Source: Candidatus Altimarinota bacterium | GTDB taxonomy: Bacteria > Patescibacteriota > Gracilibacteria > UBA1369 | Direction of reading: 5' to 3' | Assembly (NCBI GenBank): GCA_963677745.1 | Contig: OY782391.1 | Location: forward strand, 896,001 to 960,000 | DNA: 64,000 nucleotides | Shown: piece by piece, positions 1-64,000 of the stretch | Layout: each line of letters begins with the position of its first letter | Position numbering within the stretch: the first letter of the stretch is position 1 | Program-made: the position numbers and the translations under genes | The notes under the pieces: generated by a model | Seen by the model: the letters and a program-made list of their open reading frames with translations, nothing else | Databases searched by the model: none | Told to the model about the DNA's origin: nothing

Positions 1-1536
1 CGGAACCGGACTGCCCTTTTCGTCCTTCTGGGAAGGCTCTATCCGCACCTTGCCGCGGAAGCTGCGCAGATCCAGGGGGTTGCTGTAGCCGAAAACCGGA
101 TATATAGAATTTGGATCGTCATTGTTTTTACTGTCTGATGAAAGCAGTTTCAATTCACCCAGAGTTCTCATTTCATAATTGACATCATTACCGGTGGTAA
201 GCGGTCCCTCCGCGCCTTTCAGACCTTTTCTGATTTGCAATGCATAATTGGTGTCCGCTTTCATTTTTTGGGAAGGTGAAATAACCAGCATTTTTTGCAG
301 CTCATCTTCCTTGAGAACTTCAACCTTGTCACCTTCTCCCGAAGAAGCAGTGGTGGGGGCTTCCTTGATCTCTTCATATTGACTCATTTCCGTGATTTCA
401 ATCAGCCGCTTTTGCTGCTCTTTCCAGTCATCGGCTGTAAAATATCTCACGGATATGCCTTCCTCATTGGTTTTATTGTCTTCAACCCTGTTCAGCTTAA
501 TCAGTTCTTTGGCGCTGCCCAGATCCACCTTCTGGTTAAAACTAATCACAAACCGGCTGCCGGTGGAGACCTGATAGGAATTTTGCGTATCAGTAGTGTG
601 CCAGTTCTGCGCTTCGGGCCGGAGTGTCTCAAAGCTGGAAGTAAACTCGCCTTCCGTATAACCGCCGTCCAGCACCTGTGTGCCCTGCGGGATAGTCACC
701 TTATAAGCGGTGGACAGGGCCAGTTTGTCGGGAATGAACTGAATGGCCGAGGTGCCCAGCCACTTGAAGCGGCCCTGAACATAAGGTTCAATCTTGATAT
801 TGGGGAAATTCTCCCGGCCCGCATCCAGTGTGGTCAGTCCGGTCAGGGGACGGTCAAACATGATATTGATCTTACTGTCTGCCGTTATCGCCTTGGAACC
901 GTCATTGGGAGTCATCAGCACCACCTTGGGCGGGGCGACGATTTTATAGAATTCACTGTAATCGCCGGCCAGCGGTTTCTGGAGGAAACTGACAGCTTCC
1001 TTGCCGACGGTGATCTTGTAGGTATCGCCGATTTTCAATTGCTCGGCCGGCTTGAAGATCAGGCTGTTGCCCTGCCAGCTGAAAGTACCTTTGGTTTCCG
1101 GTTCAATGCGGAAAGCTTTTTCCACCGACGCGTTGTTCATCAATTGGTTGAAAGTGATTTTCAGCGGGGCATTGACCGAAATATTACGGGTACCGCCTTT
1201 CATCAGATAACCCTGAACGGTAGGGGCGGGAATCATTGGATAAGAAATTATTCCGGCCAGTACCACCACCACCAGTGTGCCCAGTGCCATTGCCCAGCCT
1301 CTGACCCTGAAATCGGACCACAGACTGAAACGTTTCTCTGTCTTTTCCTTTTTTGATGTATTCATAGTGTGGTGTTTTTCAAGTAATTGATTTTTTAAAT
1401 TTTGTGAAAACTGCCGGTCGGCCGGTTGCGGTCCGTTCGATTTAATGGCATCGGTTAGCTCGGACCATTGTGGGTCCTTCCCGCTGTTCTCCAGCCTTTT
1501 TTCCAGCTCCCTGATTTTTTTATTGGGTCGCAGCAT
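1..1536 (-). CDS. Membrane-anchored Ig-like repeat protein, probably the N-terminal part of a bacterial alpha-2-macroglobulin (runs off the window)
   Basis: Absent from the ORF track (no stop in window). Hand translation from ATG 1536: MLRPNKKIRELEKRL...PQPADRQFSQNLKNQLL...WAMALGTLVVVVLAGIISYPM (TM), then Big_5-like repeats (ITFNQLM..SVEKAF.IEP..KGTFSW; FDRPL; GRFKWLGTSAIQFIP). pbpC, the usual A2M partner, is nearby. Confidence 0.7.
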   Translation of the reverse strand, partial: MLRPNKKIRELEKRLENSGKDPQWSELTDAIKSNGPQPADRQFSQNLKNQLLEKHHTMNTSKKEKTEKRFSLWSDFRVRGWAMALGTLVVVVLAGIISYPMIPAPTVQGYLMKGGTRNISVNAPLKITFNQLMNNASVEKAFRIEPETKGTFSWQGNSLIFKPAEQLKIGDTYKITVGKEAVSFLQKPLAGDYSEFYKIVAPPKVVLMTPNDGSKAITADSKINIMFDRPLTGLTTLDAGRENFPNIKIEPYVQGRFKWLGTSAIQFIPDKLALSTAYKVTIPQGTQVLDGGYTEGEFTSSFETLRPEAQNWHTTDTQNSYQVSTGSRFVISFNQKVDLGSAKELIKLNRVEDNKTNEEGISVRYFTADDWKEQQKRLIEITEMSQYEEIKEAPTTASSGEGDKVEVLKEDELQKMLVISPSQKMKADTNYALQIRKGLKGAEGPLTTGNDVNYEMRTLGELKLLSSDSKNNDDPNSIYPVFGYSNPLDLRSFRGKVRIEPSQKDEKGSPVP

Positions 1537-1539
1537 CGG

Positions 1540-2133
1540 CTAAAATAGGTTATTTAAATCGGGTTTTATTTTGCGCAGGACGCGGTAGAGAATGATGCCT
1601 ACATTGCTTTCGGAGAGGTTTAGTGTCAGGGCAATTTCCCTGTTGGTCAGTCCGCTGAAGAATTTCATCTGCAGAATGGAAAGTTCCCGTTCGGGCAATT
1701 TATGCATTACCTCACGCACTTTTTCCTTAAGTTCACTTTCCTTGGCCTGGACGGCCGGCTGAAAATCCTTTTTTTCGTCTTTTATTTCCATTCCCTCTTC
1801 CAGCGGCAGATTTTCCGTCCGATGGTTTTTGGCATAGAAGTCGAAAACCACATTGCGGGTAACCGTGAACAGCCAGGCTGCAAACGGCAGCCCCCGGTCA
1901 TGGTAGCCGGGCAGGTTTTCCAGGATTTTCATAAACACGTCGCTGACAATGTCCTCCGCAGCCGATTGATTGCCGACTTTGGACATGACAAAGGCGTAAA
2001 CCCGGGGAAAATAAAAGTCATACAGTTGGGCGAAGGCTTCACTGTCGGTCTTGGCGCGTTCCACTATTTGCGGATCAAAATCTTTTTTTTGTTCCAAGGA
2101 CTGTATCACAAATTCCCTAAATTTATAAGCCAT
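1540..2133 (-). CDS. ECF-family RNA polymerase sigma-70 factor
   Basis: Region 2 (AEDIVSDVFMKI, FAAWLFTVTRN) and region 4 (LPERE...GLTNREIA..LNLSESNV..ILYR). Confidence 0.93.
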   Translation of the reverse strand: MAYKFREFVIQSLEQKKDFDPQIVERAKTDSEAFAQLYDFYFPRVYAFVMSKVGNQSAAEDIVSDVFMKILENLPGYHDRGLPFAAWLFTVTRNVVFDFYAKNHRTENLPLEEGMEIKDEKKDFQPAVQAKESELKEKVREVMHKLPERELSILQMKFFSGLTNREIALTLNLSESNVGIILYRVLRKIKPDLNNLF

Positions 2134-2220
2134 TTATCAGCCAAAGACAAGTGGTTGCATCGGCTGCCGGCTAATAATCAAAACAGTCCCCCAAAAAAAG
2201 TATTACATATTTTCCCGGAT

Positions 2221-3156
2221 CTATTTCCAGAATCCTTTTCCTTTGTTTAAATCCAGCCCTGATTCCTGGGCCAGCTCCTGGTAAAGAGTTTTTTCTTTTT
2301 TGGAAAGTTTGTTCGGCACCACCACGTTGATTTTTACATAATGATCGCCTTTTTCATCGCTGTGTAGTTTTTGGACGCCGTAACCTTTCAGTTTGAAAAC
2401 TTTACCGGGTTGTGAACCGGCTGGAATCTTCAGCGTTACTTCACCCTGTAGTGTTTTTATTTTTATCTCGCCCCCCAATACCGCCATCAGCAGGCTGATT
2501 TCGGAGCTGCTATGAATATCAAAACCATTTCTGATAAATTCACGGTGCGGTGCCACGCGAATATGTACGTACAGGTCTCCGGCCGGTCCTCCGTTGCTGC
2601 CCGGGTCGCCTTTGCCGGACAATCTGACCACCGAATCGTTATCTACGCCCGCCGGTATCTTTACTTTAAGTGTTTCGGTGGTTTTCTCACCGCTTTTCTT
2701 GGGTCTGGTGATCACCAGTTCTTTATCGCAGCCGAAAACCGCTTCCTCAAATTCCACCCGCAACTCAAACTCCAGATTGCGGCCTTTGCGGGGGCCGTTG
2801 CTTCGCCCTCCGAAACCGGTGAAAAAGGCCTCAAAAATATCAGCAAAGCCCTGTCCGTCAAAATTGGTCTGATAACCGCTGAAGTCAAAACCTCCAAATC
2901 CTCCTCCGGCTCCACCACCGCCGCCTCCGCCAAAATTGCCGGCTGACTCGCCGAACTGATCATACATGGCCTTCTTCTGGGGATCACTAAGGGTCTGGTA
3001 AGCGTTGTTTATTTCCTTGAATTTTTCCTCGGCCGTTTTATCGCCTTTGTGTTTGTCGGGATGCCATTCCATGGCCAGTTTTCTGTAGGCCCGCTTGACG
3101 TCCGTTTCATTGGCATCTTTCTTGATGCCCAAAATTTCATAATAATCTTTTGCCAT
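2221..3156 (-). CDS. dnaJ: DnaJ-class chaperone without zinc finger (class II/CbpA-like)
   Basis: J domain KDYYEILG...HPD, G/F-rich linker and C-terminal domains; no CxxCxGxG repeats. Confidence 0.92.
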   Translation of the reverse strand: MAKDYYEILGIKKDANETDVKRAYRKLAMEWHPDKHKGDKTAEEKFKEINNAYQTLSDPQKKAMYDQFGESAGNFGGGGGGGAGGGFGGFDFSGYQTNFDGQGFADIFEAFFTGFGGRSNGPRKGRNLEFELRVEFEEAVFGCDKELVITRPKKSGEKTTETLKVKIPAGVDNDSVVRLSGKGDPGSNGGPAGDLYVHIRVAPHREFIRNGFDIHSSSEISLLMAVLGGEIKIKTLQGEVTLKIPAGSQPGKVFKLKGYGVQKLHSDEKGDHYVKINVVVPNKLSKKEKTLYQELAQESGLDLNKGKGFWK

Positions 3157-3190
3157 ACCAAAATAAAAAAAGTTGGCCTCACCATTAATT

Positions 3191-3217
3191 CTAGCACTGA
3201 CTTTAGCAGATTGCTAA
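3191..3217 (-). promoter_or_regulatory. CIRCE element (HrcA operator) upstream of dnaJ
   Basis: Minus strand TTAGCAATC-N9-CAGTGCTAG vs consensus TTAGCACTC-N9-GAGTGCTAA (3 mismatches), 35 nt upstream of the dnaJ start and overlapping a TGn-TAGAAT -10. Confidence 0.8.
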
Positions 3218-3327
3218 TTCAAGCTCAAGGCAATGTCAGGCAAAAAATTTTCTTGAAATAAATTCGTTTCTATAGCAATATCAGCGGGCAGGCCAAAGAT
3301 AGTTCCCGGCGTATGGTCTGCAATCGG

Positions 3328-3403
3328 GCAACCTTAGCTCAGTTGGTAGAGCGTCTCGTTGACGTCGAGAAGGTCAGAGGTTCGAATCCTCTAGGTTGCA
3401 CCA
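3328..3403 (+). tRNA. tRNA-Val(GAC)
   Basis: Acceptor GCAACCT/AGGTTGC, anticodon loop TTGACGT, T-loop TTCGAAT, CCA end. Confidence 0.96.
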
Positions 3404-3414
3404 TTTAAATATGC

Positions 3415-3489
3415 GGTCCCATCGTCTAGCGGTTAGGACGTCGCCTTCTCAAGGCGAAAACCGGGGTTCGATTCCCCGTAGGACTACCA
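3415..3489 (+). tRNA. tRNA-Glu(CTC)
   Basis: Anticodon arm TCGCC-TTCTCAA-GGCGA, T-arm CGGGG-TTCGATT-CCCCG, CCA end. Confidence 0.94.
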
Positions 3490-3503
3490 AAATAAAACCT
3501 TCA

Positions 3504-3523
3504 CGGCCTCCAGGCCGCTTTTT
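3504..3523 (+). terminator. Intrinsic terminator after the tRNA pair
   Basis: CGGCC-TCCA-GGCCG followed by CTTTTT. Confidence 0.6.
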
Positions 3524-3539
3524 ATCGTTCCAACCAGAG

Positions 3540-3567
3540 TTGACAAAAGGGAAAAAGTTAGTATAAT
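3540..3567 (+). promoter_or_regulatory. Consensus sigma70 promoter
   Basis: TTGACA-N16-TATAAT; implies the downstream gene starts at ATG 3590 rather than 3569. Confidence 0.75.
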
Positions 3568-3589
3568 AATGCAAATTATTAATTTCAAC

Positions 3590-5578
3590 ATGTCTACAAA
3601 CAAGTCTTTTCCTCACAGCTCCGGCAACAACCCTGCTCTCACGGTAGGTAGTTCCGCTCTGGAATCACAAGGGCTGGATCAGCAGTCACTGCAACTTCTT
3701 CCCGCCTCTGCCCATCCGGTTTTGTCTGCCCGTGAGTTATTGGCCCAGGCTGTAAAAAACCTGGCTGAGAATGAGCAGAAACGGTCTGAAATGAATCGGC
3801 AGCAAGAGGCCCGGATGCGGCAGCAGCTGGAGGAAAGTCAAAAAGAAGCCCGTCGGCAATATGAACTGCAATTAGCCGCATATAATAATGCCAAAGCACA
3901 GGCTGTGGAACATCGTCAGAAATATAAAGAAACATGCGTTAAAGAAATTGCCAGAAGCTGTGAAAATCCGGTATTTTTTCAGGAACATGCCGTCAAATAT
4001 CTGGTTGAACACAAACAGGAAATCCTCGACCATTTGCGTCAAGATCTGATTGGCGGCGGAAGGGGTGTAATCGATTCGGATCACTTGACTGCCCATATTT
4101 TCAATAAATATATTTTTCCGGCAATTGCTTCTCAGGTTCAATTTCCAGATGCCAAGAGTTTCTCTGCTGACCATCTTTTAGCTGATGTTACCACCGTGGG
4201 GATATTTTTACGGCATGCCTTGACTGACTTTTTTGATGATCTGAAAAGAGGTGCGGGCACTCACAATCTTTCCGGCTATTTGCGTGAGCTCCAATTATCT
4301 GAAGCCACAGACCTGCAAGACCTTGGCAAACGGCTGCAGTCCTTTGCCAAAGAGCGTGGATGGGATAGCAGGAGTTTTAGTGATAATCGCCGTTCTGTCA
4401 CCGGTGGAAAAATTTTACAGGAATGTTCCAGGACTGAGATCCTGTCCAATCTTGGTTACTATATTTATGAAGGGACCAGCAGTTTTAACGTAACCAACCA
4501 GAATATTGACCTTAAAAACCCGGACAGTCTGGAAAATTATTATCAAAAACTTTTACAGTCAATGGTCCCCGTAACTCCGGCCATCGTCCCTCAGGCCCCG
4601 CCTCCTAAACCTGAGCAGGACATTGTACAGGGATCTCCAAAACCGCAAGTACCCAAAGAACAGGAAACTCTTCTGGATGCCAAAGATATCCTTCCCAACC
4701 TGGAAGGACTGCACAACTTAAAAAGGGAGATGGAGATTCATTTGATCCGGGTTAGCTTGCACGATCAGGCTGATGGAGCCTCTACCCCCGAAGCAATGAG
4801 TCAGGTGGACCGGGACTTCCTTTCCCAATTCAATGAGAGAGCCAATCCGGGAAATATCATCGAAGAATACAAAAACCTGCCGCCGCTCTTTGTCTTGATT
4901 TTAGCTTTGATGTATTACCGAGCCTATCTGTGGATTTATGGTAAAAGTTGGAAAGGTCAGTGTGCTGAAAAGGATCGAAGTCGTGTCAGCCGCCAAATCA
5001 GCCGCAGCCAGTGGCTGAAAAAAGAGCACACTACCACCGAAGGCGTGGCCGACCTCTACAATTTTATCAACTACGTCTACCGGATTTATGACCAGGGGAT
5101 GTCCTATATCAGGCATGGTTCGGACAGGCAGAAGCGCCTGGGGCGGGTACTGCTGGAAGTAGCCCGCATCAATGCCGACATGATCAAAGAAGTTACCGCC
5201 AACCTGGAAATCAAGATCAGACATGGCGATACCGAAGAATTTGCCAAAAGATTGCGTCTCTCCACCGCTAACGTCGCATCTCTTATCTCCGGCAGTCCGG
5301 AAGAGGTGATGGCCCTGATGGAAGCCGCCCAGGAAGGATTGCAAATTGGCAAGGAAATCAGTGAGGTGGCCGGTTCAAGCCGGGACCAGCTGGCCGGATT
5401 TGACCGGAGACTGGCTGAAAGTACCGCTGCCTTAACAATCACAGCAAAACCCGTTGGTAATGTTCGCGTTCAGAGCGCCGGAGATTCTCCAAGTGAGGAA
5501 GACACACAAGCTGAGGCAGAAGCCGAAGCAATGGCACAGGAAGAAGCTGCTGCCGCAGCCAGTCGTAATCTGATGTAA
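3590..5578 (+). CDS. Hypothetical helical/coiled-coil protein
   Basis: Long ORF with N-terminal coiled coil, Pro-rich central linker and acidic Ala-rich tail; no recognised family. Confidence 0.8.
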   Translation: MSTNKSFPHSSGNNPALTVGSSALESQGLDQQSLQLLPASAHPVLSARELLAQAVKNLAENEQKRSEMNRQQEARMRQQLEESQKEARRQYELQLAAYNNAKAQAVEHRQKYKETCVKEIARSCENPVFFQEHAVKYLVEHKQEILDHLRQDLIGGGRGVIDSDHLTAHIFNKYIFPAIASQVQFPDAKSFSADHLLADVTTVGIFLRHALTDFFDDLKRGAGTHNLSGYLRELQLSEATDLQDLGKRLQSFAKERGWDSRSFSDNRRSVTGGKILQECSRTEILSNLGYYIYEGTSSFNVTNQNIDLKNPDSLENYYQKLLQSMVPVTPAIVPQAPPPKPEQDIVQGSPKPQVPKEQETLLDAKDILPNLEGLHNLKREMEIHLIRVSLHDQADGASTPEAMSQVDRDFLSQFNERANPGNIIEEYKNLPPLFVLILALMYYRAYLWIYGKSWKGQCAEKDRSRVSRQISRSQWLKKEHTTTEGVADLYNFINYVYRIYDQGMSYIRHGSDRQKRLGRVLLEVARINADMIKEVTANLEIKIRHGDTEEFAKRLRLSTANVASLISGSPEEVMALMEAAQEGLQIGKEISEVAGSSRDQLAGFDRRLAESTAALTITAKPVGNVRVQSAGDSPSEEDTQAEAEAEAMAQEEAAAAASRNLM

Positions 5579-5631
5579 TCAATGCACCGACCCGGCGCAG
5601 CCGGGGCGGTGGGGGTTGGGACACAAGCGAA

Positions 5632-5666
5632 CTTCGCAAACGTAAGATTTTCTTACGTTTGCGAAG
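5632..5666. repeat. Perfect 16-bp inverted repeat, member of a dispersed palindrome family
   Basis: CTTCGCAAACGTAAGA-TTT-TCTTACGTTTGCGAAG; related copies at ~37462, ~37519 and ~11792. Confidence 0.85.
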
Positions 5667-5919
5667 ATTAACATAGAACAAAATATCCCTTGGTGATCCT
5701 GTTGTAATTGCATTATTGGTTACGGCATCACAGTTGACCAGCCCCGTCACTTGATCATGGCAAAAAAAGTGCTATAAACATACTTTGTAACTTCGGATTC
5801 GGCCCTCCGGATAAATCCCGGAAAAAACCGCAAAAAGAAAATCAAAACCAGCAAAGTTGTTCCTGTCCACAACCTTCTGATTACGCCGATTGTAGACAAA
5901 AAGAACTTTACTAAACATC

Positions 5920-7011
5920 ATGAAAGCGTCTAATACGAGCACACCATTCAGGGAAGAAGTTGATTTCACAATGCAGATAGAGCCACGCCACAACCCTATG
6001 GAATGGGCAGACTTCCATAATAATTACCCCCCTTGTTCAGTCGCCATCGACGGCTATGTGAAAGGCGGTGTCCACAAAGACCTGGCCAAACCCATCGCCT
6101 CCTATGACCATCACCTGGATCCGGAAGAGCAGGATAAAAAAATGGTGGACCGGTCATCGATGAGGGCGACCATGGGCCAGATTATGATGGCTGTCCGCGG
6201 GGGATTTTATTCGGTTTTCCGCAATGAATACGGACCCAAGGTCAATGCCTTTTTCAAGGGCTGCGATGAAGATGATTGTTTCAGCAAACTGCTGCTGGCA
6301 GAACCGCAATTGATTTTTAGTGATGTGCGCGGCCGTCTGGAGCGCCTGGTGGGATTGGCCGAAAAAATGGACACCACCGCCGGAACTTATCAGACCTATC
6401 CGGATTCAAAACTTTACGAAGCTCTGGTTTGGGTCACCGATCCCTACCGGGAATTCCGGCAAAGCGGCCAGCTGGACCATCATATTGCCAAAGAATACGC
6501 CGACATCATGGACCAGGTGGGGACACGCATTAAACGCTTTATTAACGGAACCCACCGCCATCTCAAACCGGACACCAGCTATCTGGAACTGGGCGGCGGA
6601 CCCGGCTGGATTATGATCGAGGAAACCGGCAAACAGGGCCGCATGGGCGCCATTAACGACGGCTACCAGGCCATTGTCTCGGTCCGCCGCCTGCCCAACG
6701 GCAAGTACGCTTATGTTTTTACCAGACTCTCCGATTATATTACCTATTTTGATCTGCCCTTTTTTATCAGGACTCTCAACACTTTCGAATTGATGAACGG
6801 GAATTCGACACATCAATGGGGAGGCAGCGGGGATTTGGTTATGGGCAGTCCCTGGGGAGTCGGTACGGATTTGGACCCCGTAGCCATGGAAGCTCTCATT
6901 AACAAGATGATGACCCATGCAGTTCCAGCATCCCTGATTGAAAATCTGCCCCGCAACGGAAACGACAATGGTAACGATCATCACCATAAACGTTTGCAGA
7001 TTTGCCACTGA
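5920..7011 (+). CDS. Hypothetical protein, possible divergent DHH-family phosphoesterase
   Basis: AIDG, SYDHH and DEDD motifs plus C-terminal WGGSG..GSP resembling DHHA1. Confidence 0.55.
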   Translation: MKASNTSTPFREEVDFTMQIEPRHNPMEWADFHNNYPPCSVAIDGYVKGGVHKDLAKPIASYDHHLDPEEQDKKMVDRSSMRATMGQIMMAVRGGFYSVFRNEYGPKVNAFFKGCDEDDCFSKLLLAEPQLIFSDVRGRLERLVGLAEKMDTTAGTYQTYPDSKLYEALVWVTDPYREFRQSGQLDHHIAKEYADIMDQVGTRIKRFINGTHRHLKPDTSYLELGGGPGWIMIEETGKQGRMGAINDGYQAIVSVRRLPNGKYAYVFTRLSDYITYFDLPFFIRTLNTFELMNGNSTHQWGGSGDLVMGSPWGVGTDLDPVAMEALINKMMTHAVPASLIENLPRNGNDNGNDHHHKRLQICH

Positions 7012-7050
7012 TGCGTATAATTACAACCGAAAACAAATAAAAAGAAGGTC

Positions 7051-7626
7051 ATGGACCTAAAACTTTCCTGGGATCTGTTCATCATTGTATTCTTTGCCAT
7101 TGTGACGGCATACAGCTTTATTATTGGCCGCAGGGAGACCCTCAAAATCATCATCGGTACCTATGTGGCCATCATCAGCGCCGACGGCCTGGGCAATCTG
7201 TTTGGCAAATATGTCGGCGGAACTTCTTTCTTTACCAAGCTGATGAAATTTCTGGGATTCGGCGGCGATATCGTCCAATTTTCTTCGATAATAAAAATTC
7301 TGCTGTTTATCTCCGTGATCGTCCTGCTGACTATTTTCGGTGATTATCATGTGGATGAACAACAGGACAGGAACGCTTTCTTTTCCTTGATCATTATTAC
7401 CGCTCTGTCACTGCTCAGCGGGGGACTGATACTCAGCACCATCATTGTTTTCGCCAATGGCGGCAGCCTGATTGACGGTACCGGATCAATCTCCGAGTCT
7501 TTCCGCATGGTTTATGACGAGTCGCGTTTCGTGCGGGGACTGCTGGACTGGCACGATATCTGGTTCGCCCTGCCGGGACTGGCTTTTGTACTGATCAGTA
7601 TTTTTCAGCGGAAACAGCAGCAATAA
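7051..7626 (+). CDS. Multi-pass membrane protein (CvpA-like N-terminus)
   Basis: About 5 hydrophobic segments; WDLFIIVFF..AYSFIIGR pattern. Confidence 0.75.
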   Translation: MDLKLSWDLFIIVFFAIVTAYSFIIGRRETLKIIIGTYVAIISADGLGNLFGKYVGGTSFFTKLMKFLGFGGDIVQFSSIIKILLFISVIVLLTIFGDYHVDEQQDRNAFFSLIIITALSLLSGGLILSTIIVFANGGSLIDGTGSISESFRMVYDESRFVRGLLDWHDIWFALPGLAFVLISIFQRKQQQ

Positions 7627-7716
7627 CCGTCACCGTAAAATTTTCTTGATTTACGGGGCTTTCTCGAATAATATTGCCCCGCGCCGCAGATCAGGCGTAC
7701 ACCAACACATCAATAC

Positions 7717-7792
7717 GGGTCATTAGCTCAGTTGGTAGAGCGGCTCCCTTTTAAGGAGAAGGTCGCCGGTTCGAGACCGGCATGACCCACCA
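7717..7792 (+). tRNA. tRNA-Lys(TTT)
   Basis: Acceptor GGGTCAT/ATGACCC, anticodon loop CTTTTAA, T-arm GCCGG-TTCGAGA-CCGGC, CCA end. Confidence 0.95.
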
Positions 7793-7847
7793 TTGAATTC
7801 CAGTCAGGCTTCAAAAGTGTTATAATACAAAGATATTAAGTTTGATT

Positions 7848-9293
7848 ATGCTTTTTGGATTGTTGGGCAAAAAATCGGGAGAAAGTGAAAGACCGGCGAA
7901 ACACCGGGAGTCTGCTCGGAACAGACCTGATGCCGCCCCCATCGTGAACACTTCCCCGGCAGACAAATCTGCCGAAGCCGAACAGATAGATGAAAAGCGG
8001 CGCCAGTTAACGCAGGGTATTTTGGCTTTGATCGGTGCCGCGACTTTGGGAAAAGTTTTACCGGGCTGCACCACCTATGAGGATTACACCAAGAGATTTA
8101 AAAACAATTTTGATTACTGTCCGGACAAACAGTTTACCGAGGAAGATCTGGAAACGGCCAACAGCCGCAACAAAGTAAAAATGAATGCGGAGGATTGCCG
8201 TTGGATTTTCCAGAAGGCGATGGACGAACAATTGTCGGACCGGATCGACCTGGACGACATTTTTTACCTGCACGACTCAGAGGGGCTGGTTACTGCCACC
8301 AATAAAATTTTAAGTCCGGAAAGCCAGCAGGCCCTGATGAAGAAATACCCCTTTATCCAGTCGATCAAAGAGGTGGAAAGCCTTACTTATATCTTTAATT
8401 ATGAGTTCACCACCGATCATGGTTACCTCTATTTTTCGGTTAATAAAAGCAGGGTGGTGGTGAATGACTTTGGTCTGGGCTGCAGCATCGGCATGCTCTA
8501 TAACACCAGTGATCCCTATGTACAGACCAGCCCTGAATACCGGGATTATCAGCGCAGGGTAACCGTCTCCGGCCAGAATAAACAGGGGGGTAAATATCTG
8601 CGGGAACTTACCTGCGAAACCGGACATGGCGTCCTGGAACACCAGGGGTTGAGGGTGCAGGCCTTCTCCAGCGACCAGTTTCCCAGAGAACATATTTATG
8701 AAACGGAAACTTTTACCGAATTTCTCAGAAATACTCAAAGCACGCCGGTGGTGGACTCATTTCTTAAAAATGTAAAGGAACAGAATGAGCTGCTCCAGGA
8801 AGAAAAAAATGGGGTACCTCCAGCTCCTTCCGAATCAGCGTTCAGTTTGACCAATATCGAAAAGATTGATCAGTTGATTGAAATTTTCAGGTTATTGCCG
8901 GCTGATCCAAAAATGTACGGTTTGCTGCTCAGATCCTGTCTGCAGTACAAGCTATATGACAGGACTGTCAAAGATGAATTCAGAAATCCCGTCACCACTT
9001 TGCGCTCGGGATGGGCCGATTGCGATGATTTCGCCGTGATAAATTATTTCTGGGCTTTTCTGCACCGCTTCAATCCCAATATGACGGTAATCACAAATAA
9101 TCGAAATAACAGCCATCATGTTTTTATCTGGTACAGGGATGATCAAGACCGTTTTGTTGTTATGGACAACAATGACACACTGGAACTGGATTCAAGCTAT
9201 GACGTCGAAAAATATCTGCAGGACTTTAGCAGCAACTATCAAGGTGCAAAGAAAGGAGACAGTTACACCATCAATTATAATGATCCTGTGTAA
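7848..9293 (+). CDS. Putative lipoprotein with C-terminal transglutaminase-like cysteine protease domain
   Basis: KRRQL + hydrophobic segment + LPGC lipobox; GWADCDDFA...HHVF...VMDN gives a Cys-His-Asp triad. Confidence 0.7.
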   Translation: MLFGLLGKKSGESERPAKHRESARNRPDAAPIVNTSPADKSAEAEQIDEKRRQLTQGILALIGAATLGKVLPGCTTYEDYTKRFKNNFDYCPDKQFTEEDLETANSRNKVKMNAEDCRWIFQKAMDEQLSDRIDLDDIFYLHDSEGLVTATNKILSPESQQALMKKYPFIQSIKEVESLTYIFNYEFTTDHGYLYFSVNKSRVVVNDFGLGCSIGMLYNTSDPYVQTSPEYRDYQRRVTVSGQNKQGGKYLRELTCETGHGVLEHQGLRVQAFSSDQFPREHIYETETFTEFLRNTQSTPVVDSFLKNVKEQNELLQEEKNGVPPAPSESAFSLTNIEKIDQLIEIFRLLPADPKMYGLLLRSCLQYKLYDRTVKDEFRNPVTTLRSGWADCDDFAVINYFWAFLHRFNPNMTVITNNRNNSHHVFIWYRDDQDRFVVMDNNDTLELDSSYDVEKYLQDFSSNYQGAKKGDSYTINYNDPV

Positions 9294-9478
9294 AGGCCGC
9301 TGCATGCTGTTGTGTTCACGAAAACTGCGATAAAAAAATTACCAAGCTCTCACCAAATTCTCTCACATCGTCAAGAGGCTTTTTCGCCCATCACTTGATT
9401 ATACGGAATGATTAACTAATATAGAAACGCAGCTTGCCGCTGATAAAATTTAATTAGTCATTTTAACTAGTCAAAACC

Positions 9479-9913
9479 ATGGCTGAAACCCTGTACACCA
9501 TCCAAGAAGCTGCTGAGGCAGCCGGTAAATCCATCCAGACCATCCGCCGCGCTTTGAAAGCAAAAAAGCTTACCGCCAAGAAACAGAAGACGCCACAGGG
9601 CTTCAACTATTTAATCGGGGAGGATCAATTGCTGGCCTTTTATAAAATCGAAAGACCGCACGGCAAAATCAAGGGCACGTCCGAAAAAGCCGAGCAGACT
9701 TCACTGATCACGGAATACGCTTCCAAGGAAGAAGTTGTCGAACAGAAAAGGGTTCTGGACAGACTGGTCGATGAAAACCGCAAAGACAAAGATACCTTCA
9801 TGAGATTCGTAAAAGTTTTCCAGGAAAGATTTACTTCTCTGGAAAGCCAGGTGAAATTGCTGGAAGAGCCCGGTAAAAAGAAAAGATGGTTTCAGTTCTG
9901 GAAAAGAGGCTAA
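9479..9913 (+). CDS. MerR-like HTH protein with coiled coil and C-terminal amphipathic tail
   Basis: YTIQEAAEAAGKSIQTIRRALK HTH, coiled coil, KKKRWFQFWKRG tail (RacA/DUF536-like architecture). Confidence 0.8.
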   Translation: MAETLYTIQEAAEAAGKSIQTIRRALKAKKLTAKKQKTPQGFNYLIGEDQLLAFYKIERPHGKIKGTSEKAEQTSLITEYASKEEVVEQKRVLDRLVDENRKDKDTFMRFVKVFQERFTSLESQVKLLEEPGKKKRWFQFWKRG

Positions 9914-9927
9914 AACACTCTCACTGA

Positions 9928-12504
9928 ATGTCCAAAAAATCTAAAAGACCGTTCTGGCATTGGCTGTTATTGGTGCTGGGATCTTTATTTTTATCGGTTC
10001 TGGCGGGATACCTGTATATTGCCTGGCTGCTGCCGCTGCCCGACAGTCTGGATCTGCGTCCCAGGCACGTTTCCACCAAGATTTATGACCGGAACGGTCA
10101 GTTGCTCTACGAGGTCTTGAGCAAGGGAGAAGGAAGGAAAACTTATTTAAGACTGGATGAAATGCCGCTGCTTTTTCAGAAAGCAATAATCGCCAGTGAA
10201 GACAGCGATTTTTATTCCCATGCCGGAGTTGATCCGGGAGCAATTGCCCGGGCGCTTTTTTATAATTATCTGGAACAAAAAGTCACCAGCGGGGCCAGCA
10301 CCATCACGCAACAGCTGGTCAGAAATTTGCTGGGGACCAACCGTGAGCGGAACCTCCAGGAGAAATTATTGGAAACCGTTTATGCCATCCGCATCAGTCA
10401 TGCCTACAGCAAGGAGAGGATTCTGGAAGAATATCTGAACACTGTTTATTTTGGCAATTTGTCCTATGGCGTGGCCGAGGCCGCCCGCAATTATTTCGGA
10501 AAAAATCTGTCCGATCTGGATCTGGCGGAAATTTCCATCCTGGCCGGTCTGCCCAAAGCCCCTTCCGCCTATAATCCGCTGGTAAATCCGGAAAAGGCCA
10601 AAAAAAGACAGCAGTATGTGTTGGGGCGCCTCGTGGCGCAGGGCGATATCACGGCCGCCCGGGCCGAAGAGGCGGCCGCCCGCGTGCTGCATTTCAAGAG
10701 CGGCAAAACCGCCATCGAGGCGCCCCATTTCGTCCACCACGTGCTGGCCCAACTGGAGGAAGAATACGGGCATGATTTTGTCTATAGCGGAATTTCCGTA
10801 CGCACCACTCTGGACCTGAATTTGCAGCAGGAAGCCCAAAAAATCGTCAACCGCCAGCTGGATCTGTTGAAACAGAAAAATGTCGGCAACGCCGCCCTCC
10901 TGGCCGCCACCGTGCCGGACGGGCAGGTACTGGTCTGGCTGGGCAGCCGAGATTATTTTGATGATTCCATCGACGGCCAGGTGGACATTATCGGCGCTGC
11001 GCGCCAGCCCGGCTCCGCCCTCAAACCGTTTCTCTACCTGCTGGCCTTGGAAAACGGCGACACTCTGGCCAGCCTGATCGAGGACTTGCCCATCAAGGTC
11101 AAGACGGAGGGCGGCGTCTATTCACCGCTCAACTATGATCTGGACTTCCACGGCCCGGTTCGGCTGCGTGAAGCTTTGGCCAATTCTTTCAATATTCCCG
11201 CGGTTAAAACCCAGGAAAAACTGGGCACTTCCCGTTTTCTGAATTTCCTGCGCCGCCTTGGTATGGATACCCTGGATCAGGATCCTGAATATTATGGTCT
11301 GGCCCTCACTCTGGGAGGAGGGGAAATCCGGCTGGCCGACCTGGCCAACGCTTATCTGACCTTGGCCGATTACGGTCGAAAAAAAAATTTCAGCACCATT
11401 CTGGAAATAACAGACGCTTCCGGCGGCACCATTTATAAATGGACTGCCCCGCTTTCCTCCCGTGTCCTTGGAGCCAACGGCGAACAGAATGCCTGGCTGA
11501 TTGCAGACGCACTTTCCGACCCCAACGCCCGTCTGAAAAGTTTCGGAGAAGGTAATGTCCTGGAACTCTCTGTCCCGGCCGCCGCCAAAACCGGCACCAC
11601 CCGTAATTTTCGCGACAACTGGACTTTTGGCTTCACGCCGCAGCTTCTGACAGCGGTTTGGGTTGGCAATTCCGATGCCACCCCCATGGAAAACATTTCC
11701 GGAATCGACGGCGCCGGCCCGATCTGGCACGATTTCATGACACTGGCCTACGAAAAACTCCCCGACACCCCCGTTTCCTCCACTGTCGATATTCGTAAAG
11801 GTAAGAAAAGTAAGAATAATCTTACAAATCTTACTTTTACCGACACCGCAAGTAGCCCGTTGCTCCCTCCCCCCCGCCTGATTGAACAGCAGATTTGTGC
11901 TGTATCCGGGCTGGCGGTCAGCGAAAATTGCCAGGAAAGCCTGAATGAATGGTTCATTGAGGGGACCCAGCCGCTTCAAAAGGATTATTTCTGGCAAAAA
12001 TACAGCTGTGGCGCGGTCAATAGCGGCACAGCTGCTCCGGCCGATGAGCCCGCCGGCAGCGTCCGGTATTTTATTAACTATCCTTTTGTGTATCAAAATT
12101 GGGCCAAGGAAAGGGGTTTCCTGCCCACTCCCGACTGCCGGCCGCTGCCTCCGGAAAACCTGCCGGCGGCGTCCGCCGATTTGCCGCCCCTGCAAATTGT
12201 TTCCCCGCTGGCCGGAGATTCCTTTCAGATAAACGCAAATCTGCCTCTGGACAGCCAGAAAGTCCCGCTTAAAATTATTGTCTACCCGGCCCGTTTTACT
12301 GACCAGTCCAATCCGCCTAGCCAAATTGAGCTGATTATCAACGGAAAAGTGATCAAAAGCCAGTCATTGAGCGGCTCCGCCGCTCCCCTGGAAATAAAGG
12401 AATTTTGGTTACCCGAACGCGGCCTGCAGCAAATAGAAGTCCGGATTACCTCAGAGAATAAGGCAGAACTGGCAAAAGACAGCGTGCAGTTCAGTGTGGA
12501 GTAA
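9928..12504 (+). CDS. pbpC: Penicillin-binding protein 1C
   Basis: Transglycosylase motifs EDSDFYSH, GASTITQQL; transpeptidase GSALK, SFN, KTGT; C-terminal BiPBP_C-like IVSPLAG region. Confidence 0.9.
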   Translation: MSKKSKRPFWHWLLLVLGSLFLSVLAGYLYIAWLLPLPDSLDLRPRHVSTKIYDRNGQLLYEVLSKGEGRKTYLRLDEMPLLFQKAIIASEDSDFYSHAGVDPGAIARALFYNYLEQKVTSGASTITQQLVRNLLGTNRERNLQEKLLETVYAIRISHAYSKERILEEYLNTVYFGNLSYGVAEAARNYFGKNLSDLDLAEISILAGLPKAPSAYNPLVNPEKAKKRQQYVLGRLVAQGDITAARAEEAAARVLHFKSGKTAIEAPHFVHHVLAQLEEEYGHDFVYSGISVRTTLDLNLQQEAQKIVNRQLDLLKQKNVGNAALLAATVPDGQVLVWLGSRDYFDDSIDGQVDIIGAARQPGSALKPFLYLLALENGDTLASLIEDLPIKVKTEGGVYSPLNYDLDFHGPVRLREALANSFNIPAVKTQEKLGTSRFLNFLRRLGMDTLDQDPEYYGLALTLGGGEIRLADLANAYLTLADYGRKKNFSTILEITDASGGTIYKWTAPLSSRVLGANGEQNAWLIADALSDPNARLKSFGEGNVLELSVPAAAKTGTTRNFRDNWTFGFTPQLLTAVWVGNSDATPMENISGIDGAGPIWHDFMTLAYEKLPDTPVSSTVDIRKGKKSKNNLTNLTFTDTASSPLLPPPRLIEQQICAVSGLAVSENCQESLNEWFIEGTQPLQKDYFWQKYSCGAVNSGTAAPADEPAGSVRYFINYPFVYQNWAKERGFLPTPDCRPLPPENLPAASADLPPLQIVSPLAGDSFQINANLPLDSQKVPLKIIVYPARFTDQSNPPSQIELIINGKVIKSQSLSGSAAPLEIKEFWLPERGLQQIEVRITSENKAELAKDSVQFSVE

Positions 12505-12638
12505 AGCCGCGGCAAACGTTAATAGCATAACAATTCCCCAGCCTGTCATCTGAATTGCTGAAACGATTAGTCAGACTCAAAGTTAATATAAGTGCTTGCC
12601 AACGCGCAAAAAACAAAAAACAGCCAAAATTGGCTTAA

Positions 12639-12667
12639 TTGACATAAAATTCCCTCTTTGATAAAAC
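12639..12667 (+). promoter_or_regulatory. Putative promoter of the S-layer transcript
   Basis: TTGACA-N17-TAAAAC with TGn extension, ~525 nt upstream of ATG 13194. Confidence 0.5.
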
Positions 12668-12698
12668 ATCTCAGCCGGTCGTAATCAGCCAGCGTTTA

Positions 12699-13130
12699 AG
12701 TAGTGTGTTCCAGACTGCGGTTATCGGTAAGGTTGCAGTTCGAATCTGGAAAGTACCCTTCAGCGCATGGCGTAAACAAAAACGACGGAAATACGTTCAT
12801 TGAAAACCAGCGGGTAGTCGGAGTTAACCGGGCGTTCTCCCTCGGCCGCCTTAAAACGGCCCAAGACAGCGTAAGGCAAATTGTCCGACTACAGCAAGAG
12901 CATCATTGGGTTTCCACCCGGGAACAAACTTCATGATGGCTTTGCCCGAGTTTTCCAAATCAAGGACCCGTCCACAAGGTCCGGTGATTTTCAGGATACA
13001 ACACCTGGAAGTCCGGTTGGGTACTCCTCAAAAATTCTCCCAGAAAATGGCGTTATCCGCCAAAACCCCAAAGTTTAAATTTAAACTTTAAGATCGCTTT
13101 TACTCAAGGTAAAAAAGCGGTCGCACTACT
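12699..13130 (+). ncRNA. Candidate large structured leader RNA upstream of the S-layer gene
   Basis: Nested helices: AGTAGTGTG/CGCACTACT, TTCCAGA/TCTGGAA, AGTACCC/GGGTACT, GAAAAC/GTTTTC, GTAGTCGGA/TCCGACTAC plus several hairpins. Confidence 0.6.
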
Positions 13131-13193
13131 ATGTACGTCAAGTTCAGACTTTATGTACATCGATGTTTATTTATCTATCTATTTATTCTAATT

Positions 13194-16100
13194 ATGGATT
13201 TATCCACAACATTTGCGTCAATTCGCAAACAAGTTGCTGGTCTTAGCTTGGTAGCACTCGTTGCAGGTCTCTTTGCAGCAGGTGTTGCTACAGCCGCAAC
13301 TGAGAATATTTTCTCAGATGTTCCAGCCGATGCGTGGTATGCAGGTTATGTAAATGACCTCGCTACTGCGGGAGTAATCGACTCCACAAAAGATATGTAC
13401 AGACCAGGTGACCTGGTCAACAGAGCTGAAATGGGCAAGTTTGCCTTCATGGTTTCCGGACTTCCTCTGGAGACTGCTTCAGCCGCTCCTTACAAGGATG
13501 TCGCTATGGGCCAATGGTATACAGATTATATCTATACCCTGACCAAGAACGGCATCGTCAGCGGAGACAAAGCCAATGGTGTCCCCACCGGTTATTTCAG
13601 ACCGGAAGCTCCTTTGAACAGAGCTGAGGCCGCCAAGATGCTTGTCAATGCTGCTGCCATGGCCGAAGACATTACAGGAAATCCTCATTTCCCTGATGTC
13701 ACTTCCGGCGCCTGGTATTTCAACTTTGTTGAAACAGCCTTCAATAACGGTGTTGTATCCGGCTATCCGGATGGCAACTACAGGCCTTCCAACAACATCA
13801 ACAGAGCAGAAGCCGCCAAGATGGTATTCCTGAGCATGAACCCGGTTGCTGCCGGCTTCACTCTGGATTCCGCCGCCGCTGCTTCCAAGACTACTGTTGA
13901 ACTGATCTTCTCGATGAACGTTGACTCCACTCTTGCTGCTGACGAAGCCAACTATCTCATCGAAGACTCAAGTGGTACCAAGCTCATAGTTTCCGCCGCT
14001 GAAGTAACAGCTGCCGACACTGTTATGCTGACTACCAGCACACAGACAGAGGGCAAAGTATATTATGTAACTGCCAAGAATGTGGAATCCGATGCCGGCG
14101 ATGCTCTCGCTAGCAGCGATTCCGTATCATTCCTCGGCTACGGTGCCGACGTCAGTGGTGGAGCTCTTGAAGTAGCTCTTTCCACACAGACTCCGGTTGC
14201 CGGATCCATTCCAAGTGGTGCTACAGGCGTAGTATTTACTTGTTGGGATTTCATGGCTGGTTCCAGCGATGTGACAGTTAAATCTGTTCACGTACATCGC
14301 GTAGGCCCAGGTTCACAAGGTGATTTTGACAATGTTTACCTGTACAATGGTGATCAGAGACTTACCACCGGAAGAACAATCAGCAGCGAAACTCAATTGG
14401 TTGAGTTCAACAACATCAACCAGGAGGTTGCCGCTGGTGACAACATGAAGCTCTGCGTAGTTGCAGATCTTAAAGCTGGTGCAAACGGAGGCGTACACGC
14501 TTTTGAACTTGCTTCAGCCGATTCAGTTATGAGCAACTCTTCAGACATGACTGGCTCCTTCCCGCTCCGCGGTGCCGATCAACTGATTACCTCTGCCCAA
14601 GTAGGCAAGAGCTACATCAGAAGAAACGGTACTCTGAACGAGGCCACCATTGGTGAAAAGGGTGTCAGAATTGCCCAGTTCGAGATCGAAGCTGACGGTT
14701 CAGAAGACCAGCAGCTCGAAAGAGTAGCTTTATATGTGAGAGGATCCATCAGCACAGGTGCAGTTTCCAACATGAAACTGTTTGTTGAAGGAGATTCCAC
14801 AGCTCTGGCCGCCACCGATGCCGTTGGTGCCAAAGAATTGGCTACCTTCTCTCTGGACAAACCATTCAAGATTGGACGTGGTATGAGAAAGATTTTCTAT
14901 GTCACGGGCGATCTGAATCCTGGCAAGAACGGTGATACTATCAAGATTTATCTTGATGAAACCACTGATCTTAACGTAACCGGAACAACTTACGGTTATG
15001 GAACCAGAGTCGACGCTACCAAATATGACGGTGGCGACGGTGCTGACCTTTTGGTCAACACATCTGATGATGAATATTCTTATGTCACCATCAAGGGTTC
15101 CGACTTCGTAGCTAACTGGACAGGTCCTTCCGCCTCCAATATTCCGGTAGGACAAAAAGCCGTAAGCTGCTTGGATCTGACCCTCACCAACTCTTCCGGT
15201 GAAGATCTCGAGATCAAAGACTGGGAAGTTGATGTAGCTGTTGCTCCAATCGTAGTAGCCGCCGATGGTGGTCTCTACAACGCGACAAACTCGACTCCAA
15301 ACTACACTCTCTTCAAGCTCGCCAGGATCAATGACGATGGAACCCTCGGTGGTTCCCTGCTTGGTCCAAACGAACTTCCAGGTGTAGTTGATGCTCTTCA
15401 AACCGTTAAACTTGGTGGAAGTGCCAACATCACTGCCGGTGAAACTGTCAAGGCCGCTGTCGTATTCGACATTGCCAACAACACTCTCATGAACGGTGAT
15501 AAAATCACTTGTACCCTGAAGGCCTTGAATGGCTCAGGCAAGGATTATATCCGCGATATCAATGGAGATGCCTTAACAGCTTCGTCCATTACTCCTTCTT
15601 CCGACATCGTCGGTAATCCTCTCAAAGTGGTAGATGCCGCTTTGAAGGTGAAGGTTGCTTCCACTCCTGCTTCTCAGACAGTTGTAAAGGGTGTAAGCGA
15701 TGTCAGCCTGCTCGGTATTTCTCTGGAATCCGGAGTTTTGGATTCCACACTGAAGACTATCAGCATTGCATCTGCTATCGATACAGCTCCAGCAGCTGTT
15801 CCAGCAGGTGATGCAGACGTTCTCCTGACACAAAGGGTTGAGAGCGGCAAGGCCACCAAGGATGTGGTCACCAACCTCAAACTTTATGATGGGGCAACTC
15901 AGGTGGGTACAGTGGAAAGCATCAATGATTCCACAGGAAAAGTAACCTTCAACAACCTCAGCGTATCTATTCCGAAAGGAACAACTAAACTGTTGGTTTT
16001 GAAAGGTAACATCTCCAACTCCACTTACACTGATACTCTGATCAAGTTTGGTGTTGTCGCTAATACAGACATCACTGCTCTTGATAACAACAGCCAGACA

Positions 16101-17492
16101 ATTTCCGGTATCAGCACAGTCAATGCCGAAAACGGCTTGAATGCAGGCGCAAACCTCATTCCAAGTGCTACCGGTACTACCATCACCATTAAGGATGCTG
16201 GTACTGTCAATGTTGCTTCTACCAGCCAATACACATCCAAACTGATTGGTGGTGGAGTAACTGCTGAAAAGATTGGCAACATCAAGTTCAACATGACTAA
16301 TGCTCCTGCCACGCTTGATGACTTCGTTCTGTCCGTATTGGGCGAACCAGCCGGTCTGCAAACTGTTTATCTGTTTGACTCCAGCTGTTCAACAGCCAGG
16401 GGCTCAGCCACAGGTTATTCTGTAACCGGTGGAACAGTCACCGTAACTGATGCCGCCATTGCTCTGCCAATTGGACAAACCACACTCTGTATCAAGGGTG
16501 ATTTTGCTCCGGTCAGCAGCACTCTGGTTGACCCACCAGTATCCGGTAAATTCGTTGCCATCGCTTTGACTGAAGTAAATCAGATCACATCCGGTGGTTC
16601 CGATATCAACGGTAACTTTGCTTCCTCAGTTGGTACAGAGACCGTTGGTATGACCGCTATTGCCACCAACCCCACCCTTTCCGGTGCTGTTGCTGCTGGT
16701 GACGTTGTTAAGATCGACGAAGAGTTGATGTATGTATCTTCAATCGGTCCAGTAGTAGTTATCAGAGGTTTTGCCGGTACAGCTGCCAATGCGCATTCCG
16801 CAGGCGCCGCCTACCAGGTATTGACCTCCGGAGTAACCAAACTGTTTGAATTGAATACTGCCACCTATAACAGGGGCACTGTTCTTTCCGATGGTACAAA
16901 CTACTTAATGTGTTTGAACCCAGTTTGCGCCGTAGCCGCTACAGATCAGTTGATCATCTCCGGTGTTACATTTAACCCAGCAGCTACCGCTCTGGATGTT
17001 AAATTTAACCAGGCAGGTGAAGCCTTCAAACTCAGAAAGGCTGCTCCAACTTTGGCTCTCTCCAACTCTGTAGTAGGAGGAAACACGCTCGCCACCTCGA
17101 CTCAGTTCGCTGTTGCAGCATTCTCCATTACAGCTGCAGGTGTGGGCGCAGTTGAATTCCAGCCAACCGATGCTATGAACTTTACAGTCGGCACCGGAAC
17201 AACTGTCAACTCTTGTGCTTTATACGGTCCAGGCGACCAGAAGTTATCTACCAACGATGCTTCACCAGCATCTATTGCTTTCGACAATGTAAGTGCATGG
17301 TCGATTTCAGCAGGTGAAACCAAAGTTCTCACTGTAAAGTGCGATCTGACCACAGTTGGTGGTGATGATTTCCAGATGACATTGGATAGTTTTAGCTACA
17401 GTGACGGAGTAGTTGCCAATATTACCGGCGACACCTCATTGATTGTTAATACTCTGCCAATCGCTGGCCCAACATTTACCAGACCCACATAG
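13194..17492 (+). CDS. S-layer protein with three N-terminal SLH domains and Ig-like beta-rich domains
   Basis: Signal peptide, FSDVPADAWY / YRPGDLVNRAE / FRPEAPLNRAE / YRPSNNINRAE SLH repeats, Thr/Ala/Val/Gly-rich body. Start moved to ATG 13194, after an A/T-rich leader. Confidence 0.9.
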   Translation: MDLSTTFASIRKQVAGLSLVALVAGLFAAGVATAATENIFSDVPADAWYAGYVNDLATAGVIDSTKDMYRPGDLVNRAEMGKFAFMVSGLPLETASAAPYKDVAMGQWYTDYIYTLTKNGIVSGDKANGVPTGYFRPEAPLNRAEAAKMLVNAAAMAEDITGNPHFPDVTSGAWYFNFVETAFNNGVVSGYPDGNYRPSNNINRAEAAKMVFLSMNPVAAGFTLDSAAAASKTTVELIFSMNVDSTLAADEANYLIEDSSGTKLIVSAAEVTAADTVMLTTSTQTEGKVYYVTAKNVESDAGDALASSDSVSFLGYGADVSGGALEVALSTQTPVAGSIPSGATGVVFTCWDFMAGSSDVTVKSVHVHRVGPGSQGDFDNVYLYNGDQRLTTGRTISSETQLVEFNNINQEVAAGDNMKLCVVADLKAGANGGVHAFELASADSVMSNSSDMTGSFPLRGADQLITSAQVGKSYIRRNGTLNEATIGEKGVRIAQFEIEADGSEDQQLERVALYVRGSISTGAVSNMKLFVEGDSTALAATDAVGAKELATFSLDKPFKIGRGMRKIFYVTGDLNPGKNGDTIKIYLDETTDLNVTGTTYGYGTRVDATKYDGGDGADLLVNTSDDEYSYVTIKGSDFVANWTGPSASNIPVGQKAVSCLDLTLTNSSGEDLEIKDWEVDVAVAPIVVAADGGLYNATNSTPNYTLFKLARINDDGTLGGSLLGPNELPGVVDALQTVKLGGSANITAGETVKAAVVFDIANNTLMNGDKITCTLKALNGSGKDYIRDINGDALTASSITPSSDIVGNPLKVVDAALKVKVASTPASQTVVKGVSDVSLLGISLESGVLDSTLKTISIASAIDTAPAAVPAGDADVLLTQRVESGKATKDVVTNLKLYDGATQVGTVESINDSTGKVTFNNLSVSIPKGTTKLLVLKGNISNSTYTDTLIKFGVVANTDITALDNNSQTISGISTVNAENGLNAGANLIPSATGTTITIKDAGTVNVASTSQYTSKLIGGGVTAEKIGNIKFNMTNAPATLDDFVLSVLGEPAGLQTVYLFDSSCSTARGSATGYSVTGGTVTVTDAAIALPIGQTTLCIKGDFAPVSSTLVDPPVSGKFVAIALTEVNQITSGGSDINGNFASSVGTETVGMTAIATNPTLSGAVAAGDVVKIDEELMYVSSIGPVVVIRGFAGTAANAHSAGAAYQVLTSGVTKLFELNTATYNRGTVLSDGTNYLMCLNPVCAVAATDQLIISGVTFNPAATALDVKFNQAGEAFKLRKAAPTLALSNSVVGGNTLATSTQFAVAAFSITAAGVGAVEFQPTDAMNFTVGTGTTVNSCALYGPGDQKLSTNDASPASIAFDNVSAWSISAGETKVLTVKCDLTTVGGDDFQMTLDSFSYSDGVVANITGDTSLIVNTLPIAGPTFTRPT

Positions 17493-17526
17493 TCTGTAGT
17501 GTTGTAGAAAACTAATTCTTAGTTTT

Positions 17527-17574
17527 AAGCCCGCATGGAACCCCGCTTCGGCGGGGCCCCCAGCGGGCTTTTTT
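17527..17574 (+). terminator. Intrinsic terminator of the S-layer gene
   Basis: AAGCCCGC..CCCCGC-TTCG-GCGGGG..GCGGGCTT + T tract. Confidence 0.85.
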
Positions 17575-17697
17575 GTGCCTGTTTAACTATTGACAAATAT
17601 ATGAAAATATTGTATCAAATAGATGTCAAGTTGACCTTCGACATTTAGCTCCCGATTCCGAGGAGGGAAGAAGGGAGGAAAGGGAAAGGAAAAAAAC

Positions 17698-18609
17698 ATG
17701 AAGCGCTACGGATTTGGACTGTTTGTGGTGGCTGGCATGCTGATGCTGTCGGCGCTGCTGGGGCAGGCCTGTGTGTTGGATACATACGGGACACTGTTCG
17801 CTGACGGCGGCGCGGATGCCGGTCCGGACTGCAACGCTCTCTGCGAGGAAGCGGCTGCAGGAAGCTCCGGAAATGCCGGAACTGCCGGTCAGGGCACGCC
17901 CGATGTGGATGTGCCTGACACCTGCGACTGCGGAGATGCCGGAAGCGGTGGATCTGCCGGAGCAGGAGGTACTGGTGGAAGCGCCGGAACGGGCGGAGCC
18001 ACCGGCGGCACCGGAGGCTCGGCCGGACAAGGCGGAGCAACCGGAGGTACTGGCGGATCTGCCGGAAGCGGCGGAGAAGCTGGACAAGGAGGAACTGGCG
18101 GAGCAGCCGGAGGCGGCGGTCAGGCCGGACAAGGCGGAGCCGGCGGTTCGGGGCCAACCTGCGTAGTGGCAGGAGACGACGGAACTATCAACAAGATCAC
18201 CGCCGAAGCCATCCGGGTCTATCTGCACTATGCAGACGATTCCGAGACGTTTCTGTCCTACAGCCCGGTCAACTTCAGCTTCGATACCAAGCCGCTGTCC
18301 GCTCAGGCTGTTGTCTTGGGCAGCAATGGGCTGAGCTTCGGACTGTGGCATGATTCCACGCCTACACCCACTGTGCTCTATACAATTGATGAGGCAACCT
18401 TGCCGGCCGCAGAATGCACCGGAGTCGACATCAGGAGCATCGAGTGCAGCCGGATCTTGGCGAAGAGTTTCAGGTGCCAGTTCCCGCCCTACAACGAGGT
18501 GGTCGGCTGTCCAGCCAACGTTGCGTTCACCGCGCAGCTGGCCAGTGACAGCTATGCCGATCCGTCTGGGGGATACCAGATGGTACTCGCTGACATTTAC
18601 TGCCCCTAA
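17698..18609 (+). CDS. Gly-rich putative lipoprotein, cassette 1
   Basis: Signal ending LGQAC, GGSAG/GGTGG repeats, C-terminal 6-Cys domain paralogous to cassette 2; purine-rich SD. Confidence 0.85.
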   Translation: MKRYGFGLFVVAGMLMLSALLGQACVLDTYGTLFADGGADAGPDCNALCEEAAAGSSGNAGTAGQGTPDVDVPDTCDCGDAGSGGSAGAGGTGGSAGTGGATGGTGGSAGQGGATGGTGGSAGSGGEAGQGGTGGAAGGGGQAGQGGAGGSGPTCVVAGDDGTINKITAEAIRVYLHYADDSETFLSYSPVNFSFDTKPLSAQAVVLGSNGLSFGLWHDSTPTPTVLYTIDEATLPAAECTGVDIRSIECSRILAKSFRCQFPPYNEVVGCPANVAFTAQLASDSYADPSGGYQMVLADIYCP

Positions 18610-18646
18610 ACCCCAACCCCTCACCCGACTCAGAAAGGGAGTCAAA

Positions 18647-18791
18647 GTCGAAGTTCAACAACAGCTCGCCGACGCTTGAGTTGCCAAACAACCGCAAGGT
18701 AGTAGCAACGCAGGCCCAGGCGGAAAAGCAAGCCCCGCGCTGATCGTCCATACAGGACTTGATCGCGCGGGGCTCTTCGACGTGTTTTTTT
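18647..18791 (+). ncRNA. Conserved structured 3' RNA element, copy 1
   Basis: Matches 19725-19860 with compensatory changes (GTTGC/GCAAC vs GTCAC/GTGAC); ACC-GCAA-GGT tetraloop; long GC hairpin followed by a T tract. Confidence 0.75.
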
Positions 18792-18905
18792 ACGCCCAGA
18801 TTGACAAAATTAGAAAAAAACGTATAAGTATAAGAGTAACATTGATCTTCGACATACACGCTCCCATCCCTGAAAAGGGACAATGGAAGGGAAAGGAAAA
18901 TTCCG

Positions 18906-19652
18906 GTGAACAACAAGTACAATCATTTCGTCTGGTTTTTCTGCCTGTTAACAGGCTGTCAGAGTGACGATGCCGCACTGTTCGGCGAAGGAGGAGCTCC
19001 CGCCGGCGGAAACGGCGGCGCTGGAGGTGAAACGGGCATCGCCGGACAGGGCGGCACCGCAGGAACGGCTGGAGCCGGTGGAATTGCCGGTTCGGATGCC
19101 GGCGGCGCTGATGCAGGTGCCGGAGGAACTGCCGGTAGCGGTGGAATCGCCGGCAACGGAGGAAATGGAGGCGCCGGCGGCGCTCTGCCTCTGGTCTGCA
19201 CTCCTGGTGCGGCCGACAACCCTGCCTCATGGTCGATCAACGGCGGGACCAAAGCATCGGTCTATCTGCGCTACGCAGACGGCACCGAGGGCTACAGCAC
19301 CGCCAACCCCAGTAACATCAACTTCCCGCTGGATTTCCCGGGACAACTGGTGGGGTCCACGGCCGACGGCATGACTATCAACCTGATCTACAACTCAGGC
19401 TCGGCGCCCGGCAACGACTTCTACCAGGTGACGACGGACAACGTACCGGAATGCGCCGGAACGAACTTCTACAGCCAGGCCTGCGACCAGAAGGTGGCCC
19501 AGGACTTTCGCTGCCTCTACTTTCCTGCAGAGGAAGCGGATTGCGGCAACGTCAAGGCGGCCTTCCTCTCGCTGGGGAAGCAGAAGTCGTACTCGGCGGC
19601 CTTCGCCGGCAACCGGAAAGTGCTGGTATCCGTCCGCTGTTCCTCGCCCTGA
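18906..19652 (+). CDS. Gly-rich putative lipoprotein, cassette 2
   Basis: GTG start after GGAAAGGA, LTGC lipobox, GGAGG/DAG repeats, VYLRYADG...ECAG...FRC domain shared with cassette 1. Confidence 0.85.
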   Translation: MNNKYNHFVWFFCLLTGCQSDDAALFGEGGAPAGGNGGAGGETGIAGQGGTAGTAGAGGIAGSDAGGADAGAGGTAGSGGIAGNGGNGGAGGALPLVCTPGAADNPASWSINGGTKASVYLRYADGTEGYSTANPSNINFPLDFPGQLVGSTADGMTINLIYNSGSAPGNDFYQVTTDNVPECAGTNFYSQACDQKVAQDFRCLYFPAEEADCGNVKAAFLSLGKQKSYSAAFAGNRKVLVSVRCSSP

Positions 19653-19724
19653 ACCGGTCCTGCCGCAACAGCATATTTCCCGCCGTCCCATGTCTCCCAC
19701 CGAACCCCGATTCCATCGGGAGCA

Positions 19725-19860
19725 GTCGAAGATCAATGGCATCTCGCCCAGGCTTGAGTCACCAGACAACCGCAAGGTAGTAGTGACGCAGGCCAAAGCG
19801 GAAAAAAAGGCCCCGCGTGATCGTCCTTCCGGACTTGATCGCGCGGGGCTCTTCGACGTG
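19725..19860 (+). ncRNA. Conserved structured 3' RNA element, copy 2
   Basis: Same helices and invariant CAACCGCAAGGTAGTAG and GGACTTGATCGCGCGGGGCTCTTCGACGTG blocks as copy 1. Confidence 0.75.
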
Positions 19861-20316
19861 CCTGCCCGGCTCCAGCCCCCGCCCGAGCCCTGCAAAGTAT
19901 TGCTGCATGCAAATCGCGCCAGAAAAAATTTAACTAAAATTAACCGAAACTTAATCCTGATTTGTCATGATTGCGTCAATTTATCATGTCATTTCCGCTG
20001 TATGCTGCCGCTTCTGACCTCTGTCCTGATCTGGCTGCTGTTTATGGCCGTTTCCGGCCATCCGCCGCTGTCGCCGGGTTGAACCATTCTGTCTGCCACT
20101 TTTGTGCCCGGGCCCAAATTTATCCCGAATTTATCTTCATTTCATGCCGGCCTGCCATAATCAGACCCGGTCAGCTGCCCTCACGGCCCGGGCCCGGCTC
20201 AATCTAAATGCCCTGGAATAGCTCCGCGCCCCGGGCAGCTGCTCAAAAGACAATTTTCTTGGTATACATTCCCCGGTTTGGCATCGGCGTTTTTTTGTAC
20301 TATATTCAGCTCAGTT

Positions 20317-21078
20317 ATGAATACCAAACAAAATCTGGAAATTGTGACCCAGCTGGTGCGCGGGGAGTTCAAACTCCGCTATAAATCCTCTTTGCTCGGC
20401 TACTTTTGGACCCTCTTCAAACCACTGATGTTGTTTGGGGTGATTTATCTGGTTTTTTCGGTTTTCCTGAAAAGTCCCATGGAAAATTATTCGGTTTATC
20501 TGCTGCTGGGTATCATCCTCTGGACCTTTTTCACCGAGGCCACCATGACCGGAATGAACAGCCTGATCAGCAAACGCGACCTGATCACCAAAATCTTTTT
20601 CCCGCGCGAAAACCTGGTATTTTCCGCCACTCTTTCCAGTCTGATCACTCTGCTTCTGAATCTGGTTATCTTTGCGGTTTTCTTTTTCGGCGCCGGCCTG
20701 CATCCGGGCTGGAGCGCCCTGCTTTTTCTGCCTTATCTGGTTTTGCTGTTTCTCTTCACCACCGGCATCTCTTTGATTTTGGCCAGTCTTTATGCCCGTT
20801 TTCATGATCTCTCCCATATCTGGGAAGTGATCCTGCAGATCCTGTTCTGGATCACGCCTATCGTCTATGATCTGTCTTTTGTGCCGGAGCAGTATCGCAC
20901 CTGGCTTTACCTCAATCCCATGACCCAGTTTATCTCCTTTTCCCGCCGGATTTTTTTGATTGACCAGGTGCCTTCCCTCAAACAGCACGCTGTGCTTTTG
21001 CTCACCAGTCTGCTGGTATTCGGTATCGGTTACTGGTTTTTTAAAAAACAGGAATACAAAGTAGCGGAAATGATCTAA
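20317..21078 (+). CDS. wzm: ABC-2 polysaccharide export permease
   Basis: FKLRYKSSLLGYFWTLFKP, FWITPIVY and LNPM motifs; 6 TM segments. Confidence 0.92.
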   Translation: MNTKQNLEIVTQLVRGEFKLRYKSSLLGYFWTLFKPLMLFGVIYLVFSVFLKSPMENYSVYLLLGIILWTFFTEATMTGMNSLISKRDLITKIFFPRENLVFSATLSSLITLLLNLVIFAVFFFGAGLHPGWSALLFLPYLVLLFLFTTGISLILASLYARFHDLSHIWEVILQILFWITPIVYDLSFVPEQYRTWLYLNPMTQFISFSRRIFLIDQVPSLKQHAVLLLTSLLVFGIGYWFFKKQEYKVAEMI

Positions 21079-21083
21079 CCTCA

Positions 21084-21830
21084 ATGACCCACCAAATTAC
21101 CCTCCAAAATCTGTCCAAAAGCTTCCAGGTGCCGCATCAGCGCCGCACTACCCTCAAGGACAGTTTTGTCGATTTTCTGGCGGTGGGGCTGTGGCGGCGG
21201 CCCGTCAATGAGAAGTTTTTTGCTCTGCAGGAAATCAATCTGCAGGTTAGTCCGGGAGAATTTGTCGGCATTATCGGGGCCAACGGCTCGGGCAAATCCA
21301 CTTTGCTTAAAATACTGGCCGGCATTTACCGGCCGGATCACGGTCAGCACGAAGTCCATGGAACCATCGCTCCGCTGCTGGAACTGGGGATCGGTTTTCA
21401 GCAGGATCTGTCCGCCCGCGACAATATTTTCATCAATGCCGCTCTGCTCGGACTTTCCGCCCGGCAGACACATCAGCTGCTTCCGGAAATAGTGGAATTT
21501 GCCGAAATCGGACATTTTTTGGATCTGAAAATTAAAAATTATTCATCCGGTATGCGCCAGCGATTGGCTTTTGCCATCGCCGCTCACATCAATGCCGACA
21601 TCTACCTTTGTGATGAAGTCTTTGCGGTGGGAGACGAAAATTTCCAGGCCAAATGTCTGCGCGTTTTTCAACTGTGGCGCGAAGCCGGCAAAACCATACT
21701 GCTGGTTTCCCACAACACCACTCAAATTGCCACCATCTGCGACCGGGCCATCCTGCTGAAGGAAGGACGGATTGTGGCTGACGGCGGCGCACCGGAAGTG
21801 GTAGCCTGCTACCAGCAAAATATTTTATAA
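21084..21830 (+). CDS. wzt: Polysaccharide export ATP-binding protein (no C-terminal CBM)
   Basis: GANGSGKST, YSSGMRQRLAF, DEVFAVGD; 248 aa. Confidence 0.93.
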   Translation: MTHQITLQNLSKSFQVPHQRRTTLKDSFVDFLAVGLWRRPVNEKFFALQEINLQVSPGEFVGIIGANGSGKSTLLKILAGIYRPDHGQHEVHGTIAPLLELGIGFQQDLSARDNIFINAALLGLSARQTHQLLPEIVEFAEIGHFLDLKIKNYSSGMRQRLAFAIAAHINADIYLCDEVFAVGDENFQAKCLRVFQLWREAGKTILLVSHNTTQIATICDRAILLKEGRIVADGGAPEVVACYQQNIL

Positions 21831-21990
21831 AATTTCCATTCCCGCCACCCCGACACCAGATAAATGAGTAGCCGTATTTTCGCGTTGGTAAGCAAGGATT
21901 TTACCTTTCCCGATCAATAAATTAGTGATAAATAATAAGCCTGAGTTGACTAATCAAAGGATTACCATCTGAATAGCCGGAAAGCTGCGC

Positions 21991-24900
21991 ATGATCAAAC
22001 AATCCAGAAAAATCCGTTTGCCCGCCGATCTGTATTCCCGCAATACGCTTTTTGGGCTGCTCACTGAATACATCCTCAAAGAAAGAAAACCGGAGGACAG
22101 CCGTCATAGTCTGGAAATTTTGGATGTGGGGGGGTATGAGGGCAAATTGGCCTGGTTTATGCCGCAACATACCCGCCTGACCATTCTGGACCGGAAGCCC
22201 TCGCCGCCGGACGGCAAAACCAGTTATATTCAGGGACAGGCGCAGCATCTGCCTTTTGCCGACAAAAGCTTTGATCTGGTGATCAGTTCGGACATGCTGG
22301 AACACCTGTCGCCGGAAGACCGGATGACGGCTGTCCGGGAAATGTTCAGGGTATCCAGGCGCCATGTGATTTTGGCCGCTCCCTTCAATACAATTTACAA
22401 TCAAAAAGCCGAGGAATATATAAATAAACAATTCCTGGACCACACCGGCCAGAATCATCCATTCCTGATCGAACACATTCAGAACGGATTGCCGGAACTG
22501 GAGGACTTGGAGCAGTATCTGGCCGAAAAAGCCTTTTCCTACATCAAGCTGGGGGAAGGGAATATCTACAATTGGTATCTGCAGCAGCTAACCACCGGGT
22601 CCAAACTCAACCAGCCCGAAACTCCCGGTCAGCCGCAGAGTTTCAATGATTTCTTTAATGAAAATCTGGATAAATTGGGGAATTTCCGCGCGCCGACCTA
22701 CCGCACGGTGCTCTTCTGCGATCAGCAGGAAGCCGTCGGTCGGCGCGCGCTGTTGGAACTGGTGGAAAACCACAATAATTTCCACACCACTACCTACCTG
22801 GAAGCCTATAAAAAAGCTTTTGACGAAATGCACTGGCTGCTCCGGCTGAAAGAACAGGAAATTATCAACAAAGAAGGCCGCAATCTGGAGATTTACCAGA
22901 AAATCAGCGATCTGGAAGAGCGTCTGGAAAACGAATGGGAACTTTCCAAACAGAAGGAAAGTAAAATCAAACTGCTCAATTCCCAGCTGAGCGAAGCTCA
23001 GTTGATTCTGCAGGAAAAGGATCAGCAGAATTTGAAACTCGGTGAACAACTTCAGGAGCAGCAGCAGCAACAGTCCGTGTTGCTCGGGCAGATCCAGGAA
23101 CATGCCCGCCAACTGGCCCTCTATGACACCCAGGTTCGCTCCCAGGATTTGCTTCTGGAAAGGCTTAAACAGGAGTTGGACAGCAGCCAGAAAAATGAGC
23201 AGGAATTGACCAATCTGATCGTACTGAAAGAACAATCCATCCATGAGAAAAATGAGGAACTAGACCGGAACAATTTGCAGGTTATCAATCTTCAAACCTC
23301 ACTGAACGAGTATAAGCGTGAGTTGGAAACCGTGCTGATGTCGCGTTCCTGGAAGCTGGTGCGGATTTACGGTACAATCAAAAACCTTATTTACGTCCGT
23401 CCCAAAAACCTTCTGCAAACTTCCTGGCAGGTTCTGCGTAAAATGGGTCCACGTGAATTTATTCGCCGCGCCCGCAGAAAAATTTTTAAATCAAAGCAGA
23501 CCGCTCTGCCGGCCTCCTCCGATTATCAGAGATATCTGGATGAAACAATTCTCTCCGGTTCCGACCAGAAAAAGATCCGGGAGGAAATCTCCGGTTTTGA
23601 ATACAAACCGCTGATTTCCATACTGGTACCGGTTTACAATGTGCCGGAAGTGTGGCTCAGGAAAGCCATAAAATCCGTGCAGGCCCAGCTGTATCCCAAA
23701 TGGGAATTGTGTCTGGTCGATGACGCTTCCACCGAACCGCATATCCGCACTGTTATGCAGGAGTTCGCCCATCAGGATAGCCGCGTCCGCGTCCATTTTC
23801 GTCCCCATAATGGCGGTATCGTCAAGGCTTCCAATGCCTGTTTGAAAATGGCCAGAGGTGCTTATGTGGGTCTTTTGGACAATGATGACGAACTGGCTCC
23901 GGAAGCTCTATATGAAGTTGTGAAAGCCCTGCAGGGCGCCCGCTACGATCTGATTTATTCCGACGAGGACAAACTGGAGATGGACGGCAGCCGGACGGAG
24001 CCGTTTTTCAAGCCGGATTTTGATCAGGATTTATTGTTTTCCAATAATTATGTCTGCCATTTCAGCGTTTTGCGGCGGAAAATCATGGAGGAAGTCGGGG
24101 GCTTCCGGGAGGGCACGGACGGGTCACAGGATTATGACCTGGTACTCCGTTTTACCGATAAAAAACGCCAGGTTCGCCATATCCCCAAAATACTTTATCA
24201 CTGGCGGAAGATACCGGGTTCCACCGCCGCCGAAGTCAATGCCAAGCCCTATGCCTATGAAGCGGCCAAAAAAGCCCTTCGGGACGCTCTGGTGCGCCGA
24301 AATATCAAGGGCGAGGTCACCGACGGTCTTTGGACCGGTTCCTACCGCCTGCGCCGGGAAATTCAGGGCGAGCCGCTGATCTCCATCATCATTCCTTTCC
24401 GGGATCAGGTAGAGGTATTAAAAAAATGTCTGGAAAGTGTTTTTGCCAAAACCACCTGGCAGAATTATGAGATTTTATTGGTCAATAATTCTTCCGAATT
24501 GTTGCAGACGCGTGAATACATGCGCGAAATCGAACATTGCCCGCGGGTCAGGCTGCTTCATTACAATGCCCCTTTCAACTATTCGGCCATCAACAATTTT
24601 GCCAGTCTCAAGGCCGCCGGGGAGTATCTGGTGCTTCTCAATAACGATACCGAGGTGATCGAACCCGACTGGTTGCAGAGTATGCTGGAACACGCCCAGC
24701 GGCCCGAAGTCGGTGCAGTGGGGGTCAAATTGATTTATCCGGACGAAACAATCCAGCACGCCGGCGTGGTGATCGGTATCGGGGGGGCGGCCAACCACGC
24801 TTTTGCTCATACTCACCGCGATCAGCACGGTTACTTCGGCCAGCTCAAAGTGGTACGCAGTTACAGCGCCGTTACGGGAGCCTGTATGATGGTCCGCAAA

Positions 24901-25200
24901 ACCGTTTTTGACGAGCTGGACGGCCTGGATGAGGAAAATCTGGCGGTTTCCTTCAACGACGTGGATTTCTGCCTGAGACTGCGGGAAAAGGGCTACCTGG
25001 TAATCTATACGCCTTTTGCCATGCTCTATCATCATGAATCACTGTCCCGCGGCTACAATGTCAGTTTCAATGAAGAATACTTTCTGCGCCGCCGTCACCA
25101 GGGAATTTTTGAAAAAGGTGACCCCTGTTACAATCCCAATTTATCGCGTGAAAGGCTGGACTTTAGTCTGAAAGTATTGGATAAGATAAAGGATGAATAA
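21991..25200 (+). CDS. Methyltransferase + coiled coil + two GT2 domains (WsaE-like glycan polymerase/terminator)
   Basis: ILDVGG..HLPFADKSFDLV..LEHL (SAM-MTase), long Q/E/L coiled coil, SRSWK motif, then two GT2 domains (LLDNDD, YSDEDK, SQDYDL; LLNND, FNDVDFCLRL). Confidence 0.9.
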   Translation: MIKQSRKIRLPADLYSRNTLFGLLTEYILKERKPEDSRHSLEILDVGGYEGKLAWFMPQHTRLTILDRKPSPPDGKTSYIQGQAQHLPFADKSFDLVISSDMLEHLSPEDRMTAVREMFRVSRRHVILAAPFNTIYNQKAEEYINKQFLDHTGQNHPFLIEHIQNGLPELEDLEQYLAEKAFSYIKLGEGNIYNWYLQQLTTGSKLNQPETPGQPQSFNDFFNENLDKLGNFRAPTYRTVLFCDQQEAVGRRALLELVENHNNFHTTTYLEAYKKAFDEMHWLLRLKEQEIINKEGRNLEIYQKISDLEERLENEWELSKQKESKIKLLNSQLSEAQLILQEKDQQNLKLGEQLQEQQQQQSVLLGQIQEHARQLALYDTQVRSQDLLLERLKQELDSSQKNEQELTNLIVLKEQSIHEKNEELDRNNLQVINLQTSLNEYKRELETVLMSRSWKLVRIYGTIKNLIYVRPKNLLQTSWQVLRKMGPREFIRRARRKIFKSKQTALPASSDYQRYLDETILSGSDQKKIREEISGFEYKPLISILVPVYNVPEVWLRKAIKSVQAQLYPKWELCLVDDASTEPHIRTVMQEFAHQDSRVRVHFRPHNGGIVKASNACLKMARGAYVGLLDNDDELAPEALYEVVKALQGARYDLIYSDEDKLEMDGSRTEPFFKPDFDQDLLFSNNYVCHFSVLRRKIMEEVGGFREGTDGSQDYDLVLRFTDKKRQVRHIPKILYHWRKIPGSTAAEVNAKPYAYEAAKKALRDALVRRNIKGEVTDGLWTGSYRLRREIQGEPLISIIIPFRDQVEVLKKCLESVFAKTTWQNYEILLVNNSSELLQTREYMREIEHCPRVRLLHYNAPFNYSAINNFASLKAAGEYLVLLNNDTEVIEPDWLQSMLEHAQRPEVGAVGVKLIYPDETIQHAGVVIGIGGAANHAFAHTHRDQHGYFGQLKVVRSYSAVTGACMMVRKTVFDELDGLDEENLAVSFNDVDFCLRLREKGYLVIYTPFAMLYHHESLSRGYNVSFNEEYFLRRRHQGIFEKGDPCYNPNLSRERLDFSLKVLDKIKDE

Positions 25201-26227
25201 GCTTTCCCAACCTGTCGTTTCAGTGATTATTCCGGTTTATAACGGGATGAAATTCCTGCCCGAATGTCTGCCCAGTGTATTGGCTTTGGATTATCCGAAC
25301 CGGGAAATAATTGTTATTGATGATCATTCCGCCGACGGAACTTTTGAATACCTCAAAAAGCATTATCCCGATCTGACGGTGATCCGTCATGAAAAAAATC
25401 TGGGACTGGTGCGCGGTTTCAATGAAGGGTTCCGGATGGCCGGAGGAAAATACGTCTTTTATGTAAATCAGGACACTGTTTTTAGCCCTGACTACCTGAA
25501 AATATGCGTCCGAAAAATGGAAGAAGATTCGGGGGTGGCGGCCATTGCCGGAAAAATTTTAAAATATGATTTCGACGCGCACCGGCGCACCGGGATAATT
25601 GATTCGACGGGCTTGCAGATGCTTAAAAACCGCCGTGTATTGGACCACGGACAGGGGGAAGAGGACCGGGGACAACACCAAAAGGCCGGCCGCGTTTTCG
25701 GCATAACCGGCTGCTGCCCGCTCTACCGCCGCTCTGCCCTGGCCGAAATCGCCATTCCGCTGCCCGGCCGGCCCCATCCCGAACTGTTTGATGAGGATTT
25801 TTATATGTACAAAGAGGAAGTAGACCTGGCCTGGCGCCTGCGGCTTTTCGGCTGGCAGGCCTGGTACGAACCCGCGGCGGTGGCTTGGCACGGCCGCGCC
25901 ACCGCCGCCGTCAAACGCCCGGGTTATCTGGGTATTCTCCGCAACCGCGGCCGGCTTTCCGCTTTCCAGAAATATTATTCGATCAAGAACCGTTATCTGA
26001 TGCAGCTGAAAAACGAGTTGCCGGCTCTCTACTTTCGTCACTTTCCGCGTATTTTCTGGAACGATTTGCTTTATTTTATGTATAATTTGTTTTTTAATAT
26101 AAAAAACATCAAAGCCTACTTTGCCGCTCTGGCACAATTTCCCCAAATGCTGGTCAAAAGGCGCTGGATAATGAAACACCGCCGGGCCTGCAGCAGCGAA
26201 ATGCAGCAGTGGTTTAAAACCAAATAG
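25193..26227 (+). CDS. GT2 family glycosyltransferase
   Basis: SVIIPVYN, IDDHSADGT, NQD, FDEDFYMYKEEVDLAWR. Confidence 0.9.
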   Translation: MNKLSQPVVSVIIPVYNGMKFLPECLPSVLALDYPNREIIVIDDHSADGTFEYLKKHYPDLTVIRHEKNLGLVRGFNEGFRMAGGKYVFYVNQDTVFSPDYLKICVRKMEEDSGVAAIAGKILKYDFDAHRRTGIIDSTGLQMLKNRRVLDHGQGEEDRGQHQKAGRVFGITGCCPLYRRSALAEIAIPLPGRPHPELFDEDFYMYKEEVDLAWRLRLFGWQAWYEPAAVAWHGRATAAVKRPGYLGILRNRGRLSAFQKYYSIKNRYLMQLKNELPALYFRHFPRIFWNDLLYFMYNLFFNIKNIKAYFAALAQFPQMLVKRRWIMKHRRACSSEMQQWFKTK

Positions 26228-26229
26228 TC

Positions 26230-28335
26230 ATGATCAAAAAAACAAACGGCAGCGACATGGTCCGACCGGCAAAAAAAAACGGTAACCACAGTCTCAAATC
26301 GGCCAAATCAAATCACAATGCCTGCAACTTCAAAGTTTGTGATGAGGATATCGTGAAGCAGGGGTTGTTGGACCGGTTTATTGAATGGCATATTTATCTG
26401 CTGATTGTGCTCATTCCCCTGGCCTTCTGGCTGGATACGCAGACCATCTTTACTCTGCCCAAACTGCTGATTCTCCGCACCGTCAGCCTTTCCGCCGCCG
26501 TTTTCATCCTGATGAAATTTTTCCGTGACCGCGAGGTCAAACTGGTTTTTCCGGGGCGCAGCCTCTTTCTTGGTTTCTGGCTGATCAGCCTGATTCTCAG
26601 TACTATATTTTCAATCAATCCGCTGACCAGTGTTTTCGGACAATACGGTCGTTACATCGGAATAATCACCTGTATCAATCTGTTTTTGATTCCCATTTAT
26701 CTTGCCACGTTTTTCCCCAAAGAAAAATTAAAAAAACTGCTCGGTCTTTCAGTAATAACCGCGGTCCTGGTCGGAATCTACGGACTTCTGCAATATGCCG
26801 ATTTCTTTGGTTTGTGGAAGCCTCCTTTTGAGTGGACCGATTCCCCCCAGAACCGCGTTTTTGCCACCATGGGACATGCCAATCATCTGGCCGCTTATCT
26901 GGCCTCACATTTTCTGATGCTGTCTTATTGCCTCTGTCTGCCGGAAAAAAAGCATGAAATCTGGCTTTTCCTGGGAAAATTACTAGGCATGGTCATTTTG
27001 GTGTGGGTGCTGATTCTGACAGCCAGCCGCGGCGCCATCCTGGCTCTCGTCGGCGCCACACTGCTGCTTATTCTGCTGCGCACCTGGAAATACCGGGCCA
27101 CCATGCGCAATCATATTAAAAGAATTGCGCTGATTACCGTAATCCTGGCGGCTATCGGTGGCACCTCTTATCTGATCTTTGCCGAGAAACTACAGGACTT
27201 GTCGCTTATTAAACGGACGGAGCAGACTATCACCTCCATTCAAAAAGGAGTTGTGCCCGAACGCATCAGTTTCGTTTACAGTTCCTGGTCCATGTTTCTT
27301 GATCATCCGCTGCTGGGTACGGGTTTGTCGACCTTCCGGGACGCTTATTCCACCTACCGACGCTCCGATTACTACATCGACGGGCCGGGTAATGCCCAGT
27401 ACATCACCATTCCCGAGTCGGCCCATGACGAATACGTAAATATACTTGCCACATTGGGACTGTTCGGGAGTATCTGTTATCTGGGAGTATTGATTGCCCT
27501 GTACAGTCTTTTGATCAAACAATACCTGAATGCCAAAACCGAACATGAGAATTATCATCTGGCGGTTTTGGGAGGTGTCCTGATTTTTTCCCTGCAGACC
27601 ATTTTCAATTTCGGTGAAATTGTGAACTGGTTTCTCTTTGCTTTATTTACGGGGGTGGCCTTCATGGAGGACACGCGCTTCTATAAATTGCAGTTTCGCC
27701 TGTCCAATTACGTTGCCTATCCTCTGACCATAATTCTGCTTTTCGGAATTATCTGGGGATTTAAATTCGGGGTTTTGTCGGAGGGGATTGCCGATTATTA
27801 TTACCGGCAGGCCAATCTGGCCAATGCACGCCAGCAGTATCAGTTGGCTGACAATTATTTTCAGGTTGCCACCTCGTCCAAACCGCTGGAATATCAGCTG
27901 TGGCAGTCCTATGGAGATTTTTCCATCAATGCTGCCGTAGCCGTGGCCAAAACCAGCGTTGATAATTACAAGTCCACCACTGAATACCTCAAACAGGCGG
28001 TTAATTCATATCAGGAAGCGATCCGGCTCAATCCCCATTATCCCAGCACTTACCACAATCTGGCCCTGGCCTATTTGCAGTTAAACCGCATTACGGGAAA
28101 AGGTGAGTATAAAACCGAAAGCTGGAAGAATTTCCAGTTATCGGTAAAGAAATCGCCCAACAATCCCCGTTATCTGTATGAATTTGCCCGTAAACTGCAC
28201 ACCGAATGGAACGATCGTCAGGGAGCAGTCCGCTTGCTGCGGCAGGCCCTGGACATTGCTCCGGGCTATCCGGAACCCCAGGATTATCTGGACTTCCTTT
28301 ATAAATACCATCCGGAATTGATGAACGTCAGATAA
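26230..28335 (+). CDS. O-antigen ligase/oligosaccharyltransferase-like membrane protein with C-terminal TPRs
   Basis: Many TMs, RVFATMGHANHLAAYL, TASRGA, HPLLGTG, AHDEY; C-terminal TPR-like repeats. Confidence 0.85.
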   Translation: MIKKTNGSDMVRPAKKNGNHSLKSAKSNHNACNFKVCDEDIVKQGLLDRFIEWHIYLLIVLIPLAFWLDTQTIFTLPKLLILRTVSLSAAVFILMKFFRDREVKLVFPGRSLFLGFWLISLILSTIFSINPLTSVFGQYGRYIGIITCINLFLIPIYLATFFPKEKLKKLLGLSVITAVLVGIYGLLQYADFFGLWKPPFEWTDSPQNRVFATMGHANHLAAYLASHFLMLSYCLCLPEKKHEIWLFLGKLLGMVILVWVLILTASRGAILALVGATLLLILLRTWKYRATMRNHIKRIALITVILAAIGGTSYLIFAEKLQDLSLIKRTEQTITSIQKGVVPERISFVYSSWSMFLDHPLLGTGLSTFRDAYSTYRRSDYYIDGPGNAQYITIPESAHDEYVNILATLGLFGSICYLGVLIALYSLLIKQYLNAKTEHENYHLAVLGGVLIFSLQTIFNFGEIVNWFLFALFTGVAFMEDTRFYKLQFRLSNYVAYPLTIILLFGIIWGFKFGVLSEGIADYYYRQANLANARQQYQLADNYFQVATSSKPLEYQLWQSYGDFSINAAVAVAKTSVDNYKSTTEYLKQAVNSYQEAIRLNPHYPSTYHNLALAYLQLNRITGKGEYKTESWKNFQLSVKKSPNNPRYLYEFARKLHTEWNDRQGAVRLLRQALDIAPGYPEPQDYLDFLYKYHPELMNVR

Positions 28336-28351
28336 ACCGGTTAGGGAGTTT

Positions 28352-29140
28352 TCACTTAATTACTGCCACCACAGCAAATCTGCCTGTCTGGCCTTTGTCT
28401 TTGCGGAAAGAAAAAAACTTGGCGCCATCCTCCGGATCGGCCGTGTCGATTTTGGCCACCTCGATTTTATTGGGTTGTATGCCGTGGGAAATCAGCTGAT
28501 GGCGGGAATATTCCCACATATCCAGATGGTTGTTTTTTACAAAAGGCCGGAACTCGGGTCCCAGTTCCTTTTCAGGATCGCTGAATTGGCTGTGAGCAGG
28601 TCCCAGGGAAGGGGAAATTCCCACCAGTATATGGGCAGGATTGGATCCCAGTTTTACCATTTCTTTAATAATTTCGGCGTTGATATCCTGCTTCAGACCC
28701 CTCCAGCCGTTATGCGCCAGTCCGAGAATTTTTTTACCCGGATCAAAAAACAGCACCACCTGGCAGTCGGCCACTTTCATCATCAGTCCGATGCCGGGTT
28801 GATTGGTTACAAAGCCGTCCGTCTCGTCCACTTCCACCGTGCGGTGTCCCGGACCGAAAATCTTTTCCCGGATTATTTGGTCCACCGTCAGAACATTTTT
28901 ACTGTGAATTTGATGGGCCGACAGACAATACCGCAGTCCCATTGCTCGTAAGATGCGGCGGCGGTTCTCGAGAACATTTTCGCGTTTGTCGCCGTTGTCA
29001 AAACTGACATTGAGGGAATTATAGGGGGCCGGGCTTACGCCGCCGCTTCTGGTAAAAACGGCATGGTCCAGATCTCCGGAAAACCCTTCGATCAGATGAA
29101 ACTGGAAACAGGGCAGTCCGCCCCTGGAAATTTTTTTCAT
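28352..29140 (-). CDS. pgeF: YfiH/PgeF family protein
   Basis: FTRSGGVS..YNSLN, QIHS, DGFVT, VADC, AHNGWRG, FFSFRK. Confidence 0.9.
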   Translation of the reverse strand: MKKISRGGLPCFQFHLIEGFSGDLDHAVFTRSGGVSPAPYNSLNVSFDNGDKRENVLENRRRILRAMGLRYCLSAHQIHSKNVLTVDQIIREKIFGPGHRTVEVDETDGFVTNQPGIGLMMKVADCQVVLFFDPGKKILGLAHNGWRGLKQDINAEIIKEMVKLGSNPAHILVGISPSLGPAHSQFSDPEKELGPEFRPFVKNNHLDMWEYSRHQLISHGIQPNKIEVAKIDTADPEDGAKFFSFRKDKGQTGRFAVVAVIK

Positions 29141-29143
29141 TGT

Positions 29144-29998
29144 TTATTTTAAGATGTCTTTGACAATAAACGGGATTTCTTGGGCCAGGTCGCTGGAGGT
29201 GAAGGCATAGCCCTTGTTCTTCAGCAAACGGTCCCCGGCGCTGCCCATAATGAAGGCACCGCAGGCGCAGGCATCATAAGGAGTGAGTCCCTGCGCAATC
29301 AAACCGGCCACCAGGCCGGACAACACGTCTCCGCTTCCTCCGACCGTCATTCCGGCATTGCCGGTGTTGTTTTCTTCAACCCGTCCGTCCTCGCCGGCAA
29401 TAATATCGAGAGGGCCTTTCAATAAAATATTAATATTCAGATCCTTGGCCAAAGTCCGTATCACCCTGATTTTGTGATCTTTGAGATCCTGAATTTTGAA
29501 AGGTTTGCCGGTCAATTTTTCAAATTCCGTATGGTGGGGAGTAATCACCAGAGGCTGCTTGAGAGGCATCTTGTCGAGCATTTCCAATACCTGTATGGCC
29601 GTGGAGTCCAACACCGTGGGAATTGTAAACTGTTCTACCAGGTGTTTGAGCGTGCGCATGGTTTCCGTCCGGTCGCCCAGTCCTGGTCCCAAGATCACCA
29701 CATCGGCTTTTTTAGCCATAGCCAGTATGGTTTCCTGCGCGCGGGTAGTCAGAAATTCCCCGGGATATTTTCGGACAATCAAATCGGGCGCAAAGCTTCT
29801 GGTTACATCAAAATTGCACTCAGGCACGGCCATATAGACCATGTCGGCACCAGAATTCAACGCTCCCCAGGCCGAAAAAATCGGAGCACCGTGATAATCA
29901 ATGCTGCCCCCAACCACCAGCACCCTTCCGTTTTTGCTTTTGTAACTCTGGGGATTCCTTTTGGGAAGATTCTTCTTGATGTCGGAAAGTTTGAACAT
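29144..29998 (-). CDS. nnrD: ADP-dependent NAD(P)H-hydrate dehydratase
   Basis: GRVLVVGGS, GPGLG, ITPHHTEF, GGSGDVLSG. Confidence 0.92.
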   Translation of the reverse strand: MFKLSDIKKNLPKRNPQSYKSKNGRVLVVGGSIDYHGAPIFSAWGALNSGADMVYMAVPECNFDVTRSFAPDLIVRKYPGEFLTTRAQETILAMAKKADVVILGPGLGDRTETMRTLKHLVEQFTIPTVLDSTAIQVLEMLDKMPLKQPLVITPHHTEFEKLTGKPFKIQDLKDHKIRVIRTLAKDLNINILLKGPLDIIAGEDGRVEENNTGNAGMTVGGSGDVLSGLVAGLIAQGLTPYDACACGAFIMGSAGDRLLKNKGYAFTSSDLAQEIPFIVKDILK

Positions 29999-29999
29999 A

Positions 30000-31520
<1,521 letters not shown>

Positions 31521-31535
31521 TTAATAATCACTCAT

Positions 31536-32126
31536 ATGGAAATCAGCAAACTCAAGGATCAGGGACTGCTCATCAAAACCAAATCGGGCAATCTGGCCAT
31601 CAACCCTCTTCTCAAGGACGGGAAAATTCCGGCGGATGCCGCTAATTGTGATTTTATACTGTCCAGCCTGCCTGAACTGGAAATGGATAAATTTGCGCAA
31701 GACAAACGGATTTTTAGCTGGCCGGGAGAATACGAAATAAAAGGGATTGCCGTGCATTCCAAACCGGTCGCGGCTTATGGCCACGACAGTAAAGCTCCGC
31801 TGCTTTTTGTGATTTATACGGAAGAGGAAAAATGTTGCTATCTTCCCGAGATCCAGGGGCCACTCAGTTCGGAACTGATTGAAAATATCGGGGACGTGGA
31901 CGTGCTGATTTTTCCCGCTGTCGGGGATGAAAAACTCTGGCATTCCACTATCGAGGCAATCGAACCAAAGTCAATGATTCCGCTTTTTGAAGACGGGGGA
32001 AAAGTATCCGTAGACTCATTCCTCAGCAAAGCAGGCCTCACCAAACCGGTCGCGCAGGAAAAAATTGTTATCAAATCAAAATCCGAGCTGGAAGGTGAGC
32101 ACATGGATGTCTTTTTACTTGCCTAA
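31536..32126 (+). CDS. Metallo-beta-lactamase-fold protein (Lactamase_B_3-like), metal motif degenerate
   Basis: WPGEYEIKGI, IGDVDVLI, IEPKSMIP; no HxHxDH. Confidence 0.75.
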   Translation: MEISKLKDQGLLIKTKSGNLAINPLLKDGKIPADAANCDFILSSLPELEMDKFAQDKRIFSWPGEYEIKGIAVHSKPVAAYGHDSKAPLLFVIYTEEEKCCYLPEIQGPLSSELIENIGDVDVLIFPAVGDEKLWHSTIEAIEPKSMIPLFEDGGKVSVDSFLSKAGLTKPVAQEKIVIKSKSELEGEHMDVFLLA

Positions 32127-32189
32127 ACCGGGCTTTTGCATATATTGAGGCCAGTCTTGCGCGGCGCATCCGCGCCGTCTGCGTCCCAC

Positions 32190-32264
32190 GCTCCCGTAGT
32201 TCAATGGATAGAACAAGGCACTCCTAAGGCCTAGATACAGGTTCGATTCCTGTCGAGAGCACCA
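32190..32264 (+). tRNA. tRNA-Arg(CCT)
   Basis: Anticodon loop CTCCTAA, T-arm ACAGG-TTCGATT-CCTGT, CCA end. Confidence 0.93.
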
Positions 32265-32284
32265 TTTTTAGCACTGACGTCTCC

Positions 32285-34219
32285 TCACTCTTTCCTGCAG
32301 CCCAGGTCTTTGACCGTACAGATCCCGTCGGAAACGGGTTTTTCCACGGTAACTTCTTTGATTGATTTTAACAGCTCCTCCGGGCTGAGTTTGGTGGTAT
32401 CCCCGGCGGGGACTTCATTTATTACCATCATCTGACAGGAATTTCGGTCGTAGTGTACATTGGTGAAACGGAATCCCACATCGGCACCTTTTTCACCTGA
32501 TACAAAGAACATGGCACCGGGTTTGGTACCGGTTTTTGTGCGTAAGGTAAAAACATTGTCGGCAAAGCTGCAATTGTTCAGATTCACCAGACCGTTCGAG
32601 GAAAACATCACGCCTCCCTGTACCGTGATATTGGAAAAGGTCGAATTCAGCAAATTTACATTCGCCGGGGGCAATGAAATTACGGCAAAAGCGCGGCTCT
32701 CCATGTCCCGCACGGTAACTCCGTCCAGGGTGACGCTGTCGGCGTGGGAAAAATCAAACAGTGAGTGCAGCATATCTTCATTTTTTCCGTCATCATAACC
32801 GTCGGTAAAAGTTATTCCGCGTATGGTCAAATTGAGACGGCCCCTTCGTTCTTTCTCCTCTTTTTCGTAATCATTGCCCTGAATCTCGACAACCGAATTT
32901 CTCCGGTCGGCATCGACTGTCACTTCCTGGGCCTGGCCCCGTTCATCCCTGGCGGCCTCAATGGTTACCTGAATTTTATATTTATCCGAAGTCCATTTGG
33001 TACTTTTTACGCCACCAACCGTTAACGATTCATGATAGGTGCCTGCGCAAATCTGCAGGGTTCCACCGCCTTTTTTCACCACTTCGTCGATTCCTGCCTG
33101 GATGGTCTGGGGGCCGGCCGCATCACAATTTACGCGGACCCTACCGCTAATATCGCCAATTGCATCCGGCGCGTCGTGCAGCAAATCCGCCTTGTGCCTC
33201 TGAGCATTACAGGTGATTACCTGCTCTTGTTCGGGAGTGAAAGAGGTCTTACAACCGTGATAATAGCTCATCATATTGTTGGCCAGCGGGGGATTGGCCA
33301 TATAAGCCGGATTCCCGCATTCAACCACTTTGCATTGATCGTCAATTTTGCAGCCGGCTTGATTGTCTTCATTATACTGGGCGGGATCGGGGGGTGTATC
33401 GCACAGGAAGTCTCCCGTCCGGTCACAGTTTTTATTCCCGGCAAGCAGATCCTGGTGGGGATGGAAAAGGCTGAATATATGGCCCATCTCATGGGGAAAT
33501 AACTCTTCAGGGTGATTGTTGTTGTCAAAACTGATGAAAATCTGGTTATTGCTTTTTTGTCCGAGCAGATCCAGACCCATTCCAAAAGCACTGCCGTACA
33601 TTTCAAAACCCAGTTCGGGCAGAATGAAGATGTTGACGGCATGTTCCACGGCATTTTTTTGGGCCAGTTCCTCGAGCCGCTTTTCGAACTGGTCATAGGT
33701 CAGGGGCTTCTCCGCCAGATATCGCTCGAAAACACGATCGTCCTGGACATCGCGAAGTTCACTGACATAAAATCCTAAATTCATTCTGGCATAAGCCTTA
33801 TTCAAACCCTGAACACCCCTGTTGACATAATCCTGGTAAATTCCTCCGAATTCAGCCCCGGAGGGCAAAATTCTATGAATTACCACCGGCACATATTTCA
33901 TTTTTTCCGGCACCTGATATTGACGTCTGATTTCGGGTAAAAAGCAATCCTGGGCCGATCCATTTCCCCTTGGGACTCCTAGTGAGCCTCTCTGAGCCAG
34001 ATAGTAGGCGCTTCCCACAGCGGTTGTTTGCAGCCCGATCAGCAAAAGTATTCTATTTCTTAATCGTCCCCGCCCCTCTGAGAGTTGGGGCAAACTTGGC
34101 TCCACCCCTGTCTGTCCGGTCAACAGTTCCGGACCCCTGCCGGACTCTGTTTTGCGAACAGTGTCTAATCTCATTTTGCCAGGACCTCCGGGAGTTTTTT
34201 TACGATTTTTTGCCGACAT
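32285..34219 (-). CDS. Membrane-anchored M43 (pappalysin/ulilysin-like) zinc metalloprotease with C-terminal beta-helix domain
   Basis: HEMGHIFSLFH, GDFLCDTPPD, Met-turn NNMMSY, FTPEQ; then TIQAGID...ICAGTYHE and ITFTDG beta-helix features. Confidence 0.85.
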   Translation of the reverse strand: MSAKNRKKTPGGPGKMRLDTVRKTESGRGPELLTGQTGVEPSLPQLSEGRGRLRNRILLLIGLQTTAVGSAYYLAQRGSLGVPRGNGSAQDCFLPEIRRQYQVPEKMKYVPVVIHRILPSGAEFGGIYQDYVNRGVQGLNKAYARMNLGFYVSELRDVQDDRVFERYLAEKPLTYDQFEKRLEELAQKNAVEHAVNIFILPELGFEMYGSAFGMGLDLLGQKSNNQIFISFDNNNHPEELFPHEMGHIFSLFHPHQDLLAGNKNCDRTGDFLCDTPPDPAQYNEDNQAGCKIDDQCKVVECGNPAYMANPPLANNMMSYYHGCKTSFTPEQEQVITCNAQRHKADLLHDAPDAIGDISGRVRVNCDAAGPQTIQAGIDEVVKKGGGTLQICAGTYHESLTVGGVKSTKWTSDKYKIQVTIEAARDERGQAQEVTVDADRRNSVVEIQGNDYEKEEKERRGRLNLTIRGITFTDGYDDGKNEDMLHSLFDFSHADSVTLDGVTVRDMESRAFAVISLPPANVNLLNSTFSNITVQGGVMFSSNGLVNLNNCSFADNVFTLRTKTGTKPGAMFFVSGEKGADVGFRFTNVHYDRNSCQMMVINEVPAGDTTKLSPEELLKSIKEVTVEKPVSDGICTVKDLGCRKE

Positions 34220-34318
34220 AACACCATATTATGAGAGGTTAAAGTAACATAAATCAAGAAAAAGGCAAGAAAAAAGCAAGAAAAAGCGGTGAGATGTGAA
34301 GTCCCCCCGCTTTTTAAG

Positions 34319-35521
34319 TTATTTTTCCGTCCGGCCGTTCCTCATCAGCCACAGGGTAGCAATGATCGGCACTATTCCGGAAACCGCCCAGGCAAAAGAC
34401 ATCGACACTTTCTCCACCAGCAGGCCGCTCGACAACAGGCCCAGCATTCCCCCCACCTGCTGTCCCATCGACTGGCAGGAAACCAGCGTGGCTCTGTTCT
34501 TCTCTGCGGGAATTTCTTCGTGCAGCAGCGACTGCTTGATCGGGCCGAACAGTCCCCGCACCACCTCGTGCAGCAGGAAGACTGTCAGGGCCATCGGCAG
34601 GGAGCAGATCGAAGCGGTCAGCACAACTCCCAGCCCGGTACCGATCTGAATCGCCGCCAGCGCGCTCTTCTTGGTTCTGAAGGTCTGAATCACTCTTCCT
34701 GTGAAGAATGACCCGGCGATCAGAGCCAGTGAGATGGCCGCAGAGATGAAGCCCAGGGGGGTGCTGGAGGAGCCCTTGAGAAACTGGCTGAAGAAAGGCT
34801 GCCACTGCATGTTGGGGGCTGTCACCGAGAACGAGAATAGTGCCCCGGTTAGCAGCAGAAAACGGATGTTGCGGCTGCTGCGGGCAAAGGACAGGCTGCT
34901 GGTGACGGTTTTTCTGATCCGGCAGAAGCAGTTCCTCAGATCGAGCTGTTTTCGTTCGGTTTTTTGCTCCTTAATCAGAATCAGACCTGCCACTACGGCT
35001 ACCAGCTGGATTACGCCGGCCACCACCCAGGGGATTCTCATGTCCAGATCGGACAGTTTGGCCCCCAGTACGGCACCCACGACGCTGGAAATCAGTCTCC
35101 AGCGCTCGCCACCCGCCAGAATGTTGGGCAGTTTACCCGGGTATTTCTGCTGCCTGAGTCTGTCCACCATCCAGGCCTCAAAAGCGCCGTTATTGAAGGT
35201 GGAGGCAATTGCACCGAGCATTTCTGCCAGTGCAAAACCGGGAAAGGTTGTAGCTAGGGCATACAGCAGCATGCTTATACCCATCAGCAGGTAGGAGATG
35301 ATGATCGAGATCTTGCGGCCAAAGACATCTGCTATTGCCCCCGTCGGTATCTCAAATAAGAAGATGGTGGCGAAAAAGCAGAAGTTGACCATATTGGTCT
35401 CGAGGTAGCTGAGGTGGTATGACCGCAGATACATCACATAGGTGGCGATGATGAAAGCCACCCCGAAGTTGGTCAGGGCAATCAGAAAGTAAAACGACCT
35501 GATGGTGTTCCTGGCATTCAT
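34319..35521 (-). CDS. MFS transporter (putative efflux pump)
   Basis: FEIPTGAIADVFGRK motif A, about 12 TMs; ATG 35521 preceded by GGAGGAGG SD. Confidence 0.92.
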   Translation of the reverse strand: MNARNTIRSFYFLIALTNFGVAFIIATYVMYLRSYHLSYLETNMVNFCFFATIFLFEIPTGAIADVFGRKISIIISYLLMGISMLLYALATTFPGFALAEMLGAIASTFNNGAFEAWMVDRLRQQKYPGKLPNILAGGERWRLISSVVGAVLGAKLSDLDMRIPWVVAGVIQLVAVVAGLILIKEQKTERKQLDLRNCFCRIRKTVTSSLSFARSSRNIRFLLLTGALFSFSVTAPNMQWQPFFSQFLKGSSSTPLGFISAAISLALIAGSFFTGRVIQTFRTKKSALAAIQIGTGLGVVLTASICSLPMALTVFLLHEVVRGLFGPIKQSLLHEEIPAEKNRATLVSCQSMGQQVGGMLGLLSSGLLVEKVSMSFAWAVSGIVPIIATLWLMRNGRTEK

Positions 35522-35617
35522 GGCAATCCTCCTCCAAAAATCTTTTGCCTGGGTTTTCAATGTCCCAGACAGGCAACCGGTGTTAAGCGCGCGCGTCCAC
35601 CAGGACGCACCGAGCTG

Positions 35618-35649
35618 AAAAACGCCTTTGCTTGTCTAGCGAAGGCGTT
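35618..35649 (-). terminator. Attenuator terminator upstream of the MFS gene
   Basis: Minus strand AACGCCTTCGC-TAGACAA-GCAAAGGCGTT + TTT, between promoter and CDS. Confidence 0.75.
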
Positions 35650-35676
35650 CTTGGCAATCAATTTCTTAATTGAAGA

Positions 35677-35799
35677 TCAAAAGGTGATCAAACCGCCCTG
35701 GCCAGATAAGCACACGAAAGTCCATGCATCGCAGACTGTCATGCCTGCAAACTGCATATACTGTGGGGAAATCTTGAGTTGGCGGTTATTATTATTCAT
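35677..35799 (-). CDS. Putative 40-aa leader peptide
   Basis: MNNNNRQLKISPQYMQFAGMTVCDAWTFVCLSGQGGLITF, starting just downstream of a -10 box and ending before the terminator. Confidence 0.6.
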   Translation of the reverse strand: MNNNNRQLKISPQYMQFAGMTVCDAWTFVCLSGQGGLITF

Positions 35800-35808
35800 C
35801 GTGGCCGC

Positions 35809-35837
35809 ATATTAGACATAAAAATGAAAAAAGTCAA
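35809..35837 (-). promoter_or_regulatory. sigma70 promoter for leader peptide-MFS unit
   Basis: TTGACT-N17-TAATAT on the minus strand. Confidence 0.7.
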
Positions 35838-35929
35838 GCGGAGGGGGTTGATACTTGTCAGAGCAAAGCGGCAATGCTAACTTAATCAGGCTCAGAAAGC
35901 GCAGAAAACTGCGGTATCATATTACATCC

Positions 35930-37429
35930 ATGAAACTCTCCCCAGTTGGAAAAACCGTTCGGGCCAAGCTGGCTCCCCAGACCAATAATCTGAAATACCA
36001 GATCATCACTTTCGGCTGTCAGATGAATTATTCCGACAGCGAGCGCGTTGCCGCCGTCCTGCAGAAAGCGGGCTATCGCGGCACCAATGAAATTGCCGAG
36101 GCCGACCTGGTCATTTTTAATACCTGTTCAATTCGCCAGAAAGGGGAGGACCGGGTTTTTGGCATGTTGAAAAACATCGTTGGCCAAAAAAAAGTCCGTC
36201 CCAATTTATTAGTTGGCCTCACCGGCTGTATGGTACGCAAAAGCAGCTCCAGAAATTCCCGCAATGCCGACAAGGATGATCTCCTCAAACTGCTTAAGGA
36301 TCTGGATTTTGTCTTTAATATCCGTGAAACCCACAAGCTGCCGGAAGTGCTGGCCGAAGCCGAACCGCAACTGGAATTACCTCATCTGGATGAGACCGGT
36401 CTGGATGACTATCTAAAAATCCAGCCTCAATATACTTCTCCTTTTCAGGCTTCCGTCCCTCTGCAGATTGGCTGCGATAAGTATTGTACATACTGTATCG
36501 TTCCTTATTCCCGCGGCCGTGAGCAGAGCCGGCCGCTGACGGACATTGTGGCCGAATGCCGGAAACTGGTGGAAAACGGCTGTAAGGAAATCACGCTGGT
36601 AGGCCAGACGGTCAATTCCTACGGGCTTTCCGCCCTGGACCGCCAAAACGGACTTTTTGATTATTATCATTTCATTTCATCCGGCAAACATTCTGGTGTC
36701 CGGACCCCCGCGCACCGCGGTGCGCGGCCGGAATTGCCTTTCATCAGGCTGCTCCGGGAAATCAACGCTTTGGCTGAACTGGGCCTGAGCCGCCTGCGAT
36801 ATTCCTCACCCCATCCGCGCGATTTCGGTGATGAACTGATTGCCGCGCACACCGAACTGAAAACTCTCTGTCCGCATATCCATCTGCCTATCCAGGCGGG
36901 TGATAACGAGGTTTTGGCCCGCATGAACCGCAAATATACTTATGAAGAATATGCGAACAAAGTCGCCAAATTCCGCCAGGCCGTTCCCGGCGCCGCCGTC
37001 ACCACCGACGTCATTGTCGGTTTCTGCGGCGAGACGGCGGCGCAGTTTGAAAATACCCTGAAAGCCTTTCGGGAAATCCGCTGGGACCAGGCCTACATTG
37101 CCCGTTACAGCCAGCGACGCGGCACTCTGGCCAGCAAATGCTTTATCGATGATGTTTCCGCCGCCGAAAAGTCCCGCCGCTGGCATGCGGTCAACAACCT
37201 GTTGAAAGTGATTTCTTTGGAAAAAAACCGCGAATATGTGGGGCGCACACTGGAAGTTCTGGTCGAAAACCACGACCCGGCCACCGGCGAAAGTGAGGGA
37301 CGCAGCCGCGAAAACAAGGTTGTCCAGTTTCCCGGCAGTGCCGATCAGATCGGCCATCTGGTTCAAGTTAAAATCGACAATTACCTGGAATGGGTATTGA
37401 AAGGCCATTCAGTTGAGCAGCCAGGCTAG
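35930..37429 (+). CDS. miaB: tRNA methylthiotransferase MiaB
   Basis: TFGCQMNYSDSE, NTCSIR, radical SAM CDKYCTYC, SPHP, TRAM domain. Confidence 0.95.
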   Translation: MKLSPVGKTVRAKLAPQTNNLKYQIITFGCQMNYSDSERVAAVLQKAGYRGTNEIAEADLVIFNTCSIRQKGEDRVFGMLKNIVGQKKVRPNLLVGLTGCMVRKSSSRNSRNADKDDLLKLLKDLDFVFNIRETHKLPEVLAEAEPQLELPHLDETGLDDYLKIQPQYTSPFQASVPLQIGCDKYCTYCIVPYSRGREQSRPLTDIVAECRKLVENGCKEITLVGQTVNSYGLSALDRQNGLFDYYHFISSGKHSGVRTPAHRGARPELPFIRLLREINALAELGLSRLRYSSPHPRDFGDELIAAHTELKTLCPHIHLPIQAGDNEVLARMNRKYTYEEYANKVAKFRQAVPGAAVTTDVIVGFCGETAAQFENTLKAFREIRWDQAYIARYSQRRGTLASKCFIDDVSAAEKSRRWHAVNNLLKVISLEKNREYVGRTLEVLVENHDPATGESEGRSRENKVVQFPGSADQIGHLVQVKIDNYLEWVLKGHSVEQPG

Positions 37430-37452
37430 GCTGGTCCGGTTGAGTTTTTGTA

Positions 37453-37560
37453 ACAAACGAACTTCATAAACGTAAGAAAATCTTACCTTTGCGAATACCG
37501 CAAGTGCCGCCGGCGGTCTTCGTAAAAGTACAAAAAAATAAATAAAATTTTACTTTTACC
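37453..37560. repeat. Two degenerate copies of the dispersed palindrome
   Basis: ACAAACGAACTTCATAAACGTAAGA-AAA-TCTTACCTTTGCGAA (7 differences in 43 nt from the copy at 5623-5665) and GTAAAAGTA...TACTTTTAC. Confidence 0.75.
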
Positions 37561-37739
37561 TCAATCTGACTGGCGGGTACCTGCGCCCGCAGTAATGGCG
37601 CATGCAGCGCCAGAAATCAGGGAAAAGTTTCAATAATTTCAAAAAGGCAGAAAACTTTTATCTGGTCGGACAAGATCTTGGATTTATTAGTAAGATCTGC
37701 CATAATATTGGTCGCCCGCCAATTTGACTAGTCAGTCGC

Positions 37740-39425
37740 ATGAACAAAACAGAAACCTCTCATAAAAGCCAAAAGAAACAAAACAGCAACCGTATAACCG
37801 GGATTTTTCTGGTGATGCTGGCACTGGTACTGGTTTCCACTTTTGCCTTTTTCTACCTGCAGAAAATTTCGCAGCGTGAAAAACTGGCTGGCTTATTGCC
37901 CGCCGACCGGACAGTAGCCCTGTTGGAATTTAATATGGAGCCGGGCCGGCAGGATGCCAGACAAACTTTGGATTTGCTTTTGCAGAACCAGTCAATCAAT
38001 CAATTTTCCTCCTTTGTCCAATCGCTGATTCCTTTTCGCGAACAGTTTGAAAAATGGTTTTCGGGAAGAGGAGGTTTTTCCATACTGACCACTCCCGATG
38101 CCCAGGATTTACGGGCGGCTATTTTTTTGGGGGTCAAAGATCCGGTTGCCGCCGAGGCCTGGATTGAATCACTGTTATTGGACCCGAATGGCGACGCTCT
38201 GCTGGATGAAGACTACTACGGACAAAAACTGATCAGTTTCAAAAAAGGCCAAAGTATGCAGATACTCTGGACCAAAGAGTTCCTGGTATTGTCGGAAGAC
38301 AAGGAAATCCTGCAGGCAGTCGCTCAAACGGTTGCCGGCAGTCTGACCTCTCTGCGCGAGATCCCATCCTACAATCAGCTTTCTTCAGCCCTGCCGGAAC
38401 AGAATCTGGGATTCGGTTATCTGGATCGCGGCAGATTATTGCAAACGCTGGCCCGCAATGAGCAGTTTCTGTCAGGCCGACTGGCACTTTTTAAATTGTA
38501 TTTTCCTCTGATTAATCTGGTCGGCACTGAAGGAGTCGCTCTCCGCCTGTCCACCGGGCCAGGCGGCCAACCCGTTCTGATCGCCCGCCATCTTTCGCTT
38601 TTCCGTCCCTCCGCGCTTTCCGACCGGACTCTGTTTGAAACCGGTTATTTTTATGACGGTAAACTGGAAAAGTATGCACCTTCGGATAGTCTGTTTTTGG
38701 TCGGAGGAAACAATCTTCTGGCTCAGAAAAACAAACTCCAGAATTACCTGGCCGGAGGTTCCTCTCTGGATCAGTTGCTGATGGCTGGTTTGCAGGGAGC
38801 GCTGCAGGATGCCCTTAGTTCACAGTCACAAAAGGCCAACCTGGACTCCGATTTCTTCCCGCTATTTCAGAAAAATTATCTGTTTACCCTCAATCCGGTA
38901 AAAGGGGGAATACCCGGTTTTGGTTTGTTAATTGAGTCCGCCCAACCGGAAAACGACCTGTTGAAACTCACCAAGATTGTACGCAATTTCGCGCCGAAAC
39001 TGGCGGCGGAATTCCTGGCCAAACCTATCCCCATGACCCTGCCCGACGGAACGGTTGGCAGTGAAATGAAAGCGGAAATTACCGATCCTTCCAGAAAGGA
39101 AATTATGATTGAAGGCCACCGGGTCGATCAGCTCGAGTTTTCTCCGAATTTCAGTATTTACCTGCTGGCTGAAGCCGAAAAACAGCTTCTGTTGGCTACC
39201 GATTCACTGTCAATGGTGAAAAACATTTTGGAAAAATCTTCCGCCGCCCAACAGGAATCGGCTGATTACGGTCTGGAAAAACCGACCGAGGTCTATTTTC
39301 TGGACATGGAAAGCTTGATCAGATTCATACCTGAATTGAAAGGTCTGTCGCCCCTCAAATATCTGAAGGTTGCTAGAAAATTCAGCGAAATTGGTATACT
39401 CTCAACTTACCAGATTGGATTTTAA
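37740..39425 (+). CDS. Membrane-anchored protein, DUF3352-like
   Basis: N-terminal TM, LLPADRT..L motif, alternating alpha/beta body; family assignment by recall only. Confidence 0.6.
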   Translation: MNKTETSHKSQKKQNSNRITGIFLVMLALVLVSTFAFFYLQKISQREKLAGLLPADRTVALLEFNMEPGRQDARQTLDLLLQNQSINQFSSFVQSLIPFREQFEKWFSGRGGFSILTTPDAQDLRAAIFLGVKDPVAAEAWIESLLLDPNGDALLDEDYYGQKLISFKKGQSMQILWTKEFLVLSEDKEILQAVAQTVAGSLTSLREIPSYNQLSSALPEQNLGFGYLDRGRLLQTLARNEQFLSGRLALFKLYFPLINLVGTEGVALRLSTGPGGQPVLIARHLSLFRPSALSDRTLFETGYFYDGKLEKYAPSDSLFLVGGNNLLAQKNKLQNYLAGGSSLDQLLMAGLQGALQDALSSQSQKANLDSDFFPLFQKNYLFTLNPVKGGIPGFGLLIESAQPENDLLKLTKIVRNFAPKLAAEFLAKPIPMTLPDGTVGSEMKAEITDPSRKEIMIEGHRVDQLEFSPNFSIYLLAEAEKQLLLATDSLSMVKNILEKSSAAQQESADYGLEKPTEVYFLDMESLIRFIPELKGLSPLKYLKVARKFSEIGILSTYQIGF

Positions 39426-39479
39426 TCCAGGCAGATCGGAAGCAGTCCGGGTCTGCGACAAATAAATAACGGAAACCAA

Positions 39480-41690
39480 TTGGCCAAATACCAAATCAGG
39501 GACCTGAAAAAGGTCAAACAAACCGAAAATATTGTTTTAAAAACTTCCGTTTCCCCGGCAGCCGCTGAAAAAAAATCCGCTGCCGCCGGGCAAAATGCCC
39601 GGGCTTCTTCCAGTATCAACCTCAAACCACGCGACAACCGGCTCCATCAGATCTGGCAGGCCAACAAAAATCTTCAGATCGACAGTGTCCGCTCTTTACG
39701 CCCTGCCCGGAAATTCATGCTGGTGCCCTCCGAAAAAATCTTCCGGCCGTCCGGAGAAAAATTCCGGCAGGCCATCAAGATATCTGCACTGGGACTGCTG
39801 ATTGTTTTGGGACTAAATCTTTTCAATGTACTGACGGCCGGCCTCCAGTTTAAATCCGTACTGGTATCTTCGGCCTCTTCCGGCTTCGACAATCTGATGT
39901 CCGGCGTGGACCGCGGGAAGAAAATGAGTCTCGGTGAAGCGGAACAGAATTTCAATTCAGCCCGTCAGGATTTTGAAAACGCCCTGGAAAAAATCTCCTT
40001 TCTAAAAACGTCCAACCTCTATTCCAGCGAAAAATACTCCAGTTCCCTGCAAAACCTGCTCAGTGCCGGGAAAGATATTTCTGAAGCCGGTACGCTTTTT
40101 TCCGCCTCAGCCAAAAACCTGCTGCTTTGGCCGGACCTGTTTCTGCAGACCAACCGCGATCTGGCTCTGGGCAAAAGTAAAAACGACTCCGCCGCGGCAA
40201 AAGGAAATTCCCTCACCGATTCACTTCAAAAGGATCTTGCCAATGTCCGGTCAGCCACGGACAAACTGTCAGCGGCCGCGGCTTATCTGGAAAACGTTGA
40301 TGACTCAGTCCTGCCGGCCGATTATCGCCGCTCTCTGCCCGAAATAAAAACCAGCCTGTCCACTTTGACGGCCTTTTTAAATGAACTTTCCGACAATTTC
40401 CCGGCCATCCTGGAACTTTTGGGAGATCGTTATCCGCACCGTTATCTGATTTTACTGCAGAACGATACCGAATCCCGTCCGACCGGGGGATTTATCGGCT
40501 CTTTACTGATTGTGGATGTCAACGACGGAGTGATCGAAAAAGCAGAATTTCATGATGTTTATCAGTATGACGGCCAGCTCAAAGAACAGATCGAGGCCCC
40601 CGAAGACATTGCCATGATAACCAAAGAGTGGCGCCTGAGGGACAGCAATTATTCCCCCGATTTTGCCCTCTCGGCCGAAAAAGCGGCCTGGTTCCTGCAG
40701 AAATCCAAGGGCCCGTCGGTTGATACCGTGATAGCCGTTAATCAAAGCGCCATCGCCGATCTGCTGGCCGAAATCGGCCCGATTGAGGTGAAGGGACTTC
40801 AGGCGAAACTGGACGCCAATAATTTTCAGTTCATGTTGAGTTATCTGATTGAGTCCAAATATTACGGAGCCGACCAGCCCAAAAAGATACTGGAAAATAC
40901 CATTCAGGCTTTCCAGCAAAAACTGATCTCCGGGTCCGATCCCAAAACTTTGTTACAGACTCTGGGGAAAGTAATCAAAGACCAGAAAATACTCTTCTAC
41001 TCGCGCGACGCCAAGATCCAAAAGATGTTTGAAAAACTGGGACTGACTCCGCATCAGGCGGTATTGGAACCGGACGAGGACTATTTGCAGGTACTGGCCA
41101 CTTCCATCGGCGGCAACAAAAGCGACCTCTACATTACCCAGAATCTGACCCATACTACTTTTATCGATCCGGCCGGCGCCCTCACCGACGAGTTGACCAT
41201 CACCAGGCGCCACAACTGGACGGGCGCCGAGCTCTACCGCTGGGAAAAAATCCTCAAGGATTTTGGCTTCGGAGCACTGCCCGACCATCTGCGTGAAATT
41301 CTTGGGCACGCCGCCAACAAAGCTTCCCTCAAGATCTATGTTCCCCTGGGCGCCGAACTGGAAAACGCCATCGGGATTGACCCGTCCGAAGTGCTGACCC
41401 GCCATGATGCCGAACTGCAGAAAACTTATTTCCTGTTGCAAATGTCAGTGGCTCCCGGCGAGGAAAAATCGTTTACCCTCCGCTATAAACTGCCCAATTC
41501 CCTGCAACTGTTTCCGGCTGCCCTCTACCGTTTTACCGCCCAGCGCCAGATCTCCATGTTTACCACCCAGCTTAAAAAAATACTGGTAGTGGCACCTTCC
41601 CTGACTTTGCTCAAAAATTCCCAGAATGCGCTGGAATACACCACCAAGTTGCACGACCGGTACCGGATGAGAGCGGTAGTGGTTAATTAA
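39480..41690 (+). CDS. DUF4012-domain protein
   Basis: RYLILLQNDTESRPTGGFIGS, LRDSNYSPDF, GGNKSD; start codon uncertain. Confidence 0.85.
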   Translation: MAKYQIRDLKKVKQTENIVLKTSVSPAAAEKKSAAAGQNARASSSINLKPRDNRLHQIWQANKNLQIDSVRSLRPARKFMLVPSEKIFRPSGEKFRQAIKISALGLLIVLGLNLFNVLTAGLQFKSVLVSSASSGFDNLMSGVDRGKKMSLGEAEQNFNSARQDFENALEKISFLKTSNLYSSEKYSSSLQNLLSAGKDISEAGTLFSASAKNLLLWPDLFLQTNRDLALGKSKNDSAAAKGNSLTDSLQKDLANVRSATDKLSAAAAYLENVDDSVLPADYRRSLPEIKTSLSTLTAFLNELSDNFPAILELLGDRYPHRYLILLQNDTESRPTGGFIGSLLIVDVNDGVIEKAEFHDVYQYDGQLKEQIEAPEDIAMITKEWRLRDSNYSPDFALSAEKAAWFLQKSKGPSVDTVIAVNQSAIADLLAEIGPIEVKGLQAKLDANNFQFMLSYLIESKYYGADQPKKILENTIQAFQQKLISGSDPKTLLQTLGKVIKDQKILFYSRDAKIQKMFEKLGLTPHQAVLEPDEDYLQVLATSIGGNKSDLYITQNLTHTTFIDPAGALTDELTITRRHNWTGAELYRWEKILKDFGFGALPDHLREILGHAANKASLKIYVPLGAELENAIGIDPSEVLTRHDAELQKTYFLLQMSVAPGEEKSFTLRYKLPNSLQLFPAALYRFTAQRQISMFTTQLKKILVVAPSLTLLKNSQNALEYTTKLHDRYRMRAVVVN

Positions 41691-42084
41691 ATTCCGCCAG
41701 TTTTATCCATTTAAGCTCCAGCCACAGCTTGATTTCCTCATGGCTCTGCACTCCGGCCGACGGCATTTTCAGCAGCAGAATTTCAATTTTACGGTCATGC
41801 AGCAGATTTTGGGCCAATGCAAAGGTCAGTTCGGCAAAAGTCTCGGCTCCGATATATCCGGTCTGTCCGTTTTTGTCTTCATTCATTACAAAAAACACCT
41901 CTGTTTGCTCTATCTGAAGGAAAAAATTGCGATGCACTTCCGGATAATCCCGCAGAAAATTGTCGCGCGCTATGGCTTTCGGATAATCCAGCACCTGGTA
42001 ATCTTTGGCTTCCCAGAAAGCTTTCCAGTATTCTGCTCGCTCCCGCAGTGAGGCGCTTCCGGCAATTACAATTGTTTGAGGCAT
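41683..42084 (-). CDS. Hypothetical protein (nucleoside deoxyribosyltransferase-like fold possible)
   Basis: IVIAGS, VMNEDK...GYIG..TFAELTFA pattern. Confidence 0.7.
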   Translation of the reverse strand: MPQTIVIAGSASLRERAEYWKAFWEAKDYQVLDYPKAIARDNFLRDYPEVHRNFFLQIEQTEVFFVMNEDKNGQTGYIGAETFAELTFALAQNLLHDRKIEILLLKMPSAGVQSHEEIKLWLELKWIKLAEFN

Positions 42085-42112
42085 TTAAATTTATTATTGC
42101 GCTTCACGCGTG

Positions 42113-44101
42113 CTAACAATTAACATCCCGGAACTTTTCGTTTTCGAAAAAGCCGGTGTATTTTCGCCCGAAACGGCTCCACAGCTCGGATTCTTCCAGT
42201 ACTACCATAATCGGCCGGCCATGGGGGCAGGTGGTGCGCCCCAGACGGGTTTTATTCAGCTGATCGATCAAAGCGGCAATTTCTTCGCGGCTTAACGGGT
42301 CACCGAATTTCACCGCCGAGCGACAGGCCAGAAAAGTGAGTGCCCGCTCTTTACGGCTGAATAAATCGCCTCTATGGGCCTTTAAATCGGCGGAAGTACC
42401 GGGACTGCCGTCACCGACCGTCCGCAGATCATCTATCAGACCAAACAATACTTTTTCCAGATTGGATTTGGTCAAAAAACTTGGAACTTCATTCACGGCA
42501 AAAGTATTTCCGCCAAAATGTTCCAGTTTCAGGCCGATTTCATCCAGCAGCGCTTTGTTGGCATCCAGAACTGCGGCGTCGGCAGGAGATAACTCGATGT
42601 TAATAGGCATCAGTAAAGGCTGTATCGCTTTTTCATCATTCTCGGCTTCCGACATCAGTTTATTGTAGCGGATCCGTTCATGGGCGGCATGCTGGTCGAT
42701 GATCACCAGATCGGCACCGCGCTGGCAGAGGATAAAACTGTTATTGAGTTGGCCCAGGGGAATCAGGTTGCTGTCCATCTCATTTTCCCCGCCGGTTTCC
42801 GGGTCGGACTGTTGAGTTATTTTTTGTCCGGGCATCACATACGGAGCAGTGCTGTCTGTCGCCCTCTGTCTGTTGATGTCCATACTTACCTGCACGGTTT
42901 CCTGTCGTGTCAGTGACTGGAACTGTAAACTCTCCGTTACAGGTTGTTTGAATGCGGCGAACTCCGGCGGCCTGGCCACATGATCATCAACCGCCGTCCC
43001 GACCGCTCCGGCAGCGGCACCGCTAAGCGTTCCCGCCTGTCTTTCCTGATAATAATTAAAATTATCGGCAGTCATTTTTGGCATCATTACCGCATTTTCC
43101 AGGGCCTTGGCACAGGACTGTGTCAGTACCCTGAAAACCTCTCTCTCGTCCTTGAATTTGACCTCGGTCTTCCGTGGATGACAATTGACGTCCACCATTG
43201 ACGGATCCAGCTCGAACAGGATCACAAAAACCGGATAGCGTTCCTTGGGCAGCAGCGAATGATAAGCCTGTTTAACCGCATAGGAAAGCACGTGGGAGGT
43301 GATCGGACGTCCGTTCACAAACAGATATTGCAGACTGCGGTTGGCCCGCGAAAGTTGGGGTTTGCCAATATATCCGCGTATGCCCAGATTGACCGCCCCG
43401 TTATAAATTTCAATCATTTCCTCTGCCATCAGATTGCCCAGCACTCCGCGAATACGCACCAGCAGGTTGTCGGTGGCCGGTACATCCAGCACCACTTTAC
43501 TTCGCCATTGCTCCTCCTCCGGCTTTTCTTCAATCAGTTTAAAAGCTATTCCCGGGGTGGCCAGCGCGGCATTGATCACCGAGTCCAGTACATTCTGATA
43601 TTCGGTCTGTTCCGATTTAAGAAATTTTAATCTGGCCGGTGTATTGAAGAATAGTTCCGCTACCGAAATTTCCGTACCGACGGGCATACCGACGGGGGAC
43701 TCCCTCAAAATTTTTCCGCCTTCCAGTACCAGTTCCGTCCCGCTTGAGTCTTCAGCCCTCCTGGTTCTTAAAGTAAGTCTGGAAACCGAAGCAATGCTGG
43801 CCAGGGCTTCCCCGCGGAATCCCATCGACCGGATGGCATTGAGGTCTTCCAGAGTCCTGATTTTGGAAGTGGCATGCCGCTCCAGTGACATCAAAGCATC
43901 TTCCGCCGACATTCCGCAACCGTCATCACTGATCCGCATCAAACCAACGCCTCCCTGCCGCACCGTTACGACAATTTTCCGGGCGCCGGCATCAATGGAA
44001 TTTTCCAGCAGCTCTTTAACCACCGAAGCGGGTCTTTCCACCACCTCCCCGGCAGCGATTTGATTGATTAGTTGTTCAGGCAGCAAGGCAATTTTGCCCA
44101 T
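42113..44101 (-). CDS. mutL: DNA mismatch repair protein MutL
   Basis: IAAGEVVERP, GFRGEAL, DQHAAHER, ACR, CPHGRP. Confidence 0.97.
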   Translation of the reverse strand: MGKIALLPEQLINQIAAGEVVERPASVVKELLENSIDAGARKIVVTVRQGGVGLMRISDDGCGMSAEDALMSLERHATSKIRTLEDLNAIRSMGFRGEALASIASVSRLTLRTRRAEDSSGTELVLEGGKILRESPVGMPVGTEISVAELFFNTPARLKFLKSEQTEYQNVLDSVINAALATPGIAFKLIEEKPEEEQWRSKVVLDVPATDNLLVRIRGVLGNLMAEEMIEIYNGAVNLGIRGYIGKPQLSRANRSLQYLFVNGRPITSHVLSYAVKQAYHSLLPKERYPVFVILFELDPSMVDVNCHPRKTEVKFKDEREVFRVLTQSCAKALENAVMMPKMTADNFNYYQERQAGTLSGAAAGAVGTAVDDHVARPPEFAAFKQPVTESLQFQSLTRQETVQVSMDINRQRATDSTAPYVMPGQKITQQSDPETGGENEMDSNLIPLGQLNNSFILCQRGADLVIIDQHAAHERIRYNKLMSEAENDEKAIQPLLMPINIELSPADAAVLDANKALLDEIGLKLEHFGGNTFAVNEVPSFLTKSNLEKVLFGLIDDLRTVGDGSPGTSADLKAHRGDLFSRKERALTFLACRSAVKFGDPLSREEIAALIDQLNKTRLGRTTCPHGRPIMVVLEESELWSRFGRKYTGFFENEKFRDVNC

Positions 44102-44118
44102 TTTATTTTTAAATAAAT

Positions 44119-46746
44119 TTATTCGTCCAAAGATTTTTTCAATTCGTGCAGGCGGTTCAGCGCTTCCAGAGGGGTTAACTGATCGAGGTCCAGATTGCGC
44201 AGTTTCTCCAGTCCGGCATGGCTTCGTGACGGCTGCTGCGTTGGCTGCTCCGCAGGCTGAAATATCGAATTGTTGGTCAACGGAATCCGCGCGGACACTC
44301 CGGTAAATTCAAAACTCTGTTGCCCGGTACCGATATTTTCCAGTTCCAGATCGGCCAGAATTTCTTTGGCCCGGGCAATCACAGCCTCCGGCAGACCGGC
44401 CAGCCGTGCCACTTCGATCCCGTAACTCCTGTCCACCCCGCCCGGCCCGACTTTGTACAAAAACACCAGACCGTTCCCCTCGGTTTCTTTGATCTTCACG
44501 CTGAAATTAGAGGCTCTCGGCAGAGTATCGGCCAGCTTGATCAACTCATGATAATGGCTGGCAAACAAGGTTTTAGCCTTCAGTTTTTCATGGATAAACT
44601 CCATCACGCCCCAGGCAATGCTGACGCCGTCAAAAGTGGAGGTGCCCCGGCCGATTTCATCCAGAATCAGCAAACTCCGTTCCGTGGCATGTTTTAAAAT
44701 AGTGGCGGTTTCCTCCATTTCCAGCCAGAAAGTACTTTGCCCTTTGACCAGATTATCCGATGCCCCGACCCGTGTAAAAATTCTGTCCACCAGGGGGATT
44801 TCCGCCCTGTCGGCAGGCACGTACATGCCCAGATGCGCCATCAGAACTATCAGCGCCGTCTGCCGCAGATAAGTGGATTTTCCGCCCATATTGGGGCCGG
44901 TAATTAAAAGCAGTCGTTGCTCCGCAGTCAGAACGGTATCGTTGGCTACAAAGCTGTCCTGGGAATTTAATTTTTCTATCACCGCATGCCGTCCGCCGCT
45001 TATTTCCAGGTTAAAACCGTCATGGACGCGCGGCCGCGTGTAGCGATTCTCCCAACCCGCCAGAGCCAGTGAAACCAGCACGTCCAGGTAAGCCGCCGCG
45101 GCCGCGCTCTGCTTAATCTCATCGGTTTTTTCCAGTACCAGCAGGCGTAGTTTTTCAAACAGCCGGAATTCCAGTTCCAGTATTTTTTCTTCGGCCGTCA
45201 GAACTTTTCCCTCATATTCTTTCAGCTCCGGGGTGGTGAAGCGTTCGGCGTTGGCCAGTGTCTGTTTGCGGGTATAATCCGCCGGTACCTGGGCCAGATT
45301 GGTATTGCTGATCTCAATATAATAACCGAACACCCGGTTATATCTGACCTTCAGCGAATTGATGCCGGTCCTGGCGATCTCGCGTGCCTGCAATGCCTGT
45401 ATATAACCTTTGCCTTCATGACTGATATTTCGCAATTCATCCAGTTCTGCGTTATATCCGGTGGAAATAATCCCACCCTCCCTCACTGAAAACGGAGCTT
45501 CCTCAACCACCGCCCGGCTCAACTCTCCGATCAGTTCCGGCAGCAAATTGATCCGGCTGCCGATTCCCGCAAACTGTGTCCCGCCCTCCTTCGACAGGGA
45601 ATCTTTCAGACCGGACAGGCCGTAAAAAGATGCGACCAGACCTCGTAAATCGCGTCCGTTGCCGCTGCCCAGATTAAGTCTGCCCAGCATCCGTTCAATA
45701 TCCAGCACTGATTTCAGCAGCAGCCGCCAGTCCAGAATTAATTGCTGTTTTTGCATCAGCAGATCAATCATGCTTTGCCGTTCCTGGATTGCTTCCAGAT
45801 CGGCCAAAGGTTCTATCAATATTTTTTTCATCAAACGGCCGCCGCTGCTGGTCACTGTCTTATCCAGTACCGACAATAATGAGCCTTCCGTTTTTTTCTC
45901 TCTCAGATTTTCCAGTATTTCCAGATTGCGGATGGTTGCTTCATCCAGGACCAGACGGGCTTCAGTCGCTTTTGTAAGCGTTTTTAAATGTCTCAAACTA
46001 GAACTGCCGACCTCCGCTTTTTGTGTTCCCGCCAGAAAGGTTAAGGCCAGTCCCATTGCCTTCTTTTCGGGAATTTTCAAACGCTGGCTGTCCAGTTCCA
46101 AAGTGCCGAAATGAATTTCCGCCTGATTTTCCCAGTCTTCCGGTAAACGCTCGGCGTGCCAGAAGGCATCCCGGTAAATTTTGCCGGTTTTTTCCAAAAA
46201 AGTTTTTTCTTCTCCTTCCGGAAAAATAATTTCCTTAGGTTTGAATTTCTGAAATTCTGCCAGCAGCAGCGTTTCATCGGCCAAAGTCTCCACTCTGAAT
46301 TCGCCGGTGCTGATTTCCACCATTGCCAGACCCCATTCCGCCCCGTCGGTCGCGACAGCCGCCAGATAATTGGAGGATCTTTCCTCCAGTACATTTTCAT
46401 CCAGGGTGGTTCCTGGGGTGACTATGCGGATTATTTCCCTCTTCACAATACCCGGCAGAGCCGGATCGCTTACTTGTTCACAAATGGCCACTTTTTTCCC
46501 GACCCTGGTCAGTTTAGCGATATAGTTGGCGGCCGCATGATAAGGTATCCCGCACATCGGGATTTTATTGTCACCTTTGTTGCGCGCGGTCAGTACTATT
46601 CCCAATATTTCGGAGGCCTCCAACGCATCCTGTCCAAACATTTCATAAAAATCACCCAACCGGAAAAATAGCACTGCGTCCGGCACCTGCTTTTTAATCT
46701 CATTGTATTGTCGCATCATCGGCGTCAGCTCGGCCACTTTCCTCAA
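44119..46746 (-). CDS. mutS: DNA mismatch repair protein MutS
   Basis: TPMMRQY, GDFYEMF, GPNMGGKST, DEIGRGTST, SYGIEVA. Confidence 0.97.
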   Translation of the reverse strand: MRKVAELTPMMRQYNEIKKQVPDAVLFFRLGDFYEMFGQDALEASEILGIVLTARNKGDNKIPMCGIPYHAAANYIAKLTRVGKKVAICEQVSDPALPGIVKREIIRIVTPGTTLDENVLEERSSNYLAAVATDGAEWGLAMVEISTGEFRVETLADETLLLAEFQKFKPKEIIFPEGEEKTFLEKTGKIYRDAFWHAERLPEDWENQAEIHFGTLELDSQRLKIPEKKAMGLALTFLAGTQKAEVGSSSLRHLKTLTKATEARLVLDEATIRNLEILENLREKKTEGSLLSVLDKTVTSSGGRLMKKILIEPLADLEAIQERQSMIDLLMQKQQLILDWRLLLKSVLDIERMLGRLNLGSGNGRDLRGLVASFYGLSGLKDSLSKEGGTQFAGIGSRINLLPELIGELSRAVVEEAPFSVREGGIISTGYNAELDELRNISHEGKGYIQALQAREIARTGINSLKVRYNRVFGYYIEISNTNLAQVPADYTRKQTLANAERFTTPELKEYEGKVLTAEEKILELEFRLFEKLRLLVLEKTDEIKQSAAAAAYLDVLVSLALAGWENRYTRPRVHDGFNLEISGGRHAVIEKLNSQDSFVANDTVLTAEQRLLLITGPNMGGKSTYLRQTALIVLMAHLGMYVPADRAEIPLVDRIFTRVGASDNLVKGQSTFWLEMEETATILKHATERSLLILDEIGRGTSTFDGVSIAWGVMEFIHEKLKAKTLFASHYHELIKLADTLPRASNFSVKIKETEGNGLVFLYKVGPGGVDRSYGIEVARLAGLPEAVIARAKEILADLELENIGTGQQSFEFTGVSARIPLTNNSIFQPAEQPTQQPSRSHAGLEKLRNLDLDQLTPLEALNRLHELKKSLDE

Positions 46747-46844
46747 ATTAGGATATACGCAAACGCATCATAGCAAATAAGCCCAAAAATCCTATTGCCG
46801 AAGCCTCTATTCAATTTCAAAAAATACACATCCCAATCTGTCAA

Positions 46845-47276
46845 TCACCAGCCAAATTCACTGTAACGGTTTCCCCGGGCAATATTTTCCAGAGCAAAAC
46901 GTATATAGGGAACGACATTTTGTGGCAGATCGGAGGTCTGGAACCATCTCAGATCGTCGCATTTATGGGGCTCCAGATTGCGCGGGGCGCGTTCCCATTC
47001 GCCGGCTTTCAGAAAAAAATCCACTCTCAGATCATTTGCCTTCCTGTGCATGATGTGCAGAACCTCCAGTTGGCTTTCGTCGATGACAATACCCGCCTCC
47101 TCATAAGCCTCTCTGGCCATCGCCGACTTTACCCGTTCGTCATTGTCGACGTGCCCGGCCACCACGCTGTATTTACCATCCTCATAGCCGGTATTGAACC
47201 GCCTGGAAAGAAGTATTTTCCCGTCATTTTCCAGTATCAGATGGACGGCCACCACTGCTTTTTGTCTTTGATTCAT
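46845..47276 (-). CDS. NUDIX hydrolase
   Basis: Nudix box GHVDNDE...AMAREAYEEAG. Confidence 0.92.
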   Translation of the reverse strand: MNQRQKAVVAVHLILENDGKILLSRRFNTGYEDGKYSVVAGHVDNDERVKSAMAREAYEEAGIVIDESQLEVLHIMHRKANDLRVDFFLKAGEWERAPRNLEPHKCDDLRWFQTSDLPQNVVPYIRFALENIARGNRYSEFGW

Positions 47277-47476
47277 AGCCAGGATCTGTTTATGTTTAAG
47301 CGTTTAACAGCCAGCTCCAGTTTCTGTATTCTCATTTCCCGCTCCATCTTTTGCAGCAGCAAGCGTGAATCTTCCAGTCCTTTGCGGAAATTATTGGTAT
47401 TAATGCGGATGATTAGATTTTTTTTGCCGGCGTTTCGGATGCTGCTGACCAGATTTTTTATTTGTAGTGGTGTCAT
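47273..47476 (-). CDS. Small basic hypothetical protein
   Basis: 67-aa ORF whose stop overlaps the NUDIX start (ATGA). Confidence 0.6.
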   Translation of the reverse strand: MTPLQIKNLVSSIRNAGKKNLIIRINTNNFRKGLEDSRLLLQKMEREMRIQKLELAVKRLNINRSWL

Positions 47477-47522
47477 ATTTTTTAGCGGTTAATTTAAATA
47501 AAATCTGTTTGCCGATAATTGG

Positions 47523-47678
47523 CTATTTGATGCGTGAAACTTTCCTCTGGAAAGCCGGTACGGAATAAGCGGCCAGGGTCTTGCGGGAAACATTCATCTG
47601 GCGCAGACGTGGACGGGGCATCGGCATTCTGTCGAACAGCCTGGCGGCAGGACTCTTTTTGATGATGATTGTTAACAT
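47523..47678 (-). CDS. Small basic hypothetical protein (51 aa, not in ORF track)
   Basis: MLTIIIKKSPAARLFDRMPMPRPRLRQMNVSRKTLAAYSVPAFQRKVSRIK, after an A/T-rich leader; fills the gap downstream of lexA. Confidence 0.45.
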   Translation of the reverse strand: MLTIIIKKSPAARLFDRMPMPRPRLRQMNVSRKTLAAYSVPAFQRKVSRIK

Positions 47679-47767
47679 GTTTTTGGAGTTTAAATAATAA
47701 ATTTTAATTACAACAAATACGCCTGATAAAAATCATTTTTGATACTCCTTCTTCTCAGAACAGGCTC

Positions 47768-48388
47768 CTATCTTTTGTAGTAGCGGAAAATTCCCGTTAC
47801 TACTCCCTGAACGCACAATTCGTTTTCAGGGTAAATGTCTTCATATTCCGGATTCTCCGGATGCAACACCACCCGACCTTCCTTTTCCCTATAGGTCTTA
47901 ATGGTACTTTGTCCATCCACCAGGGCGACTACTGTGTCTCCGATTCGCGGCACCAGATCCGAACAAACCACTGCGATGTCCCCCTCATGTATGCCGGCGT
48001 TAATCATACTGTTTCCCGTGACCTTCAACAGAAATGACTGTTTTCCGCCCAGGACAAAATCTTCCCCCACCGACATCCAGGTATCTATATGTTCTTCGCT
48101 GGCTACGGGATTACCGGCCGGGATTGTGCCCAGCAGCGGCAGTCGTAAAGCCCCTTTTTCCAGTCTCTCTTTGATATTGGAAAGCAGTTTAATGCCCCGG
48201 TGTCCCTCGTCTTTGACAATCTTTCCTTTTTCTTCCAGAGCCTTCAGTAATTTTAAAATGCTGTTGTCAGAACTGACTCCGAAATATTCCCTCATTTCGC
48301 GGATAGTGGGAGAGCCGCCGTTTTCCAGCTGGTACTGCTCGATGAAATTTAGTAAGGCCTCCTGTTTTTCGGTAAGTATATTTTCCAT
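47768..48388 (-). CDS. lexA: SOS repressor LexA
   Basis: LTEKQ...SPTIREM wHTH, IPAG cleavage site, VTGNSM serine, TIK lysine. Confidence 0.93.
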   Translation of the reverse strand: MENILTEKQEALLNFIEQYQLENGGSPTIREMREYFGVSSDNSILKLLKALEEKGKIVKDEGHRGIKLLSNIKERLEKGALRLPLLGTIPAGNPVASEEHIDTWMSVGEDFVLGGKQSFLLKVTGNSMINAGIHEGDIAVVCSDLVPRIGDTVVALVDGQSTIKTYREKEGRVVLHPENPEYEDIYPENELCVQGVVTGIFRYYKR

Positions 48389-48417
48389 TTATTTTTCTTG
48401 GGCTAACTTTCAAGCCA

Positions 48418-48446
48418 AGTATAGGTGAGTAAACACTCACCGTCAA
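48418..48446 (-). promoter_or_regulatory. lexA promoter with palindromic operator
   Basis: TTGACG-N17-TATACT; the spacer is filled by GGTGAGT-N4-ACTCACC (48424-48441). Confidence 0.8.
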
Positions 48447-48489
48447 TAGTTTTTTACCAGAATCGATGAAAATGAAGAAGGTAAGCCAA

Positions 48490-49005
48490 TTAGAAGGTTT
48501 CGAAAGTCCTTACTTTAATCAGCAGCCGGAGTGGTTTTACCAGAATATTTCCGGCAATCGCATTGTATTTTTGAACCTGTTGATTATAGGTTGTCTGGAT
48601 TTTATCGACTCTGTTTTCGGCCTCTTTTTTTTCTTTTTCCAGTGTCAGTAAAAGCATGTCTTTTTTGGTCTCGGACAGTTTCAGAACCTCCTTATTGAGA
48701 CTTTCAAATTTTTCCCAGAGACTATTTTCCAGTTCTTTTTTGGTTTTGCCGCATTCGTTAATCTGCATCGTCTGCTGACGCAGTTTGATGATTTCCCCAA
48801 ACCGGTCTCCTTCCAGATAGGCGGCCATCTTTCCCAGAAATTGCGGTATCAGATCGGATTTCCTGGTCATTTCAAAATACAGACGGTAAGAGAGTTTTTC
48901 GATCTGCGCCTGAAGGTTTTTTAGCTGCAGGATTATAAATACAGACGCGGCCAACAGCAGAATGACCAGGGTAATCAGCAGGTTGGAAAGTGGAGTAAAT
49001 TCCAT
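48490..49005 (-). CDS. LemA-family protein (divergent)
   Basis: N-terminal TM, RKSDLIPQ, ENRV...YNQQVQKYN. Confidence 0.75.
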   Translation of the reverse strand: MEFTPLSNLLITLVILLLAASVFIILQLKNLQAQIEKLSYRLYFEMTRKSDLIPQFLGKMAAYLEGDRFGEIIKLRQQTMQINECGKTKKELENSLWEKFESLNKEVLKLSETKKDMLLLTLEKEKKEAENRVDKIQTTYNQQVQKYNAIAGNILVKPLRLLIKVRTFETF

Positions 49006-50201
49006 TATTTTATAAGGTTTAAATATATCTCGCCGATTTGCCGCGCCGACCTGGACCAGGAATATTTGTCCCTGTTTTGCCGCTTGAAATCGGCAGTTCG
49101 TCTTTTTAGTTTCTGATAGGAATCGAAACTATTATACAAATTTAATACAGTTTCGGCAATTTGGCTATTATCGGCTTTCATATCAAGAAAAACCGGTGTA
49201 TCTCCCGCCACTTCACGATGCACCGCCAGTTCGCTGATCAGAGCCGGACAGCCCAGCATCAGGGATTCCAGCAGGGGCAGATTGAAGCCTTCCCTGGTAG
49301 TCAGGGAGAAATAGGCCCAAGCCTGGCGGTAAAGCATGATCAGTTCGCTGTTAGTCAGAAAACCGGTACGGATGATTATTTTCTCCCATTTTTCCTGATC
49401 CATAACGATCTCCCTGAACAGGTTGTTGTTGAGTACGCTTCCCCCTCCCAGCACCAGTTTAAGGTCTGACAGCGGGGCAATTTCGTCAGTATAAAGATCA
49501 ACCAGTCTCTGCACGTTTTTCCGCTGATCATATCCCCCCATATAAAACAGGAAATTATCTTCCGGTTGCAGCCCCAGCCGTTCCAGAAGTTTACTGATGT
49601 CATTTTCAGAAAACTCGGGCGCCTCGTCAAATTCACTGGCATTGTAAATCACCGCCAGTTTTTCCTTGTTGAAACCTCCCAGTGCCAGAATTTCTTTTTT
49701 GGAATTTTCTGAAACGGTAAACAAAAAATCGGCCTGCCGGCATTTTTTCAGCGTGCAATTGTTATAGATTCCGCTCAGCAATCCGCGATGCAGATACTGT
49801 GTGTCGGTCCAGGGGATGGTGTCGTGTACGGTTACCGTAATCGGTACTTTTTCCAGTTTTTTATAAAGAGAGGGATAGGGAAGATGGACCAGATCCACGC
49901 AGTTTTCCCGGAAAAATTTGTGCAGGATCTTTCTTTCCCAGTGCGATTTGGAAAATCCCGCGCCCAGTTTTTTCAGAAAAGAATTCTCGGGCAACAGTTC
50001 AAAATGCAGATTGTCCTGATAACGAAGGCTTTTATCGACATCCTCATCCAGACGCTCGGGAATAGCAATCAGAAAATCGAACTCCGGATAGAATCTGGCC
50101 AGCTCGGAAAACGTATTGATGCAGTAACGCCCGATTCCGGTAAATTGTTTTGTAAAAAACCATCCGTTGACGCCGATTTTAAGCTTTCTGACTTTTGCCA
50201 T
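49005..50201 (-). CDS. GT4 family glycosyltransferase
   Basis: TGIGRY, VTVHD, TVSENSK, RKNV, EGFNLPLLE. Confidence 0.9.
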   Translation of the reverse strand: MAKVRKLKIGVNGWFFTKQFTGIGRYCINTFSELARFYPEFDFLIAIPERLDEDVDKSLRYQDNLHFELLPENSFLKKLGAGFSKSHWERKILHKFFRENCVDLVHLPYPSLYKKLEKVPITVTVHDTIPWTDTQYLHRGLLSGIYNNCTLKKCRQADFLFTVSENSKKEILALGGFNKEKLAVIYNASEFDEAPEFSENDISKLLERLGLQPEDNFLFYMGGYDQRKNVQRLVDLYTDEIAPLSDLKLVLGGGSVLNNNLFREIVMDQEKWEKIIIRTGFLTNSELIMLYRQAWAYFSLTTREGFNLPLLESLMLGCPALISELAVHREVAGDTPVFLDMKADNSQIAETVLNLYNSFDSYQKLKRRTADFKRQNRDKYSWSRSARQIGEIYLNLIK

Positions 50202-51255
50202 GACTGATTTCGATAAGTATATCGGTTATTTTTTCGGCAGCATTGTTCAGTGCCGTCTTTTTTCCGTTTACAGGTGTCATCAGAATATTGTCTATTTCTG
50301 CCAATAAATCAAATTTGGAAAAATCGATCTTATCTTCATTCAGTACTTTGGCCGGATGATGTTTGGCAAACGATTCGGCATTTTTAATCTGATCCCCGCG
50401 GCTTCCCGCAGAAAGGGGAATCAGGATGGCCGGCCAGCCCAGGGCTTCGATTTCCGACAGTGAATTGGCTCCCGCCCGGCCGATAAACAGATCGGTTATG
50501 GCAAAAATATTTTTCAATTCGTCACCCAGAAATTCCCTGACAAAATAACCTTCACGCTCCGGATTGGCGGGCAAATTGTTTTTTCCGCAGGCCTGGACCA
50601 GCTGGTACTTTTTCAGTATGGCGTCCAGGTTGCAGGCGATCAGTCCGTTGATAAATTGGGCACCCTGGCTGCCGCCCATCACCAGAATTACTTTCTTGCG
50701 GGGGGAGAATCCGGTCAGACTGAAGCCGGCGGAAGCGTTTCCCTGCAGCAGTTCGGCCCGGATCGGATTGCCGGTCAGCCGGACCCGTCTGTCCGCAGCC
50801 AGTTTATGGGCTGTTTCCATAAACGATACGCAGATAATTCTGGCAAATTTGGCGGCAATTTTATTGGCCAGCCCCATTTCCAGATCAGATTCATGGATCA
50901 CCACCGGTTTGCGGAGCAATCCTCCAGCAATCGCCACCGGCAGGCTGACATAACCTCCCTTGCAGAAAATTACTTCGGGCCGGAATTTCCGGATTATCCC
51001 GATGCTCTGAATTACCCCGCGCAGGGTCTTAAAAAAATCCGTAAAATTTTCACGGCTCCAATAGCGCCGCAGTTTTCCGCAGCTGATGGCCTTAAACGGC
51101 CAGCCCCTGGCTACAATCAGATCTTTTTCCAGTCCGCCGGCGGAACCGATATACAAAATCTCCGGCTGTTCGACTCTGGCCTGTAATGTCTCAAGAAGCG
51201 CTATATTGGGAGTAATATGACCCCCCGTGCCGCCTCCTGCCACTATAATTCTCAT
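50179..51255 (-). CDS. murG: MurG glycosyltransferase
   Basis: GGGTGGH, KGGYVS, HE, GNPIR, GGSQGA, RAGA, DQIKNA; start MRIIV at 51255. Confidence 0.95.
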   Translation of the reverse strand: MRIIVAGGGTGGHITPNIALLETLQARVEQPEILYIGSAGGLEKDLIVARGWPFKAISCGKLRRYWSRENFTDFFKTLRGVIQSIGIIRKFRPEVIFCKGGYVSLPVAIAGGLLRKPVVIHESDLEMGLANKIAAKFARIICVSFMETAHKLAADRRVRLTGNPIRAELLQGNASAGFSLTGFSPRKKVILVMGGSQGAQFINGLIACNLDAILKKYQLVQACGKNNLPANPEREGYFVREFLGDELKNIFAITDLFIGRAGANSLSEIEALGWPAILIPLSAGSRGDQIKNAESFAKHHPAKVLNEDKIDFSKFDLLAEIDNILMTPVNGKKTALNNAAEKITDILIEISHGKSQKA

Positions 51256-52423
51256 AATCGGAATGTTTAGATAGCTGCAAAAGTATTCCCGTCGCCACCA
51301 GTACCGACAACAGGGACGAGCCGCCATAGCTGATAAAGGGGAGCGTAATACCGGTCACGGGCATCAGGGCGATGTTTACCGCAATATTTATAAATGCCTG
51401 AAAAACAATCCAGGAAGTCAGTCCGATGGCGGTCAGCTGGATAAAACGGTTTTCCGCGCCCCTGGCTATCAGGTAGCCTCTCCAGGCAATCAGCCCGAAA
51501 GCCAGCACCACCAGGCTGATGCGCCAGAAGCCCAGTTCCTCGGCTGACGCGGCAAAAATAAAGTCATCGGTGGCCTGCGGCAACCAGTATGATTTTTGTA
51601 CTCCCTGCGTCAGGCCTTTGCCCCAGAATCCTCCGCTCCCCACGGCAATCTTGGCCTGTTCGGTCTGCCAGCAGAAATCCTCCTTGCAGCTGACATCACT
51701 GGCCACAAAGGCCGTCACACGGTCCCTGATGTGGGGCAGATTGGTCAGCAGTACGAAACTGGCAAAACCGACAATTAAAAATCCCAGCAACAGATGCCTG
51801 ATTCTGGCACCCGCCACAAAAAACATGGTTGTGGCTATCATCGCAATCACCAGCGAGCTCCCCAGATCCGGCTGCAGCAGGATCGGCAGCAGCAACGCCC
51901 CCAGAATCACGCAAAAAGGCAAAAAACCGTTCTGCAACGATTTAATCGAGTCGCGCTTTTTATCCATCCAGCTGGCCAGATAAAATATCAAAAACAATTT
52001 GGCAAATTCAGTCGGCTGGAAAGAAGTGTTGAAAAGAATCAGCCAGGACCTGGCAAAAGTGGTGTAGCGCGAGCCGATAAAGAGTACTACCAGCAAAGCG
52101 AGGATCGTCACAACCATCCAGAAAGGCGCGGTTTTCTTCCAGAATTTATAGCTGATTTTTGCCATGATCACCATCATCACAAAACCGATCAACAGCCTGA
52201 TCAGATGATTCCTGAACAGCAGATAGCAGTCCACTCCGGTGTCATCGCAATTGGGATACAGGACGTTGGGGGCCGACAGCTGTATTGATTTGGGCACGCC
52301 GATACTGGTAATCATCACCAGTCCGAAAACCATCAGTATAATTACAATGGCCAGCAGGATTCCGTCCACCTTCTTGCCGCCGCTTCTTTCACGATGTGAT
52401 TTTTTGGCCGCCAACAACTTCAT
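51191..52423 (-). CDS. ftsW: SEDS peptidoglycan polymerase FtsW
   Basis: FQPTEFAK, QPDLG, GKGL, TDDFIF..EELG, GITLPFISYGGSS. Confidence 0.93.
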   Translation of the reverse strand: MKLLAAKKSHRERSGGKKVDGILLAIVIILMVFGLVMITSIGVPKSIQLSAPNVLYPNCDDTGVDCYLLFRNHLIRLLIGFVMMVIMAKISYKFWKKTAPFWMVVTILALLVVLFIGSRYTTFARSWLILFNTSFQPTEFAKLFLIFYLASWMDKKRDSIKSLQNGFLPFCVILGALLLPILLQPDLGSSLVIAMIATTMFFVAGARIRHLLLGFLIVGFASFVLLTNLPHIRDRVTAFVASDVSCKEDFCWQTEQAKIAVGSGGFWGKGLTQGVQKSYWLPQATDDFIFAASAEELGFWRISLVVLAFGLIAWRGYLIARGAENRFIQLTAIGLTSWIVFQAFINIAVNIALMPVTGITLPFISYGGSSLLSVLVATGILLQLSKHSDYENYSGRRRHGGSYYSQYSAS

Positions 52424-52514
52424 AGAGCCGGTTAAAAGCCCCCGAATACTAACAAATGGGTCTGCCAAAAGCAATCAACTAAGCTTGAAAGAGCGGCTTT
52501 CTATCTGCTACTTT

Positions 52515-52985
52515 ATGGCCATGCCGTTGATCACACCCCAAAATCGATTCATACTGCTTTATTCCTTCATTTTTGACGGGGTGTTTCTGGATCAGCTATC
52601 TAAAATACTGCTCAGCCAGGCTCTGGAAAAACCTCTGATCATTCTGGAAAATATGTTCAGCCTGAGCATCGAACATAACACCGGAATTGCCTTCAGCATC
52701 AACCTGCCTTATCCGCTGCTGCTTTTTCTTAATATTGCCTTATTCGGGGGAATAATTTTTTATCTCTTCCGTACACTGGATCTGCAAAAATTACCCTCCC
52801 TGCTGGTGATCGGTCTTTTGGCCGCCGGAGCACTGGGAAACCTGATTGACCGGATCAGACTGGGGTATGTGATTGACTTTATTGCAGTAGGGAAATGGCC
52901 TGTTTTTAATCTGGCCGACAGTTTTATTACAATTGCCGTCTTCCTTCTGATCGTGTTTTATGATAAAATAAAAAGACCAAATTGA
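52515..52985 (+). CDS. lspA: Lipoprotein signal peptidase II
   Basis: DQLSK, NTGIAFS, GALGNLIDR, VIDFI, FNLAD. Confidence 0.93.
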   Translation: MAMPLITPQNRFILLYSFIFDGVFLDQLSKILLSQALEKPLIILENMFSLSIEHNTGIAFSINLPYPLLLFLNIALFGGIIFYLFRTLDLQKLPSLLVIGLLAAGALGNLIDRIRLGYVIDFIAVGKWPVFNLADSFITIAVFLLIVFYDKIKRPN

Positions 52986-52991
52986 AATCCT

Positions 52992-53951
52992 ATGGAGGAA
53001 AACAACAACCAAAACCAAAATCCCCAGCCTTCTGCTTATCCTGATCAGCAGTTGCAGCAACCGCAGACTGGCCCTCAGCAAGCCGTTTTTAACGATGGAC
53101 AGTATCAGCAGCAGATGCCGCTGAACCAGACCTATGTTCAGGCTCCCATTCAGCAGACTGCCGGCGCTCCCCAGGCCGAATCCTATGGTCCCCGCCAGGT
53201 TTCCCTGTTTACGCTTTTCGCCAAGACTTTTATGGGACTGTGCGGAGGAATTTTCGGATCTCTCATCCTGCTCCTGATCTTTCTGGCCAGTTCATCCGTT
53301 TTACAGCCTGTACTCAGCCCGGCCGAAGCAACCGGAGAATCGGTTAATCCGATTTTTATCGTTATTCTGATGGCTATGATTTTCGCCACTACGCTTATCT
53401 CCAGCCTTTTAACCCCTTGGTTGCTCTCCTATACCGAAAGGCTGCGCTACCCCCGCATCGTCACCGCCATCTACCAGATTTTCATCGTCAACCTGATCAT
53501 TTTTGCCTTTACCGCCCCCATTTATCTCACTACTTCCACTTCCAATCTGGAACTTTCCGCTTTTGCCGCCGGTTTGCAGATCGTGATGGTCTCGCTTTCC
53601 AGCGCCCTGATTATGGAAATTCTCAATGATGAAAAATATCCGCTCTTGGCAGTTTATACCACTGTGATCGGAGTTTTGGTCGCCACCGCCGTTAATCTGT
53701 TTCTGTTTCAGATGATGAAGAGCGCCACCGTGCTGCTGTTTGCCGCATTACCCATCACTTGGGCCTCCATTGGCTTTTTCCAGGCCTGTCTGGCTATGAT
53801 TTATTACTGGTATTACATCAACTGGGGCAACGATTTCCTGGCCTCCACCACCAGTTACGGCACCGAATATGCCGGCGTGCAGGAAGAAGTGGAGGAAGCC
53901 GAAGAAGAACTTCCGGAAGACAAAGCCGGCGGAGATTTTCTGAAGAGCTAA
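52992..53951 (+). CDS. Multi-pass membrane protein with Gln-rich N-terminus and acidic tail
   Basis: Q/P-rich head, about 6 TMs, EEVEEAEEE tail. Confidence 0.8.
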   Translation: MEENNNQNQNPQPSAYPDQQLQQPQTGPQQAVFNDGQYQQQMPLNQTYVQAPIQQTAGAPQAESYGPRQVSLFTLFAKTFMGLCGGIFGSLILLLIFLASSSVLQPVLSPAEATGESVNPIFIVILMAMIFATTLISSLLTPWLLSYTERLRYPRIVTAIYQIFIVNLIIFAFTAPIYLTTSTSNLELSAFAAGLQIVMVSLSSALIMEILNDEKYPLLAVYTTVIGVLVATAVNLFLFQMMKSATVLLFAALPITWASIGFFQACLAMIYYWYYINWGNDFLASTTSYGTEYAGVQEEVEEAEEELPEDKAGGDFLKS

Positions 53952-53959
53952 ATGCATTT

Positions 53960-54418
53960 ATGCACAAAACACTGGTTCTATCCATTATCAATGTAATCGC
54001 ACTTTGTATCGTCATTTCGGCTATCAGTTTATTCTTTGTCCATGACAATCAATGGATCGGTTACATCCTGATTGCTTTATCAGTTCTCTGTTTGTTGTCT
54101 TTGGCACCTTTTAAGATTCCCGTCAGATCAGTGCAGCCGGATATTATTTTTGGCCTTATAGATAATGGAATTTTAGCGATTCTGGCAATTTTCGGAGCGC
54201 ATTTTGCCGGAGTAACCGGTGCTATTCTGGGGGGAGTTGTCGGCAATGCTCTTACCGATGGCATAGCTGGTGTTTTTGAAGGGCACTGGGCAGAAAATCT
54301 TAGAAATAAGGCAATTTCGGAAGAAAGAACCCTGCTGAAATCGGCGGTTGGAAAAATGGCCGGATGTCTCTTGGGAGCGGGAATAGTAATGGTAATTGCC
54401 AGCTGGCTCAAATTTTGA
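53960..54418 (+). CDS. Small membrane protein
   Basis: Starts MHKTLVLS; FGLIDNG...GGVVGNALTDG hydrophobic motifs. Confidence 0.75.
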   Translation: MHKTLVLSIINVIALCIVISAISLFFVHDNQWIGYILIALSVLCLLSLAPFKIPVRSVQPDIIFGLIDNGILAILAIFGAHFAGVTGAILGGVVGNALTDGIAGVFEGHWAENLRNKAISEERTLLKSAVGKMAGCLLGAGIVMVIASWLKF

Positions 54419-54422
54419 CTAA

Positions 54423-54448
54423 AAAAGCCCCTGTTTCCAAAGGCTTTT
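54423..54448. terminator. Bidirectional terminator between convergent genes
   Basis: AAAAGCC...GGCTTTT inverted repeat. Confidence 0.55.
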
Positions 54449-54472
54449 CATTCTTCGAAATAAAATTCCGGA

Positions 54473-55228
54473 TTATTTCTTCGTCTTCAAATAATCTCCT
54501 GCCAATTCCACTGCTCTCAGTACTTCGATCGGCACCATCCAGATGGTGGTGTTGGACTGATCGGAGGAAATATCGTTGATTGACTGCAGAGTTCTCATGT
54601 GCAGAGCGCCAGGGGATTTGACCATCAACTCAGCTGCCTCTGCAATACTCTTGGCTGCAACCACTTCACCTTCAGCACGTATGATAGCTGCTTTTCTTTC
54701 TCTTTCGGCTTCAGCAACTTTGGAGATTGTTCTTTTCAGATCCGGAGGTATGGCAATGTCTTTCAAATCGACATCTTCAACCTGTACGCCCCAGTTTACA
54801 GTAGCCTTGTCCACCAGTTGCTGAATAGTCTGGGAAATGGAATCGCGGTCTCTGAGCAGCTCTTCCAGTGTTACAGAACCAACCACGTTTCTCATGGTAA
54901 TCTGGGCCAGCTGGCTGACGGCATAATAGAAATTTTCCACATCCAGAATTGCCTTTTGAGGATCTGACACCTTGTAGTAAATAACGGCATTGATACCAAT
55001 CGGCACATTATCCTTGGTAATGGCTTCCTGCTCAGGTACGTCCACCGTCTTGATACGGATGTCCACCTTCTGCATGGACTGGAAAACAGGGATGATCAGC
55101 CTCCATCCGGGCTGCTTGGTCGATGAATATCTGCCCATGGTCAGCACAATGCCTCTCTCATATTGATTTACCTGTCTGACAAAGGACAAAATCAAAATTA
55201 CCCCCACCACTATCAGAGTAATTTCCAT
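54473..55228 (-). CDS. SPFH/band 7 (stomatin-like) protein
   Basis: YERGIV, ITKDNV, QLAQITMRNVVG, AEAERERKA..I.AEGE. Confidence 0.93.
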   Translation of the reverse strand: MEITLIVVGVILILSFVRQVNQYERGIVLTMGRYSSTKQPGWRLIIPVFQSMQKVDIRIKTVDVPEQEAITKDNVPIGINAVIYYKVSDPQKAILDVENFYYAVSQLAQITMRNVVGSVTLEELLRDRDSISQTIQQLVDKATVNWGVQVEDVDLKDIAIPPDLKRTISKVAEAERERKAAIIRAEGEVVAAKSIAEAAELMVKSPGALHMRTLQSINDISSDQSNTTIWMVPIEVLRAVELAGDYLKTKK

Positions 55229-55354
55229 AATTTGTTGGATTAATAAATATTTCGAACCAGATTATTAACTTATTCAAGGGCTTTTCCAAATATATGCGGT
55301 TGAAGAAAAGTGGCTTTTTTGGTATAATTTAATGAATATCTCAACCAATCAAGG

Positions 55355-56779
55355 ATGCCGCTTCTCAATCAAATTCTAGGAATTGCCGTAGCACAGGCCC
55401 AAACCGCTACAGATAAAGCCGGTGAAGTTGCCAGCAGTACAGGTGGTGAGCTGACCAAACTGATTGGAAACTTTATTGCTTCCATCCCCCTCTGGATTGC
55501 CGCCATTGTGGTTGGTTTTTTTAGTTACCTTCTGGCAGTGGGAGTTAAAAAGGCTCTGGAAACAAAACTGACCGAACAGGGGATTGAGGAGGAGCATAAA
55601 GAGGTGAAAATTGTGGCAGGACGGTCCGCCTTCTTTGGCGTTTTGATTATCGGTATTACAGTTTCTCTGAGCATCGTGGGCATCGATCTCAAGCCGATTG
55701 TGGCCGCCGGCGCGTTCGGACTGGGTTTTGCCCTGCAGGACATTATTATGAATCTGATCTCCGGAATGTTCATTCTGGCTTCGCATCATTACACCATCGG
55801 GGATGTCATTTCCATGGGCGGCGTGGTCGGGAGAATTGAAGAGATTCAAACCCGTGCGACCATCATACGGGCTTTCGACGGCACCAAGGTGATCGTCCCC
55901 AATTCGGAACTTTTTTCCAATGTGGTTATCAGCAAAACTTCCAATCCCTACCGCAAAATGACTTTCGCCATGGGGGTGGGATATGGATCTAATCTCAAGG
56001 ATGTGATGGAGTTGACGCTGGCAGTTGTTAAAAGCATTCCCTGGGTACTTAGAAAACCCAAACCCAGCGTGATTTTTACCGCCTGGGGTGATTCGACCAT
56101 CGATTTCAACATCAATGTCTGGATTGATTCCAAGGGTGGAAAGTTTGTCAAAGTAAAAAATCGTGTCATCATGGATCTCACCAAGGCCTATGAAGAGGCC
56201 GGATTCGATATCCCGTACCCAATTCAAACCATCAAGATGGACAAAGGAGATGAAGCCGAGGTCAATCAGGCCGAGATGTCGGCACGTGTAAAGACTCTCA
56301 AAGCAAAATATAAAGCAATGTCCACCGATTCCAGCCATGCCGTGCCGGTCATGCCGGTATTGGTTCCGGTTGCTGCCACGGCAGCCCCGGCAGCCATGGA
56401 AATGACCGCCGCGGTTCTGTACGCAACCCCAGTTACGCCTGCCACAGTGGTTCCCGGTACGGAATCCATGCCGGTAGCTATTCAGACCACTCCCAACAGC
56501 CCCGGCCAGGATTGGCTGCATCAGGCATTGACCCAACAAATCGCCGCCACCTCCGGTACTACTGCTACACCTGTTCCGCAGCAGCTGGTCACACCTGCCC
56601 AGACTCCGGTAGAGCAGATCCCTCTCCAACCGGCCCAGCCACAACCGATTGTGTCGGCCGCCCCGGTTGCAACTTTGGCTGAAACATCTGCCCAAACAGC
56701 GGTTCAACCTGCAATTCAACCTCAACCGGCAGCAGTTGCCCCATCAGGTTCCCTTCCCGGCCCTACTATCACCGTTTAA
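55355..56779 (+). CDS. MscS mechanosensitive channel with long Pro/Gln/Ala/Thr-rich tail
   Basis: GLGFALQDII.NLISG, IGD.I, VPNS, IPYP; low-complexity C-terminus. Confidence 0.9.
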   Translation: MPLLNQILGIAVAQAQTATDKAGEVASSTGGELTKLIGNFIASIPLWIAAIVVGFFSYLLAVGVKKALETKLTEQGIEEEHKEVKIVAGRSAFFGVLIIGITVSLSIVGIDLKPIVAAGAFGLGFALQDIIMNLISGMFILASHHYTIGDVISMGGVVGRIEEIQTRATIIRAFDGTKVIVPNSELFSNVVISKTSNPYRKMTFAMGVGYGSNLKDVMELTLAVVKSIPWVLRKPKPSVIFTAWGDSTIDFNINVWIDSKGGKFVKVKNRVIMDLTKAYEEAGFDIPYPIQTIKMDKGDEAEVNQAEMSARVKTLKAKYKAMSTDSSHAVPVMPVLVPVAATAAPAAMEMTAAVLYATPVTPATVVPGTESMPVAIQTTPNSPGQDWLHQALTQQIAATSGTTATPVPQQLVTPAQTPVEQIPLQPAQPQPIVSAAPVATLAETSAQTAVQPAIQPQPAAVAPSGSLPGPTITV

Positions 56780-56788
56780 TCCTCCAAC

Positions 56789-57163
56789 ATGGGCCTGGAC
56801 GATTCCAAAAATTCCTTGAGACTTGGCGAGTCGGCTTCGGAAGACCAGGAAGATGTGCTCACGGCCGCCGGGAAAGATCTCGCCGCTTTATTAATGCTGA
56901 AAAAATGCTATGAGGAGATGGTTGCTATTGCCAGGCCTTTTTCTGATCAGCAGGGCAAAATCAAGGCTCCGGCTAATCGTCTGCCCTTCGAGCGGATTTC
57001 CTCGCCGGTACAAACTGCCGTCAATAAACTCGATGGGGCCTTCATTGAAAGCATGGCTATGATGGAATTTATCAAGGTCTTTGAAGATGGCCTTACGGGA
57101 GTAAAGGAAAAGATTGCCAGATTACAGACTGCCGGAGAAGGAATGGGGCGAGACCTGAGATAA
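56789..57163 (+). CDS. Hypothetical protein
   Basis: 124-aa ORF 9 nt after mscS. Confidence 0.65.
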   Translation: MGLDDSKNSLRLGESASEDQEDVLTAAGKDLAALLMLKKCYEEMVAIARPFSDQQGKIKAPANRLPFERISSPVQTAVNKLDGAFIESMAMMEFIKVFEDGLTGVKEKIARLQTAGEGMGRDLR

Positions 57164-57326
57164 ACAAGGTTAACTGGAATAAGATCCTGCTACATCATTA
57201 ATTCGAAACAATCAGACTGCTTGCAGCAAGCCATATTCTATTCCGGTACAGTCATTTGTCATATTTTCCGATTGTTATTTTGCAGCGTCAGTCTATAAAG
57301 TTTTCCTGTAAATAATTTAAATTTTC

Positions 57327-58277
57327 ATGTCTGAACGTCCCCTTAAAATCTTTTCCGGATCATCGCATCCGGCATTGGCCGCCGGCATTGCCAAAGAACT
57401 GGGGACAGAACTGGATCCGGTTATGCTGGGGCAGTTTTCTGACGGATCCAACAAGGTCAGACTGCCCGACTCGGTTCGCGGTAGTGATGCCTATGTCGTT
57501 CAAACCTGCAGGCCTGGTAAAGAAACTCTGAATACGGATCTGATGGAACTTTGGATAATGATACACACCCTGCGAAGGAATAAGGCAGACCGGATACATG
57601 CAGTCATACCGCATCTCGGCTATGCCCGTGATGACAGTGAGTCTTCACCGGATTCAGATGAATACCGGAAATCAGTGGCTGCTCAGCTAATGGCTATTCT
57701 GACTGAAGCCGCCGGTGCTGATTCGATTTCCGCCGTGCATCTTCATTCCAGACAGGAATCGGCTTTTTTCCGCAAACCGGTTGATAATATCTATGCGACC
57801 AGATTGTTGGTGGATTATCTTAATAAAAAAAGACTCAAAGATCCCATTGTGGTGGCTCCCGATACCGGTGCAGCCAAGACCATTCGTTATGTCTCCAACC
57901 TGACCATCGGAACAGCAGGGGAAATTATAGTAATAAACAAGCATAGGCCGGCTGACAATGTTTCAGAAGTCACCGATGTCATAGGTGATATTGCCGGAAG
58001 GACCTGTATTGTCTGGGATGATATGTTTGATACTTTCGGCACCATCGAAAATGCCGTAAGGGCTTTACGGGAAAGAGGAGCAAACAAGGAAATATATGCC
58101 GTAGCCACCCATCCGCTTCTTACCGGATCAGCAATTGAAAAAATAAAGCGGGCGGAACTGGAAGAAATTATTTTCACAGACACTGTTCCGCTCTCTCCCG
58201 AAAAAAAATTATCCAATATGATGATTCTATCCGTTGCCCCGTTGTTGGCCGACAATATCCGCCGGTCCCATTATTAG
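57327..58277 (+). CDS. prs: Ribose-phosphate pyrophosphokinase
   Basis: FSDG, SVRG, YAR.D, VAPDTG, DDMFDT.GT, ATH, TDTV. Confidence 0.92.
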   Translation: MSERPLKIFSGSSHPALAAGIAKELGTELDPVMLGQFSDGSNKVRLPDSVRGSDAYVVQTCRPGKETLNTDLMELWIMIHTLRRNKADRIHAVIPHLGYARDDSESSPDSDEYRKSVAAQLMAILTEAAGADSISAVHLHSRQESAFFRKPVDNIYATRLLVDYLNKKRLKDPIVVAPDTGAAKTIRYVSNLTIGTAGEIIVINKHRPADNVSEVTDVIGDIAGRTCIVWDDMFDTFGTIENAVRALRERGANKEIYAVATHPLLTGSAIEKIKRAELEEIIFTDTVPLSPEKKLSNMMILSVAPLLADNIRRSHY

Positions 58278-59110
58278 ACCTGTCGAAGACGCGGATTCTT
58301 TCTGAACAGATGCTTTAGCTGATAAATCAATGCATCTTTGACGTGCTGTCGTAACGTCCATTTCTGAAAGAAGGCCAGGAAACCGCCCTCACTGACGCGG
58401 CGGCCGTCGGCGTGCACACGGACTTCCGGATAATAAACAACTTCATAGCCGGCTTTCCAGCATTGCCAGCACATTTCCGGGTCCGACATAAAAACAAAAT
58501 AGGACTTATCCAGACCTCCCAGCTTGTCCCAGAGTGATTTTCTCATGATCCAGAAGGAGGATTGCAGCCAGTCCACCGGCTGGGTTTTGGAATAGTCCAG
58601 ATGCTGCATTTCATCATAGGCAACCCATTTTTTGACCAGCGGCAGCCGGCGCAAAAAGGTCCGCCGTGCCACCTGTAAAAACAGTTTGGGGAAGGCCCGT
58701 ACCGTCATGGCTACTTTCCCGGAATTGTCATTGATCTGCTGGGGACCACAGATGCCGACCCGCGGATGTTTTTCCATATAGTCCACCAGCTTCTTCAGGA
58801 TGTCTTTTTCCGGCCAGATGATATCCGGATTTACTATCAGCAAAAACTCTCCCCGTGCCAGTTTCACACCCTGATTATTTCCGCGTATATAACCCAGATT
58901 TTTCTGATTAGTCAGAATCGTTACGTCCTCGAATTTCCTCAGTGTATTGAGCTTTTCAGCGTTGGCGGCATTACAGGAATTATCAACAATAATTATTTCG
59001 AATTCAAAATCCGTTACCTGCCTGTGAATGCTTTCGACGTTTTCACAGACACGTTTGCTTTTTAGAAAATCCAGAATAACTATGGAGGCCTTGATGGGTT
59101 GCTTATTCAT
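58274..59110 (-). CDS. GT2 glycosyltransferase (WbbL-like)
   Basis: IIVDNS, NLGY..GNNQG, NPD, VDWLQSSF. Confidence 0.88.
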   Translation of the reverse strand: MNKQPIKASIVILDFLKSKRVCENVESIHRQVTDFEFEIIIVDNSCNAANAEKLNTLRKFEDVTILTNQKNLGYIRGNNQGVKLARGEFLLIVNPDIIWPEKDILKKLVDYMEKHPRVGICGPQQINDNSGKVAMTVRAFPKLFLQVARRTFLRRLPLVKKWVAYDEMQHLDYSKTQPVDWLQSSFWIMRKSLWDKLGGLDKSYFVFMSDPEMCWQCWKAGYEVVYYPEVRVHADGRRVSEGGFLAFFQKWTLRQHVKDALIYQLKHLFRKNPRLRQV

Positions 59111-59238
59111 AATATTGATGCCGACGCCCGGATCATATCAAAAATAAATCAGTATTTCGACCTGAAATTGAACTTCAACAAACCGGAAACTGCGCCAACG
59201 CCGAATAGTTGGTCACGTAACCACCCGCCTCCTGATGT

Positions 59239-60093
59239 TTAGACGGACAACCAATAGAACCAGCCTAAGAATACCAGCACGGCTGCTATTCTGTACCAGG
59301 CAAAAACAGCCAGAGTATGTTTCTTCAGATAATTCATCAGAAAACTGATGGCCAGCCAACCGGCGGCAAAGGAACTGGCAATTCCGATCAGCAGAATGTC
59401 CGTGGAAGGCATGGAATATTCTCCTTTGGCCACTTTCAAAACCGCAAAAGCCGTGGCGGCCACCATGGCGACCGACCCCAGTAAAAACGAGAACCTGGCC
59501 GCCTTTTCCCTCTCAATTCCCAGAAAAAGTCCGGTGGTAATGGTCGCTCCCGACCGTGACACTCCCGGTACCAGGGCCAGCGCCTGTGCCAGACCGATCA
59601 AAAGCCCGTCCAGATGAGAAAAACTCGCCCTGTGGCTCCGGCGTTTTTTATAAAGATATTCGGCCAGTAAAAAGACCAGAGCAATTAGAAAAAGCATCAG
59701 ACAGACAGGCAGGGGAGCCAGAAAATGTTCATCCAGCCAGTCTCCCCACAAAAATCCCACTGCCACCGCCGGGATCGTGCCAATAATCAGGGTGATAATC
59801 AGTTTCTGTTCGGACTGCAGATTTTTGGCCATTTCCAGCCCTTCCACCGGCTTGCGTGAAGGCCTGATCCACAACCACAAAGCCCGCAGCAGCTCCACTA
59901 TGTCCCGGCGGAAATAGATCAGTATGGCCATCAAAGTCCCAAAATGAACGGCAATGTCAAAAGCCTTCAGTGCCACGGCATCGTTTAGTCCCAGCAGTCC
60001 CTGGAAAAGCACCAGATGGCCTGACGAGGAAATGGGTAGAAATTCGGTTATTCCCTGCAGGATACCGAGTAATAAAGCCTGTAGATATGACAT
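59239..60093 (-). CDS. uppP: Undecaprenyl-diphosphatase
   Basis: QGITEFLPISSSGH, PGVSRSG, AARFSFLL. Confidence 0.96.
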   Translation of the reverse strand: MSYLQALLLGILQGITEFLPISSSGHLVLFQGLLGLNDAVALKAFDIAVHFGTLMAILIYFRRDIVELLRALWLWIRPSRKPVEGLEMAKNLQSEQKLIITLIIGTIPAVAVGFLWGDWLDEHFLAPLPVCLMLFLIALVFLLAEYLYKKRRSHRASFSHLDGLLIGLAQALALVPGVSRSGATITTGLFLGIEREKAARFSFLLGSVAMVAATAFAVLKVAKGEYSMPSTDILLIGIASSFAAGWLAISFLMNYLKKHTLAVFAWYRIAAVLVFLGWFYWLSV

Positions 60094-60096
60094 TTT

Positions 60097-60579
60097 TTAT
60101 TTTAAATAAACATAGATTGCGCCGAATCCCCCGTGACGGAGGGCGGCGGTGCAGTATTCCCTGACCAGATGATTCTTCATCATTTGATTGAGTTTTTCAA
60201 CCACAATTGGTCGTAATTTGCTGACGCCGCCCTCGCTGTTTCTGCCGATGCCGGTCACCACAATTACAAAAATATGCCCCATTTCACGGCTTTCCTGAAT
60301 AAACCGGTCCAGCAGGACTTTGGCTTCTTCAGTCGTATGACCATGCAGGTCCAGTGAACTTTCGGGGTTTTCCGGATAGCGTCTGCCGGTTGACTCAAAA
60401 CACTTCCGCCGTTCAGCTTTTTCCTCGGGTTTGAATCCTTTCATTCCCCTTGCTTCAAACATTTCCGCAAAGGTCCGTAAATCCCTTTCTCCGTCCTGTT
60501 CTCCGGATTTTTCTTCTCCAAATTTCCGGTACTGTTCCTCCCAGGTTTTCTCCCGATTGTATCCTCCTGAAAAAGTCAT
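60097..60579 (-). CDS. Stand-alone Smr domain protein
   Basis: LDLHG, VVTGIG, HGGFGAIYVYL. Confidence 0.9.
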   Translation of the reverse strand: MTFSGGYNREKTWEEQYRKFGEEKSGEQDGERDLRTFAEMFEARGMKGFKPEEKAERRKCFESTGRRYPENPESSLDLHGHTTEEAKVLLDRFIQESREMGHIFVIVVTGIGRNSEGGVSKLRPIVVEKLNQMMKNHLVREYCTAALRHGGFGAIYVYLK

Positions 60580-60685
60580 CCGGAAAATTAAGTTAGAATT
60601 CTAAAATGCCATGTAAACACCTAAAAGTCAAGCAAATCACTGTCCAATTTTCTGAAACATCAATAGGCTGGCTTCCACAAGCCAA

Positions 60686-60964
60686 TTATGGATTATCTTC
60701 TCCCCCCTCCGACCAGGGATTACAGCGTATTACCCGCCAGATTGCTTTTGGTATGCCCCGAAACAGACCGTATTTTTTAATTGACTGTTTTCCATACTCC
60801 GAGCAGCTGGGGTGAAATTTGCAATAGCCGTAGGGAAACAGGCCCCTCAGTATTCCATGATCCGGGGAAAGCGTTTTCTGATACAGCCAAATCAGCCCGA
60901 CTAAAGGCAACCTGGGCCAATAGAGAAGTTTAGAAATAATTGCCCGGCGATTTTTTGACTCCAT
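60686..60964 (-). CDS. yidD: Membrane protein insertion efficiency factor YidD
   Basis: YQKTLSP, CKFHPSCSEY, RCNPWSEGG. Confidence 0.93.
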   Translation of the reverse strand: MESKNRRAIISKLLYWPRLPLVGLIWLYQKTLSPDHGILRGLFPYGYCKFHPSCSEYGKQSIKKYGLFRGIPKAIWRVIRCNPWSEGGEDNP

Positions 60965-62156
60965 TTTGTATTACTTCAAAGTGCAGATGGATGCCGGTGC
61001 GCCCGCGTACATTGCCGGTGCGTCCCTGTTTACCGATTACCTGTCCCTGTTTAACCACGTCTCCCACTGACACAGACAGGTATTCCATATGTGCATAAAG
61101 AGTCTTCAGGCCGTTTCCGTGATCGATGATGATATGGTTTCCGTATCCACCTCCATAGGTGCCGCTGGAGGCCTTAATAACGGTTCCGTCCATGGCTGCC
61201 CAGATCGGAGGTTTGCTGGTATCGGAAATATCATAGGCATAATGGCCGGGATGATAACCCTGTGTCAGTTTTCCTCTGGTCGGATAAATCATTGTTTTGC
61301 CGCTGGCCGGAGTAGCACCTGAACTCGAACCTATATCCGAGCCTGCTACCAGTTTTGAGCTGCCCACATTGGCTTTTCCATAGACCAGACGTCCCGCAGA
61401 GGCGACTCTGGTGGCAGTGTCTCTGGCCGGCAAAGGTTTGGCGCCGGGTATAAACAGAGCTTCGCCCTGTTTCAGCGTAGCACCGGCGTCCATTTGGTTC
61501 TGCTTGAGGATGGCCTCTGCTTCTATCCCATAGACGGAAGCGATTTTTTTGATATCCTGACCTTTTTCCACCACGTGGGTTACTCCGTTTACCGGAGGGA
61601 TTACCAGTTTCTGTCCGATCTTCAGGGTCGAGCCGGCATCCAGTCCGTTTTCCCAGAGTACGGTATTGGTCTTCAGTCCATACTCTTCCGCAATCGTGGA
61701 AATTGTTTCACCCGAAGACACTTCATGGATGATACGACCGTTCATGGCAGATCTGTCGGAAAATTCGGTTTGGGGATTGATTTTGGGGATATATCCATCT
61801 TCCGCCGCAACCATCAGTCCGTCCCCATAATACTGCTCTACACCCTCCAGTTCGGGGGCAAAATAAGAATTCTGGGAATAAACGTTCTCAGGGTTGATGG
61901 CGCCGATGGCAAACACGGCCAAAACCGCCAGACTGTAGGACCTGAATAGCTTGCCGGTCGTGGAAAGTGTTGAAACGCGTCTTGCCGGAGCCTTTAATTC
62001 GATCTCTTTGGTTCCGATGAAGTTGAAAGGAGTGAATAGTTTCTCAAAAACTTTGGCACCGGCAAATACCTTTCTGTGCCTGGCCTTCCTGGCTGCCAGA
62101 TTGGGTGAGAGTCCGATACCTGCACTCTCTAATTGTGAATTGTTGGTCGTACTAAT
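60930..62156 (-). CDS. Membrane-anchored 2xLysM + M23 peptidase (start probably ATT)
   Basis: Two LysM domains, HYAYD and HLH M23 motifs. The frame is open to 62192 with no ATG/GTG/TTG upstream of 61922, which lies inside the TM helix. Start coordinate uncertain. Confidence 0.85.
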   Translation of the reverse strand: MSTTNNSQLESAGIGLSPNLAARKARHRKVFAGAKVFEKLFTPFNFIGTKEIELKAPARRVSTLSTTGKLFRSYSLAVLAVFAIGAINPENVYSQNSYFAPELEGVEQYYGDGLMVAAEDGYIPKINPQTEFSDRSAMNGRIIHEVSSGETISTIAEEYGLKTNTVLWENGLDAGSTLKIGQKLVIPPVNGVTHVVEKGQDIKKIASVYGIEAEAILKQNQMDAGATLKQGEALFIPGAKPLPARDTATRVASAGRLVYGKANVGSSKLVAGSDIGSSSGATPASGKTMIYPTRGKLTQGYHPGHYAYDISDTSKPPIWAAMDGTVIKASSGTYGGGYGNHIIIDHGNGLKTLYAHMEYLSVSVGDVVKQGQVIGKQGRTGNVRGRTGIHLHFEVIQNGVKKSPGNYF

Positions 62157-62358
62157 GGTAGTTAATTTAAGATTTATTGTGTTTCCCTGGTCTCAGTTAT
62201 CTGCCGCCTCCCTTATCTTCCGGGAGGTTGGAAACAGCGAGCTTTCCCTTATTTAATGCCCTTTTTGTCTTTGGTTAAGCTATAAAAATCAACACTACAA
62301 CCCCAATCATAACAGAAATCATAAAAAAATCAATAATCTGTCAAGGGGGAAGTCAATC

Positions 62359-62574
62359 CTATCTGATGAATTTCAGTAATCCCATGTGTCTGGCACGCTT
62401 GATTGCCTGTGACAACATCTTCTGATATTTCAAATTGACGCCGCTGTAATAACGGGCCACGATCTTACCATATTTTGAGACGTGTTTCCGCAGCAGATCA
62501 ACATCCTTGTAATCAATGTACTGTACGCCATTGGCTGTGAAAGGACATTTCTTGTTGTACTTGTTTTTTGCCAT
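62359..62574 (-). CDS. rpsR: 30S ribosomal protein S18
   Basis: IDYKDV..L, GKI, AIKRAR..GLL. Confidence 0.96.
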   Translation of the reverse strand: MAKNKYNKKCPFTANGVQYIDYKDVDLLRKHVSKYGKIVARYYSGVNLKYQKMLSQAIKRARHMGLLKFIR

Positions 62575-62608
62575 GATAAAAAAAGATAATTTATAAATTT
62601 ACACCCTT

Positions 62609-62977
62609 TCAGGCCTGTTCCTTTGGTTTCAGTTCTTCCTGATGGGTGGCCTTGATTTCCTCCAGTGATTTCGGTTCGTACTTGATCGGCAAACGGACAA
62701 TCAAATGTCTGATTACTTCCGTATCCAACCGCAGACCTGTTTCCAGTTCCTTCAGCTTGTCGGGTTCGAAACTGAAATCGAAAACCGCGTAATATCCCTT
62801 GGAATGGCCTTTCATCTTGTAGGCCAGGTCCCTTTCCCCCCACAGGTCCTCGAAGAAAATCTTTCCGGATTTGGAAAGGTTCTTGCGTATTGATTCCAGG
62901 CGTTTTTCCACACCCGCCTGTCCAATCCCCATGTCGATGATCACCATCAACTCGTACTTGTTGTCTGTATCAGCCAT
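62609..62977 (-). CDS. rpsF: 30S ribosomal protein S6
   Basis: YELMVI, WGERDLAY, GYY, VIRHLIVR; start MADTD at 62977. Confidence 0.95.
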   Translation of the reverse strand: MADTDNKYELMVIIDMGIGQAGVEKRLESIRKNLSKSGKIFFEDLWGERDLAYKMKGHSKGYYAVFDFSFEPDKLKELETGLRLDTEVIRHLIVRLPIKYEPKSLEEIKATHQEELKPKEQA

Positions 62978-63013
62978 CTTTGTTTGGTTAAGTAATAAAT
63001 TAGCTTTAAGGCA

Positions 63014-63075
63014 GCTTCCCGGAAGGTACAAACCGGCCGGTACTGGCCAAAAAGCACAAAGAAGCGTTGGGAGTC
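63014..63075 (-). promoter_or_regulatory. Candidate S6:S18 autoregulatory leader
   Basis: Minus strand ACTCC...GCTTC...GGCC-AGTACC-GGCC...CCG-GGAAGC stem with a CCG next to the 3' strand, directly upstream of rpsF. Confidence 0.4.
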
Positions 63076-63227
63076 TAGCAAATGACTTGGCAGAAAGCAA
63101 GTGGCCTGAAAGTATACGACACAACGAGTGCAAAAAAGGTCAAGGATATATTGAGCGGAGAGTGGCTTCCCGCCTTCGAAAAACGGCCTTTTTATGCTAA
63201 AATAAAAGGATTAATTAACGCCAAGCC

Positions 63228-63800
63228 ATGAAAAAAATTCCTACAGAAGACTTCCTGGGCAAAAAAGCTCCGGCCTATCATCCCTCCGTTTTCGAAAATA
63301 ATCTGGACGAATCCCATCCCTATCCCGATTTTGATAAAGCCGTCTTTTCCTGGATCGCACCGGAATATCTGCAGCATCCCAAAACCGTCCGCTGGTGGGT
63401 GATCGCGGCAATAGTGCTTCTGGTTGCAATCATCATTGAGGCCGTGGTCAGCAACTGGACCATGCTGGCGGCCACGGTTACTTTCGCGGCGGTTTATGTC
63501 TTCATGCACGAATTCCGTCCACCCAAACACACCAAGATCAATATTTCCGAACTGGGTATCAAGATGGGACACAGAAAAATCCCCTATGCGAAAATTGAAT
63601 TTTTCTGGATTATTTACAATCCTCCGCATGTCAAAAGGCTTTGTCTGCGGCTCAAGGACCATTTTATTTCCGATCTGGTGATCGAACTGGAAGATCAGGA
63701 CCCCCTGGCAATCAGGGATTATCTGGAAACGCAACTGGTTGAACTGGTGAACGTGCATGAGGGGTTTACCGATGTTTTACTTCGTCTTTTAAAACTCTAG
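63228..63800 (+). CDS. Conserved CPR-type membrane protein
   Basis: FSW.APEY..HPK...WW, two TMs, I..FWI motif. Confidence 0.8.
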   Translation: MKKIPTEDFLGKKAPAYHPSVFENNLDESHPYPDFDKAVFSWIAPEYLQHPKTVRWWVIAAIVLLVAIIIEAVVSNWTMLAATVTFAAVYVFMHEFRPPKHTKINISELGIKMGHRKIPYAKIEFFWIIYNPPHVKRLCLRLKDHFISDLVIELEDQDPLAIRDYLETQLVELVNVHEGFTDVLLRLLKL

Positions 63801-63801
63801 G

Positions 63802-64000
63802 ATGTTTGATCCGACTTCACAACCAGGTGAACAGCCGCAAGTGCCGGAAACGACGCCAGCCCCGGTAGAATCGGGAACGGCGGCGCCGGCAGGCAAAGCT
63901 GCCGAAAAACCGGAGGAATTTGATAAACGTATCGCCAAACTCAGCGAAAAGTACGAGAAATTCGGAGAAGATAAGCTGAAAGAAATGAGGCTCCGCTATT
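63802..64000 (+). CDS. Hypothetical protein, partial
   Basis: MFDPTSQPGEQPQVPE... open to the window end. Confidence 0.6.
   Translation, partial: MFDPTSQPGEQPQVPETTPAPVESGTAAPAGKAAEKPEEFDKRIAKLSEKYEKFGEDKLKEMRLRY

Follow-up and report, generated by a model that had tools for sequence, protein, structure and literature searches.

A conserved structured RNA, probably a cis-acting leader, upstream of an SLH-domain surface-protein gene in Candidatus Peribacteria

The intergenic region and its homologues

The Candidatus Peribacteria genome considered here (G000) is a single contig of 1.336 Mb. Positions given below refer to the 64-kb window, i.e. the whole stretch of DNA that was analysed. Within this window, a gap of 626 nt separates a class-A penicillin-binding protein (PBP) gene from a gene encoding a surface protein with SLH domains:

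9928-12504: PBP gene, with Transgly and Transpeptidase domains, upstream neighbour of the gap
13194-17492, + strand: SLH-domain surface-protein gene, 1432 aa counted from ATG 13194

The ORF downstream of the gap has 1453 aa and contains three N-terminal SLH domains (Pfam E 7e-32). The protein is a probable S-layer former, as judged from its SLH domains, its size and its signal peptide. In the preliminary description of this locus the gene was taken to start at 13131. The in-frame ATG at that position is not conserved in the orthologues, while alignments of the orthologues begin at residue 1 of the N-terminus MDLSTTFAS, and the start was therefore corrected to ATG 13194.

Stop-to-stop ORFs of at least 100 aa cover all but 4.9% of the genome, and the gap before the SLH gene is the 7th largest stretch without such ORFs in the 1.34-Mb genome. 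The earlier statement that it holds no credible ORF is borne out by comparison with relatives: open frames differ in frame and position among eight homologues, none of them being shared, and the substitutions between G000 and its nearest relative (L021) are spread over the three codon positions as 49/54/52, without periodicity or any codon-position bias. The search for known RNA families that had been proposed earlier gave no family match either. Rfam 15 at the gathering threshold identified only tRNAs in the whole 64-kb window, and the same holds for 19 homologous loci; at E-values up to 10, the region 12400-13300 gave just two chance-level matches on the - strand (12–15 bits). In a term search, the main text of the Peribacteria genome paper (PMC4736985) mentions S-layer genes and not non-coding RNA, and a literature search on structured RNAs of CPR bacteria gave no entry on the element.

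When the gap was compared by blastn with 41 relatives, a genome of the same genus (G002) matched with 71% identity over 645 nt, and the matches were patchy in G024, G017, G003, G004, G023, G021 and G015; at E-values up to 1e-4, eight of the 36 family genomes have a match. The order PBP gene, gap, SLH gene is kept in these homologous loci, and G000 itself holds a single copy of the element, as determined by blastn. The identity with L021 over the gap is 75.8%. Eight distinct sequences that carry the most conserved block of the element (the core, see below) were combined, query included, into an alignment termed A4.

Folding, covariation and anatomy of the element

The preliminary description had proposed a closed multi-branched RNA at 12699-13130, built from five nested helices. 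All five are present in the sequence, as follows:

12699-707/13122-130, + strand: closing helix, 8 Watson-Crick pairs and 1 G.U among 9 pairs
12708-14/12745-51, + strand: helix, 7/7 pairs
12752-58/13019-25, + strand: helix, 7/7 pairs
12802-07/12950-55, + strand: helix (H4), 6/6 pairs
12814-22/12884-92, + strand: helix (H5), 9/9 pairs

The additional hairpins described at that time could also be located, namely GGCCG/CGGCC, ATCAT/ATGAT, GGACC/GGTCC, TGGCG (13048)/CGCCA and a 20-nt palindrome at 13070, and the minimum-free-energy (MFE) fold of 12699-13130 obtained with RNAfold contains all five helices. A folding energy no better than that of shuffled controls had been named as a possible refutation. 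The + strand of 12699-13130 folds with -141.7 kcal/mol, compared to a mean of -113.9 kcal/mol for dinucleotide shuffles (z -5.13), and none of 100 shuffles was as good; a separate run with 25 shuffles gave z -3.83, and the - strand gave z -3.01. For 36 random 432-nt segments of the same genome the mean z was -0.72 (sd 1.07, minimum -2.55), which places the leader beyond their range. The fold of this region is more than chance.

The closed multi-branched architecture, on the other hand, had to be abandoned. In A4, the closing helix 12699-707/13122-130 pairs in 54.1% of the cells and helix 12752-58/13019-25 in 51.0%, and no convincing compensation was seen on A4 for either of them, while helices 12708-14/12745-51, 12802-07/12950-55 and 12814-22/12884-92 pair in 93.8%, 83.3% and 81.4% of the cells, respectively. 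The 3' partner of the closing helix reads ACCACAAT and GCCCTCAA in the two nearest relatives, compared to GCACTACT in the query. Long-range helices vary among the relatives: in the individual MFE folds of seven sequences they occupy different alignment columns in each, with helix 12802/12950 as the sole one that recurs (common to G000 and L020). The RNAalifold consensus pairs the 5' closing strand locally instead, i.e. AGCGUUUAAGUAGUG...UUCCAGA with UCUGGAA...UACCCUUCAGCGC, to form a long stem-loop (SL1). What the homologues share is a row of about ten stem-loops, each formed locally, and not a closed multi-branch structure. As to the extent, 12699-13130 lies inside the conserved element and is too narrow, since the latter reaches from about 12674 to 13193. 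The elements, together with two putative promoters upstream, are the following:

12559-12584, + strand: bipartite motif TGAAAC-N16-AGTT, candidate promoter P1, within a conserved block 12544-12600
12639-12667, + strand: predicted promoter P2, with -35 TTGACA (12639-44), a 17-nt spacer and TG-extended -10 TGATAAAAC (12659-67)
12691-12766, + strand: SL1, long imperfect stem-loop with strands 12691-12714 (5') and 12745-12766 (3')
12798-12811, + strand: single-stranded motif CAUUGAAAACCAGC, family consensus YUUGAMAAY-N-AG
12814-12892, + strand: H5, stem 12814-22/12884-92, closing a variable insert that includes the GGCCG/CGGCC hairpin
12894-12945, + strand: core hairpin, basal stem GCAAGAGCAUCAU/AUGAUGGCUUUGC around invariant GGGUUUCCNCCCGGGAACAAACUU (12908-12931)
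12964-12982, + strand: hairpin GGACC/loop/GGUCC, with both sides changed in 5/5 pairs and pairing in 92.5% of cells
12989-13010, + strand: variable hairpin UUUCAGG/CCUGGAA
13048-13062, + strand: hairpin UGGCG/CGCCA, kept with another stem sequence in L020, G024, G003 and G017
13070-13089, + strand: AU-only palindromic hairpin AAAGUUUAAAUUUAAACUUU
13092-13122, + strand: hairpin GAUCGCUUUUAC/GUAAAAAAGCGGUC with loop ACUCAAG (13102-08), predicted by RNAalifold on alignments A4 and A7
13131-13160, + strand: last hairpin AUGUACGUC...GACUUUAUGUACAU, forming in 7/7 single-sequence folds
13165-13193, + strand: AU/pyrimidine-rich, G-poor tract without Shine-Dalgarno (SD) motif, adjoining the start codon and conserved family-wide

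Covariation was analysed for the central domain (12794-12986), the written structure of which holds H4, H5, the core hairpin and the GGACC hairpin. In a plain MAFFT alignment (A5), 89.3% of the cells are paired, compared to 28–48% (at most 47.8%) when the structure is slid by 1–3 columns; nine pairs are changed on both sides, a number reached by two of 500 shuffles. In a model-fitted alignment of nine sequences (A8) the values are 91.1% and 29–47%, and compensation is found in 16 of the 38 pairs, with none of 500 shuffles showing as many. Absence of covariation in homologues had been put forward as a further possible refutation; covariation was found. The model-fitted alignment is biased towards the structure and the eight or nine central-domain sequences are kin, so that the shuffle statistics overstate the support; the figures are supportive and should not be read as formal probabilities. 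A strand test on the pairs gave 30 G.U cells and 3 A.C cells, which assigns the RNA to the + strand.

The covariance model R1, for which A5 was the input, regained all eight sequences and added G015 at an E-value of 1e-6. When 151 genomes of the order were scanned with R1, five had a match, one in each, all belonging to this family and all located upstream of the SLH gene.

The degree of covariation differs between the elements. For SL1, the RNAalifold consensus on A4 contains compensatory changes at four pairs, and its tip, helix 12708-14/12745-51, has three pairs that are changed on both sides. In the model-fitted alignment H5 is paired in 92.6% of the cells, with five of its six basal pairs changed on both sides, whereas H4, in which the YUUGAMAAY motif pairs with 12950-55, is the weakest helix of the central domain and is partly conserved (72–83% of cells, the lower value being that in A8). 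The basal stem of the core hairpin has four pairs changed on both sides; inside it lies a block of 24 consecutive positions, GGGTTTCCNCCCGGGAACAAACTT, that is invariant in 8/8 sequences except for one position (N) that is A or C. The exact pattern of its first 22 letters occurs in five species genomes and in two metagenome contigs. Two folds are possible for the core, namely GUUUCC/GGGAAC (a reading by eye) or the version predicted by RNAalifold. A blastn-short search of the genome for complementarity to the core hairpin or for extra copies of it yielded only chance-level matches of 11–17 nt.

Downstream of the core, the GGACC-type hairpin is present in the single-sequence folds of all seven sequences tested, which were made for the segments lying between anchors, and some hairpin before the palindrome also forms in 7/7 folds. 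A second hairpin, at position 12989-13010, is likewise seen in 7/7 folds; it is capped by GCAA in L021, GAAA in G002 and UUCG in L020. Little or no covariation is seen in the core hairpin, the palindrome and the ACUCAAG stem, which are nearly invariant and for which a constraint at the DNA level is possible; the ACUCAAG-loop stem is mostly invariant with few compensations. The last hairpin has different stems among the relatives (GACGCACGA/UCGUGUGUC in L020, UAUAUAUG/CAUAUAUA in G003). The last 17–40 nt or so before the ATG are unpaired in 7/7 predicted folds, and a weak hairpin of 4–6 bp overlaps the 5' part of the AU-rich tract in the folds of G000 and G024. According to these predictions the translation-initiation region would be left accessible.

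Promoters, translation start and family-wide architecture

To cover the family more widely, 23 orthologous upstream regions were collected, taking the best match to the SLH N-terminus in each genome at an identity of at least 41%. The SLH N-terminus has a match in 30 of the 36 family genomes; seven weaker ones (L045-L051) were omitted as likely paralogues. The pattern TTGAC[ATG]-17-TAnnnn is found 300–663 nt upstream of the ATG in 22 of the 23 orthologues, being absent in G004, and has the TG extension in 20. In G000 this -35/-10 pair (P2) lies 555 nt upstream of the ATG, and within 1000 nt there is a single further candidate, which falls inside the PBP gene; a promoter-pattern scan of G000 found no -35/-10 pair between the element and the ATG. 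P2 was missed by a simple consensus scan because its -10 ends in C. On the + strand, no terminator-like site was detected in 12300-13400. The conserved promoter at 12639-12667 and the lack of a + strand terminator suggest that transcription starts (TSS) near 12674, giving a leader of about 520 nt, roughly 12674-13193, by promoter and terminator rules that are taken from model bacteria and may not hold for CPR bacteria. A search of RNA sequencing runs with the region 11800-14800 gave no match. The last hairpin with the U-rich tract after it was considered as an attenuator and rejected, as a weak stem is combined with an interrupted U tract and the arrangement is not conserved in distal clades.

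A second, ECF-sigma-like promoter (P1) is a candidate further upstream. In 20 of the 23 orthologous regions the motif TGAAAC-N16-[AT]GTT precedes the sigma-70-like promoter by no more than 150 nt, and we take it to resemble the ECF-sigma promoter pattern. There are only two sites with TGAAAC-N16-AGTT genome-wide; the other one, at window position 22645 on the - strand, lies inside a 1069-aa ORF of the + strand and was dismissed as a chance occurrence. The genome encodes six sigma-70-family genes, four of ECF size (195–219 aa), and one of the latter, at window position 1540-2133, carries a Sigma70_ECF domain. The TTGAMAAY motif was considered as a third promoter and discarded, as no consistent -10 follows it in the leaders; nor is it a genome-wide signal, as its 19–30 sites are mostly in coding sequence and share no common downstream element.

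No SD motif is present before the SLH gene. SD-like tetramers precede 5.6% of 1134 long-ORF starts in the genome, compared to 13.7% at an in-gene control position, and the regions upstream of ORF starts are A/U-rich and G-poor. The SD-less, AU-rich tract before ATG 13194 fits what appears to be the general initiation mode of this genome.

Predicted leaders in 22 of the 23 family orthologues are 264–627 nt long. Their mean z is -4.2, with values of -2 or lower in 19 of them and of -3 or lower in 16. Three leaders fold hardly better than their shuffles, with z values of -1.06, -1.37 and -1.95; the weak folders are G050, G020 and G022. The order of elements is shared: the promoter is followed by variable stem-loops, YUUGAMAAY-N-AG, one to three hairpins, the AU palindrome hairpin, another hairpin, the G-poor AU/pyrimidine tract and the ATG. 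TTGA[AC]AA precedes the first hairpin in 22 of the 23 orthologous leaders (G015 has TTGACAT), and a hairpin equivalent to H5 stands after the TTGAMAAY motif in 15 distal leaders. The sequences of the one to three hairpins after YUUGAMAAY are wholly different between genera. A MAFFT alignment of 14 distal leaders analysed with RNAalifold yielded nothing but the palindrome, as their other stems have no sequence in common, and the distal leaders were therefore folded sequence by sequence. The palindrome hairpin is present in all 22 aligned orthologous leaders, 107–206 nt upstream of the ATG; one of its pairs switches from A-U (14 leaders) to G-C (8 leaders), and its loop varies. An ACTCAAG loop was identified by pattern search 75–169 nt upstream of the ATG in eight of the 23 orthologues (G000, G002, G024, G003, G018, G023, G015 and G021). 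The core hairpin is an elaboration of one sub-clade, and G015 carries a different hairpin in its place.

Several distal genera have a tRNA gene as upstream neighbour and not the PBP gene, with the leader still accompanying the SLH gene, which argues that the leader belongs to the latter. G004 lacks P2, SL1 and the 3' hairpins, and yet has the SLH gene, suggesting that much of the leader is dispensable. In G002, 77 nt are inserted between the last hairpin and the start region. By comparison of sequences, the leader structure is conserved, lies on the + strand and is tied to the SLH gene, and the promoter motif is conserved as well. The suggestion of an unusually large RNA outside known families agrees with the lack of Rfam matches, the covarying + strand structure, the predicted promoter about 520 nt upstream of the ATG and the single copy of the central domain, invariably placed before the SLH gene.

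Interpretation and comparison with known systems

We propose that the gap probably encodes the 5' leader of the S-layer (SLH-domain) mRNA, acting in cis in a stabilising or insulating role. Transcription would start at the sigma-70-type extended -10 promoter at 12639-12667, to which the second promoter-like motif at 12559-12584 possibly contributes, and would continue without a terminator into the SLH gene, such that leader and SLH mRNA would be continuous. The nascent RNA would fold co-transcriptionally into SL1, H5, the core hairpin, four small hairpins, the AU palindrome, the ACUCAAG-loop hairpin and the last hairpin, and the leader would close with some 30 nt of AU-rich, SD-less and largely unpaired sequence that bears the start codon. 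The anatomy of the leader points to a stabilising or translational role: the stacked stem-loops may shield a very abundant mRNA from decay, both 5'-end-dependent and endonucleolytic, and may insulate the open translation-initiation region. The core hairpin, YUUGAMAAY, the palindrome and the ACUCAAG loop could be recognised by a protein that adjusts stability or translation. These modules are invariant in sequence, which suggests recognition by a protein and keeps alive the possibility of a sensing function.

Such a sensing riboregulator, in which the core, YUUGAMAAY and the palindrome bind either a specific protein, such as surplus S-layer protein or an envelope-stress factor, or else a small ligand, and thereby switch translation or decay of the S-layer mRNA, seems to us unlikely. 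The 24 invariant core positions in 8/8 sequences, amid flanking stems that covary freely, would suit it, as would the conserved palindrome sequence in 22/22 leaders, which keep it at a more or less constant spacing from the ATG. The two alternative folds of the core would also explain the invariance of both its strands, and the ECF-like promoter motif upstream hints at envelope-linked control. The most far-reaching form of this proposal, which we regard as doubtful, is a dedicated S-layer riboregulator unique to one Peribacteria family, with core, YUUGAMAAY and palindrome serving as a platform on which an RNA-binding protein or a ligand docks and which, together with the ECF-type promoter, links production of the main surface protein to envelope state or attachment to a host. 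Unlike the members of riboswitch regulons, which recur before several genes, the element has one copy per genome, solely before the SLH gene, in the five of 151 genomes matched by R1, and it has no expression platform in the form of a + strand terminator-like site or an SD sequence to sequester. The invariant positions of a riboswitch would lie chiefly in junctions and loops, with its stems covarying; here the flanking stems covary, but the invariant core includes its own stems. Moreover, the core is confined to a sub-clade (the five species genomes and two metagenome contigs), and the hairpin at its place in G015 is unrelated.

Two other explanations are less likely than a riboregulator. That the element is an independent or processed stable ncRNA, trans-acting or structural and merely located beside the S-layer gene, is improbable, even though it is large, highly structured, without a known family and equipped with its own conserved promoter, and even though a U-rich tract follows the last hairpin and G002 tolerates the 77-nt insertion just there. 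An RNA ending at this point would lack a canonical + strand terminator; G000 has a weak, AU-rich last stem, the counterpart of which in distal clades is not followed by a U run. Furthermore, the place before the SLH gene is kept despite the change of the other neighbour, G000 offers no other promoter-like site between the element and the ATG, and complementarity of the core to other sites in the genome is no better than chance. Control at the DNA level only, with the inverted repeats acting as operators or promoter elements, a TSS near the gene and an incidental RNA fold, has very little probability. Sequence conservation of the kind expected for protein-binding DNA sites is indeed seen in the palindrome, in block 1 and in the ACTCAAG stem, and the half-sites, which co-vary as AAGTTTA or AAATTTA, would suit a dimeric DNA binder as well as a hairpin. 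However, H5, the GGACC hairpin and the last hairpin keep their pairing despite wholly different sequences between genera, the excess of G.U (30) over A.C (3) cannot arise from DNA symmetry, stable RNA tetraloops (GCAA, GAAA, UUCG) cap the variable hairpins, and the pattern scan gave no -35/-10 pair close to the ATG in G000.

CPR bacteria are uncultivated and have genomes of about 1 Mb, and to our knowledge almost nothing is known about their gene regulation and non-coding RNAs. That some 0.6 kb of a compact genome is devoted to the conserved, folded leader of one surface-protein gene suggests that post-transcriptional control of the S-layer matters for the lifestyle of these organisms. The leader also provides an RNA motif ready for use as a covariance model in the annotation of Peribacteria genomes, two conserved promoter motifs as possible first promoter models for Peribacteria, and a case of SD-less, AU-rich initiation behind a structured leader. 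Should it be only a stabiliser, it would be an unremarkable case of a known strategy apart from its unusual size; should the riboregulator proposal be true, it would establish a new class of large sensor RNAs that act in cis in bacteria of minimal genome size. In our best reading, the motif is new, while structured stabilising or control leaders of highly expressed genes are already known.

Several such leaders belong to abundant envelope proteins. The 5' UTR of E. coli ompA is a structured leader of an abundant envelope-protein mRNA, with 5' stem-loops that block 5'-end-dependent decay; it is much shorter than the approximately 520 nt found here and is SD-dependent, and its stem-loop is located at the very 5' end, whereas SL1 would start about 17 nt after the inferred TSS. 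The leader of the S-layer gene slpA of Thermus thermophilus is a proposed target of protein regulators; it has no relation in sequence or structure to the present leader, for which protein binding is speculation. The S-layer gene leaders of Lactobacillaceae, also of slpA genes, are much shorter, such that the Peribacteria leader is several-fold longer. In these bacteria tandem promoters and a stabilising stem-loop in the 5' UTR precede the S-layer gene, and the leader is reported to stabilise the mRNA and to expose the ribosome-binding site, truncation lowering expression (PMC10221546). As far as this account goes, the likeness lies in the position between tandem promoters, which are predicted ones in our case, and an S-layer gene, and in the stable stem-loop, suggesting that the Peribacteria leader may be analogous in role to those of Lactobacillaceae slpA genes, though it is unusually long and shows no sequence similarity to them. 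The present leader comprises about ten stem-loops in about 520 nt and, unlike slpA, it has an SD-less AU-rich start region and a 24-nt invariant core and comes from a CPR lineage. With the large RNAs OLE, GOLLD, ROOL, HEARO and raiA the element shares a length of several hundred nt, many conserved stem-loops and an occurrence in uncultivated or unusual bacteria. It differs from them in that none of their Rfam models matches, even at E-values up to 10, in that it has no conserved long-range or multi-way junction, and in that it is fixed in cis before one gene.

Upstream motif and sigma factors

Further upstream than the predicted sigma-70-like promoter of the S-layer gene leader, the conserved block at 12544-12600 carries a motif in two parts, TGAAAC-N16-AGTT, with TGTCAY in front of it. 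The motif is retained in 20 of the 23 regions upstream of SLH-gene orthologues, with a spacing of exactly 16 nt, and in these regions it lies 33–138 nt upstream of the sigma-70-like -35 element. It resembles the consensus of ECF-sigma promoters and may represent a second promoter of the S-layer gene. The window also encodes an ECF-type sigma factor.

12559-12584, bipartite motif TGAAAC-N16-AGTT
1540-2133, minus strand, ECF-type sigma factor of 197 aa (domains Sigma70_r2, r4_2 and Sigma70_ECF)

The genome contains six genes of the sigma-70 family (four of them ECF-sized), a high number for a CPR genome of 1.3 Mb.

Leader variants and gene neighbourhood in relatives

The genome G004 (loci L025/L011) lacks about 220 nt of the leader region, which correspond to the sigma-70-like promoter P2 and stem-loop SL1, as well as the palindrome and ACUCAAG hairpins. 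Block 1, helix H5 and the invariant core are retained, the core being located about 150 nt from the ATG, which makes it a natural minimal version of the leader. In the same-genus genome G002 (locus L023), the leader is separated from the start region by a 77-nt insertion, which follows the last hairpin and precedes the AU-rich tract (columns 770-846 of the alignment of eight upstream sequences). The insertion has inverted repeats of its own (CGAGCGAG...CATGTGAG/CTCTCATG...) and is possibly a small element, either mobile or duplicated. In G001, also of this genus and 91% complete, neither a close orthologue of the SLH protein (top match 35% identity) nor a leader match was found, which could be due to loss or an assembly gap.

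In distal genera the upstream neighbour of the leader is a tRNA gene instead of the PBP gene (L036, L039, L040, L041, L043 and also L031), and the synteny break in these loci coincides exactly with the 5' side of the leader.

Translation start, minus-strand sites and other ORF-free stretches

The start called by the ORF finder, ATG 13131, would add 21 residues that are conserved in no orthologue; in positions 13131-13193 the leader instead forms its last hairpin, followed by the AU-rich tract. Throughout the genome, SD-like tetramers are less frequent upstream of starts (5.6%) than in an in-gene control (13.7%), and the upstream regions are A/U-rich. Translation in this member of the Peribacteria seems to be initiated without SD pairing.

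On the minus strand, five terminator-like sites occur within 12300-13400, compared to 1.1 expected from shuffles. They are probably a by-product, since they correspond to hairpins of the leader that follow A runs on the plus strand, and no minus-strand gene ends in this region.

In this compact genome, four further ORF-free stretches of 670–890 nt are present on the same contig (numbered here by contig position), and may harbour more non-coding RNAs:

776519-777405, ORF-free stretch
334817-335637, ORF-free stretch
1149821-1150594, ORF-free stretch
868414-869082, ORF-free stretch

Follow-up and report, generated by a model that had tools for sequence, protein, structure and literature searches.

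A repeated 3'UTR element beside Peribacteria envelope lipoprotein genes as candidate half of a 5'-3' end-pairing mRNA module

The 3'UTRs of two neighbouring lipoprotein genes carry a repeated element of ~140 nt that folds into conserved, covarying helices, and the sequence just ahead of its hairpin domain is complementary to the leader of the same gene. We consider it probable, at roughly 55%, that this repeat supplies the 3' half of a module in two parts, which pairs the two ends of envelope lipoprotein mRNAs in Peribacteria and would stabilise or regulate them. Both copies lie in the window, the 64,000-nt stretch of DNA that was analysed, which belongs to a 1.34 Mb genome of the Peregrinibacteria/Peribacteria (candidate phyla radiation). 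Here, the two lipoprotein genes stand in tandem and adjoin an S-layer gene, with one copy of the element 3' of each.

In the proposed module, the 3'UTR would consist of four parts. Firstly, a strand would pair with the 5'-terminal ~25-40 nt of the leader on the same mRNA (helix P0). Secondly, a conserved hairpin domain would follow 0-17 nt beyond this strand, made up of P2, P2a and a variable distal part; in most cases this distal part is a hairpin whose internal loop is invariant. A linker rich in A and the terminator hairpin P3 would complete the 3'UTR. P0, P2 and P3 could then meet in a three-way junction, burying the 5' end of the message beside its 3' end. Such a closed form may shield an abundant surface-protein mRNA from end-dependent decay, or it may meter the use of the mRNA. 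In the genus of the window, the nucleotides past P3 have turned into a copy of the core 7-mer of the leader, so that the 3'UTR strand could either close a local junction through helix P1 or pair with the leader, giving two exclusive states.

The locus and the two copies

The features of the locus are as follows, in window coordinates.

17590-17618, + strand: predicted sigma-70-type promoter of gene 1, read from the sequence (-35 at 17590-17595, 17-nt spacer, -10 at 17613-17618)
17629-17666, + strand: P0 5' strand in the gene 1 leader, from the RNAduplex core test; holds the 7-mer 17636-17642
17698-18609, + strand: gene 1, ORF for a 303-aa predicted lipoprotein with Gly-rich linker and Cys-rich C-terminal domain
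18625-18660, + strand: P0 3' strand of copy 1, from the core test; includes the shared 7-mer 18647-18653
18647-18784, + strand: copy 1 of the element
18665-18723, + strand: P2 domain of copy 1, from folds and covariation; P2 is 18666-18670/18719-18723
18674-18678/18711-18715, + strand: P2a of copy 1, from folds
18680-18684/18705-18709, + strand: P2b of copy 1, from folds and covariation
18685-18704, + strand: apical hairpin of copy 1 with internal loop and GCAA loop, from folds
18724-18730, + strand: A-rich linker of copy 1, from the fold
18731-18774, + strand: P3 of copy 1, a long GC-rich hairpin with UU bulge, from the fold
18775-18791, + strand: 3' strand of P1 in copy 1 (18775-18781, mimics the leader 7-mer) and T7 run (18785-18791)
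18801-18828, + strand: predicted promoter of gene 2, from the sequence (-35 at 18801-18806, -10 at 18823-18828)
18839-18866, + strand: P0 5' strand in the gene 2 leader, from the core duplex; holds the 7-mer 18847-18853
18906-19652, + strand: gene 2, ORF for a 248-aa paralogous lipoprotein with GTG start and lipobox
19717-19739, + strand: P0 3' strand of copy 2, from the core test; includes the shared 7-mer 19725-19731
19725-19860, + strand: copy 2 of the element
19743-19801, + strand: P2 domain of copy 2, from folds; P2 is 19744-19748/19797-19801
19752-19756/19789-19793, + strand: P2a of copy 2, from folds
19758-19762/19783-19787, + strand: P2b of copy 2, from folds
19802-19857, + strand: A-rich linker (19802-19808), P3 (19809-19850) and 3' strand of P1 (19851-19857) of copy 2

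The starts and ends of transcription of both genes are placed by prediction from the sequence; the promoter layout of gene 1 is repeated upstream of all homologues. The gene 1 protein matched no Pfam or NCBIfam family, and a protein atlas search returned hypothetical proteins only, at scores of 0.85 or less. The two proteins share 26-29% identity in their C-terminal domains.

An earlier note on this DNA had reported a two-copy repeat with a defined set of helices, two compensatory pairs between the copies and no U tract in copy 2, and all of this was recovered. BLAST aligned the copies with 85% identity over 139 nt. The minimum free energy (MFE) fold of copy 1 reaches -70.5 kcal/mol (z -7.00) and that of copy 2 -78.3 kcal/mol (z -5.97), with none of 200 shuffles as stable in either case, and both folds contain the same three-way junction. 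The copies differ in P2b by exactly two compensatory pairs. A run of seven T follows copy 1, and copy 2 is indeed without a U tract.

Beyond these two, the 1.34 Mb host genome holds no full copy, and the P3 hairpin alone recurs once outside the window (G000:C1:969220-969294). With two full copies and one P3-only copy in this genome, a dispersed repeat of the REP/MITE kind could be ruled out. Contigs of two related strains show no variation inside either element. The contigs of a third run carry two low-depth changes, one of which, at 19849, keeps its P3 pair as G-U.

Comparison with Rfam 15 by cmscan, one of the checks named in the earlier note, did not place the element in a known family. At gathering threshold, the whole window gave four tRNAs only. 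At E <=10, the best match within 18400-20100 was F6, with 24 bits against a threshold of 46 and on the opposite strand; six others fell far below threshold, and no ribozyme or riboswitch family matched. A description of the element was likewise not found in literature searches on Peregrinibacteria RNA motifs and on structured intergenic RNA of the candidate phyla radiation.

The P2 domain and P3 in related 3'UTRs

Related elements were found 3' of homologous genes in five further genomes (G001, G002 with two, G004, G024 and G015) and on one soil metagenome contig. Homologous loci were sought with a 4-sequence protein alignment. BLAST and a covariance model, R1, built from the two window copies only, gave matches 3' of homologous genes only (G002 at 81%, G024 at 75%, and G001). 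The elements in G004, G002a, the metagenome contig L048 (identical with L049) and G015c were recognised by eye and by folding. The sample is thus small and related, with ~10 instances from six genomes of one family (the host G000 and the five named above) and the one metagenome contig.

They share one layout, in which the basal helix P2 is joined by P2a, a helix of 5 bp that hardly varies, and by a distal hairpin that does; a linker, rich in A or in purines in every homologue, then leads to the GC-rich hairpin P3. The order P2, internal loop, P2a and distal part was obtained in eight of eight P2 domains folded in isolation. Conserved U-G pairs in P2 and P2a fit the sense strand only.

To describe the covariation, a 5-sequence alignment fitted to R1 was used, in which 98.4% of cells are paired. 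Double-sided changes were counted at 17 pairs, compared with 5.1 +/- 1.8 in shuffles (0 of 500 reached 17), and four of the five P2b pairs covary. Because the rows of G002b and G001 are mis-registered in P2 and P2a, we rely on these pair counts only in P2b, the apical stem and P3. When the homologues are aligned with MAFFT, P2 and P2a are shifted as well, by 1-4 columns, since junction lengths differ between members; for this reason no broad covariance model was obtained. A core pattern scanned against 401 genomes of the class returned the two window copies only (reversed control: 5 hits in 5 genomes), and this pattern fixes a 3-nt junction and is therefore blind to members with a 4-nt junction.

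The distal part is less uniform, and in G004, G002a, L048 and G015c it is replaced or absent together with the invariant loop. The earlier note had read its GNRA loop and its AGUA internal loop, taken as loop E-like, as marks of a tertiary-structured RNA. The former is not conserved: GCAA occurs in three of the five copies with this hairpin, and G002b and G001 have other tetraloops. AGUA is invariant in all five, yet it faces a loop of 6 nt that is rich in A and C and contains no GAA, so the likeness to loop E is not supported at the level of sequence. MFE folds pair part of this internal-loop region.

Regarding P3, a U tract directly follows the hairpin in G024, G004, G002a, L048 and G015c, where it is an intrinsic terminator of the ordinary kind, and no U tract follows it in copy 2, G002b and G001. 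In the case of copy 1, 10 nt separate P3 from the T7 run, which comes directly after P1; a simple terminator scan flagged neither window copy. The proposal of a functional RNA domain in place of a mere terminator was supported in part. It is supported for the P2 domain, which is conserved and covaries across genera beside proteins that are only 26-42% identical, and not for the P3 half, which in relatives is an ordinary terminator.

Complementarity between leader and 3'UTR

The 7-nt strand at the start of each copy can pair with the terminal 7-mer of that copy, forming P1, and equally well with the identical 7-mer in the 5' leaders. P1 is seen in the MFE fold of copy 1 and is confined to the genus of the window. 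As a conserved local helix it was ruled out, because MFE folds of the full 3'UTR place the closing helix differently in each relative. The mutually exclusive folds that the earlier note had proposed for this 7-mer were borne out, and the leader pairing is far longer than claimed there, at 14-29 bp. P0 has the shared 7-mer at its core. Over its first 25-40 nt, each 5' leader is complementary to the 3'UTR of the same gene just before P2.

To quantify this complementarity, an RNAduplex core test was used in which leader positions -72 to -30 are compared with the last 40 nt or fewer ahead of P2. For gene 1, P0 reaches -39.7 kcal/mol with 29 pairs (z -7.2, 0 of 500 shuffles). For gene 2, the core reaches -32.9 kcal/mol with 20 Watson-Crick pairs, 14 of which form one unbroken run (z -6.8, 0 of 500 shuffles). 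Over the seven testable loci, z ranges from -2.6 to -7.2 in all seven, at most 7 of 500 double shuffles match the observed energy, and P0 ends 0-17 nt from P2. When the whole leader is compared with the 3'UTR up to P2, five loci give z values of -7.3, -5.7, -5.65, -4.0 and -3.7, and two give only -1.2 and -1.9. The former of these two is G002b, where P0 is weak and the co-fold gain is -4.3 kcal/mol. In the other six of the seven loci, P0 forms on co-folding while P2 and P3 are retained, and the net gain lies between -17 and -22 kcal/mol.

The pairing is specific as well. Six of the seven 3'UTRs have their own leader as best partner and the remaining one prefers the leader of the paralogue, while the P0 sequences themselves differ between genomes. 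Among the 32 long ORFs of the window, gene 1 is the top outlier with a z of -6.6 (next -3.5, median -0.15), and genome-wide, where z was computed for those 170 of 1014 crude genes that had the lowest energies, the two genes rank first and third. A further outlier of this ranking, C1:716346-717278 (thioredoxin-reductase-like), was set aside as different in kind, its flanks being neighbouring coding sequence. The distant paralogue G015a has neither the P2 core nor P0 (z +0.95 and -0.27).

Occlusion of the Shine-Dalgarno region by the 3'UTR was considered separately and found no support. The inner half of the leader against the 3'UTR after the stop codon gave z values from +0.46 to -1.6 in five of six loci, and only G024 was significant (z -3.5). 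Elsewhere than in G024, a purine-rich inner leader faces a pyrimidine-rich 3'UTR, which is an effect of composition only.

Altogether, we infer that P0 would form in the cell, would act in cis rather than in trans, and could affect the stability or the translation of the mRNA. A more far-reaching version of the end-pairing module, which we advance tentatively and consider doubtful, sees a closed-loop mRNA device. Here, P0, P2 and P3 would act as a conserved three-way-junction clasp that locks the ends. In the genus of the window, the P1 mimic would allow this clasp to sense an intact and free 5' end and to switch between a tail closed on itself and an mRNA whose ends are paired, which would set the lifetime of the message. 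The P2a helix and the invariant internal loop might serve as docking site for some protein of these minimal-genome bacteria.

Competing readings and known systems

Many 3'UTR-derived small RNAs consist of a seed, a structured hairpin, an A-rich stretch and a terminator. The element has the same order of parts, and it could accordingly be read as a small RNA, processed or independently made, that acts in trans with the 3' strand of P0 as seed for the leaders of both paralogues; P2 would then be a scaffold or protein-binding hairpin, P3 the terminator and P1 a helix masking the seed. The paralogues cross-pair no less well than cognate leader and 3'UTR do (-37.5 kcal/mol for leader 1 with 3'UTR 2, compared with -32.9 kcal/mol). 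However, no promoter-like site was seen within the gene ends, the own leader is the preferred partner at all loci except one, and single-copy genomes offer no other target. The only evident target differs from that of such small RNAs in being the leader of the own gene or its paralogue, and we regard this explanation as unlikely.

Distinctly unlikely, in our judgement, is an elaborate terminator and 3'-end stabiliser with a functionless leader complementarity. The canonical P3 with U tract in the five relatives named above would agree with it, as would the recurrence of P3 alone elsewhere in the genome as a terminator-like hairpin and the plain terminators of the homologues in G003 and G017. 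It leaves P0 unexplained, which is significant in seven of seven loci, cognate-specific and adjacent to P2. It would account neither for the near-invariant P2a sequence across genera nor for the fact that copy 2, G002b and G001 have lost their U tracts.

A third reading is set at the level of DNA. The P0 strands on either side of each gene would be inverted repeats, imperfect and ~25-50 bp long. A recombinase acting on them would flip the coding segment against a fixed promoter, giving on/off phase variation of a surface protein, and P2 and P3 would be an unrelated terminator region. P0 itself carries no strand signal: its cores hold 137 Watson-Crick pairs, 2 G-U pairs (2 of 139) and 5 A-C mismatches, and the antisense strands pair equally well or better, so that the energetics are compatible with a DNA-level inverted repeat too. 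Copy 2 has a perfect 14-bp core in its repeat, and the repeats flank envelope-protein genes next to an S-layer gene; such surface-protein genes are typical targets of phase variation. Against this, the genome has no match to a serine recombinase or resolvase family, and the nearest of its three tyrosine recombinases lies 33 kb away. The orientation of promoter, gene and P2/P3 is identical in all seven loci with both flanks, and there is no conserved antisense ORF. Contigs of four runs contain no strand-switch joint, which is weak evidence since contigs drop minor forms. Moreover, the repeat varies in sequence between genomes and keeps its complementarity, which fits selection on pairing and not a recombinase site, and it begins a few nt past the predicted transcription start and stops at P2, an RNA domain of the sense strand. 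For these differences from known invertons we hold this reading to be still less probable than the terminator.

Finally, a ligand-binding or self-cleaving P2 domain, that is a riboswitch or ribozyme in the 3'UTR, is very improbable: the invariant internal loop and the near-invariant helix would suggest specific recognition, but no Rfam model matched even at E <=10, four relatives do without the distal part and its loop, and the conserved core is so small and so largely helical that it leaves no room for a pocket.

Returning to the end-pairing module, candidate-phyla-radiation bacteria have genomes of ~1 Mb and few regulators, and to our knowledge almost nothing is known about their post-transcriptional control. 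We are likewise aware of very few genes for which pairing of 5' and 3' UTRs within one bacterial mRNA is documented, with icaR as the reference case. The pairing predicted here covaries across genera and would be physically coupled to a conserved hairpin and terminator. If true, this family of end-pairing mRNA modules would be the first conserved one in bacteria, and it would provide a compact, portable element for probing how paired ends affect mRNA decay and translation.

Several known systems share single features with the module. The processing stems of 16S and 23S rRNA are long-range helices that bracket the rRNAs in operon transcripts and serve as RNase III maturation sites. Here too, a predicted long-range helix would flank a functional RNA of ~1 kb and both strands co-evolve, with the difference that a protein-coding message is enclosed. 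End-dependent decay is known to be slower when RNA ends are paired, and the 5' hairpin of ompA and REP elements are examples of stabiliser hairpins. In the module, the 5' end would be shielded by pairing with the 3'UTR, in contrast to the local hairpin of ompA. With intrinsic terminators, the element shares the GC-rich hairpin P3, followed by a U tract in most relatives; it differs in the additional conserved P2 domain in between and in the three members without a U tract.

The closest parallel is the icaR mRNA of Staphylococcus aureus, in which the 3'UTR and the 5'UTR of one message pair with each other (Ruiz de los Mozos et al. 2013, PMC3868564). When a short C-rich motif there pairs with the Shine-Dalgarno region, initiation is blocked and an RNase III site arises (PMC3868564). 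Both cases are bacterial mRNAs with complementary 3' and 5' UTRs, as predicted from sequence for seven of seven loci in our analysis. Compared with icaR, the statistically supported helix lies in the 5'-terminal part of the leader and not at the Shine-Dalgarno region, and it is a covarying helix of 14-29 bp across genera and not a short C-rich motif. It also abuts a conserved hairpin and terminator, an arrangement predicted here by computation.

The tandem lipoprotein genes and their repeats

The repeats follow two tandem genes of a genome (G000) that consists of one contig of 1,335,835 bp, the window being C1:896001-960000. The features are:

17698-18609, gene 1, 303 aa, tandem paralogue of gene 2
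18647-18784, copy 1 of the repeat, 3' of gene 1
18647-18653 with 18775-18781, P1 of copy 1, a 7-bp closing helix
18906-19652, gene 2, 248 aa, tandem paralogue of gene 1
19725-19860, copy 2 of the repeat, 3' of gene 2
19725-19731 with 19851-19857, P1 of copy 2, a 7-bp closing helix

Each copy starts about 40-75 nt past the stop codon. The tandem is flanked by a 1453-aa SLH-domain protein upstream and an ABC-2/ABC transporter pair downstream. The products of both genes are predicted to be lipoproteins in which a Gly-rich linker is combined with a C-terminal domain rich in Cys, and no Pfam or NCBIfam family was found for either. With a single-protein query, homologues were detected in 6 of the 205 genomes of the order, all within one family (f1); a profile search detected them in 8 of the 36 f1 genomes, including three distant paralogues in G015.

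Regarding gene 1, position 18018 is joined directly to 18600 in contigs from two runs of a closely related strain, so that 581 nt are skipped, i.e. part of the Gly-rich region and the entire C-terminal domain, which may be a true deletion variant or an assembly artefact in repeats. A 339-aa antisense ORF (17626-18645, minus strand) spans gene 1 from repeat to repeat. Because the reading frame antisense to gene 2 is interrupted and forms two ORFs, it was attributed to the GC-rich Gly/Ala codons and not regarded as a gene.

Further structures were observed nearby. For the upstream SLH gene, the terminator (17529-17574) consists of a nested hairpin and a T run. Its outer stem and internal loops are found again ahead of the lipoprotein-gene promoters in G004, G002a, metagenome contig L047 and G015a; it is a candidate second conserved RNA structure of the locus. 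A non-coding stretch of about 420 nt separates copy 2 from the ABC-2 transporter gene. Within it, a motif of about 26 nt (20196-20221) is shared with the corresponding flanks of G002, G024 and G017, and a GC-rich palindrome (20100-20121) recurs in G002; by eye, neither matched a sigma-70 promoter.

A common fold and its relatives

The two copies are 85% identical (BLAST) and are predicted to fold into one common three-way junction. Copy 1 reached -70.5 kcal/mol (z -7.0) and copy 2 -78.3 kcal/mol (z -6.0), with none of 200 shuffles equally stable in either case. Inside P1, the P2 domain comprises three helices (basal P2, a 5-bp P2a and distal P2b) and an apical hairpin that carries a tetraloop and an asymmetric internal loop, the latter invariant. 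It is followed by an A-rich linker of 7 nt and a long GC-rich hairpin, P3. Every helix proposed in the earlier note was found in both copies, and comparing them bore out its two compensatory pairs. Copy 2 indeed lacks a U tract, and copy 1 has a T7 run after P1. Searched with cmscan, the element matched no Rfam family.

P3 alone occurs a third time, outside the window and between convergent genes:

C1:969220-969294 (locus L003 1496-1570, minus strand), third copy of P3

This copy shows 90% identity over 50 nt and has its T run on the opposite strand; P3 is therefore a terminator-like module elsewhere in the genome.

Among 61 relatives, BLAST with the element matched only G002 (81%) and G024 (75%). 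G001 was added by a covariance model, R1, for which only the two window copies served as input. Further members emerged once the 3' flank of every protein homologue had been read and folded: G004, G002a and L048, a metagenome contig of soil type to which L049 is identical, share the plan, and G015c has a minimal form. The flanks of G003, G017, L047 and G015a held plain terminators or none. A core pattern with a fixed 3-nt junction, which excludes members with a 4-nt junction, matched only G000 itself among 401 genomes of the class (two matches; five in the reversed control).

All members have P2, P2a, the linker and P3 in common, and all eight isolated P2 domains fold to one architecture. The distal part varies. 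It is a hairpin with an invariant loop in both G000 copies, G024, G001 and G002b (which has one extra hairpin), a different hairpin in G004 and two hairpins in G002a; it is absent from L048 and G015c. The earlier note listed a GNRA loop, such loops marking tertiary-structured RNAs; the tetraloop is not the same in all five copies with this hairpin, so conservation does not extend to a GNRA contact. In a five-copy model-fitted alignment, which leans towards R1 and has wrong P2/P2a registers in two rows, 98.4% of cells are paired, double-sided changes occur at 17 pairs (5.1 in shuffles) and four of five P2b pairs covary. Folds of the isolated domains show C-G to U-A exchanges in P2. P2a is nearly invariant in sequence and holds a conserved U-G pair, which indicates that the sense strand is the functional one. 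This near-invariance, together with the invariant internal loop, suggests recognition by a putative trans factor. A U tract directly follows P3 in G024, G004, G002a, L048 and G015c, and P3 is thus a terminator there; in copy 2, G002b and G001 the U tract has degenerated into the P1 3' strand.

Complementarity between leader and 3'UTR

The 7-mer proposed to act as a switch does occur after P3 and in the 5' leaders, but the real leader complementarity far exceeds 7 nt. It would form P0, a predicted long-range helix between the leader and the 3'UTR of the same gene just before P2. Whole leaders were compared with their 3'UTRs at seven loci.

Leader (-70 to start codon) against 3'UTR (stop codon to P2), 300 dinucleotide shuffles: energy; shuffle mean (both kcal/mol); z
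Gene 1: -52.0; -23.0; -7.3
Gene 2: -54.0; -30.0; -5.7
G024: -38.0; -18.5; -5.65
G004: -49.9; -34.8; -4.0
G002a: -51.1; -32.3; -3.7
G002b: -38.3; -33.3; -1.2
L048: -21.5; -15.7; -1.9

When only the outer half was taken (leader -72 to -30 against at most the final 40 nt ahead of P2), all seven loci were significant (z -2.6 to -7.2), the observed energy being reached by 0 to 7 of 500 double shuffles per locus. With 14-29 pairs each, the helices reach to within 0-17 nt of P2; their sequences vary from genome to genome. The 5' strand of P0 would begin a few nucleotides after the predicted transcription start, as judged from promoter spacing. Co-folding leader and 3'UTR retained P2 and P3 and added P0, with a net gain of -17 to -22 kcal/mol in six of the seven loci and -4.3 in G002b. 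No such complementarity was seen in G015a, a distant paralogue without the P2 core.

Gene 1 was the extreme outlier in flank complementarity among 32 long ORFs of the window. Genome-wide, 1014 crude genes were compared; of the 170 with the lowest energy, ranked by z, genes 1 and 2 came 1st and 3rd. The only other gene with comparable flank complementarity, ranked 2nd, is thioredoxin-reductase-like and lies outside the window (C1:716346-717278; z -6.1, -41.8 kcal/mol); it was rejected as a comparable element, both flanks looking like neighbouring coding sequence.

The inner half, i.e. the Shine-Dalgarno region against the 3'UTR just past the stop codon, paired no better than shuffles in five of six loci. 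Because this pairing mirrors a purine-rich leader facing a pyrimidine-rich 3'UTR, we make no claim that the ribosome-binding site is occluded. Both start codons are preceded by unusually long purine tracts (17645-17697 and 18870-18905) in which GGA/GGGA units repeat, and the 3'UTRs directly past both stop codons are pyrimidine-rich, a complementarity that is compositional only. The GGA repeats could be putative sites for an RNA-binding regulator.

A possible end-pairing module, alternatives and known systems

From comparative evidence on about ten related instances, we consider it slightly better than an even bet (about 0.55) that the motif forms the 3' half of a module pairing the two mRNA ends. 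In it, the 5'-terminal leader would pair with the 3'UTR beside P2 and the terminator hairpin, and the resulting three-way junction would bury both mRNA ends. The analogy of stabiliser hairpins at 5' termini and of 3' hairpins suggests that this might protect against end-dependent decay, or meter message use. In the genus of the window, the leader core is copied in the tail that follows P3, and the 7-mer strand could choose between P1 (local, self-closed) and P0 (end-to-end). This corresponds to the switch proposed in the earlier note, its partner now being defined as the leader strand of P0.

An sRNA derived from the 3'UTR and acting in trans on the leaders is unlikely; the cognate leader was the best partner for six of seven 3'UTRs, the exception being the paralogue pair in G000. 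Rather less probable again is a plain terminator that also acts as a stabiliser. Slightly behind it comes an inversion switch at the DNA level. P0 consists almost entirely of Watson-Crick pairs (137, with 2 G-U pairs and 5 A-C mismatches) and is as stable on the antisense strand, so on energetic grounds an inverted repeat at the DNA level is indistinguishable from a helix of RNA. However, no resolvase-family gene was found in the genome, and the nearest of its three tyrosine recombinases is 33 kb off. Furthermore, all seven loci with both flanks show a single orientation, the repeats diverge between genomes while complementarity is kept, and P0 abuts a domain with sense-strand G-U pairs. A riboswitch or ribozyme is highly improbable.

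No description of the element was found in the literature on Peregrinibacteria RNA motifs and on structured intergenic RNA of the candidate phyla radiation. The proposed end pairing resembles rRNA processing stems, which bracket an RNA as P0 brackets one of about 1 kb. Among known systems, the Staphylococcus aureus icaR mRNA is closest, its 3'UTR pairing with its own 5'UTR (PMC3868564). In icaR the pairing involves the ribosome-binding site, whereas the element described here is predicted to pair the 5' end, covaries across genera in its pairing, and is coupled to a conserved hairpin and a terminator.
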